A stretch of DNA of 21,835 nt from a virus. Lineage: Duplodnaviria; Heunggongvirae; Uroviricota; Caudoviricetes. Under the pieces are notes generated by a model, which worked only from the letters and a program-made list of their open reading frames with translations, searched no databases and was not told the origin of the DNA. Within the stretch, counting starts at the first letter, position 1. The number at the start of each line of letters is the position of its first letter. The DNA lies in the IMG/VR virus record IMGVR_UViG_2802429217_000001; one strand, given 5' to 3'. Both the position numbers and the translations under genes were made by a program. Positions 1-21,835 of this stretch are shown here, piece by piece.

Positions 1-304
1 CTTCTCCCAAACCAAGGTTTTCGAGAGCTGTTTTCACCGTGCCATCCGATTTGATATCGCCAAACGGATTCTTGCGGCTTAACAGCAGCGCACGAAGCGC
101 GGTAAGCAGCTGGTCATGCCGCCCCTTCTCCAGGCTGGCACCGGATGCCTCCACAACGCTGCAAAGCTCCTCCTGCAACATGTCAAAGTAGTCATCATCC
201 AGATCGGTGGCAGGCGTGCCGGTCTGGGGGTTACCACGGGTAAAACCGTTCTTACCCGCGCCGAACTTATCCTTCTGCGCGGTTTTCGTGTCTATACGAT
301 GCAT
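1..304 (-). CDS. Tail fiber protein, N-terminal part (5' end of gene; ORF runs off the window start)
   Basis: My own translation of the reverse complement from ATG at 304..302: [101 protein letters not shown]..., open to position 1. Starts just after the stop of the 308..892 gene, in the slot where Mu-type clusters place the fiber gene. Not in the ORF track because it has no stop in the window. Confidence 0.5.
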
Positions 305-307
305 GGA

Positions 308-892
308 TTACTCCGGATATTTAAAAATCACATAGGTATGCGACGGGCAGAGTTTGTTAAGAACACACTCGACAACGGTGTCCCCCCAGAAGCGCAGCGC
401 GGAATCACAGGGATCGCCACATGTCATCCAGGTGGTGTTGGTGGCGGCTGGCATGTTGACCTGCCAGTAATACCGCCATTCCGGCGCATTCACCGCGTCA
501 GTACAGGCCGATGAGCAGGTGAACGTGCTTTTGTCGTATCGCGTGATGGTGGCGTCTGGTCTGCCCAGGGCAGCAAGCTGTGCAAGATAAAAATCCTCAT
601 TGATGCCGCCCGCCAGGTTAACCTTCGCATCCAGCCGTTGCTGACGCTGGCGAAGGGTCTGCGTCCCTGCCGGAATACATTCATCCGGCAGGCCGCACAG
701 ACGCTCCCAGCGGTTTATCAGTTCGGTGGTGGTGCGCGGATCCAGCTCCTGCATCAGGGCATCCGCACGCTGATGAACACGGGTTAATGACGGTGCCGCA
801 CCGGCAATCGCCGGATCGCTGGCTGACCACGCCGGACCGGGCGGCAACAGTGCTGACAACAGACGGATGTAATCATCGTTTGTCACGTCCAT
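308..892 (-). CDS. Tail/baseplate protein, Mu gp48-like (DUF2313/YmfQ-type)
   Basis: 194-aa ORF directly downstream of and overlapping the baseplate J-like gene. Size and position fit the gp48-type protein of Mu-like tail clusters. Family assignment is from memory, not a search. Confidence 0.55.
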
Positions 893-1941
893 GAAATCGC
901 CCCCAGAACCGCCAGTTCATTTTTCGCAATGGTGATATTGTCCGCCGGTGCAAGCAACTGATGGCTGTATTCCCCGTTCGCACCGGAAATCGCTTCACTG
1001 ATACGTGACACCTTCAGTTCTCCCTGCGGATAACCATCACGCAGCAGAAACGAACGCAACTCCGCGGTGATGGCAGCCCGTATTTCCGGTGTGTCCGGCG
1101 TCACACGGATATGAAAATCCACCGTATGTGCCACCGGCCTGAACACAAACAAATCAGAGCCTGCCACCGGGGCCAGTGGCCCGATATGTTGTCTTGCCGC
1201 CGTTTCCGTTGATTCTTCCGGAATGGGATTAATCAGGTCACTGCTGGCAATCATCACACCGACAGTCCCCGTTCCCATCCAGTGTCGGTATGTCCATGCG
1301 CGGGTAATGCCAGGCACTTCTTTAGCCCAGACGACATAGTCCCCGTCAGCCCCGCCCTGCGGCGTCCAGTAATACCGCTCAATGACGCGGGCGCGCCACG
1401 TTTCCAGCTCTTCAGTATCAAATCCGCCTGTCACGGTGTCAGCCACACCGGAAGACGGCAGACCATTCACCGGCGTGACCAGGATTAATGCCGTACCGTC
1501 GTCAGCGTTACCGACCGCACCTGCACTTGAGCAGGCGATCGGCACGCGCAGGACACCACCGGAGCTGGTTGCATCGTCAGTTGTCGTGTACTGCACCAGG
1601 TCATCGCGCTGAATAACACTCCCGGCGGTCACCTTCAGGCCATCGCTGACACCTTCCCAGCGCATATACCCGCTGGCAGCCGTGGCCCCCTTGCGCGGAC
1701 ACCGTTTCATCGCAGCATGTCGCGCCAGCCAGGACTCATCGCACAGGTCAGGCAGCATGTTCATTGCCAGATAATCGATGTACCCGTAAACCGTATGCAG
1801 CGCCGCCGCATACACCTTTGCCCGCACGTCTTCATCCATGCGCCGGAGCGTGTCGCTGACGTCCAGCCTGGCGAATAAATCGTTACGGAGCATACTGATA
1901 TTTTCTGCCAGCGTCGGGCGCTGAAATTCACTGTCCGCCAT
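883..1941 (-). CDS. Baseplate J-like protein (Mu gp47-type)
   Basis: 352-aa ORF in the expected position after the gp46-like gene, overlapping its neighbours as in a coupled operon. Confidence 0.7.
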
Positions 1942-2356
1942 GCGTTATCGCACTCCACAGATCATCAAAAGAAATCATTACCGGTCCGTCACGACGCCAG
2001 AGAGTGATACTGTTACCCAGTTCATTAATCCCGGTGCGGCGGATATCCAGATCAATACGGGACACCACGCCGTCATCAGTCATCCATTGCAGGCATTCGC
2101 GGATATACCCCCTTACCGTCTGCACCAGCTGATTGGTCAGTTTGCTGCGCTGAAGCAGCCACAGTCGGGAGCCGTAACGGTCATTCTGTACCGCAGGCCA
2201 GGTATCCCCCCACCATCCCATCGGGACGTCGGCGTTGTCATCAGGCTCCGCCCGCCGCCAGGTAAACAGGGAAATCACCACGGCGCGGGTCAGCGGATCC
2301 AGCGGTGCGCTGGCGCAGGTGCGTTTACCGTTCACCGTCAGCCACACTTCCATCAT
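1928..2356 (-). CDS. Baseplate protein, phage Mu GP46-type
   Basis: 142-aa ORF between the V-like spike gene and the J-like gene; ATGA-type overlap with the upstream gene. Call is by size and synteny. Confidence 0.55.
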   Translation of the reverse strand: MMEVWLTVNGKRTCASAPLDPLTRAVVISLFTWRRAEPDDNADVPMGWWGDTWPAVQNDRYGSRLWLLQRSKLTNQLVQTVRGYIRECLQWMTDDGVVSRIDLDIRRTGINELGNSITLWRRDGPVMISFDDLWSAITHGGQ

Positions 2357-2901
2357 GCCTCCATCGCTTTATCAGGTTTGTCGGTGTTACTGCCCTGACC
2401 GTTCTCTCTGTGACGATGCCCGTTATAGGCAAGCCGCATCGCTGACATGGTGGTGCCGCCGGAGTCGCACAGGTCTTTCACCTGTCCGGTCACTTCCAGA
2501 TCCATTTCAAAACGTGCTTCAGGTGCATTGCGAAACGTGATCGTTTTACCTGCACCGTCCACCACGATCCCCTCCCGGGTCAGCGTCACGGACTGCCCCT
2601 GATCGTCATAGACAGCCACCTCACCCGTCTGCAACCCTTTCAGGCGGTAACGCCGGTCCGACACCGTAACAACCACCGCATGAGAACGGTCACCATCCGG
2701 AAACAACACCACCGCTTCCGCACCGCTGTTTGCCCTTGCGGTAAAACCGTAAGGTTCAAGATGTTCAACCCCGGCTTTGGGTTCACCGGCAATCAGGGAC
2801 ACATCCACGGTCTGACATTTCGTGGCGGCACTGATGCTTTTCACCACGGCCCGCCCAATCAGCCCGAGGAGTTGTCGCTGTATGGTTTCAATCGCCCTCA
2901 T
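2353..2901 (-). CDS. Baseplate assembly protein V-like (spike)
   Basis: 182-aa ORF immediately after the gpP-like gene; size and position fit the gpV-type spike of P2/Mu-type baseplates. Confidence 0.65.
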   Translation of the reverse strand: MRAIETIQRQLLGLIGRAVVKSISAATKCQTVDVSLIAGEPKAGVEHLEPYGFTARANSGAEAVVLFPDGDRSHAVVVTVSDRRYRLKGLQTGEVAVYDDQGQSVTLTREGIVVDGAGKTITFRNAPEARFEMDLEVTGQVKDLCDSGGTTMSAMRLAYNGHRHRENGQGSNTDKPDKAMEA

Positions 2902-3980
2902 CAGAACGGGTCCTCCTGTACTCTGGCTTTTTTCTTTTTCCGCGCGCCGGGATCTTCGGGTTCAGGCAGATAAGCATCAGGCGGGCCGACACGGATTTCC
3001 GTCAGGGTGCCGTTCTGGTCCTGAGTAAACGTGACTTCCGAAACAAGCAGTTCGGTATTGTCGAAACCACAGACCGGATCAAAGACAATCACCCGCTGGT
3101 TGGGCTGCCACAGCGTACCGTTACCCTGTCGCCAGCCCTGCACCACATAGGTGGTTTCATCCGTCCGCGCCGCCCGTTGTCGGGCTTCAAAGTCAGCACG
3201 CGCAATACAACCTGCCCCCGTGGCCTGCCCTGTCTGCCTGATATACATCGGACGGTAACGGGCAATAAATGCGTCCTCTGTGCGGGCCCGCAGCGCGGTG
3301 GTGGTGGCCTCACCGAAATCATCGTCGTTTCCGGCACGCTGCCCCGCCACCTGGTAAACTGAAAACCGCTCCCGGATACTCTTCTCCGTATCACAGGAAA
3401 GGATGTTTTCCCCAAGTACCAGCGCGGTATGTGCCCGCGTTGAGCCAATACCGCCAATCACCAGCCTGCCGTGCGGGTCGTCGTAAGCCAGTGCCTGCTG
3501 CTGACCGAGTATTTTGTTGATTACCTCAATCACCGTTTCACCGTGATCAGGCTGGACATCAGGAATAACACCCGACGGCGCACCGTTGTTCACCACCTCA
3601 ATGCCGAAAGGCGCAGCAAGCGCCTACGCAATCTGTACCAGCGATCGTCCGTTAAACTGTGTCGGTTCGGCTGCACAGTCAATCAGGTCAGCGGTCAGAC
3701 TGCGTCCGGCAATACCGGTGCTGACCGAACGGGCATCGTAACGAACGGGCGTCGCCTCCACCCAGCCGGTGATCACCAGCTCATCACCAATCAGCACCTC
3801 CACTTTTGAACCGTTTTTAATGCACGGCTGAAGCGTGGTAATACCCTCATCTCCCGGCCACTGGCGGGTGATCTCCACACTGAAATCCCGCGCCAGCCGT
3901 TCAATACCGGCACCGATGCGCACCGATGTCCAGCCATTCCACTCCCGGCCATTTACCCGTAGCGTGACATTGTCGTTCAT
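2901..3980 (-). pseudogene. Mu gpP-like baseplate/tail protein, interrupted by a single in-frame TAG (amber) codon at 3624-3626
   Basis: ORFs 3624..3980 (118 aa) and 2901..3596 (231 aa) are in the same frame (3980-3596 = 384 = 3x128). Between them is only TAG (plus cta at 3624-3626) plus nine sense codons. Read-through gives ...SLVQIA-*-ALAAPFGIEVVNNGAPSG..., about 359 aa, matching a gpP-like protein in the slot between the N-like and V-like genes. Confidence 0.6.
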
Positions 3981-5305
3981 TGCACTGGCACCTTCAGAGG
4001 GATCACCGGCACAAAGCCGGGATGCGTAATGGCATTACGCCGGATAATGTCCGCGTCACGCGCCGCGTTATCAAACCAGGTCGCCGCCAGCACCAGCGCG
4101 GGTAAAACCTCATCCGGCGTGCGCTGAATGATCCGTGCAGACTGTTCAAGGCGCGTGTTGATATCCGCATTCAGATCTGCTTTCACCCGGCGCAGCGCCA
4201 GAAACAGCGCATCACTGGTTGTACGGGACAACTCCTTATCAATTGCCGTATTCAGTGTGTCGCGAATGTCGGTCAGTTCTTCCCACGTTGGCAGGTCAAC
4301 CGTGTTTTTCACCGCCGGTGCATTGTTCAGTGCCGGATGCGTGACAGAAGGCCAGCCGGTGCTCTGCGCGGGTGTTGTTGACTGCCCCACTGTGGCATTC
4401 TGCATCACCGCGGAAGTTGTGGGCGCAGGCAATCGTGTGACGGCATACGCCGCTTCGCTGATTGCGGTCGTACGAAGGGTGCTGGCAACCACGTTACGCT
4501 GCTGCGTCGCCGTGGCGGTGGTTTTACTGTCCGTTTTCCAGACGCCGCGCGGTTGCAGATCGCTGCCGAGGATGACACCGGAAAGCGTTTTGATCATGGT
4601 GACCAGGTCGCTGGCGTTACCATAAAGGCGTTTCCCGGTACGCCACATTTTCTGCACCTGCTCAACGAAATTTTTGCCTGACGATGGCGGCGGCAGAAGT
4701 ACCGAGATATCCCCCTGCAACAGCCTGGCGGCATCCGATACGGCAGAATCCACCACTTTCATCGCATCAGAAACATACCCAAGCATTGTGCTGGCATTAC
4801 CGACGACGTCGTTCTGCACAAAATCTGCCACGCCATCGATACTGAAACCACTGAAGCTGTCACTGATGCAGTCATCCAGTGCAGAACAGGATGACATCAG
4901 CGTCTGCGCCGTCGCCGCACCTGAAGTGGGGTAAGAGAGTTCTCCCGCTTCGACAAACTTCAGGTCAAAGCGGACAATACGCCCTTCACTCTTCGATGTG
5001 CTGACCCGAACTTCCCCGTCAACACAGACTTTCAGCTCACCGTAAGTCGGATGGACAAGCGTGCCGGGACCGGGTTTATTCAGCGCGTCAATCAGGCGAT
5101 CGCGCTGGTCAAAGCAGTCATCTCCCACCACATAAGCTGTGATGGACGGGCGGAAAGTGATTTTCCCCAGGTCTTCGGTATAGGGTTTGTCGCGGTTCGG
5201 GTATTCGTGCGTTTCCACACGACGACCGGTTCCCGCACTTTCTTCTTCAACCTTAAACGGCACACCGCGAAATGACGCGTCCTGAAGTCTGTCTTTCCAC
5301 GTCAT
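3977..5305 (-). CDS. DNA circulation protein (Mu N-like)
   Basis: Long ORF (456 aa from the track start at 5347). N-terminus from the internal Met reads MTWKDRLQDASFRGVPFKV..., which I recognise as the N-like DNA-circulation N-terminal pattern. Start placed at ATG 5305 because it has an SD (GGAG, 6-nt spacer) and the 5347 start would overlap a terminator hairpin. Confidence 0.7.
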   Translation of the reverse strand: MTWKDRLQDASFRGVPFKVEEESAGTGRRVETHEYPNRDKPYTEDLGKITFRPSITAYVVGDDCFDQRDRLIDALNKPGPGTLVHPTYGELKVCVDGEVRVSTSKSEGRIVRFDLKFVEAGELSYPTSGAATAQTLMSSCSALDDCISDSFSGFSIDGVADFVQNDVVGNASTMLGYVSDAMKVVDSAVSDAARLLQGDISVLLPPPSSGKNFVEQVQKMWRTGKRLYGNASDLVTMIKTLSGVILGSDLQPRGVWKTDSKTTATATQQRNVVASTLRTTAISEAAYAVTRLPAPTTSAVMQNATVGQSTTPAQSTGWPSVTHPALNNAPAVKNTVDLPTWEELTDIRDTLNTAIDKELSRTTSDALFLALRRVKADLNADINTRLEQSARIIQRTPDEVLPALVLAATWFDNAARDADIIRRNAITHPGFVPVIPLKVPVQ

Positions 5306-5320
5306 ATAAACTCCGTACAT

Positions 5321-5342
5321 AAAAAATCCCACCGGAGTGGGA
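5321..5342 (-). terminator. Rho-independent terminator-like hairpin between the tape measure and N-like genes
   Basis: On the minus strand: UCCCAC-UCCG-GUGGGA (plus 5327-5342) followed directly by U6 (plus a-run 5321-5326). Lies between the tape measure stop (5366) and the N-like start (5305). Confidence 0.5.
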
Positions 5343-5365
5343 CTCATTAACAGATTAATTTTTCA

Positions 5366-7201
5366 TTACCTGCCAAAGCGCGTATAGCCAACATCATGGC
5401 TGACATCAAAACCGCTGGATCGCGTTTCCATAACCCGCATACCCGGAGGCGAATTCACAAAAGAGACCTTGATCTCACCATCAACTTTTGGCGCAGAAGC
5501 TTTGTTAATCATGAAGGGATTCGGGCCTGTGGCATCGGAGGCGTTGTTTGACTGAGCCGGATCTACCGCCTGATAAGGTGTGTATCCCCGTGCCGGTATT
5601 CCCGTCCCATAAGCATCATAAGCACCCGCGCCCCACTGCGCAGAGTTAATGGCATCGACCGTGTCACCGGAACTGTCGGTAAACCACTCAATAATTGGCT
5701 TCAGCTTGTCCCACATATCCTGAAACCACTTAACAACCGGTCCCCAGTTATTGATTACCATCCCCAGCGGCGACCAGGCAAAAACCTTCTTCAGAAGTTC
5801 CCAGCCAGCCTCAAAATAAGGACCAATGGTTTCCCAGAGCTTCTTGAAATAAGGTCCGACAACATCCCAGTTAGTGATAATTAATCCCGCAGCCAGGGCT
5901 ATCGCCGTCGCAATCATGCCAATCGGCGTCATCGACATGATCCTGCTGACAATGCTGATGGCACTGCCCACGCTCATCAATCCCAGTTTCAGAATCGCAA
6001 GACCGGCAGCAAGCCCGACGACGCCGCGAATAACCCGGGGATTTTCATCCGCAAACTTCGTGAATTTTTCCCCCAACTCCCCCAGCCATTGCGTGATATT
6101 TTTGGCGTCACCAGAAAATGCGCCGCCAATAGCCGCAAGGCCGTTAGTTGCGGTCCCCGTCATTGCCTCCCACAGGTTGGACAGCGTACCAAGCTGTGCC
6201 TGAACACGTTTATTCAGGCTGGCCTGTTTATTCATCTTTTGCTGGATCTGATCGTAACCATCCTTTCCTTTATCGATCAGCGCATTGACCACCTGAAGGG
6301 TTTCGGCATCATCACCAAATATTGCCTTAAGTACACCTGTTCGCTTAACGTCGGTCAATTTTCGCAGCTTTGCCAGTTGCTTAAACATGTTATCAAGACC
6401 GCCAAAACTTCCTTTGCCGTCAGTAAAATCGAGCTGTACCCCGAGTTTCTGACGGGCCATAACTTTATTGACGTCCCTGATTTTCTTAACGCTTAATCCG
6501 GACTGGATAACTTTTCGCAGGGCATTACCTGCCGACTCCCCGTTCATCCCCATCTGATCCATCATGACGCTGATGGGGGCAAGGCTCTGTGCAGCCTGAA
6601 GACCGTCCTTGTTCACCATCTTCAGAACAGAACTGGTTTTAGTGAAGAAGGACAACATGTTGGTATCGTCAACGCCCAGATAAAACGCCTTCTGGATAGT
6701 GTCGAACAGCCCCATCATGTCTTCTGACGCCGTTCCGGTAGCATCCTGCATCTTTGCAGCAAACTCAGCAGCCGCTTCCGGTGTTTTTTTCAGTTGTACC
6801 GCAAGATAAGCTGTCGCTTTACCCACACCGCCAAGAATATTTTCTGCCGGGATCCCCTGACGCACCAGCATCTGCATCATGTTCTGGAAATCAGCCGTTG
6901 TACCGGGTAGCTGGTTACCCAGGCCAATAGCCAGTTTATTGATGTCCTGAAAGCTCTTTCCGACCTCGCCGTTCGCATCCATCATGGCGACTTTCAGCCC
7001 GGTGGCGGCGTTTTCCTGATCGGCATAAGATTTCAGGGAAAGCGTCAGACCCGCTGCCAGTCCGCCACCAAGCGCCAGCCCACCCTGTGATGCTTCTTCC
7101 GCCTGGCGTTTAAATCCCCGGATTTTCTTTTGCATTTTCGACAGCGCGGGAGAAAGTCTGTCGACACCGGTGATCAACGCCTTAAGCTCAAATTCAGCCA
7201 T
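5366..7201 (-). CDS. Tail tape measure protein
   Basis: 611-aa ORF directly downstream of the chaperone/frameshift pair. Gly/Ala-rich N-terminal part and hydrophobic C-terminal segments. SD GGAGAAA upstream of ATG 7201. Confidence 0.8.
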   Translation of the reverse strand: MAEFELKALITGVDRLSPALSKMQKKIRGFKRQAEEASQGGLALGGGLAAGLTLSLKSYADQENAATGLKVAMMDANGEVGKSFQDINKLAIGLGNQLPGTTADFQNMMQMLVRQGIPAENILGGVGKATAYLAVQLKKTPEAAAEFAAKMQDATGTASEDMMGLFDTIQKAFYLGVDDTNMLSFFTKTSSVLKMVNKDGLQAAQSLAPISVMMDQMGMNGESAGNALRKVIQSGLSVKKIRDVNKVMARQKLGVQLDFTDGKGSFGGLDNMFKQLAKLRKLTDVKRTGVLKAIFGDDAETLQVVNALIDKGKDGYDQIQQKMNKQASLNKRVQAQLGTLSNLWEAMTGTATNGLAAIGGAFSGDAKNITQWLGELGEKFTKFADENPRVIRGVVGLAAGLAILKLGLMSVGSAISIVSRIMSMTPIGMIATAIALAAGLIITNWDVVGPYFKKLWETIGPYFEAGWELLKKVFAWSPLGMVINNWGPVVKWFQDMWDKLKPIIEWFTDSSGDTVDAINSAQWGAGAYDAYGTGIPARGYTPYQAVDPAQSNNASDATGPNPFMINKASAPKVDGEIKVSFVNSPPGMRVMETRSSGFDVSHDVGYTRFGR

Positions 7202-7376
7202 GTGTGCGTTTCTCCTGCTCTATCCTGTTTGCCTGACTGACCAGCAAGGGAATTTCACTGATCGGCATATTCAGCAATTCGAAGGGATTAATGCGCCAGT
7301 AACTGGCGCAGTCAAAGAAGCGATCAGTGAGGTATTCAGCCGTCAGGCCTGGAGGAAAAAACCGGCCACAAGCCAC
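7194..7376 (-). CDS. Tail assembly chaperone -1 frame extension (GT-like fusion part)
   Basis: ORF in the -1 frame relative to the chaperone, overlapping its last 34 nt and ending 8 nt inside the tape measure start. Reached by -1 slippage at T TTT TTC. Predicted fusion about 139 aa. Confidence 0.55.
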   Translation of the reverse strand: MACGRFFPPGLTAEYLTDRFFDCASYWRINPFELLNMPISEIPLLVSQANRIEQEKRTHG

Positions 7377-7612
7377 GCCGCTGCATTCAGGTCTGCCGGA
7401 GACATCTGGTCGACAGAGCTTTGCGGCACTTTCGCCAGCCGCACAATGTATTTCGACACCACATGCGCCAGAAGTCTGACGGACTCATCCTGATTCATCT
7501 GGTAGGGATACCCCAGCTCGCGGACATCCTTCCCGGTGGGTTCATCAAACTCCAGTACGGAAAGTGTCTCACCATGAGCGATAATCGGTTTCTTTAACTC
7601 AAGCTCTTTCAT
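7343..7612 (-). CDS. Tail assembly chaperone (G-like), frame-0 product
   Basis: 89-aa ORF between the tail tube and tape measure genes. Ends ...AGFFLQA* and contains the slippery heptamer. Confidence 0.65.
   Translation of the reverse strand: MKELELKKPIIAHGETLSVLEFDEPTGKDVRELGYPYQMNQDESVRLLAHVVSKYIVRLAKVPQSSVDQMSPADLNAAAWLVAGFFLQA
7355..7361 (-). other. Programmed -1 ribosomal frameshift slippery heptamer T TTT TTC
   Basis: Minus-strand sequence GCC GGT TTT TTC CTC CAG GCC TGA (frame 0) versus CGG TTT TTT CCT CCA GGC (-1 frame). Heptamer is X XXY YYZ with X=Y=T, Z=C, placed 3 codons before the frame-0 stop. Confidence 0.6.
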
Positions 7613-7968
7613 TACTGGTAATCCCCTTCTTCACCGTGGAACTCAAGATCAACCGTGCCTTCTTCGGCATTATGGTTCGCTTCGCCGTGCAGCCAGGCGG
7701 ACGACAATACATAGACCTGACCGTTCGCCAGCTCTGCAGTGATGGTCATCTCATCAGACGAGGTGATTTTGCTCACCGGAAAATTCTTCGGCACCTTGAA
7801 GGTCCCTTTGACATAAGGCGCACGGTGAGTTTCCTTGCGGTCCACTGAACCGTCCAGGCCGATGATGTCATCATTGACCGTCCTGTTCATGGGCACCTCA
7901 ATGCCGCCGGTCAGCGATAGCTGCTGACCGTCAATTTTGAAATAACAGGTTCCCCCGATACGGGCCAT
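7612..7968 (-). CDS. Tail tube protein
   Basis: 118-aa ORF immediately downstream of the sheath gene (stop/start overlap), upstream of the chaperone. Confidence 0.7.
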   Translation of the reverse strand: MARIGGTCYFKIDGQQLSLTGGIEVPMNRTVNDDIIGLDGSVDRKETHRAPYVKGTFKVPKNFPVSKITSSDEMTITAELANGQVYVLSSAWLHGEANHNAEEGTVDLEFHGEEGDYQ

Positions 7969-9464
7969 TATGCGGACTCCTCTGAATACTGAAGACGGAA
8001 CTGGTTAACCACGGCAAAGACACGCAACTGGTTAACATAGTCAGGCGGGAACAGCGTGTTCAGGCGGTTCGGATCGCTGGCATCACGCTCCACAACCAGG
8101 TACTGCTTAAACAGTTCGTAGTTTTCCACGATCCCCGCACGCTCAAGCTGACGGTAGGTTGCCAGCAGTTCCCCTTTGATCACCGCCGGTGTGACAATCG
8201 CCTGACCGGGACCAAAGCGGGTACCGTCGCTGGCAAGCTTGTGACGCCCGTACTTACTGGTAATGACGGATTTCAGTTTGCGCAGCACATACGCGCTGGT
8301 ATGCAGCGTCTCGCTGTCGAGGTAGCTGTTATCCGCAACACCGTAAGCGTTTTTCCTGTACGTGGTGACATCACGCTGAATGCGCAGCACCCCGCTTTCG
8401 ACATACGCCGTTGCCACGCCATGAGACAGCAGGGTCTGTTGTTCGGTCATCGTGAACCGTTTCCCCTTCGGCGCAGGCAGCATCCCCACCAGCTCACCGG
8501 TCTGCGTGGGACGTGCCGGATCGTTGCGAATAAACACCGCTGCGCGGGCGGTACGGCTTGCCGCCAGCTCGTCGGCAGGCGTCTGGGTCTCTTTTTCGTA
8601 TCCCGCCAGGGTAATGTGCTGCTGGTTAAACTGGTCACCTGCGGTCACCAGTTCTGACAGCGTGCCGATCTTTGCCGTATACACATGACCATACAGCTGA
8701 CGCGCATAGCTCCAGCGACCGCTGGTATCGTTCATCTCGGTCACCAGCGTGTTAACGGAGGCCGTGTCGTTGAACGGCAGGCCGATATAATCAAACGGCT
8801 CATCCGCCATTGCAGCCACCGCGCCGGTGAGAACCGGAGCGCCCGTTCCGGCGGTCCCCGTCGCCACGGCAATCTGTACGCCCGCTGGCAGCACTTCGCC
8901 CCCACCAAAGCCGTAGTAATTGAGGCTGACAGGAATTTCATTCCCGCAAAGCCCCTTATGACGCGCGGTCAGCGTGACCACGCCTGCCGAAGATGAGGCC
9001 GTAAACGGCAGGGCCGGAACGGCATTAATGGCATCCTGGATACTGCCGGCAATCGTCGTGACGTTATCTCCGTTGGTCACCGGTGCCTGCACGCGGGTAC
9101 GTCCCACATAAACATTCACCGTGCCGGTTTCGGTTGCCGCCCCGGTCACCGTCAGCGTAACCGTTGCCGCCGCGCCTGTGGCTTCCGGAACGGCAATCAC
9201 ATACAGCTCGCCAAACGGGTCGGTCTGGCGATAAGCCTCGACCATACGCGCCAGCTGACTTCCCGCACCACAAATCTGGCGTGCATAGTCTGCCGACGGC
9301 ATCAGTACCAGACTGTTGGCAACAATCTCTGCACCGTTATTGGCATGACCAATCAGCAGCGATGCTCCGCTGTCCTGTGCAGTATTCGCCGCCTGGTTAT
9401 CCATTTCCGCATAAAACAACGGAACCAGCGTATTCGACGGAATGGTGTTAAAGCTTATCGTCAT
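7968..9464 (-). CDS. Contractile tail sheath protein
   Basis: 498-aa ORF followed by a roughly 120-aa tube gene, the canonical sheath-tube pair of myovirus-type tails. Confidence 0.8.
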   Translation of the reverse strand: MTISFNTIPSNTLVPLFYAEMDNQAANTAQDSGASLLIGHANNGAEIVANSLVLMPSADYARQICGAGSQLARMVEAYRQTDPFGELYVIAVPEATGAAATVTLTVTGAATETGTVNVYVGRTRVQAPVTNGDNVTTIAGSIQDAINAVPALPFTASSSAGVVTLTARHKGLCGNEIPVSLNYYGFGGGEVLPAGVQIAVATGTAGTGAPVLTGAVAAMADEPFDYIGLPFNDTASVNTLVTEMNDTSGRWSYARQLYGHVYTAKIGTLSELVTAGDQFNQQHITLAGYEKETQTPADELAASRTARAAVFIRNDPARPTQTGELVGMLPAPKGKRFTMTEQQTLLSHGVATAYVESGVLRIQRDVTTYRKNAYGVADNSYLDSETLHTSAYVLRKLKSVITSKYGRHKLASDGTRFGPGQAIVTPAVIKGELLATYRQLERAGIVENYELFKQYLVVERDASDPNRLNTLFPPDYVNQLRVFAVVNQFRLQYSEESA

Positions 9465-9618
9465 CGGTGTTCACCTTTTTATTCACGCGCCGGATATCAC
9501 CCGCTGCTTCACGGCGCAGCCAGTAGTTGTTCTCGTCAACATTTCGCCCTTCGGCGGGCAAAAGGTCGCCGCGGGCAGGGTCAGGCACTGACCGCCCTTT
9601 AACAGGTTTGACAAACAT
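9448..9618 (-). CDS. Small hypothetical protein upstream of sheath (56 aa)
   Basis: My own translation from ATG 9618..9616: MFVKPVKGRSVPDPARGDLLPAEGRNVDENNYWLRREAAGDIRRVNKKVNTDDDKL*. SD GAGGA 6 nt upstream; stop overlaps the sheath start. Below the 60-aa cutoff of the ORF track. Confidence 0.4.
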   Translation of the reverse strand: MFVKPVKGRSVPDPARGDLLPAEGRNVDENNYWLRREAAGDIRRVNKKVNTDDDKL

Positions 9619-9626
9619 GAGGATCC

Positions 9627-10187
9627 TCAGGAAGGAAGGGGTATTTCGGTGTGATGTTCGATATCGCCGTCAGGCCCGTTACCGGGCTCGAGATAATCAA
9701 CATCAATCGCCAGCGTTTGCAGTTCATCCAGACTGTTCAGATCATCCTGCTGGCGGGTATCGTCTTCAGTCAGCTCGCTGATGACCGAAAAATCGAACTG
9801 ATAAATCAGCTCATGACGATTCAGATCCAGCAGCATGCCGCCGTCATAGGTAATCGGGTTACCGCACGCCTCCGGGTTCCAGCCCAGCAGAGCCTTAAAG
9901 AGCATCTGCCGGACATCGTCCACCACATCATACGAGGCAAACTGACCGCGCTCATCACGCCCGTTACTCAGTATGACAACCACGGAGAAACCCTCTTTCA
10001 GCTCCTGCCAGTAGTCGGTCTGGCTTTTGTTTTCTCCCGGAGAATCATCACCCGGTACAACATATGCCGCCGGGAGTTTCAGCTTTCCGACCTCCGGCAG
10101 ATTTTTGAACTGGGCCGCGCCTGCAACCCGGTTTTCAAAATACGGACAACGGGCACGCAGTGCAGCAATAACAGGCGTCAGTTTCAT
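9627..10187 (-). CDS. Virion morphogenesis protein (tail completion/terminator-like; gp37-like?)
   Basis: 186-aa ORF between the HK97 gp10-like gene and the sheath, overlapping the upstream gene stop. Function inferred from position only. Confidence 0.45.
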   Translation of the reverse strand: MKLTPVIAALRARCPYFENRVAGAAQFKNLPEVGKLKLPAAYVVPGDDSPGENKSQTDYWQELKEGFSVVVILSNGRDERGQFASYDVVDDVRQMLFKALLGWNPEACGNPITYDGGMLLDLNRHELIYQFDFSVISELTEDDTRQQDDLNSLDELQTLAIDVDYLEPGNGPDGDIEHHTEIPLPS

Positions 10188-10690
10188 CTGTGTCGTCGCT
10201 CCGGCTTCAGTGATTTACGCAATTCCCGCGCCAGAAAATAGCGTGTCCAGCTGCGGTTCTTTTCAAGCGTTTCCACCATGAAGTTATTACGTGGAGCCAG
10301 TCGCCAGCCGCTGCCACCGGATGCACCACGATGATGACTACGACGACGTTTTGCTCCTCCCCGGACACCAAAAAACAGAAACGCCGGATAGAAGTCACCA
10401 GAGATCATCCGGTTCCCCTTCCCGTTGCGCTGGTTAGGGGCAATGCATGTCATAAAACCGGCTCGCTTTTTACTGGCTCTCGGCACCATATAACCAATCG
10501 AACGAGCCAGGCGTCCGGTCTGATAACCGGGGTTTTCACCCGGTGCCGACCGCGCACGGCGCATCACCAGCCGACGGGCATCACGCATATGACGCTGCCC
10601 AATCGTGACAAACGCCCGCCGGACACGGGCGCGGTTAAAGCGCATCTCGGCGGGCTGCTGAACATCAACGTGAAAAAAGGGAGTCGCCAT
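10184..10690 (-). CDS. HK97 gp10-family head-tail joining protein
   Basis: 168-aa basic, Arg-rich ORF (..GYQTGRLARSIGYMV..) in the expected position after the head-tail adaptor gene. Confidence 0.55.
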   Translation of the reverse strand: MATPFFHVDVQQPAEMRFNRARVRRAFVTIGQRHMRDARRLVMRRARSAPGENPGYQTGRLARSIGYMVPRASKKRAGFMTCIAPNQRNGKGNRMISGDFYPAFLFFGVRGGAKRRRSHHRGASGGSGWRLAPRNNFMVETLEKNRSWTRYFLARELRKSLKPERRHR

Positions 10691-11075
10691 TGCTGCCTCC
10701 GTGACTCTGCCTACATTCGCCCAGCTCCGTACACTCCAGCAGCAGAAAGCGCCGCGCCCCGTTCAGATCACGCTGACGTTTCACCCGGTACACACTGTCA
10801 TCACAGACCACCTCATAATCAGCAGTGATCCCCCGGCGGTAACGAATGGTGATGTAATGGGTGATGGCGTCCCCGGTCTGCGCGGTTTCCTGCCAGGTGG
10901 TGGCACTGGTCTGGATAACCTTCGCCCATGTCCGGAACGTAACCGGGTATTGAGGCTCCACGCCAAAGTTATCCGCGGGCATATCCACCCGCTGGCGGAT
11001 CAGGACGCGTTTATTCAGTTCACCGGGGTCCGGCAGAATGTAGGTTGCGCTGGTCTGCGCCTGACGAATTTTCAT
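10665..11075 (-). CDS. Head-tail adaptor / head closure protein
   Basis: 136-aa ORF following the gp6-like connector gene with an overlapping start. Start codon uncertain. Confidence 0.55.
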   Translation of the reverse strand: MKIRQAQTSATYILPDPGELNKRVLIRQRVDMPADNFGVEPQYPVTFRTWAKVIQTSATTWQETAQTGDAITHYITIRYRRGITADYEVVCDDSVYRVKRQRDLNGARRFLLLECTELGECRQSHGGSNGDSLFSR

Positions 11076-11395
11076 TGCGGGAAATACCTGTACGGGCCGA
11101 CAAGCCAGTTAAAGCTCATTGGCAACTCCATTTTCTCAACGTCTGTAACCGACGAGCGATTTTCGTAAAAATGGCTGATAAGCATCAGCATCCCCAGACG
11201 AATATCATCCGGCAGGTGCAGCCCGTCCGGATCGCTGTCCGGAATAGTTTCATCCGGAGCATAGAGCTTCCGGTTCAGATACGTTTCCGTCCGCTTTTGC
11301 GCCGCACAGGCCAGCAGTTGCAGATGGCGGTCATCAGCATCGAAATCCTCATCCAGCCGGAGTTGGGCTTTAATCTCTTCCATTGTCAGAAGCAT
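11072..11395 (-). CDS. Head-tail connector protein (gp6-like)
   Basis: 107-aa acidic ORF (MLLTMEEIKAQLRLDEDFDADDRHLQLL...) downstream of the capsid gene, as in HK97-type head modules. Confidence 0.6.
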   Translation of the reverse strand: MLLTMEEIKAQLRLDEDFDADDRHLQLLACAAQKRTETYLNRKLYAPDETIPDSDPDGLHLPDDIRLGMLMLISHFYENRSSVTDVEKMELPMSFNWLVGPYRYFPQ

Positions 11396-11397
11396 AC

Positions 11398-11598
11398 TCA
11401 GCCCTCTTTACTGGTCGTGGCTTTTTTCTCTTTTGTCGCTTTACTGCTTTTTGCACTGGTTCCGCGCTCTGCTAACCCGGCCTGAAGTGCAATCTCCTGC
11501 ACCCGGGCAGGAAGCGCCCCGTCGTCATACTCACCGGCCCGAATGACCTCAACACGCATACCGTCCGGTGACCATTTCAGATCTTGTTTCAGGATCAT
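11398..11598 (-). CDS. Hypothetical small protein (66 aa), Lys/Ser/Thr-rich tail
   Basis: ORF directly after the major capsid gene; ATG 11598 with GGTGAAG upstream. No recognisable family. Confidence 0.4.
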   Translation of the reverse strand: MILKQDLKWSPDGMRVEVIRAGEYDDGALPARVQEIALQAGLAERGTSAKSSKATKEKKATTSKEG

Positions 11599-11617
11599 GA
11601 TTCTTCACCCGTCAGAA

Positions 11618-11642
11618 CAGGGGGCGCGGTTCCACGCCCCTG
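11618..11642 (-). other. GC-rich hairpin immediately 3' of the major capsid gene
   Basis: Minus-strand RNA CAGGGGCG-UGGAACCG-CGCCCC(C)UG, an 8-bp stem with one bulge, about 5 nt after the capsid stop. No strong U-tract follows. Confidence 0.4.
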
Positions 11643-11647
11643 AGTGA

Positions 11648-12853
11648 TTACGCCGCTGCAATCTTCAGCAGTTTGATGGCCTGCGAATCGACCAGCATCC
11701 CGCCGGTGCGCTTGGTGGTATAAAAACCGACAAACGGTTTATTGGTGTACGGGTCACGCAGAATGCGGGTGCCGATACGGTCAACGATGGTGTAACCCCG
11801 TTTGAAGTTACCAAATGCAATGGCTTTCGCATCAGCGGCGATATCCGGCATCTGTTCGTTTTCAGCGATACCGTAACCCGCCAGAGAGGACGGCTGCCCC
11901 AGCTCCAGCCCCGGACGCCACAGATAGTTACCCTCGCTGTCTTTCAGCAGACGGATGGCAAACAGGCTGTTGTTGTTCATCATGAACTTCGCGCCAGTGC
12001 GGTGTGCCTTACGCAGCGTGTAAATCAGTTTGATAATGGCGTCTGCGGTCACCGCCGTCGCTTCGCCGGATACAATATGCTGAAGTTTGCCGAACGCCCG
12101 GACCTTATCGGTTTCATCAGTGGATTCATACGCCAGGAACCCTTTCGGCTTCTTGGTGCCATCGCCTGAGGTAAAGGCAATTTCTTCCTGTTCGGCAAAT
12201 TCGGTTGCCAGCTCGCTGTTGATCCAGGCCTCCACGTTGAAGAAGGCATCGTCCAGCATTTTCTGGGTGGCCTGCGGGTTGCCGTAGATTTCCCCCATGA
12301 AAGGTTCAATCAGTCCCAGTTTTGAGGTGGCAGTCTGGGAGCGCGCGTCAGTCTCGCCCACCCATCCGGAAGCCGTGCCGCCCAGATTCACCAGTTTTTT
12401 GTAGTCGGAACCGCCAACGGTGATCACCGTGGCTTCCTGGCGCATCACCACTTCATCTTTCAGCAGGGTGAGAATGTTGCGATCCAGTGCTTCCGGCACG
12501 GCATAGCCACCGTCTTCATCGGTGCCCACCTGCAATGCCTTGCGCTCCAGATCGCGCAGACCGTCTTCACGGCCTTTACGCAGGAAGCCCACAAACGCCT
12601 CTTTATGCTCGGTGGCCAGTTTATTTTGCGCACCACCTGCCGGACGTTTCAGCTCAAGCAGCTCTTTTTCAAGGTCGCTTTTGAGATTTTCCAGCTCGCT
12701 GAGTTTCCCGTTCAGGGTTTCCACCTGCCCGGCAAGTTTGCCTTTTTCCTGCTCAATCGCATCCACGCGCTTGTCGTTCTTTGCTTTGAAGTCGTCAAAC
12801 TTCTGCTGCAGCTCCTGCGCGACCTGTTCGACATCTTTAATATCAACCGCCAT
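11648..12853 (-). CDS. Major capsid protein, HK97 family
   Basis: 401-aa ORF with a coiled-coil-like N-terminal delta region (..LQQKFDDFKAKNDKRVDAIEQEKGKL..) and strong SD (AGGAGAAATACG-ATG), directly after the prohead protease. Confidence 0.9.
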   Translation of the reverse strand: MAVDIKDVEQVAQELQQKFDDFKAKNDKRVDAIEQEKGKLAGQVETLNGKLSELENLKSDLEKELLELKRPAGGAQNKLATEHKEAFVGFLRKGREDGLRDLERKALQVGTDEDGGYAVPEALDRNILTLLKDEVVMRQEATVITVGGSDYKKLVNLGGTASGWVGETDARSQTATSKLGLIEPFMGEIYGNPQATQKMLDDAFFNVEAWINSELATEFAEQEEIAFTSGDGTKKPKGFLAYESTDETDKVRAFGKLQHIVSGEATAVTADAIIKLIYTLRKAHRTGAKFMMNNNSLFAIRLLKDSEGNYLWRPGLELGQPSSLAGYGIAENEQMPDIAADAKAIAFGNFKRGYTIVDRIGTRILRDPYTNKPFVGFYTTKRTGGMLVDSQAIKLLKIAAA

Positions 12854-12867
12854 CGTATTTCTCCTGA

Positions 12868-13554
12868 TTAGAAGTTCAGATTTTTCAGTGCATTCAGTGC
12901 AGAGCCCACATCCTCAGCGTCGCGCAGGGACAGTGCGCCATAGCCCCCGGCCATGAATGCTTTGGCCTGGGTACGGGAGAGTCCGACATCACGCAGGACT
13001 CTTTCGATTTTTTTCTGTTCGGGGATTTCCCCGCGGGCCAGTGCGTTCTTGACGTCGCTGATCCGCGCCTCGTCGTTAGACGGGAACGTCACCAGGCTGA
13101 CTTCCCAGAGGTCGATTTCTTTCAGCAGAAAGGCTTCTTTGCTCCGGTCGTATTCCCAGTCTTTCAGGACGTACCCAATAGAAAGGCCGGTTAACGAACC
13201 GGCCTTCATGTGTGCATGTGCGCGTTTTGCGAGGGGATCATCATCAATAAGCAACCGTCCCCTGACGTAAAGCCCGACATCGTCTTCCTTCATTTCGGTG
13301 TAAACACCGATGGGTTCATCCATGCGGTGCTGCCAGAGCAGCGCAGGTAACGCTTTTCTGTCACTCCACGCCCGCAGGGAAGCAGCAAATGCCCCGGACA
13401 TCACCACATCATCGTGGCTGTCCTTTACACCAAAGACGGAGCCATACCCTTCAAACTCACCGGAGTCACTGACAGATTTCAGACTCAGCGGTACATCAAG
13501 ACGTTGTTTCGTCTGCATTGGCGTTATCCTTCTGCTTACCGGCTTTACTGCCAT
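12868..13554 (-). CDS. Prohead protease, HK97 family
   Basis: 228-aa ORF between portal and capsid; overlaps the portal 3' end. The true start may be the internal Met (MQTKQ...). Confidence 0.8.
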   Translation of the reverse strand: MAVKPVSRRITPMQTKQRLDVPLSLKSVSDSGEFEGYGSVFGVKDSHDDVVMSGAFAASLRAWSDRKALPALLWQHRMDEPIGVYTEMKEDDVGLYVRGRLLIDDDPLAKRAHAHMKAGSLTGLSIGYVLKDWEYDRSKEAFLLKEIDLWEVSLVTFPSNDEARISDVKNALARGEIPEQKKIERVLRDVGLSRTQAKAFMAGGYGALSLRDAEDVGSALNALKNLNF

Positions 13555-14737
13555 CGGAGGGTTTCGTGGTCATGTTCATCGGTGTGAGATAGACATCACC
13601 ACCGGGACGCGGATTCATATCTTCCAGGTCGCGGCAGTCATTGGGAGAGTAAATTCCCCAGTTGATCCCGGTGGCGTAGGCTTCAAAACGGGACTTCATA
13701 TCCCCGCGCAGTAACGCCCCGGCGTTAAATTTGGCGTAATAAACGCCCTGCTTACTTTTTCGTACCAGTCCGGTGTTGATCCGCTGTTCGATGCGGGTCA
13801 GATACGGCACCAGTGAATAGTTGATAAATCCCAGCCCCAGCTCTTCGATATTGTTGAAGGTGGCGCGATCGGTGTTCTGCACCATGTGCAACGGCACCCG
13901 GAACAGACGACAGATTTCTTCAAGCTGAAACTTGCGGGTTTCCAGGAACTGGCTGTCCTCGGCGTTCAGCGCCATCGACTTCCAGTCCAGCCCCATCTCA
14001 AGGATCATCGGGCGGTGAGCATTTCCAAGCCCGGTGTGACGCTCCTCAAAATCTTTCTTCAGGCGCTCATAAGCCTGATCTGACAGCGTCTGCTCTGTAC
14101 GCAACACACCCGACGTCACCGCGCCATTGCTGAACAGTCTGGCCCCGTGCTCTTCGGTCGCTGCCGCCAGCGATATTGCCTCGCGGGCATAGGCGATGGG
14201 ATTCAGCCCCACCAGTCCGTCCAGCGTCAGCGTGCGCACATGCCAGATATCCTCCTGGCTCAGTACATCCGTGGAGCCATCCGGGAATGTGACCTGATAG
14301 ACCGGCTCCCAGCTACTGTTAAGCTTCGGTACCACACAGCCGGGATCGACGGGCAGCAGTTCAGCCACTTCGCCAAATGCTTTCACTTTGTAGGCGTAAA
14401 AGTTTCCCCGCAGGCACAGACAGGTGACCACCAGCTCCCAGAACTCCTGCGGCGTCATATAGCCATTGGGATGCGTGGAGATCAGCTTATGCAGACGTTC
14501 GCCAGTGGCTCTCTGCTTCAGGCTGCCGTTCAGGTGATACAGGTTGCAGGGCAACATCCCGACCGACTCCGCCAGCACCCTGACACAGGAAAAAACCGCC
14601 GTCAGTCGCATGGCCCGCTGGCTGCTGATCTGCTTTCCGGTATAGGTGTCGTAGGACAACCCGATAGCATCCGCCAGCTCTGCTGGCGTGGTCACCGGTG
14701 CGTCACTTTTTCGTTGAAATAATCCCGAAAAGAACAC
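13496..14737 (-). CDS. Portal protein, HK97 family
   Basis: 413-aa ORF between the terminase and protease genes; length and position typical. Confidence 0.85.
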   Translation of the reverse strand: MFFSGLFQRKSDAPVTTPAELADAIGLSYDTYTGKQISSQRAMRLTAVFSCVRVLAESVGMLPCNLYHLNGSLKQRATGERLHKLISTHPNGYMTPQEFWELVVTCLCLRGNFYAYKVKAFGEVAELLPVDPGCVVPKLNSSWEPVYQVTFPDGSTDVLSQEDIWHVRTLTLDGLVGLNPIAYAREAISLAAATEEHGARLFSNGAVTSGVLRTEQTLSDQAYERLKKDFEERHTGLGNAHRPMILEMGLDWKSMALNAEDSQFLETRKFQLEEICRLFRVPLHMVQNTDRATFNNIEELGLGFINYSLVPYLTRIEQRINTGLVRKSKQGVYYAKFNAGALLRGDMKSRFEAYATGINWGIYSPNDCRDLEDMNPRPGGDVYLTPMNMTTKPSDGSKAGKQKDNANADETTS

Positions 14738-14919
14738 TATTTACCTCCGCCGACAGACGACTGTGTACGGTCAAGATATCGCGCCACCAGCCACGACCAG
14801 AACAGGCACAACGCCCCGGCAACAACAAACCCCGCCGGGGGATAAATCAGCCAGGCACCATACGCCAGAAAAAGCGCCCCCAGCATGCCCACCAGAGGCG
14901 CGAGAATCAGCATGATCAT
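14737..14919 (-). CDS. Small hydrophobic membrane protein (60 aa)
   Basis: [49 protein letters not shown]...: two predicted TM segments. SD GAGGT 6 nt before the ATG; stop overlaps the portal start. Confidence 0.5.
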
Positions 14920-14930
14920 AATTACCTCAG

Positions 14931-16664
14931 TTAAAGCGAGCGGATCCCATAGGACTCAATGTGGTCAGACAGCGTGTCTTCTTTCTCGTACAGCATGGCT
15001 CTGCCAACCGCCATAATCAGCGCAACTGCACCATCGATTTTGTTTTCCGCCTGCTCTTTGACGGGCTTCACCACATCATCGTTACCCGGAATGGTTTTGC
15101 CGACCACGTTGCCGATACACCAGGTCATGATGGGATTGCCATCATGATGAAAGCGCCCCGATTCAATTGCCGCTTCCAGCTCTTTCATCGGGTCGGACAT
15201 GTTGGTGTAGTTCTGAATGATAGTGATGGGGTTCAGGTCTTCATCAGCAAGGTCATGTGAGAGCCCGGTCGCCCCGAAGGGGTCGATGGGTGACTCGCTG
15301 ACCGGGCTGATTTTGTTCGCCGCTTTGGCCTCTTCGAGGATGTAGCGATAATCCACCTCCGCACCATCGGTAACGGTCAGAACGCCCATTTCCACCCATT
15401 TCTGAAAGCGTTCGGCTGTCCGGCGATCTTCATTTTTCTCGACGCTGTACACCGTGTCATACGGTACCCAGAAACGCGGGGCTACACTGTAGTAATGCGT
15501 TTTACCGTCAATCTCGCGGGTATAAAGTCGCGCCATGCTGTTCATATCCAGTTTACGCGCCAGGTCAAAGGCCAGAATGCACGGCTGCCCCTCGAACTGC
15601 TCAAGGGACAGTGATTTATCCTCGCAGCTCTGCCAGCTCACCAGGTTGAAATACGCCGAACGCGCCGACACCCAGATATTGAGGTGTTTTGTTTTAAAGA
15701 CGTTTGCCAGACGGGCGTTATTTTTCGCGCGCTGTTGCTGACTTAACAAAAACTCACGGTAAACCGACACCCCGATATTCGGGTTGGCTTTTTCCAGCAC
15801 CTGCGGGTCGGTCCAGTCGTCACCTTCGTCAACGGTATAGATGATCCCGAACAGTTCATCGTTGGGTACCGAACCGTTGAGCATCTCGATGACTTCCCGC
15901 CGTTTGTCGTAGCACGGCCCCTCAATGTTGTACCCGGCGGTAGTGATAGCCCACATCAGTGGCTGACGTCGCGCCCCCATCCCGGTAAGCATCGTGGTGT
16001 AAAGCGCATCTGTGGCGTGCTCGTGATATTCATCCACCACCGCACAGTGGGGTGATGAACCATCACCGGGGTTACCGATCAGCGGTTCAAAACGCGCACC
16101 ATCCTCCGGACGGTTCATGTTTGAGGCGTTAACCTCAATCCCGAACGCTTCCGTCAGCATGGGTGTGCGTTTACACATCAGTCTTGCCGGACGAAAGACT
16201 TCCCATGCCTGTTTCTCCGTCGTGGCACCGGAATACACTTCCGCGCCGAACTCGTTATCACAGGCAAAACAATACAGAGCGACACCGGCAGAAATTGCCG
16301 ATTTGCCGTTCTTACGGGGGATTTCGGTATACACCTCACGGAAGCGGCGCAGCCGGGAGCCTTTATTGACCCAGCCAAACGCGCAGCAGATCACAAAGAG
16401 CTGCCACGGCTCCAGCGTGATAGGCATCCTCTTGAATGCCCACTCACCCTTGGTGTGCGGCAACAGCTGAATAAATTTGGCGGCCCGTTCAGCCAGGTCC
16501 TTGTCGAAGCGGTAACGAAACGACTTACTTTTTTCCGCCATCAGGTCATCAAGATGGCGCTGGCAGGCCTGAATCACAAACTGGCAGGCCACAATCTTTC
16601 CGCGCACGACATCACGGGCATACTGATTGGCAGCATTTACGTTGGGGTAAGATTTCCGGCTCAT
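14931..16664 (-). CDS. Terminase large subunit
   Basis: 577-aa ORF with a Walker A-like motif (..[12 protein letters not shown]..) in the N-terminal ATPase part; directly follows the small subunit gene. Confidence 0.9.
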
Positions 16665-17155
16665 GACTCGATGATTTTCAGAAACGGGTTAGTGGCTTTC
16701 TTCTGCCCCGCCAGGCCAATCAGACGCTGGCGGCTGCTGGGGTCGAGTCCGAGCATTGCCCCCGTACTGCTCATCTCGGACTCCTGTTCTTTTTTGGCGG
16801 TCAGCTCCGGATTTTTGACCATACCGCCCATTGCACCGGTGATGGTGTTGCCCTGTCTGGCAATATTTTTCACGGCACGTCGCCAGAACTCATAGGCCAC
16901 ACACCACCGCTCAAGCACCGCGAGGTCAGTCACGCACAGCAGGCCCTGACCGCAGAGTTCTTTGGTTGTCAGTTGCCACATGATCGTGGCGAGAGGGAGA
17001 TCTTCTTCAGCGAACCACTCCGGTGGCTCAACACCTTTGATGGGCGTAAAAACAGGTTCATCTTTATTCAGGGCTCGCTTGCCGGGGTTTCCGGCCAGCG
17101 CCTTGCGCGCCGTTGGCTTGGGGCGACGCCCGGAACGCCCCGCCGTTCCAGCCAT
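16661..17155 (-). CDS. Terminase small subunit
   Basis: ORF immediately upstream of the large subunit with an ATGA-type overlap. Start set at ATG 17155 (SD AGGAG 8 nt upstream) rather than the track's GTG 17164. Confidence 0.75.
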
Positions 17156-17194
17156 ATGCGGCACTCCTGGTTAAATTTCATTTTTCGCGGGTAT

Positions 17195-17254
17195 AAAAAA
17201 ACGATGGGGCGGGCAGTCCGGAAGACGTCAGGCCAAAGGGATTTGACCCGCCCC
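17195..17254 (-). other. GC-rich inverted repeat plus U7 between the HNH and small terminase genes (terminator-like; candidate cos region)
   Basis: Minus-strand arms GGGGCGGG (plus 17247-17254) and CCCGCCCC (plus 17206-17213) around a 33-nt loop containing GACGTC, then AUCG + U7 (plus a-run 17195-17201). Confidence 0.35.
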
Positions 17255-17280
17255 TCCCCTCTGGCAGTGGGAACTGGTTC

Positions 17281-17631
17281 TTACTTCAGCCGTTCACGGG
17301 CCGTCTTCGCCTTATGACACGGCCAGCACAGACTCTGCAGATTATTGTCGGCATCAGTGCCGCCATGCGCTTTAGGGATGATGTGGTCAACGGTTTTTGC
17401 TTCACGCACCACGCCAGCACGCTGGCATAACTGACATAAACCTTTGTCACGCTTCAGCACGCGCGCGCGGATAACGTCCCACTTCGAACCATAACCGCGC
17501 TGATGACGGGACTGACCTGGCTTGTATTGCTTCCAGCCTTCGCTTTTGTGGCTTTCGCAGTAGCCTGAAGGATCTGTGGTGGTATGGCGGCAGCCGCGAA
17601 AACGGCAGGCTTTTGGGGTTCGTGGTGGCAT
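17281..17631 (-). CDS. HNH endonuclease (packaging-associated)
   Basis: 116-aa ORF with Cys pairs and the motif ..VDHIIPKAHGGTDADNNLQSLCWPCHKAKT..; located directly upstream of the terminase genes. Confidence 0.85.
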   Translation of the reverse strand: MPPRTPKACRFRGCRHTTTDPSGYCESHKSEGWKQYKPGQSRHQRGYGSKWDVIRARVLKRDKGLCQLCQRAGVVREAKTVDHIIPKAHGGTDADNNLQSLCWPCHKAKTARERLK

Positions 17632-17733
17632 TTAAAGTGGGATCTAACTCTAATAATTTAAAAAATTTAATTGGGTCTTGATATTAATCACATAGACTCA
17701 ATGCTCTTTAGTTCTTACATAGGTGGTTGTATT

Positions 17734-18174
17734 ATGAGTATCCCCAGTTTAGATGTTCATAAAGTTGTTAAGTGCGCGGAGCATAAAAAGGCTTTAGATG
17801 CAATATCTCTCAAACTTAAGAATAACATTATTGACTCAAGCACTGAATGCGATTTTCTTGGCGACACAATAATTTTCAATCAAGATAAAAAAAATAGGTT
17901 AACCCTCAAACTTTCAACATATGAACTAGAACTTATTTTCAAAGAAACACTGCTGATCATTGATGACGCTCCTGTATTGAAGTTTGCTGCCATTGACCCA
18001 ACCGATGAAAATAACAACGAGTTGATTGATTTATTTTTATCCAAAAATGGATTTATTTATATTAGAGAATACAAATCCGAGCAACGTTATGAATATGGCG
18101 ACACTTCTCTATTTTTACATATACTTGACGCTACTCTTAAAGAGCTTAAAGCTGCAAACAAAATATCCTATTAA
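17734..18174 (+). CDS. Hypothetical protein, AT-rich cargo (moron) gene on the opposite strand
   Basis: Plus-strand ORF in a conspicuously AT-rich island between the Rz and HNH genes. Start set at ATG 17734 (SD AGGTGG, about 7-nt spacer; product MSIPSLDVHK..., 146 aa) rather than the track's TTG 17671. No recognisable family. Confidence 0.5.
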   Translation: MSIPSLDVHKVVKCAEHKKALDAISLKLKNNIIDSSTECDFLGDTIIFNQDKKNRLTLKLSTYELELIFKETLLIIDDAPVLKFAAIDPTDENNNELIDLFLSKNGFIYIREYKSEQRYEYGDTSLFLHILDATLKELKAANKISY

Positions 18175-18352
18175 ATAAATTTTTGCTAACATAGCCCCTC
18201 GCCATGACAAGATTTTCTGTTCTAGATGCAAGGGCTATGTGTGAATATCTATAAACAAAAACCCCATCCGGTGATTTTTGTCATTTTTTAGCCATCTCAA
18301 TTGCGGCATCAAAAAGTCGTTCAAGAATAAAATCAGGGTACTGTAATTTTTC

Positions 18353-18595
18353 TTACTCGATATGAAGCTTATAAATTTTTCTTCCCCACTCCCATTTAAA
18401 ATCAAATCCAGAAGCAGAAGGTGCGAAATGTATTTTAGCTTTAGGGTTAGCGTAACCAGCAACAGTCAACACATCAAACTTAAAATCTTGAGGTTTAATA
18501 CGCATAGTCATATCCTTTACCAAGTTCATCATTATTCTTCGCGAGAATAAAACAATGAATAAAATCATTAAAGCATAGACGTTAAATATCCTCAA
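18353..18595 (-). CDS. Small hypothetical protein, start uncertain
   Basis: 80-aa ORF from a TTG start with a hydrophobic N-terminus (ALMILFIVLF). Alternative start at ATG 18505 (SD AAGGA, 7-nt spacer) gives a 50-aa product MRIKPQDFKFDVLTVAGYANPKAKIHFAPSASGFDFKWEWG.... AT-rich. Confidence 0.3.
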   Translation of the reverse strand: MRIFNVYALMILFIVLFSRRIMMNLVKDMTMRIKPQDFKFDVLTVAGYANPKAKIHFAPSASGFDFKWEWGRKIYKLHIE

Positions 18596-18602
18596 AATGT
18601 GA

Positions 18603-19064
18603 TTAGTTGGGACATTGCGTCCTGATATACTCCTGCAAGTAATTCACCTGTGAGGTTATCTTGTCGATTCCACTTCGGAGACGGTAATAATGGAGTTCAG
18701 CATCTGCTGTAAGTCTAGGGCTTTCTCCATCGCCCATGCCGCTGGCTCCGGTCGTTGACTTTGCACAGGTGGCGGCGACTTGCAGGCGCTTACGACCAGC
18801 AGAAACATCAGCACGGAGACTTTCGATAGTCGCGTTAGCATCAGCAAGCTCCTTTGTATATCTGGCATCGAGTTCTGCTACGTCACGTTGACGCTTCTGC
18901 ATATCAGAGATCGTCGCCATAGCCGAATCTAATGCCATAGCGTTTTCGTCGCGCTGTTTTTTGTATTCAATGGCTTTATTGTGGTAATGATTAGCTGACC
19001 AGACAAGACCACCAGCAATACAAGCAATAAACGTTAAAATGAGCGCCCAATAACTCATCTTCAT
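18603..19064 (-). CDS. Rz: Rz i-spanin
   Basis: 153-aa ORF with an N-terminal TM segment (YWALILTFIACIAGGLVW) and ..NHYHNKAIEYKKQRDENA..MQKRQRDVAELDARYTKELADA.., closely resembling lambda Rz as I recall it. Start overlaps the endolysin stop. Confidence 0.85.
   Translation of the reverse strand: MKMSYWALILTFIACIAGGLVWSANHYHNKAIEYKKQRDENAMALDSAMATISDMQKRQRDVAELDARYTKELADANATIESLRADVSAGRKRLQVAATCAKSTTGASGMGDGESPRLTADAELHYYRLRSGIDKITSQVNYLQEYIRTQCPN
18656..18841 (-). CDS. Rz1: Rz1 o-spanin lipoprotein, embedded in Rz in the +1 frame
   Basis: MLTRLSKVSVLMFLLVVSAC-KSPPPVQSQRPEPAAW...: signal peptide with lipobox VSAC followed by a Pro-rich segment. SD AAGGAG 7 nt before ATG 18841. Lies entirely inside Rz. 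Confidence 0.75.
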   Translation of the reverse strand: MLTRLSKVSVLMFLLVVSACKSPPPVQSQRPEPAAWAMEKALDLQQMLNSIITVSEVESTR

Positions 19065-19675
19065 ACCAGCAGCGCCGCCCGCGCCTTGTTGTATCGAACC
19101 TTACGATCCTCAATACCGTTCAGACCGCCGTTAATGATGCGCGTAACACGATTAATATCGGCACCGTAGACCATGCAGCCTTTAGATGTGTAGAACCATG
19201 CAGCTGAGCGCGCGGCCTGTAGCTCCTGCTCCAGTTGTTCAGGTGAGGTCACCAGATCTAACTTCAGCGCCGCGCCACAGATGCGATAATTATGGAGGCC
19301 AGTGATTTGAATTAATCCTCTACCGCGATATTTCCAGCCATCACCGGGTGCTTTGTTACCCAGCCGGTTGCTATACACCAGATTGGCAATAGCATCCTGA
19401 CGAGCTGCATGTCCGGATGTTCTGCCAAGGGCATCAGCCTGCTGCTGTGTGATCCTCTTTCCGAACGTCGCCACCAGCGCAGATGGCGTGTAATTAAAAT
19501 TTTCAACTACGGCGCTAAACCCCATCGACTCATGGCCTACCTGAGCGATAAACATCGCCTGATCCGCTGGTGCTGTAATGCCGAATTCCTTCATCGCCGC
19601 ATCAATGTGCGGAAACCAGCGCGCAGCCAGCCCGGCGCTAATACCAGCCGCCTTTTGAAATAATTGTTGGTTCAT
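19061..19675 (-). CDS. Endolysin, glycoside hydrolase family 19 (chitinase-like lysozyme)
   Basis: 204-aa ORF with ..FIAQVGHESMGFS.. and ..YRGRGLIQITGLHNY..; sits between the holin-like genes and Rz. Confidence 0.85.
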   Translation of the reverse strand: MNQQLFQKAAGISAGLAARWFPHIDAAMKEFGITAPADQAMFIAQVGHESMGFSAVVENFNYTPSALVATFGKRITQQQADALGRTSGHAARQDAIANLVYSNRLGNKAPGDGWKYRGRGLIQITGLHNYRICGAALKLDLVTSPEQLEQELQAARSAAWFYTSKGCMVYGADINRVTRIINGGLNGIEDRKVRYNKARAALLV

Positions 19676-19956
19676 TAGTGCCTCAGATGATCAACCAGAC
19701 GTGCAACGTTGCCTCTGACGGCCACCAGCACGGAAAGAAAAATAGTGTTCGCCACGATAATGGGCCATGAGGAATGGGGATAAATCCCACAGAGATAGGC
19801 CAACGGAACAGCACTGTATGTAACAGTAATCAGCCAGGCTAAACGTGAAACCCAAGGACGATGCCGCGAATCACCACGACGATAAAACATCAGAGTAATA
19901 ACAACACAAGCACATAACAGCGCATTTATAGTTGCTGTCGGGTCATTTAGCTCCAC
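19675..19956 (-). CDS. Holin-like / lysis membrane protein (93 aa)
   Basis: Small protein with 2-3 hydrophobic segments, GTG start with SD GGAGG 5-6 nt upstream; overlaps both neighbours. Holin versus antiholin not resolvable. Confidence 0.5.
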   Translation of the reverse strand: MELNDPTATINALLCACVVITLMFYRRGDSRHRPWVSRLAWLITVTYSAVPLAYLCGIYPHSSWPIIVANTIFLSVLVAVRGNVARLVDHLRH

Positions 19957-20329
19957 CTGAACCTCCCCGGCGCGTTATAAGCGCCACCAGCGAACCGATA
20001 TCCTGGTTATTCAGAAACGTCAGGATTTTAACGGCTAAAGCAGAGACGATTACGGCACCAATAGCATCCAGAGGTTTATCACTGTATCCGGTCAAGTTTG
20101 CCAGCTTGGAGCCAACCAACCCAGAGCAAAGGATCCCAGCAATATATGACACGATAAAATATGCCAGTCGACGCGATGCACTCAGATCTGCTGCTGTTGC
20201 TATATAGAATACAGCCCCTGCAAATGCGCCAAATACAACGCCGTAATCAGTTCCGGTCAGCAGTCCATAAATACTAGCGCCCGTTAGGGCTCCACCAGCT
20301 AACCCTGTGCCGGAAATCGGATCGGACAT
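19943..20329 (-). CDS. Putative holin (about 128 aa, multi-TM)
   Basis: MSDPISGTGLAGGALTGASIYGLL... with 3-4 Gly/Ala-rich hydrophobic segments and a charged C-terminus. Start set at ATG 20329 (SD GAGGTGG); the track's start at 20395 would span two hairpins and a U-tract. Confidence 0.55.
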   Translation of the reverse strand: MSDPISGTGLAGGALTGASIYGLLTGTDYGVVFGAFAGAVFYIATAADLSASRRLAYFIVSYIAGILCSGLVGSKLANLTGYSDKPLDAIGAVIVSALAVKILTFLNNQDIGSLVALITRRGGSGGAK

Positions 20330-20380
20330 TAGCCACCTCTTATTGCAGTGAGTCCTCTCAGAAATAGAAATGAGAGGAAT

Positions 20381-20404
20381 AAAAAAGGCCACCATTTGGC
20401 AGCC
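20381..20404 (-). terminator. Rho-independent terminator between the cargo gene and the holin
   Basis: Minus-strand GGCUGCC-AAAU-GGUGGCC (two G-U pairs; plus 20387-20404) followed by U6 (plus a-run 20381-20386). A second hairpin CCUCUCA-N10-UGAGAGG (plus 20354-20377) follows. Confidence 0.5.
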
Positions 20405-20437
20405 ATAGAATTGATGTAATTATAACTAATTCATTAA

Positions 20438-21244
20438 CTATTTCTTAATGATGCTATTTAACATTTCTAATGCAAAAAGCAACATGGAGCTAATAAAATA
20501 TAATATAACCGCACTGGCAATCGCTCCAATTATAGCCTGGACACTCCAATGAAAGTAATTTTTACCATTAATAACAAACTTAACGCTAGGAAACAAAAAG
20601 TCGATAAGCTTAATTATTAATGGAATAGCAAAGCTCCATAAGTTCGAAAACAAAATAAAGATACAAATAAATGATAAAGCAAATGCACCATCGATTGATA
20701 GTTTTGGCGCCAGTTTTGAGGCTGTCCATAAGCTAAGCAAAAAGCCAACTGTCACACCTGAAATCTGGATACTTAACATAGTCCAAGCTGTTCTAAAAAA
20801 TCTAAATTTATTTTTGCACTTGTTAAGTAAATCCTGAATCGTAATCCATAACGAGTCAACCCACTCATTATCTTCCGATGCTACAATCATTGTGCTGCTA
20901 TTTGAATTCCTCTCATCAATTCGTAGCTCCATCCAAGATCCATTCATCCTGTTAGACTGTCGACTTTGATAAGTTTCAATAGTAAAAATTATTTGATCAA
21001 TCCTAGTGGCCTGTCTAAAGTATTTCACAAGCTCACCGATAGAATCAACTTTATATCCCTTACCATCGAACAAAATAAAAAAAACACATTGAGCACAAAC
21101 TTCCCTACTTTCCTTTTGAGCTTGCTCATTCATTTTAACGCAGCGTTCGACAATTGCCGTGCTTAAGCTAATCAAGCTATCTTCATTTATAGAAACACCT
21201 GAAATATTCTTGCTTCTGTAAAAATATGACACTTTCGATTCCAC
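20438..21244 (-). CDS. Hypothetical two-domain membrane protein (268 aa), AT-rich cargo
   Basis: N-terminal roughly 150-aa soluble part and C-terminal multi-TM part (..GVTVGFLLSLW.., ..AFALSFICIFILFSNLWSFAIPLII.., ..AIIGAIASAVILYFISSMLLFAL..). GTG start at 21244 is uncertain. No recognisable family. Confidence 0.5.
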   Translation of the reverse strand: MESKVSYFYRSKNISGVSINEDSLISLSTAIVERCVKMNEQAQKESREVCAQCVFFILFDGKGYKVDSIGELVKYFRQATRIDQIIFTIETYQSRQSNRMNGSWMELRIDERNSNSSTMIVASEDNEWVDSLWITIQDLLNKCKNKFRFFRTAWTMLSIQISGVTVGFLLSLWTASKLAPKLSIDGAFALSFICIFILFSNLWSFAIPLIIKLIDFLFPSVKFVINGKNYFHWSVQAIIGAIASAVILYFISSMLLFALEMLNSIIKK

Positions 21245-21348
21245 TCCGCACCAGTCTCGATTTAGCGCAGGTTAACATAACCACTTCATTGGTAGAAGAA
21301 AAGAACTCTTCTTGTCAGAAAGCTACTGTGATATCCCTAAACCTGCAG

Positions 21349-21376
21349 ATGATACAGAACAAAATTTAAGCATCAA
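21349..21376 (-). promoter_or_regulatory. Candidate sigma70-like promoter for the 268-aa gene
   Basis: Minus strand: TTGATG (plus 21371-21376), 16-nt spacer, TATCAT (plus 21349-21354). A perfect TATAAT lies adjacent at plus 21376-21381. Confidence 0.3.
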
Positions 21377-21409
21377 TTATAGGCGATTTTAAATTCACTT
21401 TACAGTTTA

Positions 21410-21427
21410 GGCTGCCAATTGGCAGCC
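21410..21427. other. Perfect 18-bp palindrome GGCTGCCAATTGGCAGCC
   Basis: 7-bp arms with a 4-bp spacer, 15 nt downstream of the 89-aa gene stop. A near-copy lies at 20387-20404 (see the terminator feature). Confidence 0.5.
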
Positions 21428-21441
21428 GATTGAAGCAGAAA

Positions 21442-21711
21442 TCAATGAGTGCTCATCGATGAATTTTTTTCAGCGCCAATCTCACTCAAAAAAGCAAAAC
21501 CTTTTGACGTTATCTCATTAGCAATCAATCCACCTTCGGCAGATTTGCTTCGTATAACATCGATAAAACCTATATCAGCAAGATCTGAAATAGCAAAATT
21601 AACCTCTTTTGCTGAGAGATGAGGTAATGATGCAGCCTGAATTCTAGAATCCTTTGGCTGCAATTCATTCACTCGACGTAGTATTTCAAGATGGATAGAG
21701 GTCAGTTTCAT
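21442..21711 (-). CDS. Hypothetical small protein (89 aa), possible winged-helix DNA-binding regulator
   Basis: MKLTSIHLEILRRVNELQPKD...LSAKEVNFAISDLADIGFIDVIRSKSAEGGLIANEITSKGFAFL: helix-turn-helix-like segment followed by a Gly-containing wing-like stretch. Strong SD AGGAGA; own promoter upstream. Confidence 0.45.
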   Translation of the reverse strand: MKLTSIHLEILRRVNELQPKDSRIQAASLPHLSAKEVNFAISDLADIGFIDVIRSKSAEGGLIANEITSKGFAFLSEIGAEKNSSMSTH

Positions 21712-21748
21712 AATGTTCTCCTGTTTTTAATGTTGTTTTACAGAAAAC

Positions 21749-21757
21749 ATTATAACA
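21749..21757 (-). promoter_or_regulatory. Extended -10 promoter element (TGtTATAAT) for the 89-aa gene
   Basis: Minus-strand TGTTATAAT (plus 21749-21757), about 38 nt upstream of the ATG. The -35 region is weak. Confidence 0.45.
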
Positions 21758-21803
21758 CATTGATTTTGATGTAGATTGAATAGAAAAAAACCATAATAAA
21801 TAT

Positions 21804-21827
21804 CCTCCGGCATAGCCGGAGGTTTTT
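21804..21827 (+). terminator. Rho-independent terminator hairpin, possibly bidirectional
   Basis: Plus strand CCTCCGGC-ATA-GCCGGAGG followed by TTTTT (21823-21827). The opposite side carries an A7 run and A/T-rich sequence. Confidence 0.55.
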
Positions 21828-21835
21828 CAAATGCG

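What the first reader, a model, noticed from the sequence alone, without database searches (positions are those of the whole stretch)
7194..7612. Programmed -1 frameshift site in the tail assembly chaperone
A perfect slippery heptamer T TTT TTC (plus 7355-7361) lies three codons before the chaperone stop. The -1 frame stays open from there for 53 codons and ends just inside the tape measure start. This is the conserved G/GT-type arrangement of tailed phages, readable directly from the sequence. The 60-aa ORF should be annotated as a fusion extension, not an independent gene.
Basis: partly seen in the sequence, partly recalled or inferred. Interest (0 to 1): 0.45.

Follow-up and report, generated by a model that had tools for sequence, protein, structure and literature searches.

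The report
Tail chaperone -1 frameshift site, unannotated
This SfV-like E. coli prophage has the usual tailed-phage arrangement in which a slippery TTTTTTC sequence should let a few ribosomes extend the tail assembly chaperone into a longer fusion protein; it is ordinary biology that public annotations of this phage family leave out.

Summary
All genes here are on the minus strand. The 89-aa chaperone (7612..7343, Pfam PF10109) lies between the tail tube gene and the tape measure gene. It carries an in-frame T_TTT_TTC at 7361..7355, three codons before its stop. The -1 frame then runs 53 codons to a TGA at 7196..7194, which overlaps the tape measure ATG at 7201.

The comparative evidence is strong. 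All 21 loci compared (chaperone 38-100% identical, including a betaproteobacterium), plus SfIV, F1055, YeP1, AH07 and P2, keep an in-frame T_TTT_TTN at the same GF[FL] position. All keep a 50-59 codon -1 extension ending at the tape measure start. Only the three heptamer codons are frozen at synonymous sites. The extension is under purifying selection in the -1 frame (dN/dS 0.02-0.34). In 12 of 21 loci it has no possible start codon upstream of the heptamer.

This is the P2 E/E+E' form of the lambda G/GT frameshift, placed in a Mu-like contractile tail. Mu itself uses a -2 shift. No stimulatory RNA structure was found. No public record examined annotates the fusion. The biology is expected, so interest is low. 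The value lies in correcting annotation.

The parts
7343..7612 (-). Tail assembly chaperone, frame-0 product of 89 aa (analogue of P2 gpE and lambda gpG)
   Evidence: ORF, translation. Pfam PF10109 Phage_TAC_7 at E 2.4e-15, 56.7 bits, residues 4-86 on profile positions 2-78 of 79. PHROG 166 'tail protein'. PGAP names it 'phage tail assembly protein'.
7355..7361 (-). Slippery heptamer T_TTT_TTC in X_XXY_YYZ phase (codons GGT TTT TTC = G84 F85 F86)
   Evidence: Sequence. It is the only in-frame heptamer in the gene. Codons are frozen across 19 distinct relatives: GGT 19/19, TTT 19/19, TTC 18 and TTT 1, while every other conserved residue shows mixed codons. It falls on the same profile columns as the annotated P2 slip site GGT TTT TTG.
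7194..7355 (-). -1 frame extension of 53 codons plus the TGA stop (analogue of P2 E' and lambda T); the fusion CDS is complement(join(7194..7355,7355..7612)), 139 aa
   Evidence: Purifying selection in the -1 frame: dN/dS 0.02-0.34, and window versus L088 gives pS 0.70 and pN 0.03. Conserved motif (Y/F)FDCA.YWR(I/L)NP.ELL...QANRI. PHROG 32181 'unknown function' at E 3e-41. No Pfam or NCBIfam hit.
5366..7201 (-). Tape measure protein gene (611 aa); its ATG overlaps the extension's stop by 8 nt (ATGGCTGA)
   Evidence: PF10145 at E 1e-26. The overlap junction is conserved in most relatives.
7612..7968 (-). Tail tube protein gene (118 aa), immediately upstream; its stop overlaps the chaperone start
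   Evidence: PF10618 at E 2.4e-33. Annotated as tail tube protein.
7968..9464 (-). Tail sheath gene (498 aa), which shows the tail is contractile and Mu/SfV-like
   Evidence: PF04984, PF17482 and PF17481. Annotated 'similar to phage Mu GpL' in SfV.
7292..7310 (-). Candidate RNA hairpin or DNA palindrome UGCGCCAG-UUA-CUGGCGCA, 44 nt downstream of the heptamer, inside the extension (codons C-A-S-Y-W-R); role unknown
   Evidence: Folds. Local synonymous freeze: TGC 17/17, GCC 16/19, TAC 15/15, CGC 14/17, against mixed codons on both sides. No covariation. Only one perfect copy in the window. Membership in the frameshift signal is not shown.

Best explanation
[quoted passage not shown] Most ribosomes read GGT TTT TTC CTC CAG GCC TGA and release the 89-aa chaperone. 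A minority slip back one base, with the two tRNA-Phe on UUU-UUC re-pairing to UUU-UUU. They then read CCT CCA GGC... for 53 more codons and release a 139-aa fusion (...AGFF-PPGLT...) at a stop overlapping the tape measure start. By analogy with lambda G/GT and P2 E/E+E', the short form coats the tape measure protein. The rarer fusion uses its extension to recruit the tail tube protein so the tube polymerises around the tape measure, and neither form ends up in the virion. Shown here: the anatomy, family membership of the chaperone, conservation of site and phase, nucleotide-level constraint on the heptamer, coding constraint on the extension, and the absence of an independent start. Inferred: that slippage happens, that it is ribosomal, its efficiency, and the roles of the two products.
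For: The anatomy is exact. The chaperone is PF10109, and P2 gpE matches the same profile positions 2-78, so GFF here and GFL in P2 (where the record marks the -1 site) occupy the same columns. All 21 of 21 loci (chaperone 38-100% identical, Enterobacterales plus Derxia gummosa) have an in-frame T_TTT_TTY. Their -1 extensions are 50-59 codons and end at the tape measure start, while the distance to the frame-0 stop varies from 3 to 14 codons, or 21 in SfIV and F1055. All 80 IMG/VR copies are intact. Synonymous sites are frozen only at the three heptamer codons. Extension dN/dS is 0.02-0.34. In 12 of 21 loci there is no start codon upstream in the -1 frame. The chaperone, extension and tape measure swap as one module between this window and SfIV (tube 100%, sheath 98%, chaperone 45%, extension 34%, tape measure 25% identical), and the SfIV paper notes the same divergence (PMC3851460). 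U_UUU_UUC is a proven -1 shifter in E. coli: 0.12% bare, 0.9% with the IS911 stimulator, 7.6% with the IS3 pseudoknot (PMC4066793 supplement). Background on lambda, P2 and Mu comes from PMC5009743 and PMC3091744.
Against: There is no direct evidence of the fusion protein. In a reporter context the bare U6C heptamer gives only about 0.12%, close to background. No significant or conserved stimulatory structure lies 5-9 nt downstream in this window (z +0.63). It is therefore unexplained how a lambda-like or P2-like level of a few percent would be reached, although P2 reportedly also lacks a hairpin. The extension does not match the P2 E' Pfam family PF06528. Its similarity to P2 E' is only weak (hhalign P 0.007). 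Insertion of one U by RNA polymerase in the T6 run would give the identical protein.
Confidence: 0.85

Rival explanations
1. The same fusion protein is made by transcriptional slippage. RNA polymerase inserts one extra U in the T6 run, producing a subpopulation of mRNAs in which the chaperone and extension are in one frame.
For: The product would be identical (GGU UUU UUU CCU...). Conservation of GGT, which lengthens the run from T5 to T6, fits this too. Relatives carry T6 or T7 runs. U7 and A7 runs are depleted in all three frames of E. coli genes, possibly because of transcriptional slippage (PMC4066793).
Against: From my own knowledge, efficient slippage by E. coli RNA polymerase usually needs runs of about 8-9 or more. 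No relative has lengthened the run beyond 7, and P2 uses T6G. The homologous P2 site is described as a translational frameshift (PMC3091744 citing Christie 2002). The run is always in X_XXY_YYZ phase, but the conserved GFF residues would impose that phase anyway, so this point is weak.
Confidence: 0.08
2. The 60-aa ORF (7376..7194) is an independent small gene that starts at its own GTG, as annotated in ON470584 and grouped in PHROG 32181.
For: The window has a GTG at 7376 in the -1 frame. One phage record and the GenBank SfI and SfII records call it a separate hypothetical protein. PHROG 32181 treats it as a family.
Against: In 12 of 21 relatives there is no ATG, GTG or TTG in the -1 frame between the upstream stop and the heptamer, and where one exists its identity and position are not conserved. 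No Shine-Dalgarno sequence precedes the GTG. Conservation of the peptide starts at the heptamer, not at the GTG. The heptamer codons are frozen at synonymous sites, which an independent gene would not require.
Confidence: 0.03
3. The heptamer and the open -1 frame are coincidental, and the 141-nt stretch is an untranslated spacer before the tape measure gene.
For: TTTTTTC alone is common in the window, with 10 copies. PGAP and RefSeq leave the stretch unannotated.
Against: The extension shows a clear coding signature in the -1 frame: pS 0.48-0.79 against pN 0.03-0.30, and third-position differences of 4480 against 2952 and 2383. It also has a conserved peptide motif out to a betaproteobacterium, and length and end-point conservation.
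Confidence: 0.01

Closest known systems
Phage P2 E / E+E' (-1 frameshift at T_TTT_TTG; 91-aa E and 142-aa E+E'; contractile tail)
   Same: Both chaperones belong to Pfam PF10109, and both match profile positions 2-78. The slip site sits at the same Gly-Phe-(Phe/Leu) codons, GGT TTT TTC here and GGT TTT TTG in P2. The extensions are of similar length (53 and 57 codons) and both stops overlap the tape measure start. The product sizes are similar (89/139 aa here, 91/142 aa in P2). The gene order sheath-tube-chaperone-tape measure is the same. P2 also has no downstream hairpin.
   Different: The last base of the heptamer is C rather than G. The extension does not match PF06528 (Phage_P2_GpE) and aligns to P2 E' only weakly, though on the same W..P.EL motif (hhalign P 0.007). 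The rest of the tail is Mu/SfV-type, not P2-type. The P2 shift is experimentally verified; this one is not.
Phage lambda G / GT (-1 frameshift at G_GGA_AAG; G:GT about 30:1)
   Same: The logic and position are the same: two overlapping ORFs between the major tail gene and the tape measure gene, a slippery heptamer near the end of the first, and a fusion made at low level. The proposed roles are also the same, with the chaperone binding the tape measure and the extension binding the tube protein (PMC5009743).
   Different: No sequence similarity was detected and the Pfam family is different. The heptamer is different. The lambda tail is non-contractile.
Phage Mu gp41 and its frameshift extension (-2 frameshift)
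   Same: The tail type is the closest: the SfV sheath and tube are Mu L-like and M-like. Mu gp41 also touches PF10109 (24.7 bits, just under the 25-bit cut-off). Mu has a similar unannotated gap of about 145 nt before its tape measure gene, holding an open frame.
   Different: The Mu extension lies in the +1/-2 frame, and -2 frameshifting is reported for Mu (PMC5009743). From the likely site is the G-rich stretch CGG GGG CGA, but that site assignment is my inference. Mu gp41 is 144 aa and belongs primarily to PF23746. The element in this window is a plain -1 heptamer.
SfV, SfII, SfI, SfIV and related temperate myoviruses and prophages
   Same: The window is 98-99% identical to SfII, SfI and SfV over this region. 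About 900 of 5426 complete E. coli genomes carry it. SfIV, F1055 and YeP1 carry a diverged version of the same arrangement with T_TTT_TTT.
   Different: None of the 18 phage records with a homologue of the extension, nor the PGAP record examined, annotates a joined CDS. The SfI and SfIV genome papers do not mention a frameshift.

Membership tests
Tailed-phage tail assembly chaperone frameshift (lambda G/GT and P2 E/E+E' kind) | Gene pair located between the major tail or tube gene and the tape measure gene | tested here: met
   The order is tube (PF10618), then chaperone, then extension, then tape measure (PF10145).
Tailed-phage tail assembly chaperone frameshift (lambda G/GT and P2 E/E+E' kind) | Slippery X_XXY_YYZ heptamer in the zero frame inside the overlap of the two ORFs | tested here: met
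   T_TTT_TTC lies at 7361..7355 in phase. The -1 frame is open from 123 nt upstream to 7194.
Tailed-phage tail assembly chaperone frameshift (lambda G/GT and P2 E/E+E' kind) | Second ORF lacks its own translation start | tested here: met
   In 12 of 21 loci there is no start codon in the -1 frame upstream of the heptamer. No Shine-Dalgarno sequence precedes the window's GTG.
Tailed-phage tail assembly chaperone frameshift (lambda G/GT and P2 E/E+E' kind) | Site and two-ORF arrangement conserved in diverged relatives, with nucleotide-level constraint on the site | tested here: met
   All 21 loci plus 5 phages keep it. Codon counts are GGT 19/19, TTT 19/19 and TTC 18 with TTT 1, against mixed codons elsewhere.
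Tailed-phage tail assembly chaperone frameshift (lambda G/GT and P2 E/E+E' kind) | Extension is a real coding sequence in the shifted frame | tested here: met
   dN/dS is 0.02-0.34 and the peptide motif is conserved.
Tailed-phage tail assembly chaperone frameshift (lambda G/GT and P2 E/E+E' kind) | Fusion protein produced at a fixed low ratio; both products required for tail assembly and absent from virions | not testable with these tools
   This needs a reporter assay, mass spectrometry or genetics. No proteomic data for SfV-like phages were found.
Pfam PF10109 Phage_TAC_7 (chaperones E, 41, 14) | Score above the family's gathering threshold over the full domain | tested here: met
   56.7 bits against a cut-off of 25, residues 4-86 on profile positions 2-78 of 79. 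P2 gpE scores 47.8 bits on the same columns.
Pfam PF06528 Phage_P2_GpE (the E' extension of P2-like phages) | Extension matches the family profile | tested here: not met
   No hit at E up to 10 for any of 12 extension sequences, whereas P2 E' scores 78.7 bits. hhalign of the extension profile against P2 E' gives only P 0.007 over 41 columns. Distant homology is possible but not established.
Mu-type -2 frameshift (gp41, PF23746) | Extension in the +1/-2 frame; chaperone matches PF23746 | tested here: not met
   The extension is in the -1 frame with a standard heptamer. The only Pfam hit for the window chaperone at E up to 0.1 is PF10109, not PF23746. The Mu layout is shown.
Stimulated -1 PRF signals (dnaX or IS3/IS911 type: downstream hairpin or pseudoknot at 5-9 nt, or upstream SD-like element) | Stable, conserved RNA structure a few nucleotides downstream of the heptamer | tested here: not met
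   In the window, the first 57 nt fold at -6.5 kcal/mol with z +0.63, and 90 nt give z -1.05. RNAalifold on 17 loci finds nothing near the site. Some distant relatives have their own hairpins right after the heptamer, but these are not conserved. Rfam finds nothing. An upstream SD-like element was inspected by eye only.

The most novel reading that the evidence does not exclude
The site may depend on a stimulator that has not been recognised. The bare U6C heptamer shifts at only about 0.1% in E. coli reporters, and no canonical nearby structure exists here. Yet a codon-frozen 8-bp hairpin (7310..7292) sits 44 nt downstream, and the nascent ...W-L-V-A-G-F-F tail is conserved. One of these could be an unconventional long-range or nascent-chain enhancer. 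Alternatively, the recoding could be transcriptional rather than ribosomal.
Probability: 0.12. Interest if true: 0.45.

Novelty: new member of a known kind. Interest (0 to 1): 0.2.

Why it matters
The main consequence is for annotation. The SfV/SfII/SfI tail module is present in roughly one in six complete E. coli genomes. In every record examined the 141-nt stretch is either left blank (RefSeq phage records and PGAP) or called a separate hypothetical protein (PHROG 32181). Annotating complement(join(7194..7355,7355..7612)) with ribosomal_slippage would name a 139-aa tail assembly protein and remove a family of unknown function. It also gives a clean comparison within one chaperone family (PF10109): the P2 and SfV lineages share a -1 site at the same codons, while Mu reaches the equivalent extension by a -2 shift. 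For engineering of SfV-like tails or tailocins, the chaperone, extension and tape measure should be moved together as one co-adapted module. Nothing here challenges current understanding.

Tried and rejected
- **Downstream RNA stimulator.** Single-sequence folds and a 17-sequence consensus fold found nothing significant or conserved at the canonical spacing. A scan of the whole window against Rfam gave no hit.
- **The +44 hairpin.** Pair counting showed almost no variation and no covariation, so structure cannot be separated from sequence conservation. A codon-freeze table does single the region out. The palindrome is unique in the window.
- **Homology of the extension to P2 E' and the Mu extension.** hhalign gave only P 0.007 and P 0.0024. 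There were no Pfam hits and no NCBIfam hits.
- **Direct hhalign of the chaperone alignment against single P2 gpE and Mu gp41 sequences.** This gave no signal; the alignment was too shallow (Neff 1.55). The link comes instead through the Pfam profile.
- **Structure.** The chaperone alone gave a mediocre model (pLDDT 72, pTM 0.53) with no PDB fold match at E of 0.001 or better. A PDB sequence search returned only spurious light-harvesting protein hits.
- **Database proteins of 137-139 aa (P0003, P0006, P0117).** They looked like natural fusions but carry several frame errors and come from low-quality assemblies. They were rejected as evidence.
- **Literature.** No held paper mentions a frameshift in SfV, SfI, SfII or SfIV. 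Xu et al. 2004 and Christie et al. 2002 are not held, so I cannot say whether SfV was in Xu's list of 28 phages. The PRFect supplement did not list it.
- **First IMG/VR scan.** It returned only loci encoding a chaperone 100% identical to the window's, useless for divergence but useful as a population check.
Full report
**What is there**

All genes in this part of the window are on the minus strand. The order is:
- tail sheath, 9464..7968 (498 aa);
- tail tube, 7968..7612 (118 aa);
- an 89-aa ORF, 7612..7343;
- a 141-nt stretch with no annotated gene;
- the tape measure gene, 7201..5366 (611 aa).

Pfam assigns these as sheath (PF04984, PF17482, PF17481), tube (PF10618), Phage_TAC_7 chaperone (PF10109, 56.7 bits against a cut-off of 25) and tape measure (PF10145).

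The frame-0 end of the chaperone reads GTG GCC GGT TTT TTC CTC CAG GCC TGA. This places T_TTT_TTC at 7361..7355 in X_XXY_YYZ phase, three codons before the stop at 7345..7343. After a -1 slip the reading continues CCT CCA GGC CTG ACG..., giving 53 codons (PPGLTAEYLTDRFFDCASYWRINPFELLNMPISEIPLLVSQANRIEQEKRTHG). It ends at a TGA at 7196..7194, which overlaps the tape measure ATG at 7201 by 8 nt. The products would be 89 aa and 139 aa.

**Where the window comes from**

The region is 98-99% identical to the Shigella and E. coli temperate myoviruses SfII, SfI and SfV, and to vB_EcoM-689R6. It is 100% identical to a prophage in E. coli PapM-32-1. A near-full-length copy is present in 896 of 5426 complete E. 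coli genomes. The surrounding genes form an HK97-like head module joined to a Mu-like contractile tail.

**Is it more than chance?**

The motif alone is not special. TTTTTTC occurs 10 times in the window against 4.9 expected. The window's genes hold 12 in-frame X_XXY_YYZ heptamers in about 6659 codons. The context and its conservation are what matter.

A scan of one genome per species returned 20 loci whose chaperones are 38-100% identical to this one. They include many Enterobacterales genera and the betaproteobacterium Derxia gummosa. Across these 20 loci and the window:
- All 21 have an in-frame T_TTT_TTC (T_TTT_TTT in two) at the conserved Gly-Phe-Phe.
- All have a -1 extension of 50-59 codons that stops at or overlapping the tape measure start.
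- The distance from the heptamer to the frame-0 stop varies from 3 to 14 codons.

The diverged SfIV, F1055 and YeP1 lineages do the same with T_TTT_TTT, 8-21 codons before the frame-0 stop. All 80 IMG/VR copies fetched are intact.

**Tests that could have refuted the reading**

1. *Nucleotide-level constraint.* Among 19 distinct sequences, every conserved residue of the chaperone shows mixed synonymous codons. For example G27 is GGG 6, GGT 5, GGC 5, GGA 3, and Y37 is TAC 11, TAT 8. The exceptions are G84 (GGT 19/19), F85 (TTT 19/19) and F86 (TTC 18, TTT 1).
2. *Coding constraint on the extension.* In the -1 frame, third-position differences exceed first and second (4480 against 2952 and 2383). 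Pairwise dN/dS is 0.02-0.34. For example, window against Buttiauxella (L088) gives pS 0.70 and pN 0.03. A motif, (Y/F)FDCA.YWR(I/L)NP.ELL...QANRI, is kept out to Derxia.
3. *Independent gene?* In 12 of 21 loci there is no ATG, GTG or TTG in the -1 frame between the upstream -1 stop and the heptamer. The window's GTG at 7376 has no Shine-Dalgarno sequence.

**Closest relatives**

P2 gpE matches PF10109 over the same profile positions (2-78) as this chaperone. The P2 record marks its -1 site at GTC GGT TTT TTG. These are the homologous Gly-Phe-Leu codons, followed by a 57-codon E' whose stop overlaps gene T. This element is therefore the P2 E/E+E' form of the lambda G/GT arrangement, sitting in a Mu-type tail.

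Mu itself differs. Its gp41 is 144 aa (PF23746, with a marginal PF10109 match). Its extension lies in the +1/-2 frame, in line with the reported -2 shift (PMC5009743).

The extension here is not a sequence member of the P2 E' family PF06528. A profile alignment to P2 E' is weak (P 0.007) but lines up the same W..P.EL motif.

**Mechanism**

U_UUU_UUC is an experimentally proven -1 shifter in E. coli. It gives 0.12% with no stimulator, 0.89% with the IS911 stimulator and 7.6% with the IS3 pseudoknot. H_HH.U_UU.Y is listed among the most efficient motif classes (PMC4066793).

I found no significant structure at the usual 5-9 nt spacing in this window (z +0.63 and -1.05). A 17-sequence alignment showed no conserved one. 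Some distant relatives have their own hairpins directly after the heptamer, but these are not conserved. P2 is likewise reported to lack a hairpin (PMC3091744). The efficiency is therefore unknown.

Transcriptional insertion of one U in the T6 run would give the same protein and cannot be excluded from sequence. I rate it unlikely because the runs stay at 6-7 and the homologous P2 event is described as translational.

The roles of the two products are inferred from lambda (PMC5009743): the short form coats the tape measure and the extension recruits the tube protein. A supporting observation is that chaperone, extension and tape measure swap as one block between this window and SfIV. Those three are 45%, 34% and 25% identical, while the tube is 100% and the sheath 98% identical. 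The SfIV paper notes the same divergence.

**State of knowledge**

None of the 18 phage records holding a homologue of the extension, nor the PGAP annotation, carries a joined CDS. The stretch is either blank or a 'hypothetical protein', and it forms PHROG 32181 'unknown function'. The SfI and SfIV genome papers do not mention a frameshift. No held paper links SfV to one. Xu et al. 2004, which lists 28 phages, is not held, so prior prediction for SfV cannot be excluded.

**Verdict**

It is best described as a new, unannotated member of a well-known kind. It is worth an annotation fix but is not a biological surprise.

One loose end remains. A codon-frozen 8-bp hairpin or palindrome at 7310..7292, 44 nt downstream of the slip site, has an unknown role.

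Noticed in passing
window 7292-7310 (minus strand), inside the -1 extension: There is a perfect 8-bp inverted repeat with a 3-nt loop (UGCGCCAG-UUA-CUGGCGCA), 44 nt downstream of the heptamer. Its codons are frozen in relatives (TGC 17/17, GCC 16/19, TAC 15/15, CGC 14/17) while neighbouring conserved residues use mixed codons. There is no covariation and only a single perfect copy in the window. It could be an RNA element, a DNA binding site or codon coincidence.
   Followed up: partly
window 5366-7612 compared with SfIV locus L107 2584-4899: The chaperone, extension and tape measure are exchanged as one block between otherwise near-identical tails. The tube is 100% and the sheath 98% identical, but the chaperone is 45%, the extension 34% and the tape measure 25% identical. 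The recombination boundary lies at the tube/chaperone junction.
   Followed up: partly
window 11078-11084 (minus strand), end of ORF 11072-11395: An in-frame T_TTC_CCG heptamer sits one codon before the stop of the head-tail connector gene, and the -1 frame continues into the next gene (10665-11075, ATGA overlap). This is probably just the usual 4-nt gene overlap, and the motif is a poor shifter.
   Followed up: no
window 17611-17617 (minus strand), start of ORF 17281-17631: An in-frame C_CCA_AAA heptamer near the 5' end of the HNH endonuclease-like gene is followed by a 54-codon open -1 frame. Conservation was not examined.
   Followed up: no
window about 5347-5366 compared with locus L004 14333-15015: E. 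coli PapM-32-1, identical over the frameshift region, has an extra 531-nt hypothetical gene between the tape measure and DNA circularization genes. The window lacks it: its ORFs 5366..7201 and 3977..5347 are adjacent. This suggests an accessory-gene insertion point. It was judged from ORF coordinates only.
   Followed up: no
proteins P0003, P0006 and P0117: Database 'proteins' of 137-139 aa look like the predicted fusion. They arise from several indels in low-quality metagenome or read-archive assemblies, so they are not evidence for the fusion.
   Followed up: yes
loci L099, L100, L104, L097, L102: Several distant relatives have strong GC-rich hairpins that start 1-3 nt after the heptamer, for example GGGCUCG-GCGG-CGAGCCC in L099. 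These are absent from the SfV group. They may be lineage-specific stimulators at an unusually short spacing.
   Followed up: partly

Follow-up and report, generated by a model that had tools for sequence, protein, structure and literature searches.

The 125-nt gap between the HNH endonuclease and small terminase genes of an E. coli prophage contains an inverted repeat followed by a run of T residues, and raises the question of whether this interval is a cos packaging site, a terminator that separates late transcription units, or both. The window, which is the whole 21,835-nt stretch of viral DNA analysed here, shows part of the prophage. The preliminary description of this DNA had left the choice between the two functions open. 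The analysis indicates that positions 17171-17260 are very probably the cos packaging site of the prophage, a temperate myovirus of the SfV/SfI type whose head and packaging genes are of the HK97 type, and that the site acts as duplex DNA.

The window carries its late genes on the minus strand. They begin with a pair of holin-family genes, followed by those for a GH19 endolysin and Rz (19956-18603). A 1-kb AT-rich island lies between the Rz and HNH genes, just upstream of the latter, and is followed in order by HNH, TerS (P27), TerL, portal, S78 protease, and HK97-fold capsid genes. The HNH gene (17281-17631, minus strand, 116 aa) matches the Pfam HNH family with an E value of 3.6e-16 and PHROG 144 with an E value of 3.8e-45. 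The small terminase gene (TerS, 16661-17155, minus strand, 164 aa) belongs to the Terminase_4 / P27 family (E 2.4e-21), and the HK97-type large terminase gene (TerL, 14931-16664, minus strand) comprises the Pfam domains TerL_ATPase and TerL_nuclease. The portal, protease, and capsid genes match Phage_portal, Peptidase_S78, and Phage_capsid, and the tail sheath domains at 7968-9464 point to a contractile tail. The start codon of TerS is the ATG at 17155, with AGGAG 8 nt upstream, and not the GTG at 17164; the RefSeq annotation contains the identical 164-aa protein.

In the HNH protein, a CxxxxC...CxxH zinc ribbon at the N terminus precedes the HNH domain. The best solved relative of the protein is the HNH protein of Geobacillus virus E2 (GVE2; 5h0m), which is matched over the full length (E 3.7e-11), and its core is 45% identical to HK97 gp74 over 42 aa. 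For TerL, the sole solved relative found by sequence is the HK97 TerL 6z6d (E 4.2e-25). The HNH protein is an accessory nuclease of the packaging machine.

The closest known systems are the Shigella flexneri serotype-converting phages SfI, SfV, SfII, and SfIV, whereas the window is from an E. coli prophage. All four have the order HNH, cos, TerS (P27), and TerL seen in the window, and their DNA is 98-99% identical to the window over terS. SfV and SfI are myoviruses, in line with the tail sheath gene of the window. Upstream of the HNH gene the window differs from the Sf phages, as it has the AT-rich island and another lysis cassette. The virion ends of SfI were sequenced directly, and comparison with the prophage left a 10-nt gap, 5'-TGCCCGCCCC-3', which the authors took as cos (PMC3636060). 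The SfI record ends with ...GGACTGCCCGCCCC, and SfI base 1 corresponds to window position 17205. When window positions 17219-17195 are set against the record ends of SfV and SfI, the same decamer, TGCCCGCCCC, is seen with GGAC before it and ATCG(T)7 after it, 50 nt upstream of the terS ATG. The SfV record equals the window from GGAC to the terS start. SfI differs from the window by a few bases in a 21-nt spacer, whereas the core and the terminase side match. The run-off reads of SfI leave a gap and no overlap, and from this method the 5' ends would be recessed, which means 3' overhangs. Sanger run-off mapping in SfI carries an uncertainty of about 1 nt for the virion ends, and the break point of the linear SfV record in GenBank lies 7 nt upstream of the SfI gap.

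The site in the window is composed of three blocks, all read here on the minus strand. Block (i), the HNH-side element, consists of a G-box, AGGGGAGGGGCGGG (17260-17247), and TCAAATC (17246-17240), and holds the HNH-side arm of the inverted repeat. It is followed by a spacer of 21 nt (17219-17239) between TCAAATC and GAC, which is variable in sequence and constant in length. GGAC (17216-17219) is directly 5' of the cohesive end, and together with the next bases, TG, it gives an AC|YG motif. The cohesive end itself (17206-17215), 5'-TGCCCGCCCC-3' on the late strand, comprises the terminase-side repeat arm plus 2 nt and is predicted to form a 10-nt 3' overhang at the right virion end. GGAC and the decamer make up block (ii). 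Block (iii), TTTTTTTATACCCGCGAAAAATGAAATTTAA (17171-17201), has a GC core (CCCGCG) with A/T-tract flanks and lies just upstream of the TerS start.

Relatives of the site were gathered via the TerS protein and not via DNA, and the DNA comparison is therefore unbiased. A scan with the single protein gave 80 IMG/VR loci with 99-100% identical TerS, which showed a mosaic junction and were uninformative on conservation. An alignment-based scan of species-representative genomes gave 58 loci, which cover TerS identities between 99% and 30%. The hosts of these loci are Enterobacterales, Orbales (Gilliamella), and Burkholderiales (Comamonas, Acidovorax, and others). With one motif as the anchor, an almost gapless 102-nt alignment of 53 distinct sequences was obtained, in which the three blocks are held at fixed spacing with essentially no indels. 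Block (i) is conserved across the family as GGGGAGGGGnGGG plus TCAAATC, and block (ii) as GGAC plus a GC-rich decamer, YGCCnCCnnn. All 53 relatives have the C of GAC, conservation of the A and the G is 90% or higher, and the columns at the overhang edge read AC[CT]G in 50 of the 53. The 21-nt spacer before block (ii) has a low information content, and only four of the 53 sequences have indels in it. Block (iii), conserved as ATTTTTATACCCGCGAAAAATGAAATTTAA, is near-invariant even where TerS identity is 47-50% (Comamonas, Acidovorax).

These blocks single out one place in the window. With the window sequence left out of its construction, a profile of blocks (i)-(ii) scores 57.8 bits at the cos site compared to -3.3 bits for the next match, and a profile of block (iii) built in the same way scores 55.6 bits compared to 2.3 bits.

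HK97 virion DNA has 10-nt 3' overhangs (PMC9410871, PMC11331095). As in the window, the HNH gene of HK97 lies beside the terminase genes, and the TerL proteins are homologous. The junction of the right and left ends of HK97 reads ...GGGGGGGGGATCAAATC-(21 nt)-GACCGCCGCCAAA|GTTTGAATTT..., and its left half resembles that of the window, with a G-run and TCAAATC, 21 nt, and GAC|CGCCGCC. The family profile of blocks (i)-(ii) gives 35.3 bits on this junction (next best -13.1, z = 6.9). The profile closes with the final base of the SfI gap, and in HK97 this column coincides with the final base of the genome record. The SfI gap and the HK97 record end are thus in the same alignment columns, and two independent experimental systems therefore agree on the cohesive end, at 17215-17206 in the window. 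Comparison with defined cos sites of HK97-like phages had been proposed as a check, and it bears out the HK97-type candidate cos between the HNH and small terminase genes. At the level of sequence, the near-identity to experimental systems establishes the position and the sequence of the cohesive end. The site is a known kind of element, and its core matches one already mapped in SfI.

HK97 and the window differ in other components. The TerS families are different, P27 / Terminase_4 in the window and gp1 in HK97; a comparison of the two proteins yields nothing with phmmer or Foldseek, and an hhalign probability of 0.2. The HNH protein of the window has an N-terminal zinc ribbon, whereas HK97 gp74 is without one (PMC3592412).

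The inverted repeat that drew attention to this interval is real in the plain sense. The HNH gene, the perfect 8-bp repeat (GGGGCGGG, 17206-17213, and CCCGCCCC, 17247-17254) with 33 nt between its arms, the T7 run on the late (minus) strand (17195-17201), and the terminase gene are all present at the places first described. The description of the element as structured does not survive testing. A perfect inverted repeat of at least 8 bp occurs in 219 of 2000 (11%) dinucleotide-preserving shuffles of 17165-17280, which is the chance level. The RNA fold of the late strand is -32.6 kcal/mol compared to a shuffle mean of -30.4 kcal/mol (z = -0.69). A terminator scan of the region finds 0 sites, with 1.3 expected in shuffles, and an Rfam search of the region gives no match.

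The relatives lead to the same reading of the repeat. RNAalifold finds zero consensus pairs in the 53 relatives. The 8-bp stem is paired in 70.5% of cells, compared to 73.6% with shuffled partners; all 500 partner shuffles reach the observed value, and sliding the partner by one column gives 68.9%, about equal to the observed value. Relatives with GGGGGAGG upstream retain CCCGCCCC downstream, so that changes in one arm are untracked by the other. The terminase-side arm is within the cohesive end and the HNH-side arm is within the separate conserved G-box. As the arms belong to blocks (i) and (ii) and show no excess pairing, their complementarity is that of a G-run opposite a C-run and not that of a maintained stem. 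The inverted repeat is two separately conserved DNA boxes, and is neither a structure nor a terminator. Most relatives have T5 in place of the T7 run, which forms the upstream flank of the near-invariant duplex-DNA block (iii) rather than the tail of a terminator.

The arms could instead be inverted binding sites of one dimeric protein, or a cruciform, that bracket the spacer in cos recognition. Both arms are conserved in sequence, with a G-rich box and a C-rich end in nearly all relatives, HK97, and Gamma, and protein-binding repeats do not require compensatory changes. This possibility is nevertheless improbable in view of the independent changes of the two arms, the lack of excess complementarity in the shuffle and slide controls, and the occurrence of a repeat of equal quality in 11% of shuffles. 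Moreover, one arm is excised as a single-stranded overhang, which a symmetric binding site leaves unexplained.

The site could also be an inactive relic, in a prophage that is defective or packages its DNA by another route. Many E. coli prophages are defective, and this one could be as well; the window shows it only in part, and the AT-rich island just upstream of the HNH gene is foreign. Against this, the packaging and head genes in the window are all full-length ORFs with strong family matches, and the cos core and TerS side match the functional phages SfI and SfV. The element is found in 1125 of 5426 complete E. coli genomes, about a fifth, mostly at 90-99% identity, and its sequence is constrained across distant hosts. 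An inactive site is thus very unlikely.

A Rho-independent terminator or other RNA hairpin that separates the lysis and HNH genes from the terminase and head unit is the weakest reading and can be set aside: an 8-bp G+C stem can be drawn with a U7 run 4 nt later, and Xenorhabdus prophages (L110, L114-L117, and L125) have a different 7-bp dyad flanking the overhang and then directly T6-T7, but the loop is 33 nt compared to about 3-8 nt for an intrinsic terminator, AUCG separates the stem from the U7 run where 0-2 nt are needed, the scan, fold, Rfam, and pairing results given above are all negative, the T run is mostly T5 and part of a block conserved as sequence, and late transcription in lambdoid phages is Q-antiterminated and passes through cos, all of which makes this reading extremely unlikely.

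A second local dyad around the overhang (columns 46-52 and 60-66) was tested because of the Xenorhabdus relatives. It pairs in 50.7% of cells, is lineage-specific, and is absent from the window.

On the cos reading, the terminase side of the site can be compared with a binding site defined in HK97. The minimal TerS site of HK97 extends from +15 to +29 and comprises a C:G core (19-22, with a critical C:G at 21) and a 9-bp A-tract, the deformability of which is required (PMC11331095). The numbering in that paper equals the numbering of the HK97 record. In the window family the invariant bases are at +16 to +29 counted from 17205, with CCGCG followed by AAAAAT and a T-run on the other flank. Both phages have a C:G core by an A/T tract at about +15 to +30 on the TerS side, whereas the sequence of the HK97 block is different from that of block (iii).

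A search of IMG/VR for the left half of the site (GGTCAAATC-N21-GACYGCC) finds 121 sites, and 79 of these have block (iii). About 38 of the 121 have a different right-hand block, TTTTTTCACACCGCCGCAGGTTAGAAAACTTTTTTTT. The TerS proteins of the TTTTTTCACACCGCCGCAGGTTAGAAAACTTTTTTTT-bearing sites are also Terminase_4, but are only 28% identical to the window TerS, and their HNH proteins have the same zinc-ribbon architecture. The right-hand block differs where TerS diverges and the left half stays the same; the right half thus tracks the TerS lineage, unlike the left half. On the grounds of its position, its conservation, and the way it varies with the protein, block (iii) is a candidate TerS recognition site, similar to cosB. 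The same evidence suggests that blocks (i)-(ii) are the part read by TerL and/or HNH, since block (i) and the AC|YG edge are constant when TerS changes.

A possible course of cleavage can be outlined from these parts. In packaging from a concatemer, TerS with TerL and HNH would flank block (ii) with a pair of staggered nicks. TerS would bind block (iii) and position TerL there, and block (i) with the AC|YG edge would be the constant half of the site, read by the TerL nuclease and/or HNH. The nicks would leave 10-nt 3' overhangs, and the left virion end would begin at 17205 and run into terS. Homology is the basis for the predicted 3' polarity, the putative TerS site, and the probable requirement for HNH.

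The nicks may tentatively be assigned to the two nucleases. HNH would nick the non-late (+) strand between 17215 and 17216, 5'-GGGCA^GTCC-3', and TerL would nick the late strand between 17206 and 17205; this assignment is possible, with the odds somewhat against it. If the overhang is 3', the nick on the non-late strand must be opposite the 5' edge of the decamer, AC|YG, which is CR^GT on that strand. The CR^GT at the overhang edge of the window is a nick site of the Gamma/GVE2 type. Among HNH enzymes encoded beside cos, those of Gamma and GVE2 cut CG^GT (AC^CG on the other strand), that of phi105 cuts YG^GTY (RAC^CR), and that of phi3626 cuts BCG^AY (RT^CGV) (PMC3592412). In the same study, Xu and Gupta did not tie these nick sites to cos, and proposed supercoiling relief, recombination, or restriction (PMC3592412). 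A literature search with cos decamers returned unrelated matches only.

The record ends of these phages can be compared with the specificities of their own enzymes. The Gamma record has CGCCGCCCC (9 nt) at both ends, and on the right the sequence is ...GTAC-CGCCGCCCC, an edge that agrees exactly with the AC^CG measured for the Gamma enzyme. The 3' cohesive end annotated for phi3626, CGCAGTGTC, follows GGT, and the edge GT|CGC fits the RT^CGV of its own enzyme exactly. Three points stand against the assignment. In phi105 the annotated 7-nt end GCGCTCC follows GGAGACC, which places the RAC^CR site 1 nt upstream of the annotated edge. For packaging HNH proteins acting alone, HK97 gp74 among them, a lack of specificity was reported. 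The Wbeta-type CGCCGCCCC ends were called 5' overhangs in one PhageTerm study (PMC8878798), and if this is correct the nick would be on the other strand.

Gamma and Wbeta, with the nickase N.phiGamma, have a P27-family TerS and a zinc-ribbon HNH protein of the same architecture as that of the window. Gamma has a G-box, GGGTAGGGGCGGG, plus TCGAAAA at the same 31-nt distance from AC|CG as in the window, and the family profile matches this Bacillus phage in register with 25.8 bits. In contrast, the GC-rich end of Gamma/Wbeta is 9 nt and not 10 nt, and the host is Gram-positive. The nick specificity was measured for N.phiGamma, whereas that of the window enzyme is predicted by likeness. The ungapped family profile does not reach phi105 or GVE2 and reaches phi3626 only weakly; accordingly, a shared left half is claimed only for HK97, Gamma, and the proteobacterial group with P27-type TerS. 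Within this range, the HNH-side half (G-box and TCAAATC, 31 nt, and AC|YG at the 5' edge of a GC-rich overhang) may be an old cross-phylum module of SfV-like phages, HK97, and Wbeta/Gamma, with interchangeable TerS-specific right halves and with AC|YG as the HNH nick site. This proposal is speculative, and is held with less than even confidence.

The cos of phage lambda (cosQ-cosN-cosB) follows a similar logic, with a nicking site, a binding region for the small subunit on the side of the terminase genes, and a further required element on the other side. The window is also likened to lambda in the placement of cos between the lysis and terminase genes and in the passage of late transcription across it. 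In lambda, gpA by itself cuts the 12-nt 5' overhangs, with IHF and the R sites of cosB and no HNH protein. The window differs in its 10-nt 3' overhangs (by homology), its HNH partner, and its unrelated TerS. A lambda-type cos, with a Nu1/gpA terminase, was considered for the window and rejected, as the TerS is of the Terminase_4 / P27 family and the TerL matches HK97 gp2.

As a find in the window the site is ordinary. The only parts that might be new are the two halves, one constant and one tracking TerS, and the HNH motif at the overhang edge. A constant left half from Bacillus phages to HK97, a right half linked to TerS, and this motif together give a testable model of how the nucleases divide the work. 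The nick model, if true, would show which strand each nuclease cuts at cos sites of the HK97 type, a point left open in PMC11331095 and in the literature of 2024-2026. For the window the gain is mainly in annotation, since a spurious call of a structured element or terminator is removed and the packaging origin of the prophage is fixed to the base, with predicted virion ends at 17205/17206 and 17215/17216 and a 10-nt 3' overhang, TGCCCGCCCC. Knowledge of cos also helps to predict the DNA that these phages mobilise, including cos-bearing satellites, to read PhageTerm-type data, and to linearise assemblies consistently.

A mosaic junction lies at the cos site in the IMG/VR relatives L005-L084, at the position equivalent to window 17216-17280. 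The terminase side of TTCCGGAC is the same in nearly all contigs with 99-100% identical TerS, with a one-base difference in 2 of 78. On the HNH side of TTCCGGAC, the same contigs carry several allelic types. These include a different HNH 3′ end, as well as G-box variants in which GGGGGAGG replaces GGGGCGGG. JAEWTL010000102.1 (L085), which bears the label 'MAG: Bacillota bacterium' and is 5.6 kb long, has a 99% identical TerS, and its cos region is the same as in the prophages of E. coli and Shigella. This contig is probably of enterobacterial origin and was mis-binned.

L146, L156, L169, L171, L263, and about 30 further loci carry a cos right half of a second type, TTTTTTCACACCGCCGCAGGTTAGAAAACTTTTTTTT, attached to the same G-box/TCAAATC/GACCGCC left half. 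The TerS of these loci is of the Terminase_4 type and only 28% identical to the window TerS. In two AT-rich contigs, L220 and L221, the left half is located upstream of an HTH-type small-terminase-like gene.

The cohesive-end 5′ edge coincides with the measured HNH nick specificity in phi3626 (L272/L273; edge GT|CGC, nick RT^CGV) and in Gamma (L266/L267; edge AC|CG, nick AC^CG). In phi105 (L268/L270), the HNH nick site is 1 nt off this edge. The Wbeta-type end CGCCGCCCC was reported as a 5′ overhang by PhageTerm (PMC8878798), a polarity that conflicts with the 3′ overhang expected for this packaging type.

The SfV record U82619.2, the ends of which are L001 and L002, is linearised between ...CCTGACGTCT and TCCGGACTGCCCGCCCC, equivalent to window 17222/17223. 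In SfI, the mapped 10-nt gap starts 7 nt downstream of this point. According to the SfI study, the cos of SfV differs from that of SfI by one base at the 5′ end, T versus A (PMC3636060).

The Xenorhabdus prophages L106-L117, L124, and L125 have a 5-7-bp dyad around the cohesive-end start (columns 46-66 of A2, the alignment of 53 relatives), for example CCCAAGG...CCTTGGG. In this lineage the dyad is followed by T6-T7, and the combination looks like a terminator. A dyad of the Xenorhabdus type is absent from the window. As a feature of the whole family the dyad was rejected, with 50.7% of the cells paired in the same columns.

An AT-rich island of approximately 1 kb (17632-18600) separates Rz from the HNH gene. 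Its G+C content is 30-36%, compared to approximately 55% in both flanks, and its position is occupied by other sequence in related prophages. The island contains an ORF of 146 aa on the opposite strand (17734-18174), for which Pfam and PHROG searches gave no match. The island resembles a moron-type insertion within the late operon.

Two neighbouring minus-strand ORFs with a small overlap (19675-20395) belong to different holin families, Phage_holin_3_7 (19675-19956) and Phage_holin_8 (19943-20395). Downstream of them are the genes for an endolysin of the GH19 type (19061-19675) and for Rz (18603-19064). A 60-aa ORF on the minus strand (14737-14919) is located between the large terminase gene and the portal gene. 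It matches PHROG 502, a 'membrane protein' of the moron category, with an E value of 1.8e-27. Its counterpart in a related E. coli prophage is annotated as YmfR.

Follow-up and report, generated by a model that had tools for sequence, protein, structure and literature searches.

What is a single AT-rich gene doing on the opposite strand between the lysis and packaging genes of a temperate phage, and under which conditions would its product be made? The 21,835 nucleotides of DNA analysed here (hereafter the window) cover the late genes of a temperate phage of the SfV/HK97 type (an E. coli prophage), read on the minus strand. Its lysis cassette consists of two holin genes (19943-20395 and 19675-19956, both minus), a GH19 endolysin gene (19061-19675, minus) and, as the last gene, the Rz i-spanin gene (18603-19064, minus; PF03245, E = 1.1e-40; phrog_13), in which an Rz1 open reading frame with a lipobox-like VVSAC motif is embedded (18656-18868). 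The packaging module comprises an HNH endonuclease gene (17281-17631, minus; PF01844, E = 3.6e-16; phrog_144), a P27-type small terminase gene (TerS; 16661-17164, minus) and the large terminase gene (TerL; 14931-16664, minus), beyond which lie portal, protease and capsid genes and then those of a contractile tail (sheath, tape measure, baseplate). Rz forms the right boundary and HNH the left boundary of the slot that concerns us.

Between them, the gene at 17734..18174 runs on the plus strand and converges on the late operon. The preliminary description, made from the sequence alone, had called it the only convincing plus-strand gene, and our annotation agrees: all other functionally recognisable genes (baseplate, tape measure, sheath, capsid, portal, TerL, TerS, HNH, Rz, endolysin and holins) are on the minus strand, and two long plus-strand open reading frames elsewhere in the window gave no match when compared with PHROG. 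Because the linear SfI genome record ends, on its right side, at a point that corresponds to ~17206 of the window (within ~17165-17280), the cohesive-end site is probably located between HNH and TerS, which would place the gene 0.5-1 kb from the right cohesive end and the surrounding AT-rich island within ~1.4 kb of the right genome end, taking the SfI end as reference.

The gene (ATG at 17734, TAA at 18172-18174) encodes 146 amino acids and belongs to an uncharacterised Enterobacteriaceae prophage family. A Shine-Dalgarno sequence, AGGTGG, can be read at 17721..17726 on the plus strand, 7 nt before the ATG, and homologues are preceded by equivalent AGGAG, AAGAGG or AAGGA sites. The mechanically called open reading frame opens further upstream at TTG 17671 (167 aa), and the same 167-aa TTG frame is annotated in strain S88; since the equivalent ATG opens homologues in all clades, shortly preceded in one clade by an in-frame stop, the 146-aa product, not the 167-aa TTG frame, is what is conserved. 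An open stretch of 167 codons was reached in none of 2000 shuffles of the 33% GC island (mean 68, maximum 159), and its chance per frame is ~3e-6, with a stop codon expected every ~14 codons at such a composition. Between diverged homologues, dN/dS was 0.17-0.32; against the 93%-identical allele of E. coli ATCC 11775 it was 0.65, based on 4 synonymous and 10 non-synonymous differences. The 146-aa gene is real and under purifying selection, and the exact protein of the window is present in NCBI as 'MULTISPECIES: hypothetical protein'.

The gene had been described as lying in an AT-rich island, and GC content indeed drops from 0.54-0.60 to 0.32-0.36 between ~17600 and 18650. The extent of the island required revision, in that it reaches 18602, not 18174, and holds a second, minus-strand gene (18281-18505) that had gone unmentioned. 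We delimit it as a replaceable cassette of 971 bp with ~33% GC, from the HNH start codon to the Rz stop codon (17632..18602); the 146-aa gene within it has a GC content of 0.327 and a GC3 of 0.30, against 0.54-0.59 for HNH, TerS and TerL. Similarity to sequenced phages ends at 17632 on the HNH side and restarts at 18613 inside the 3' end of Rz, with none between. Across 5426 complete E. coli genomes the whole 971 bp was found as a unit in 105, mostly at 97.3% identity, and an HNH gene of the window's type in 1115 (1258 places); about 8% of the prophages with this type of HNH carry the cassette and about 92% are without it. Carriers named among the listed matches are the extraintestinal and avian pathogenic strains UTI89, APEC O1, IHE3034, S88 and ATCC 11775. 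Searched with tblastn against 50,697 deposited phage records, the 146-aa protein had no match. No copy in the 5426 genomes exceeds 94.6% identity to the HNH gene of the window, nor do they hold a full-length match to the window-type allele of the 146-aa gene; the source is therefore a prophage variant that is missing from complete E. coli assemblies.

Relatives fill the interval between Rz and HNH differently. SfI (gp63), SKA5 (a 106-aa product) and 118970_sal3 (a 184-aa product) hold genes unrelated to ours, which fall into the PHROG unknown-function families phrog_5039, phrog_2483 and phrog_6169. The gene is thus patchily present at one position and differs in composition from the flanking phage genes, two marks of a moron, and by these comparisons it is accessory, not core. 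Related phages do not keep it as a conserved structural or packaging gene, and the earlier proposal of an opposite-strand, AT-rich cargo gene between lysis and packaging holds, with the cassette in 105 genomes as against 1115 with the HNH gene and other genes in the slot of relatives. As a kind of find this is ordinary: a moron in a known hot-spot. A second AT-rich gene (20438-21244, minus; GC 0.343) lies just upstream of the holins; its 268-aa product, hydrophobic in the C-terminal third, matches phrog_30208 (unknown function; E = 8.5e-162) and is without a Pfam or PADLOC match. We regard this gene, which occupies the slot that separates the antiterminator region from the lysis genes, as a probable further moron.

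We then considered how widely the family occurs and where its members lie. Profile searches returned six proteins from 1.84 billion representative proteins and 16 from 5.8 billion clusters, with E. coli, Salmonella, Citrobacter koseri, Atlantibacter hermannii and Lelliottia species as named sources and identities down to 29-34%; IMG/VR contributed 11 loci with a family gene. Intact full-length frames occur in at least five genera. As far as these searches reach, the family is tiny and confined to Enterobacteriaceae. A scan of genome contigs (one genome per species) for family peptide patterns gave 63 pattern matches and no relative, a result that is limited by the patterns and is not evidence of absence.

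Placement is strikingly constant. In seven independent contexts that we read (L001, L005, L015-L020), the gene directly follows the last lysis gene, on the opposite strand, before HNH-TerS-TerL, and this position and orientation persist down to ~30% identity in prophages of E. coli, Citrobacter, Atlantibacter and Lelliottia, though the type of endolysin differs (GH19, GH24 or GH108). All members have 27-35% GC within prophages of 49-54% GC, and synonymous sites are saturated between clades. Since position, orientation and AT-richness are kept across clades with saturated synonymous sites, the 146-aa gene is not a recent import but a long-standing resident that has retained all three. Other morons of the Rz-HNH interval in HK97/SfV-type phages (those of SfI, SKA5 and 118970_sal3, and the glycosyltransferase-named genes of Citrobacter and Lelliottia) share the same variable slot and all fall into unknown-function or moron PHROG families, but they are unrelated in sequence and mostly on the late-operon strand, whereas the 146-aa family is always on the opposite strand and nearest the lysis cassette.

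In the ~30%-identity clade (L015, L018, L019 and L020; ~3400-5950 in each), other morons are inserted between the family gene and HNH. There the family gene is divergent from a 485-aa moron of phrog_1579 ('glycosyltransferase'), 76 bp apart. L015, L018 and L019 have an adjoining gene of 195-198 aa, the L018 copy of which (195 aa) matches phrog_854 ('glucosyltransferase'), and L018 and L019 also carry an IraP-like anti-adaptor gene. On the gene content of these loci, the slot accumulates several morons in this clade.

The second gene of the island (18281..18505, minus) is a 74-aa late-strand gene, known as RefSeq WP_001220676.1 in ATCC 11775. In the window it is a nonsense pseudogene, in which CAA>TAA at 18353-18355 leaves 50 aa, and the 74-aa protein has no Pfam or PHROG family. 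In Enterobacter, Citrobacter and metagenomic phages with other terminase types, its homologues are always the next late-strand gene after Rz, and the opposite-strand cargo behind them varies from case to case (a 65-aa gene, a 206-aa gene, or DUF2158 with an 80-aa gene), which argues that the slot behind the lysis genes is a general hot-spot for such cargo. The 206-aa example (L014, 2211-2831, minus; metagenomic phage) has a weak PADLOC match to Cas6 (E = 8.4e-4). We also considered whether the 74-aa and 146-aa genes form a toxin-antitoxin-like pair or are otherwise obligate partners, and rejected this: the 146-aa gene is missing from the Enterobacter, Citrobacter and metagenomic phages that carry the 74-aa gene, the 74-aa gene is missing from the other clades of the 146-aa family, and in the window the 74-aa gene is a pseudogene while the 146-aa gene is intact.

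The 146-aa protein (16.7 kDa, pI 5.2) is soluble, with neither a transmembrane segment nor a signal peptide or lipobox. It does not resemble a lipoprotein of the lambda Bor type, its N-terminus (MSIPSLDVHKVVKCAEHKK) being polar and its maximum 19-residue hydropathy 1.13. The preliminary description had not recognised the protein, and scans with Pfam, PHROGs, NCBIfam and PADLOC likewise found no significant family, either for it or for any of the 13 family members. Sub-threshold matches to YueH (29 residues) and DUF1062 were confined to a single clade and taken as noise, and the literature on DUF1062 was uninformative for the family; in PADLOC-DB v2 the best match was PDC-M24A, at a non-significant E = 0.013 over 32 residues. 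A literature search by identifier (WP_000026993, ECS88_2890, UM146_03435, A0A0D6GQB0) found no papers, and a paper on a Gifsy defence protein concerns an unrelated ATPase. Within the family alignment the invariant residues mostly belong to the hydrophobic core; conserved polar positions are D7, K10, K18, K29, K83 and E112, and an N-terminal [YS]LDVxK motif is conserved. The alignment shows no conserved Cys/His/Ser cluster, and the protein is without a DNA-binding motif.

We modelled the structure with AlphaFold (AF2). A run with 3 sequences was unusable (pLDDT 44.6), and the model used here was built from 13 sequences (pLDDT 86.1, pTM 0.78). It predicts with confidence an alpha/beta-sandwich, in which a long helix (residues 8-38) is followed by six antiparallel strands (46-110) and a C-terminal helix (126-140). 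Foldseek found nothing in the PDB at E <= 0.001, and a profile search against PDB sequences gave one insignificant match. A single strong structural neighbour emerged, from the viral structure library: the model of CPT_Mana_015 from Burkholderia phage Mana (UniProt A0A873WDE3; Foldseek E = 1.4e-5), a hypothetical protein of similar size (151 aa) that superposes on our model with TM scores of 0.71/0.69 over the full length. Its gene lies in a P2-like temperate phage between the tail-completion genes and gpV and is followed by its own annotated terminator, a moron-type slot that corresponds to the P2 orf30 moron position. The two proteins nevertheless share 14% identity, with an hhalign probability of 0.2%, and phage type, host and slot are different; CPT_Mana_015 is also encoded on the same strand as its neighbours.

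Weak structural matches were to protein-binding modules, namely frataxin, UBC/RWD/UEV domains and T3SS chaperones, and we examined each for homology. A relation to frataxin/CyaY was rejected, with an hhalign probability to CyaY of 0.1% and a first helix that is not an acidic ridge. For E2/UBC proteins, including the bacterial Bil/Cap2 E2, the expected mark is a conserved catalytic cysteine after strand 4 (the HPN-Cys region); the loop at this place (residues 88-95) is variable and acidic and has no catalytic Cys, and the only frequent cysteine, C14, belongs to helix 1, with L or S in its place in two members. A type III secretion chaperone or YbjN-like fold (alpha-beta3-alpha-beta2-alpha) was rejected too, the model being without a helix inside the sheet.

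The signals that might govern expression were examined on both sides of the gene. Upstream lies an AT-rich spacer of 102 bp (17632..17733), in which the preliminary description had thought a promoter for the gene possible; as no plus-strand gene precedes it, a promoter is needed either within 17632-17733 or inside the antisense of HNH. A consensus scan found no sigma-70 site reaching 9/12 matches on the plus strand in 17632-17733, and promoter-like sites upstream of the homologues are no commoner than in shuffles. The spacer of the window has no difference from that of ATCC 11775 over 102 bp, and the coding sequence has 14 over 441 bp, a weak hint that the spacer may be under constraint (P ~0.04 under a uniform rate). 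It contains a TTGATA...CTCAATG motif that is also present in the 60% clade.

Downstream, two hairpins lie between the convergent genes. Hairpin 1 (CATAGCCCC...GGGGCTATG, with a large loop; 18189..18240) folds as RNA on both strands, with z = -2.9 on the minus strand, and is not called a terminator by the scan. Hairpin 2 (ACAAAAACCCCATCCGGTGATTTTTGT; 18255..18281) is an RNA fold followed by a T-run on the plus strand, with an A-run on its other side; it is a weak bidirectional terminator-like element, below the G-C pair criterion of the scan. The homologue in L020 is followed by a terminator-like hairpin that is positive in the scan. Compared with Rfam, the island had no match at E <= 1.

An A8 homopolymer in codons 51-54 (17887..17894, plus strand), in the predicted beta1-beta2 loop, is a recurrent site of frameshifts. 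A7 alleles, found on 871 contigs and annotated UM146_03435, encode a 55-aa product, and an A9 allele one of 54 aa; an allele 3 nt shorter stays in frame. Frameshifts occur in both allelic backgrounds (L024 and P0020 for the window type, L030 for the ATCC type). The ATCC-type allele is present in 102 complete E. coli genomes, as an exact A8 copy in 58 and an exact A7 copy in 43, the latter including UTI89, NU14, APEC O1, IHE3034, UM146 and IMT5155. Over 18 kb around the gene, UTI89 has the same protein accessions as ATCC 11775 where the stretches read overlap, with no annotated pseudogene listed, which argues that the frameshift is specific to the 146-aa gene and not part of a general prophage decay. 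The tract is interrupted in other clades, and the copy in the window is intact. The A8 tract could be a phase-variable switch, or a mutational hot-spot that marks weak selection in that lineage.

Taken as a whole, what does such a gene do? Lysogenic conversion, immunity and anti-phage action, the classes named in the preliminary description, are candidates. The closest known system by position is lambda bor, a moron downstream of Rz on the opposite strand that is expressed in lysogens. Our gene likewise follows the spanin genes directly, converges on the late operon and lies near the right cohesive end, and it is likewise accessory and compositionally atypical. Bor and the 146-aa protein have no sequence relation, however: Bor carries a signal peptide and a lipobox and resides in the outer membrane as a lipoprotein, whereas the 146-aa protein is without both and is predicted to be cytoplasmic, and it is for bor that expression in lysogens is known. 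In lambdoid phages, late transcription modified by Q has to run through this slot before it arrives at the packaging genes, as is established for lambda, and the ATCC 11775 and UTI89 relatives have an annotated antitermination protein encoded upstream of their lysis genes. We envisage the gene as a stand-alone moron in a 'bor-like' slot after the lysis cassette, transcribed against the late operon. Being antisense to a late transcript under Q antitermination, it would be expressed only while that transcription is off: in the lysogen, or just after DNA entry, it may be transcribed from a promoter of its own in the AT-rich DNA, and during late lytic growth, with late transcription on, it would be occluded. 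The protein shows no catalytic signature, and its predicted two-layer sandwich is typical of binding modules, so it would most likely act by stoichiometric binding to another protein and not by catalysis.

On this basis we favour, at a rough probability of 0.4, the reading that the gene encodes an inhibitor expressed in lysogens for phage-phage or phage-host conflict, which would exclude or interfere with competing phages. In its favour are a real, accessory gene with conserved position and orientation and persistent AT-richness, a soluble product without a catalytic signature, a predicted fold whose weak matches are protein-binding modules and whose one strong neighbour is encoded in a moron-type slot of phage Mana, independence from a partner, and the hairpins downstream of the gene in the window and in L020. 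Against it are the want of a promoter at the consensus threshold and of any PADLOC similarity, together with the frameshifted copy in 43 of 102 complete genomes, which, in an otherwise intact region, makes a strong and constant benefit to the lysogen unlikely. Known single-gene exclusion proteins are, moreover, mostly membrane-associated or enzymatic, and the 146-aa protein is neither.

The main rival would have the same protein act for the incoming phage, as an early 'first-in' product that is transcribed on DNA entry and binds a host defence protein, by analogy with Ocr or Acr proteins. In cos phages of the lambda type, the right cohesive end is packaged last and injected first, and the gene would lie close to that end (judged by SfI) and point inward. 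A small, soluble, mildly acidic protein of an orphan family without a catalytic motif would suit the role, and frequent frameshifts in lysogens fit a benefit to the phage rather than to the host. Right-end-first entry, however, is argued here by analogy with lambda; no strong promoter was found upstream of the gene, and anti-defence genes usually sit in early operons or are co-oriented with their neighbours behind a strong promoter. A pI of 5.2 is also not that of a DNA mimic. We consider this counter-defence role rather unlikely.

A third possibility is a lysogenic-conversion factor that acts in the cytoplasm on host physiology, such as stress tolerance, metabolism or virulence regulation. 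Slot and orientation are those of bor, the carriers named among the listed matches are extraintestinal or avian pathogenic strains, and persistent AT-richness, as seen in the family, typically marks conversion genes under H-NS control; neighbours in the ~30% clade belong to glycosyltransferase-named PHROG families, with the IraP-like anti-adaptor gene nearby. The protein, on the other hand, has neither a secretion signal nor a lipobox nor a DNA-binding motif, the copy in many of these pathogenic strains is frameshifted, and the family also occurs in environmental Lelliottia and Atlantibacter, so we give this explanation little credence.

An accessory contribution to lytic growth of the phage itself, such as the modulation of lysis timing or of HNH/terminase-dependent cos cleavage, would explain why the gene directly follows the last lysis gene in all clades, even where morons stand before HNH. 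It is hard to reconcile with absence from ~92% of the prophages with a window-type HNH and from all sequenced relatives, with an orientation antisense to the late transcript that would give poor expression during lysis and packaging, and with the different lysis cassettes (GH19, GH24 and GH108 endolysins) beside which the gene occurs; we judge such a role quite improbable. That the gene has no current function in the window lineage (decaying or selfish), or is not protein-coding, is very improbable: frameshifts in 42% of the copies in complete E. coli genomes, the dN/dS of 0.65 between two close alleles and the nonsense mutation in the neighbouring 74-aa gene point that way, against which stand a dN/dS of 0.17-0.32 across clades, intact full-length frames in at least five genera, a confidently predicted compact fold, an open reading frame far longer than chance allows and an intact copy in the window.

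A more novel reading can also be proposed, though we consider it rather unlikely. The family would be a new single-gene conflict module of SfV/HK97-type prophages, a non-enzymatic frataxin/RWD-like binder that blocks a competing phage or a host defence and that is switched through the A8 tract in the UTI89/APEC O1/ATCC 11775 clade. If this is true, slippage in the A8 tract makes the 146-aa gene a phase-variable prophage cargo gene. The natural on (A8) and off (A7) alleles in otherwise near-identical prophages provide ready-made isogenic comparisons; should the gene have no phenotype, it would be one more hypothetical moron. The interest of the family lies in its being missing from every curated library searched and yet present in well-studied pathogenic E. 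coli (UTI89, APEC O1, S88 and IHE3034) and in the type strain ATCC 11775, and more specifically in the combination of an orphan family with a confidently predicted fold, a recurrent on/off frameshift tract, and a placement and AT-richness that are conserved to an unusual degree. New defence and counter-defence proteins are known to come from prophage hot-spots, and this family is a clean single-gene candidate from one of them.

Follow-up and report, generated by a model that had tools for sequence, protein, structure and literature searches.

Do two look-alike palindromes on either side of a phage gene signal shared regulation, the boundaries of an acquired segment, or something more ordinary? 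The question is raised by an unannotated cassette in a 21,835-nt stretch of viral DNA (the window), which belongs to a lambdoid prophage of E. coli whose late genes are encoded on the minus strand. An initial annotation had described near-copies of one palindromic motif flanking a 268-aa gene, and both are present where it placed them (Table 1). P1, GGCTGCCAATTGGCAGCC, is a perfect 18-bp palindrome; P2, GGCCACCATTTGGCAGCC, is identical to it at 15 of 18 bases and differs at 3. The repeat grows by only one base, to 19 nt, with a start-to-start spacing of 1023 nt. No further copy with up to 3 mismatches occurs in the 21.8-kb window, and dinucleotide shuffles gave a mean of 0.03 matches, with two matches in none of 100 shuffles. 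The half-site GGCTGCCAA, searched with up to 1 mismatch, is not in excess in the window and has no extra copies near promoters.

On the minus strand, the order is Q and pR' (beyond the window), a hairpin at the tR' position, an 89-aa gene, P1, 165 nt of spacer, the 268-aa gene, P2, and the holin leader. The neighboring genes, which are Q (PF03589), two holins, the endolysin, and Rz, are all on the same strand.

Table 1. Features of the cargo slot and the start of the lysis genes, in late-strand order (window coordinates).
Feature	Position	Strand	Description
tR'-position terminator hairpin	21804-21822	-	CCTCCGGC-TAT-GCCGGAGG then AUAUUUAUUAUGGUUUUUUU; upstream edge of cargo
Conserved block, candidate promoter	21749-21781	-	ATTCAATCTACATCAAAATCAATGTGTTATAAT; extended -10 TGtTATAAT (21757-21749); poor -35
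89-aa gene, putative first moron	21442-21711	-	ORF; small winged-helix-like protein; phrog_32916 match
P1	21410-21427	-	perfect 7-bp stem, 4-nt loop; 14 nt past the 89-aa stop codon; no U-tract
Spacer between P1 and 268-aa gene	21245-21409	-	promoter-like hexamers weak
268-aa gene, putative second moron	20438-21244	-	N-terminal alpha/beta domain and C-terminal membrane helices
P2, predicted intrinsic terminator	20378-20404	-	stem-loop GGCUGCC-AAAU-GGUGGCC (20404-20387) and UUUUUUAUU (20386-20378)
Inverted repeat in lysis leader	20354-20377	-	CCUCUCA-N10-UGAGAGG; between P2 and the holin ribosome-binding site; part of the conserved Phage_holin_8 leader
Holin gene (Phage_holin_8)	19943-20329	-	Pfam E=8.5e-35; L001 RefSeq annotation; first lysis-cassette gene, after P2

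The downstream copy, P2, had been proposed to be a terminator on the late strand, and our analysis agrees. On that strand GGCUGCCAAAUGGUGGCC is followed by UUUUUUAUU, and the site is terminator-like in the scan. The stem has 7 bp (5 G-C and 2 wobble pairs) with a 4-nt loop, and the U-run (U6, then AUU) starts at the base right after it. The late-strand RNA folds with -11.4 kcal/mol (z = -2.8), compared with -6.4 kcal/mol (z = -0.2) for the other strand. The two stem positions that depart from the consensus form G.U/U.G wobbles in the late-strand RNA and C.A mismatches on the other strand. P2 is a poor DNA palindrome, and because of its wobble pairs it appears to be one-directional.

Relatives point the same way. 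In a hairpin-blind set of loci, found via the holin alone, most variants have a hairpin and a run of five to seven T directly 5' of the conserved holin_8 leader. Some stems at this position are of the form GGCTGCC/GGYGGCC with varying loops, and others are wholly different (GGCCGC/GCGGCC, GGCTCGC/GCGGGCC, GGCCTC/GAGGCC, and GCCCGC/GCGGGC). Among 13 aligned P2 variants, 98.9% of the cells are paired, two pairs are changed on both sides, 6 further pair types occur, and the U.G wobble is kept in 11. Only 1 of 500 shuffles reached a pairing conservation this high, for a sample that is small and was partly gathered via the motif itself. In addition, two loci (L137 and L139) with 268-aa homologues that are 78-79% identical, and with neither the 89-aa gene nor P1, are closed by the same hairpin as P2, with a G.U to A-U change in L137. 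On the strength of the consensus scan, the strand-specific folding, the positional conservation, and the compensatory changes in relatives, we assign P2 as a canonical Rho-independent terminator, at which termination is predicted. We also considered a short sRNA made from the TATAAT (20424-20419) just before P2 and rejected it; the hexamer is poorly kept in L137 and L139, and the product would be only ~32 nt.

The slot in which the cassette lies has the marks of foreign cargo. G+C content is 0.30-0.40 across 20400-21800 versus 0.47-0.55 in the lysis genes, and the low-GC span runs from ~20405 to ~21803. In cargo-free relatives the tR' hairpin and a P2-type terminator are 16 nt apart, and other relatives have other cargo there, as do SKA5 and 118970_sal3, whose lysis genes are common with the window up to ~20365. 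The cargo is therefore added DNA that splits a stretch left unbroken in related phages. Many relatives, whether they have other cargo or no cargo, carry a P2-type hairpin ahead of the lysis leader; P2 is therefore not specific to the cassette and is part of a backbone common to phages that lack it. In annotation, such hairpins could help to locate where the lysis cassette begins in this phage group.

The cassette is carried by 41 E. coli genomes (41 of 5426 complete genomes, ~0.8%, including APEC O78 and O169:H41 strains; F9792, CP024273, is one carrier) and by 12 viral contigs, all >99% identical, and its homology in E. coli stops at window 21800-21807. The tR' hairpin is also terminator-like in the scan, folds with -16.9 kcal/mol, and matches in position a hairpin that follows pR' and AACGATGGG in L001, SKA5, L075, and L349. 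Late transcription from the Q-dependent promoter pR', located past the end of the window, is predicted to meet this terminator first. An Rfam scan of 20200-21835 at E <= 1 gave only weak chance matches (Phe_leader, STnc490, and isrD), far below the gathering scores, and no tRNA was found in relatives with cargo ending in ...GGCACCA.

For the 89-aa protein, the only Pfam matches are to winged-helix families and fall below the cut-off (DUF2513, E=2.4e-4; HTH_45, E=0.026). Pfam gave nothing for the 268-aa protein, PADLOC gave no match for either cargo protein, and PDB sequence searches also gave none. The 89-aa protein has relatives, P0014 and P0019, whose genes are the lone cargo between Q and the holin. 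P0014, which is 51% identical, is the sole cargo in L349-L352, where the order is tR', the same promoter block, the gene, GGCTGCCATTTGGCGGCC+TTTTCTATTTC, and the holin. In L353 a homologue with 37% identity likewise makes up the whole cargo, which is closed by a different terminator and the holin_8 leader. These relatives do not fit the idea that the 89-aa protein is a dedicated regulator of the 268-aa gene. In L349 the promoter block is identical at 31 of 33 positions although the proteins are only 51% identical. The block is a candidate for the moron's own promoter, even though the hexamer scan did not list its extended -10.

P1 is a GC-rich stem-loop that folds with ~-15 kcal/mol on either strand (-16.9 kcal/mol for the 51-nt stretch around it). 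As had been noticed, it lacks a U-tract: no T-run adjoins it on either strand, the late strand going on with UAAACUGUAAAG and the other with GAUUGAAGCAG, and it is absent from the list of the terminator scan. Its counterpart in L349, GGCTGCCATTTGGCGGCC+TTTTCTATTTC, has one wobble pair and keeps a U-tract that runs into the holin leader. The two hairpins agree at 16 of 18 positions in the alignment, and right after the last stem base L349 ceases to resemble the window. On the other side, the 3' UTRs from stop codon to hairpin do not align (14 versus 35 nt). We read P1 as the terminator hairpin of the 89-aa moron, whose U-tract was apparently lost at the seam with the next module. Because the carriers are nearly identical, P1 itself has no variation to test. 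An independent case is seen in L075, L082, and L087, where the inserted cargo has a copy of terminator plus leader at each end.

Beyond P1, the first 124 nt of the spacer (21409 to ~21286) have no relatives anywhere searched, and from ~21285 on the spacer is homologous to the region upstream of 268-aa homologues. It contains TTGATG-16-TATCAT at 21376-21349 and TATAAT at 21381-21376. No phage record matched the 201-nt stretch 21245-21445, which covers the spacer, P1, and the last bases of the 89-aa gene, and a query with 21245-21800 matched only the 41 cassette-bearing E. coli genomes. For the 268-aa gene the start codon is uncertain (GTG 21244, GTG 21232 in RefSeq, or ATG 21133 in the PHROG family), and tblastn with its protein gave no match to phage records. 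The segment 21409-20405, comprising the spacer and the 268-aa gene, fits exactly between the two hairpins, and the 268-aa family is found elsewhere without the 89-aa gene or P1. The suggestion that the palindromes bound an acquired segment thus stands insofar as they lie at module seams; they are not the ends of the whole low-GC DNA, which reaches ~21803.

We think it likely that two morons are stacked in the slot between Q and the holin, with P2 as the working terminator and P1 as one left without its U-tract where the two were joined. The region would be the classical slot in which lambda-type prophages carry morons, bounded by pR'/tR' and the lysis genes, and would hold two of them head to tail, each closed by the same kind of GC-rich terminator hairpin. 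The observed sequences, positions, relatives, and homology breaks suggest an order of events in which P1 originally closed the 89-aa moron, and the spacer and the 268-aa module were joined on later. With the junction at the last base of the stem, the U-tract of P1 and the lysis leader behind it would have been lost. As a bare hairpin P1 would be expected, by deduction, to terminate poorly, so that transcription from the 89-aa promoter could continue into the 268-aa gene; P1 may at most protect the 3' ends of the 89-aa message. In a lysogen, P2 would stop transcripts from the cargo's own promoter(s) ahead of the holin, and during lytic growth Q-modified RNA polymerase from pR' would pass tR', P1, and P2 into the lysis and structural genes. 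In lambda, terminators after pR' are read through only by Q-modified RNA polymerase. We infer such read-through for this prophage because it has a lambda-type Q (PF03589) and its relatives have the AACGATGGG pause-type leader.

Stacking of this kind would account for an unannotated cassette as two morons with one working terminator, shielding the host from leaky holin expression. It would also provide a base-resolved example of moron stacking, with the seam at the foot of a terminator stem, and would illustrate that a look-alike palindrome pair need not signal regulation or a mobile element. The feature would be ordinary biology with a neat seam, leaving the current understanding of phage gene regulation unchanged.

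The initial annotation had itself named, as an outcome that would count against a special role for the motif, that it be a common repeat unrelated to the cassette. Searches in related phages and other genomes found it to be common outside the cassette. The motif GGCTGCCA(A/T)TTGGCAGCC appears as a terminator with an A-tract on one side and a T-tract on the other in Bacteroidota, Pseudomonadota, Bacillota, and one archaeal MAG. Genome contigs contain at least 120 sites of the 18-mer. Among the matches listed, which are those outside enterobacteria and which show the motif to be generic but give no prophage count, 55 have both tracts and 86 of 120 have the perfect-stem version, the commonest in unrelated genomes. 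In viral contigs the 18-mer also occurs in unrelated contexts, e.g., before a lambda E-type capsid gene. From these sequences, the 18-mer appears to be a generic terminator hairpin across unrelated bacteria, and sequence identity is therefore a weaker sign of common descent than first appears.

Could the 18-nt hairpin nevertheless be more than a terminator? With its U-tract it precedes holins of three Pfam families (holin_8, holin_2_1, and holin_3_1). Because it is found before three unrelated holin families and a capsid gene, and because the junction falls exactly at the stem base, one may picture it as a portable joint for cargo stacking and lysis-cassette swaps in lambdoid prophages, a reading that we hold to be unlikely. 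If it were true, palindrome-provoked breakage or short-homology recombination at terminator stems would shape where morons land. That the hairpin was an active recombination joint (a short conserved linker or fragile palindrome), whose footprint is the pair of copies flanking the 268-aa segment, strikes us as quite improbable. The fit of 21409-20405 between direct hairpin copies, the end of L349 similarity at the last stem base, and the duplication of terminator plus leader around the cargo in L075 would all be consistent with it. However, lambdoid phages normally have their mosaic joints at gene boundaries, where terminators by nature also sit. Moreover, 18 bp is short for homologous recombination, and there is no recombinase or repeat-specific enzyme nearby. 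A comparison of L004 with L021 bears on both sides of the argument: they have in common the cargo-side flank only, as expected of a joint, but their lysis sides differ from ~12 nt past the stem, i.e., the breakpoint is after the U-tract and not in the stem.

P1 might instead be a DNA operator, bound by a dimer of the 89-aa winged-helix protein and controlling a 268-aa promoter, with the likeness of P2 either incidental or reflecting a second, weaker site. P1 is indeed a perfect DNA dyad, whereas most members of the hairpin family carry wobble pairs, and it lies 5-30 nt upstream of the weak promoter-like hexamers for the 268-aa gene. The sub-cut-off winged-helix matches of the 89-aa protein agree with this, and a homologue of the 268-aa protein with 39% identity likewise has a MarR-like winged-helix gene and a GC hairpin ahead of it. 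Yet the 89-aa relatives, as lone cargo, have no 268-aa gene to regulate, and the dyad does not travel with the regulator gene: the hairpin after the L353 homologue is unrelated, and the L349 counterpart is a plain terminator with a U-tract. P1 is in the usual place for a terminator, just past the stop codon, its perfect stem is the commonest form of this terminator among the matches listed, and its half-site has no further copies near either promoter. We give an operator little chance.

It is similarly doubtful that P1 and P2 are independent GC-rich hairpins that converged on the same favored stem, with no shared history or link to cassette assembly. The recurrence of the 18-mer across bacterial phyla and in unrelated viral contexts would allow for this. 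In a simulation, however, the probability of 15/18 identity between two random hairpins (7-bp GC-rich stem, 4-nt loop) was 2.6e-4, and the window has only ~10 hairpins of that class, both strands counted; the background terminators in the fetched genome loci (13 hairpins) are too few for an empirical null. In addition, both copies occupy the single slot in which related prophages normally have a hairpin of this type as the last element ahead of the lysis leader, and P1 has its positional counterpart with a U-tract in L349. Terminal repeats, a target duplication, or ends of a mobile element were rejected, given that the low-GC cargo reaches ~375 nt past P1 to tR', no transposase or integrase is in or beside the cassette, and P2 belongs to the backbone of cassette-free phages.

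By its published definition, a moron has a promoter at one end and a factor-independent terminator at the other, deviates in G+C content, and interrupts a region contiguous in relatives (PMC3714127). The layout here matches that definition, with a candidate promoter and with P2 as the terminator at its far end. Like the morons of lambdoid phages (Juhala et al. 2000; PMC3714127), it interrupts a region contiguous in relatives, has low G+C, and has a candidate promoter and a terminator. Its site downstream of pR' is a known moron location (PMC4104026). Unlike the described morons, it would consist of two that are stacked, with the first terminator reduced to a bare hairpin without a U-tract, and it is known here from sequence. 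As with lambda tR' and the terminators downstream of it, hairpin-plus-U terminators lie on the late strand between pR' and the lysis genes. In contrast to lambda, the leader from pR' to the first terminator is short in this phage group (~50-70 nt in relatives), with a P2-type terminator directly next, and the hairpin sequences of the window are unrelated to lambda tR'. Generic bidirectional intrinsic terminators have an identical 18-mer with an A-tract and a T-tract in many unrelated bacteria; P2 differs in being one-directional through its wobble pairs, and P1 in having neither tract.

The AgvB and AsxR anti-sRNAs of O157 prophages (PMC4104026) are likewise short conserved elements with a Rho-independent terminator, and they lie downstream of pR', in the gap between a moron's coding sequence and the phage gene after it. 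We rejected an identity with them: the family is marked by a conserved ~42-nt 3' region with its terminator, and the window shows no likeness to the published sequences and matched no Rfam family beyond the weak chance hits. Their terminator, TTGCCCGAACCCATTCGGGCATTTT, is unrelated to the hairpins of the window. Furthermore, AsxR is encoded antisense to its moron, stx2AB (PMC4104026), whereas P2 would work on the late strand.

The window is an E. coli lambdoid prophage with its late genes on the minus strand. The 1.5 kb surrounding the two palindromes, upstream P1 and downstream P2, is found at >99% identity in 41 of 5426 complete E. coli genomes. In one of these, L001, the RefSeq order is Q antiterminator, two hypothetical genes, two holins, and endolysin, with HNH endonuclease, terminase, and portal farther downstream. 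The Q upstream of the cargo (the 89-aa and 268-aa genes) is lambda-type, and the Q-dependent late promoter pR', with its AACGATGGG-type initial transcribed sequence, lies just past the window end, as seen in L001, SKA5, L075, and L349.

Features of the cargo slot and lysis region, with coordinates in the window
Feature	Coordinates	Strand	Remarks
Terminator hairpin at the tR' position	21822-21804	late	
Block with candidate extended -10 promoter	21757-21749	late	TGtTATAAT
89-aa gene	21711-21442	late	
P1	21427-21410	late	14 nt past the 89-aa stop codon
Spacer	between P1 and 268-aa gene	late	165 nt
268-aa gene	21244-20438	late	
P2	20404-20387	late	followed by UUUUUUAUU
Leader inverted repeat	20377-20354	late	
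Holin start	20329	late	Phage_holin_8, E = 8.5e-35
Rz gene	18603-19064		Pfam match in window

Both palindromes lie where the initial annotation had placed them, P1 (GGCTGCCAATTGGCAGCC, 21410-21427) being a perfect 18-bp palindrome from which P2 (GGCCACCATTTGGCAGCC, 20387-20404) differs at three positions. The repeat reaches one base past the 18-mer, with a spacing of 1023 nt. Because the window holds no further copy with ≤3 mismatches (shuffles average 0.03 matches) and only ~10 hairpins with a 7-bp GC-rich stem and 4-nt loop, two random members of which would share 15 of 18 positions with a probability of 2.6e-4, the likeness is genuine and not a chance outcome of base composition. The two hairpins are of one type, each placed after one cargo gene, P2 with a U-tract and P1 without.

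The proposal that the downstream copy is a terminator is supported by a scan that called it terminator-like on the late strand only, by its fold, and by a hairpin at the same position in relatives. The two non-consensus stem positions of P2 form G.U and U.G wobbles in the late-strand RNA and C.A mismatches on the opposite strand, with fold energies of -11.4 and -6.4 kcal/mol, respectively. When viral contigs were scanned for the motif and the matches mapped by tblastn, GGCTGCCAAWTGG(C/U)(G/A)GCC and its U-run lay 50-70 nt ahead of holin_8 genes, even in phages with holin identity as low as 60% and Q identity as low as 35%; the same hairpin and U-run also occur ahead of P21-type (holin_2_1) and lambda S-type (holin_3_1) holins. 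Cargo-free phages have it 16 nt past the tR' hairpin, as the second of two tandem terminators; where a different cargo is present, it stands at the end of that cargo. To avoid motif circularity, 80 loci were gathered via the holin protein alone. In these the leader TTTCCCCTCAnnnCTGAGAGG...AAGAGGGGGCTAAATG is conserved and usually has a hairpin plus T5-7 directly 5' of it; no such hairpin was seen in SKA5-type loci. Its stem is either GGCTGCC/GGYGGCC (loops AAAT, AATT, ATAT, GATT, ACCA, or AAGT) or an unrelated one (GGCCGC/GCGGCC, GGCTCGC/GCGGGCC, GGCCTC/GAGGCC, or GCCCGC/GCGGGC). Across 13 aligned variants, a small and partly motif-selected sample, 98.9% of cells pair, two pairs change on both sides, and 11 retain the U.G wobble responsible for the strand specificity of the stem. 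We conclude that P2 is the terminator of the slot, not of the 268-aa cargo.

No close relative of the 89-aa protein was found outside the cassette (89-aa gene, P1, spacer, and 268-aa gene), and Pfam gave only sub-threshold winged-helix matches. An exhaustive profile search recovered two distant relatives (51% and 37% identity). The first, P0014, occurs in L349-L352 as the sole cargo, flanked by a lambda-type Q and a lambda S-type holin, in the order tR', ATTCAATCTACGTCAAAATCAATGTGTTACAAT (31/33 identity to window 21781-21749), gene, 35 nt, GGCTGCCATTTGGCGGCC, TTTTCTATTTC, and lysis leader. The second, in L353, is also lone cargo and is closed by a different terminator and the holin_8 leader. 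These lone-cargo relatives make the 89-aa family a recurrent single moron of the slot, normally with a full terminator at its end. In pairwise alignment, P1 pairs with the L349 hairpin at 16 of 18 positions; similarity stops at the last stem base, and opposite the L349 U-tract the window reads TAAACTG. We infer that P1 is the 89-aa moron's own terminator hairpin, cut at the stem foot by the junction with the spacer and 268-aa module. Lacking a U-tract, P1 is not a canonical terminator. An independent precedent for slot elements duplicated around a later insertion is provided by L075, L082, and L087, where hairpin, U-tract, and holin_8 leader stand on both flanks of a ~380-nt non-coding insert (L075 8497-9000).

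The 268-aa gene family travels without P1. Homologues of 78-79% identity (L137, L139) follow a DNA methyltransferase gene, have neither the 89-aa gene nor P1, and end in the same 3' UTR and P2-type hairpin, with a G.U to A-U change in L137. At 52% identity, the terminator closing the gene is a different one and a P21-type holin comes next; at 39%, the homologues have a defence-island-like setting. Homology between the window and L139 begins only ~55 nt before the start codon (window ~21285), and the 124 nt from there to P1 had no relatives, other than in carriers of the cassette, in the E. coli genomes or phage records searched.

The initial annotation had also suggested, as one of two options, that the palindromes bound the acquired segment, which holds for P2, at one edge, but not for P1. 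G+C is 0.30-0.40 from ~20400 to ~21800, compared with ~0.5 in the lysis genes; the match to cassette-bearing genomes stops at 21800-21807; and in SKA5 and 118970_sal3 the lysis genes are shared up to ~20365 but the slot carries a different 85-aa gene. The acquired DNA therefore spans P2 to tR', with P1 internal.

Pure convergence of P1 and P2 is a real possibility, since many unrelated bacteria use the 18-mer as a generic terminator between an A-tract and a T-tract (>120 sites, at least 55 with both tracts), although the two share one slot and P1 has a counterpart in L349. The data are also compatible with the hairpin acting as an active recombination joint. P1 might instead be an operator for the 89-aa winged-helix protein, as its perfect dyad and the weak promoter hexamers lying downstream of it would allow; however, 89-aa relatives occur without any 268-aa gene to regulate, one has an unrelated hairpin, and a place 14 nt past a stop codon is typical of a terminator. 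A mobile-element terminal repeat was rejected, there being no recombinase and the repeats not bounding the whole cargo, as was an AgvB/AsxR-type sRNA, for which there was neither sequence likeness nor Rfam support.

If P1 is a truncated terminator, the junction would have severed it at the stem foot, and the incoming spacer and 268-aa module would have brought, or kept, its own complete terminator, P2. In the lysogen, the cargo's own promoter, in the conserved block ahead of the first cargo gene, would transcribe the cargo and P2 would halt the transcript ahead of the holin; P1 would terminate poorly, and both genes may then be served by the first promoter, with P1 capping the 3' ends of the short message. 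Upon induction, Q-modified polymerase from pR' would ignore tR', P1, and P2. These steps draw on established lambda late transcription and morons (PMC3714127; PMC4104026). The cassette fits the definition of morons, and the arrangement that of intrinsic terminators, but for the missing U-tract of P1. It is a new instance of a known arrangement, of low surprise value, that can aid annotation and illustrate how morons are stacked.

Several other observations concern the slot and its surroundings. The 33-nt block ATTCAATCTACATCAAAATCAATGTGTTATAAT (window 21749-21781; L349 2427-2459) keeps its 31/33 identity where the encoded proteins share just 51%, and L004-type and L021-type phages have a fragment of it, AATCTACATC, ahead of their P2-type hairpin; the block is either a strongly constrained promoter/regulatory site or slot backbone. 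The tR'-position hairpin is CCTCCGGC-TAT-GCCGGAGG in the window and CCTCGC-TATT-GCGAGG in L001 (7495-7525), an otherwise near-identical cassette carrier, and the window's version (21800-21835) matches other lambda-like phages (PhiR63_2, Lambda_ev058) at 98%; a mosaic joint sits exactly at this terminator.

A lambda E-type major capsid gene, too, has a P2-type hairpin and U-run upstream: in L010 (5380-5397), L020, L053, and L076 the identical hairpin GGCTGCCAATTGGCGGCC, followed by U5, lies 24 nt before the gene, and this type of terminator hairpin is therefore reused in the late operon, far from the lysis slot. A second low-GC island (0.30-0.36; 17632-18602), between Rz and the HNH endonuclease gene (17281-17631), differs in content from that of L001, and its ORFs (17671-18174, +; 18235-18462, -; 18353-18595, -) had no Pfam matches; it is probably another cargo slot. 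Within the L075 insert lie GGGAGGCACCCGGCACCA and an internal hairpin (GCCTGCcgtaaaaaGCAGGC+T7) resembling a terminator; ARAGORN found no tRNA, and the insert is possibly a small RNA gene.

In the 268-aa protein, membrane helices accompany an N-terminal alpha/beta domain that is modelled with confidence and has no more than generic fold matches; PADLOC has no model for the family. In other prophages, family members directly follow an N6/N4 DNA methyltransferase gene (L137 1856-2911; L139 1760-2806; L144 1854-2927; L146 403-1476), and in L147 a 39% homologue adjoins GmrSD_N, HEPN, TumE, and MarR-like winged-helix genes, neighbours hinting that the family may act in phage defence or exclusion. 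The gene is called as just 164 aa in some E. coli genomes (L355 3269-3763; L358 3280-3774), and in L355 the downstream genes begin 11 nt earlier than in intact loci; part of the population apparently shows decay of this second moron next to an intact 89-aa gene.

The structure known as sdi in lambda S gates holin translation by a pairing switch. The leader inverted repeat, which separates the P2 U-tract from the holin ribosome-binding site, reads CCUCUCA-N10-UGAGAGG and is conserved in holin_8 leaders as CCCCTCA-N3-5-CTGAGAGG. Because the 5' arm of the repeat can also pair with the holin Shine-Dalgarno (GAGGUG/GAGGGG), the repeat could alternate between two pairings and thereby control holin translation in the manner of sdi. 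The late-strand leader stem of most relatives contains a C.A mismatch that would form a G.U pair on the opposite strand.

Follow-up and report, generated by a model that had tools for sequence, protein, structure and literature searches.

An AT-rich moron upstream of the holin gene in a lambdoid E. coli prophage encodes a member of an uncharacterised inner-membrane protein family

The slot between Q and S in lambdoid phages is occupied by morons such as stxAB in the Stx phages, the porin genes nmpC and lc, the csp genes of Qin, and genes for DNA methyltransferases. Membrane-acting abortive infection (Abi) and exclusion proteins include RexB of lambda, with RexA, SieA and SieB of P22, and Imm of T4, as well as the transmembrane (TM) effectors of CBASS, Pycsar, Thoeris, and retrons. 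The holins and antiholins used for comparison were S105/S107 of lambda, T/RI of T4, LydA/LydB of P1, Y/LysA of P2, and the Phage_holin families of Pfam. The locus described here was located in a stretch of 21,835 nucleotides from a Caudoviricetes virus record (IMGVR_UViG_2802429217_000001), which is referred to as the window. Like the Q-to-S morons, it followed the late terminator located downstream of Q and preceded the holin gene, forming a cassette of ~1.44 kb (~20365–21795, minus strand) with a GC content of 34–37%, compared with 52–60% for the prophage.

The sequence-only reading had placed two genes upstream of the holin gene, within an AT-rich block of a GC-rich prophage, and both points were confirmed. 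The cassette contained two ORFs on the minus strand, one of 89 aa (21442–21711) and one of 268 aa (20438–21244, the longest ORF), and the RefSeq calls agreed, with the same two genes annotated in 41 complete E. coli genomes. The GC content was 0.33–0.38 over positions 20300–21800, compared with 0.50–0.61 for most of the window. Directly downstream was the Phage_holin_8 gene (19943–20329, minus strand; Pfam E = 1.5e-34), the first lysis gene, followed by genes for Phage_holin_3_7, a GH19 endolysin, and Rz. In the window, the cassette was bounded upstream by the end of an IS200C element, whose terminal ~49 nt (21787–21835), including a hairpin at 21804–21822, did not belong to the cassette. A 50-nt query from this end matched 8913 places in 2217 E. 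coli genomes, with up to 35 per genome, and in one locus (L044) the match adjoined the IS200C tnpA gene. The hairpin was considered as the late terminator of the phage and was rejected, as it is the IS200C end; in cassette-bearing genomes lacking the IS, the phage terminator ACCTCGCTATTGCGAGGTTTTTTT occupied that position. The only Rfam match, to STnc490, was sub-threshold (21 bits; gathering score 56) and overlapped the IS200 end.

The block is a moron: a lambdoid E. coli prophage has received cargo DNA between its Q and holin genes. A related prophage (L012) carried the same Q and the same holins with a different 85-aa gene in the slot, and in the alignment the homology with this cassette-less prophage resumed ~30 nt before the holin ATG. 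A related Q region was present in ~2500 of 5426 E. coli genomes, whereas the cassette was present in only 41 of the 5426 complete genomes, always as one near-identical unit. Three properties by which a moron is recognised were found at this locus, namely presence or absence between conserved flanks (L012; 41 of 5426 genomes), a distinct base composition, and a downstream terminator of its own (a hairpin and T-run at 20378–20404). The earlier proposal of an inserted cargo between the late-promoter region and the lysis genes was supported by the comparison with L012 and by the foreign composition.

The longer ORF is open to a GTG at 21244, and the start of the gene is most likely the GTG at 21232, which gives a protein of 264 aa (20438–21232, minus strand), because the PGAP call begins there and distant homologues conserve the N-terminus from this codon. 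A 231-aa form starting at M38, as in PHROG 30208 and the sequence P0003, was rejected as the true gene, as in-frame conservation of the 36 upstream codons extends to distant homologues. The PHROG 30208 profile spans only residues 38–268 and was therefore apparently built from N-terminally truncated gene calls. The gene is under purifying selection, with a dN/dS of 0.14–0.16 against a prophage lineage of 78% identity. Damage near the N-terminus was recurrent, with a nonsense codon interrupting the upstream 36 codons in L040 and indels in L046 and L049, a pattern that fits a costly or toxic gene.

The AlphaFold2 model of the 264-aa protein (pLDDT 94.3, pTM 0.84) was composed of an acidic N-terminal α/β domain (residues 1–140) and three long helices, and the TM helices were assigned to residues ~149–177, 183–213, and 226–263. 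The predicted architecture of a soluble N-terminal and a multi-TM C-terminal domain was thus borne out, with the TM count set at three. Over 105 homologues, the K+R count was 3.5 before TM1, 0.6 in loop 1, and 3.5 in loop 2, which by the positive-inside rule places the N-terminal domain in the cytoplasm. Residues Gln156, Ser167, and the Ser196-Asn197-x-Trp199 motif were conserved polar positions of the TM helices. In the prophage clade, residues Asp7, Arg54, and Arg80, which are near-invariant in the family, were replaced by Ser, Leu, or Gln, so the activity of this clade may differ from that of the rest of the family. The fold search with the 264-aa protein gave no convincing match; the N-terminal domain was compared with the TBP-like or AdoMetDC-like α/β sandwich.

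Neither protein could be assigned to a characterised family, as the sequence-only reading had suggested. The scans of both proteins against Pfam, NCBIfam, and PADLOC gave nothing significant, and PADLOC-DB 2.0 contained no match for either at E ≤ 1. The direct family matches were PHROG 30208 for the membrane protein (E = 8.5e-162) and PHROG 32916 for the 89-aa protein (phrog_32916, E = 2.9e-61), and both families lack a functional annotation. In Pfam at E ≤ 1, the membrane protein had no match and its 105 relatives no recurrent one; the search for domain fusions in the 105 family members and 10 longer variants yielded only sporadic chance matches. The best hit of a PDB sequence search with the 105-sequence profile had an E-value of 0.76, and tblastn found no match in 50,697 phage records and 72,556 plasmids. 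No papers were found on the RefSeq accession or on DUF2513, and literature searches on lambdoid morons and defence hotspots yielded no description of the family.

The membrane protein belongs to a coherent, uncharacterised, and horizontally mobile inner-membrane family that extends across bacterial phyla. The family comprised 230 clusters at 50% identity, nearly all of ~260 aa with the same layout, and most members were located outside phages. Of 19 loci from Proteobacteria, Nitrospirota, and Bacteroidota, 18 had a family gene whose GC content was 4–24 points lower than that of the flanking DNA. All-against-all BLASTP of 808 neighbouring ORFs from 46 loci revealed no recurrent neighbour, and the idea of a conserved partner gene was rejected. 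Some homologues had defence or mobile-element genes as neighbours: GmrSD, HEPN, and TumE in one setting, an integrase, an AAA_21 ATPase, and a resolvase in another, a SocA_Panacea toxin–antitoxin gene at a third, and the PADLOC candidate system PDC-M11 near a homologue in the same Q-holin slot. Such neighbours were occasional (L002, the P0164 contig, L039, L024, and L004), and most neighbours in environmental genomes were housekeeping genes (sdh, bio, ruvB, and ABC transporters), which makes the defence-island signal weak. The gene might instead serve lysogenic conversion or general membrane physiology unrelated to phages, for example by conferring stress tolerance, by anchoring a cytoplasmic ligand to the membrane, or by protecting against a toxin that targets the membrane. 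This role appears unlikely, because a gene that is rare, patchy, and compositionally foreign almost everywhere would be unusual for a physiological function, and because it recurs in mobile elements, toxin–antitoxin or defence contexts, and prophages.

The reading to which the highest weight was given, with a probability of roughly 35%, is a stand-alone moron with a membrane-acting effector, probably of phage exclusion or abortive infection, and with the 89-aa protein as companion regulator. The cytoplasmic α/β domain would sense or bind a cytoplasmic cue, and the response of the TM helices would be directed at the inner membrane, whose permeability they would most plausibly alter by forming oligomers. 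Competing phages would thereby probably be kept out, or their infection cut short. A weak promoter of its own may drive the membrane gene in the lysogen, with the terminator shielding the holin gene from this transcription, and in lytic growth Q-modified polymerase would continue through the gene. H-NS commonly silences AT-rich DNA in E. coli, and this was counted against the proposed effector role. A bolder proposal has about one chance in four of being correct: the protein would found a new class of stand-alone, single-protein anti-phage or Abi effector, in which a TBP-like cytoplasmic sensor is joined to a three-helix membrane-disrupting module, and enterobacterial prophages would have taken up, between Q and the holin gene, a one-gene AT-rich islet that spreads through Proteobacteria, Nitrospirota, and Bacteroidota.

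The sequence-only reading had given each gene its own promoter-like elements and a following hairpin, and these claims stood in part. The 89-aa gene (21442–21711, minus strand), with an ATG start and a strong Shine-Dalgarno sequence, was preceded by a perfect match to an extended –10 element, TGTTATAAT (21749–21757, minus strand), which is a candidate promoter. It was the only TGNTATAAT on the minus strand in 20300–21835 and was located 27 nt upstream of the AGGAG sequence (21722–21718). The 264-aa gene began with GTG behind a poorly spaced Shine-Dalgarno sequence, and its leader was structured. A TATAAT sequence (21376–21381, minus strand), ~145 nt upstream of its start, is a candidate promoter that would produce a long structured leader, for which the folding of the 221-nt intergenic RNA (z = –2.5 relative to shuffles) provided weak support. 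The generic sigma-70 two-hexamer scan gave 6 promoter-like sites against 5.8 in shuffled sequences, which is the chance level, and missed TGTTATAAT. Downstream of the 264-aa gene, a canonical intrinsic terminator composed of GGCTGCCAAATGGTGGCC followed by TTTTTTATT (20378–20404, minus strand; hairpin at 20387–20404) separated it from the holin gene. The perfect 7-bp hairpin between the two cassette genes, GGCTGCCAATTGGCAGCC (21410–21427), had no U-tract and was 84% identical to the terminator stem (20386–20404).

The intergenic region with the terminator was 96% conserved in L008, L040, and L037, and L004, which carries a 51%-identical homologue, had an analogous but different hairpin and T-run after the gene. 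These terminators bear on the possibility that the protein is a late accessory lysis factor, produced on the Q-dependent transcript with the holins and tuning their firing as an antiholin-like inhibitor or a holin-independent membrane primer. In every enterobacterial prophage context encountered, the membrane gene was the last before the holin gene and co-oriented with it, whichever the holin type, and it preceded two unrelated lysis cassettes (holin_8, holin_3_7, and GH19; holin_2_1 and Phage_lysozyme). In two prophage lineages, a type II methyltransferase gene was located directly upstream with a gap of only 59–73 nt, which suggests co-transcription. The position upstream of the holin and this short gap can be explained by late co-expression no less readily than by lysogen-stage expression. 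By the established biology of lambda, polymerase under Q antitermination would pass the flanking terminators, which favours a lysis role. However, a terminator was present between the gene and the holin in the three lineages examined, and the occurrence with two unrelated holin types means that the gene does not co-vary with a partner. The linkage to lysis genes was restricted to enterobacterial prophages; in more than 40 environmental loci, lysis genes were absent from the vicinity and no neighbour was conserved. The gene was also absent from L012, which has identical holins, and was carried by only 41 of 5426 genomes. The sequence-only reading had named homology to a holin, an antiholin, or another routine lysis component as evidence against its proposal; holin or antiholin homology was looked for and was absent, both in the Pfam families, with the 105 relatives included, and in hhalign comparisons with the two adjacent holins (probability 0.1%). 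Taken with these observations, a lysis factor has a small chance of being correct. In relatives, the same slot was also occupied by a PADLOC candidate system and by orphan methyltransferases.

The 89-aa protein is probably a small winged-helix protein, judging from remote profile matches. The match to DUF2513 was weak (E = 2.4e-4; 21.8 bits, below the 29.6 cut-off), and those to HTH_45, wHTH-PRTase_assc, Lrs14, and MarR_EPS were weaker still and all sub-threshold; a PDB sequence search gave nothing below E = 1. An inverted repeat with 16-nt arms (21743–21758 and 21705–21720), 81% complementary and separated by 22 nt, overlapped both the –10 box and the start codon of the 89-aa gene. This repeat (21705–21758) is a candidate operator that could, as a conjecture, be bound by the 89-aa protein, which would most likely be a small DNA-binding regulator and may act on its own promoter in this way.

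The two genes had been proposed to form a functional module, and this was not upheld. Both were present together in 41 of 41 E. coli carriers and were retained in degraded prophage remnants without Q (L047, L052, and L053), as would suit a toxin–antitoxin-like addiction pair in which the membrane protein is the toxin that stabilises the prophage or remnant and the 89-aa protein is the antitoxin or repressor. Toxin–antitoxin loci commonly encode a small DNA-binding protein ahead of a membrane protein, and the GTG start, the poorly spaced Shine-Dalgarno sequence, the structured leader, and the occasional inactivation of the membrane gene also agree with such a pair. However, the E. coli cassette represents one clonal lineage, with at least 98.8% identity, and at least 99.4% in 22 of 23 loci, so the co-occurrence has no independent weight. 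Elsewhere the family gene was found alone or after unrelated genes, the lineages differed upstream, and no neighbour recurred in the 46 loci. The two genes did not form an overlapping operon but were separated by ~200 nt that include a hairpin, and only near-identical copies of the 89-aa protein are known, with no detectable relatives linked to the membrane-protein family. In L004, an unrelated 66-aa ORF was located upstream of the membrane gene; it was tried as a homologue of the 89-aa protein and was rejected, with no BLASTP alignment and no Pfam match. The 89-aa gene is a lineage-specific E. coli companion without a conserved partnership, and an addiction pair is very improbable. The membrane-acting effector, as a stand-alone gene, remains the preferred reading.

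An autonomous anti-phage or membrane-permeabilising role, if correct, would make the protein a structurally new one-gene system in the defence repertoire, would assign a function to at least 230 sequence clusters without a Pfam entry or structural relative, and would strengthen the case for mining lambdoid prophages between Q and the holin gene as a hotspot. If the protein tunes lysis instead, it would be a lysis accessory independent of the holin type.

When compared with the holins, the 264-aa membrane protein was similar in adjoining the lysis cassette, in its co-orientation, and in its three TM helices, whereas it differed from the small holins in its length, with a large folded cytoplasmic domain, and in that most relatives were found outside phages. 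When compared with RexB, the Sie proteins, Imm, and the CBASS-type effectors, it may share the logic of a cytoplasm-facing sensing part combined with TM helices able to compromise the membrane, and like these exclusion and Abi systems, the family is carried by prophages and mobile elements. It resembled none of them in sequence, profile, or fold, and it had no partner gene for signal generation, the sensor and TM parts being fused in a single protein; its N-in three-helix topology and TBP-like domain of 140 residues matched no named system. Unlike the named Q-to-S morons, the cassette contained no toxin, porin, Csp, or methyltransferase domain, and like them, it showed variable presence among near-identical prophages, foreign composition, and its own terminator. 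In its present state, the locus is a well-delimited moron of hypothetical proteins, of the sort common in prophages.

The genes at the right end of the window were all located on the minus strand. In the 5' to 3' direction of that strand, the end of an IS200C element (21835–21787) was followed by an 89-aa ORF (21711–21442), a perfect hairpin (21427–21410), a 268-aa ORF (21244–20438), a terminator composed of a hairpin and a T-run (20404–20378), and the Phage_holin_8 gene (20329–19943). Phage_holin_3_7, a GH19 endolysin, and Rz with an embedded Rz1 came next, in that order. The GC content was 0.33–0.38 across 20300–21800, compared with 0.50–0.61 in most of the window. The gene order and low GC content therefore confirmed the AT-rich two-gene block upstream of the holin that had been noticed in the sequence-only reading.

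The hairpins flanking the long gene (20386–20404 and 21409–21427) were 84% alike. In addition, a −10-like box, AATNAATNNGTTATAAT, was present in two copies, one located 5' of the 89-aa gene (repeat region 21749–21765) and one directly past the stop codon of the long gene, before the terminator (20419–20435). The similar hairpins and the duplicated box may be a trace of module joining or may form a tiny promoter–terminator unit. A second AT-rich block (17600–18600; GC 0.32–0.36) separated Rz/Rz1 from the HNH endonuclease and terminase genes. No matches in Pfam, PHROG, or PADLOC were found for its ORFs at 17671–18174 (plus strand, 167 aa), 18235–18462, and 18353–18595 (both minus strand). The position of this block was occupied by other genes in related prophages, and it is probably another cargo slot.

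The region was derived from an E. coli lambdoid prophage. A 1.5-kb query matched 41 of the 5426 complete E. coli genomes at 99.3–99.6% identity, and the PGAP annotation there shows two hypothetical proteins with holins behind them. In strain F9792 (locus L001), antiterminator Q, a short leader, and the terminator ACCTCGCTATTGCGAGGTTTTTTT were located directly upstream of the cassette. In the window, the terminal ~49 nt of IS200C (21787–21835) occupied the junction that holds this terminator in F9792. When the window was compared with the prophage of strain 1517k (L012), Q and the holins were the same, whereas the slot gene was different (85 aa, phrog_3501), and homology restarted at TCTGAGAGGA, ~30 nt before the holin ATG. 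The insert therefore extends roughly from 20365 to 21795. The earlier view of the two genes as cargo was thus upheld, as a compositionally foreign cassette was inserted in a variable slot.

The IS200C copy was inserted precisely where the phage late terminator adjoins the cassette, and the window ended inside it. The hairpin at 21804–21822 was rejected as a phage terminator; it belongs to a repeat with up to 35 copies per genome, found beside tnpA in locus L044, and is therefore the IS end. A sub-threshold Rfam match to STnc490 (21 bits against 56) overlapped this end. The IS200C–cassette junction was shared by none of the 41 complete cassette-bearing genomes, in which coverage ended at 21807.

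The ATG start codon of the 89-aa gene was preceded, at a distance of 6 nt, by AGGAG. A perfect extended −10 element, TGTTATAAT, was located at 21757–21749 as the sole copy on that strand in the region, and a 16-nt inverted repeat covered both this box and the start codon. The protein matched only phrog_32916 (function unknown) and, below threshold, the winged-helix profiles DUF2513 (21.8 bits, cut-off 29.6), HTH_45, Lrs14, and MarR_EPS. A PDB sequence search gave no match, and only near-identical copies were found in an index of 5.8 billion proteins. The protein may reasonably be read as a putative small winged-helix regulator.

When the two genes were queried separately, the identical set of 41 genomes was obtained, each at ≥99% identity. 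The whole cassette was 98.8–99.7% identical over 23 fetched loci (≥99.4% in 22 of them). Degraded remnants without Q were among the carriers (L047, L052, and L053), and the long gene had indels in two carriers, L046 and L049 (about 4480–4780). The cassette in E. coli is a single clonal unit, and the co-occurrence of the two genes therefore carries no independent information on functional coupling.

A word-indexed search with the long protein gave only 9 clusters, whereas an exhaustive HMM search with their alignment gave 230 representative clusters at E ≤ 1e-3, 127 of which reached E ≤ 1e-30. Nearly all were ~260 aa and aligned end to end. The first 37 residues were kept in distant members, which supports the 264-aa form starting at GTG 21232, as called by PGAP. 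The 231-aa form (PHROG 30208, cluster P0003) was rejected as a truncation; in L040, the upstream codons were in frame and interrupted by a stop. This nonsense codon of the Hafnia/Citrobacter prophage (L040, 6890–7000) was located at about residue 36, and damage to the N-terminal region recurred as the indels of L046 and L049. Partial clusters (P0004 and P0007) were also present, and the PHROG 30208 profile began at residue 38.

The gene is under purifying selection, as dN/dS was 0.14–0.16 against the 78%-identical lineage. No match to the long protein or its 105 relatives was found in Pfam, NCBIfam, or PADLOC, a PDB profile search of the family gave nothing below E = 0.76, and Foldseek of the model against PDB and BFVD gave nothing at E < 1e-3. 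The failure to place either protein in a characterised family held in profile searches and, for the long protein, in structure searches.

The AlphaFold2 model, built with 105 homologues (pLDDT 94.3, pTM 0.84), was composed of an alpha/beta domain (strands 4–9, 13–15, 47–55, 58–62, 78–87, 100–106, and 114–119; helices 17–40, 65–74, and 122–138) and three long helices (149–177, 183–213, and 226–263), in agreement with the proposed soluble N-terminal and multi-TM C-terminal architecture. Across the family, Lys and Arg residues averaged 3.5 ahead of TM1 and again 3.5 in loop 2, compared with 0.6 in loop 1, which places the acidic N-terminal domain in the cytoplasm, with a periplasmic loop of just 11 residues. 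The protein has an N-in topology with three TM helices. Residues Asp7, Arg54, Asp56, Gly59, Ala75, and Trp124 of the soluble domain and Gln156, Phe188, Trp199, Pro215, and Phe219 of the membrane part, with Ser167 and a Ser196-Asn197 motif, were nearly invariant. Compared with the consensus of the family alignment, the enterobacterial prophage clade had Asp7 replaced by Ser, Arg54 by Leu or Tyr, and Arg80 by Gln or Lys. This joint substitution represents a correlated loss and may mark a changed ligand site or regulation.

In enterobacterial prophages, the family gene always directly preceded the holin in the same orientation, regardless of which of two unrelated lysis cassettes lay downstream and which of two distinct Q families lay upstream. 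When the window was compared with the 78% lineage, homology began at the coding sequence and continued at 96% identity across the terminator and into the holin; the downstream terminator is conserved. The upstream gene, the 89-aa gene in E. coli, differed between lineages. In two divergent lineages it was a type II N6/N4 methyltransferase (PADLOC model PDLC03265; L005 2541–3614, L008 4886–5941, and L040 5760–6806), 74% identical between lineages whose family proteins were 52% identical. This was the sole recurrent neighbour noticed and was confined to enterobacterial prophages. A late-expressed lysis accessory, the main alternative, would fit the gene's fixed place ahead of the holin and its tight spacing behind the methyltransferase. 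However, it is unlikely, as the family majority is non-phage, co-variation with holin type was absent, and a terminator separates the gene from the holin.

The upstream gene in L004 was a 66-aa ORF unrelated to the 89-aa gene. The two genes of PDC-M11, a candidate defence system in PADLOC (436–1849, minus strand; E 1e-131 and 6e-49), adjoined the family gene there, sharing the Q–holin slot on the opposite strand.

Outside enterobacteria, the gene was carried by Methylobacter, Gallionella, Thiobacillus, Methyloversatilis, Thiomicrorhabdus, Nitrospira, Bacteroidota, and many metagenome contigs, with no phage lysis contexts around it. The neighbours were often housekeeping genes. One locus had GmrSD, HEPN, and TumE beside the gene and another an integrase, AAA_21, and a resolvase; a Panacea-domain toxin–antitoxin gene was also a neighbour, and other toxin–antitoxin-like genes were near the gene in L024. 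A membrane function unrelated to phage is conceivable, if rather doubtful. All-against-all BLASTP of 808 neighbouring ORFs from 46 loci gave no recurrent partner gene, and together with the clonality in E. coli this did not sustain the suggested functional two-gene module. A toxin–antitoxin pair of the 89-aa and membrane proteins is improbable, as conserved pairing was absent. The GC content of the family gene was 4–24 points under its flanks in 18 of 19 loci, and it behaves as a self-contained single gene moving horizontally.

The membrane protein is real, under selection, and autonomous, and belongs to a new family with no described relative. It may serve to exclude competing phages or to abort their infection (probability of roughly 0.35), and its cytoplasmic domain would control a membrane-acting helical module. 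Uncharacterised morons, cargo DNA inserted in prophages, are common. The element belongs to a familiar kind, prophage morons with a membrane-protein gene, and the protein family itself is structurally new.
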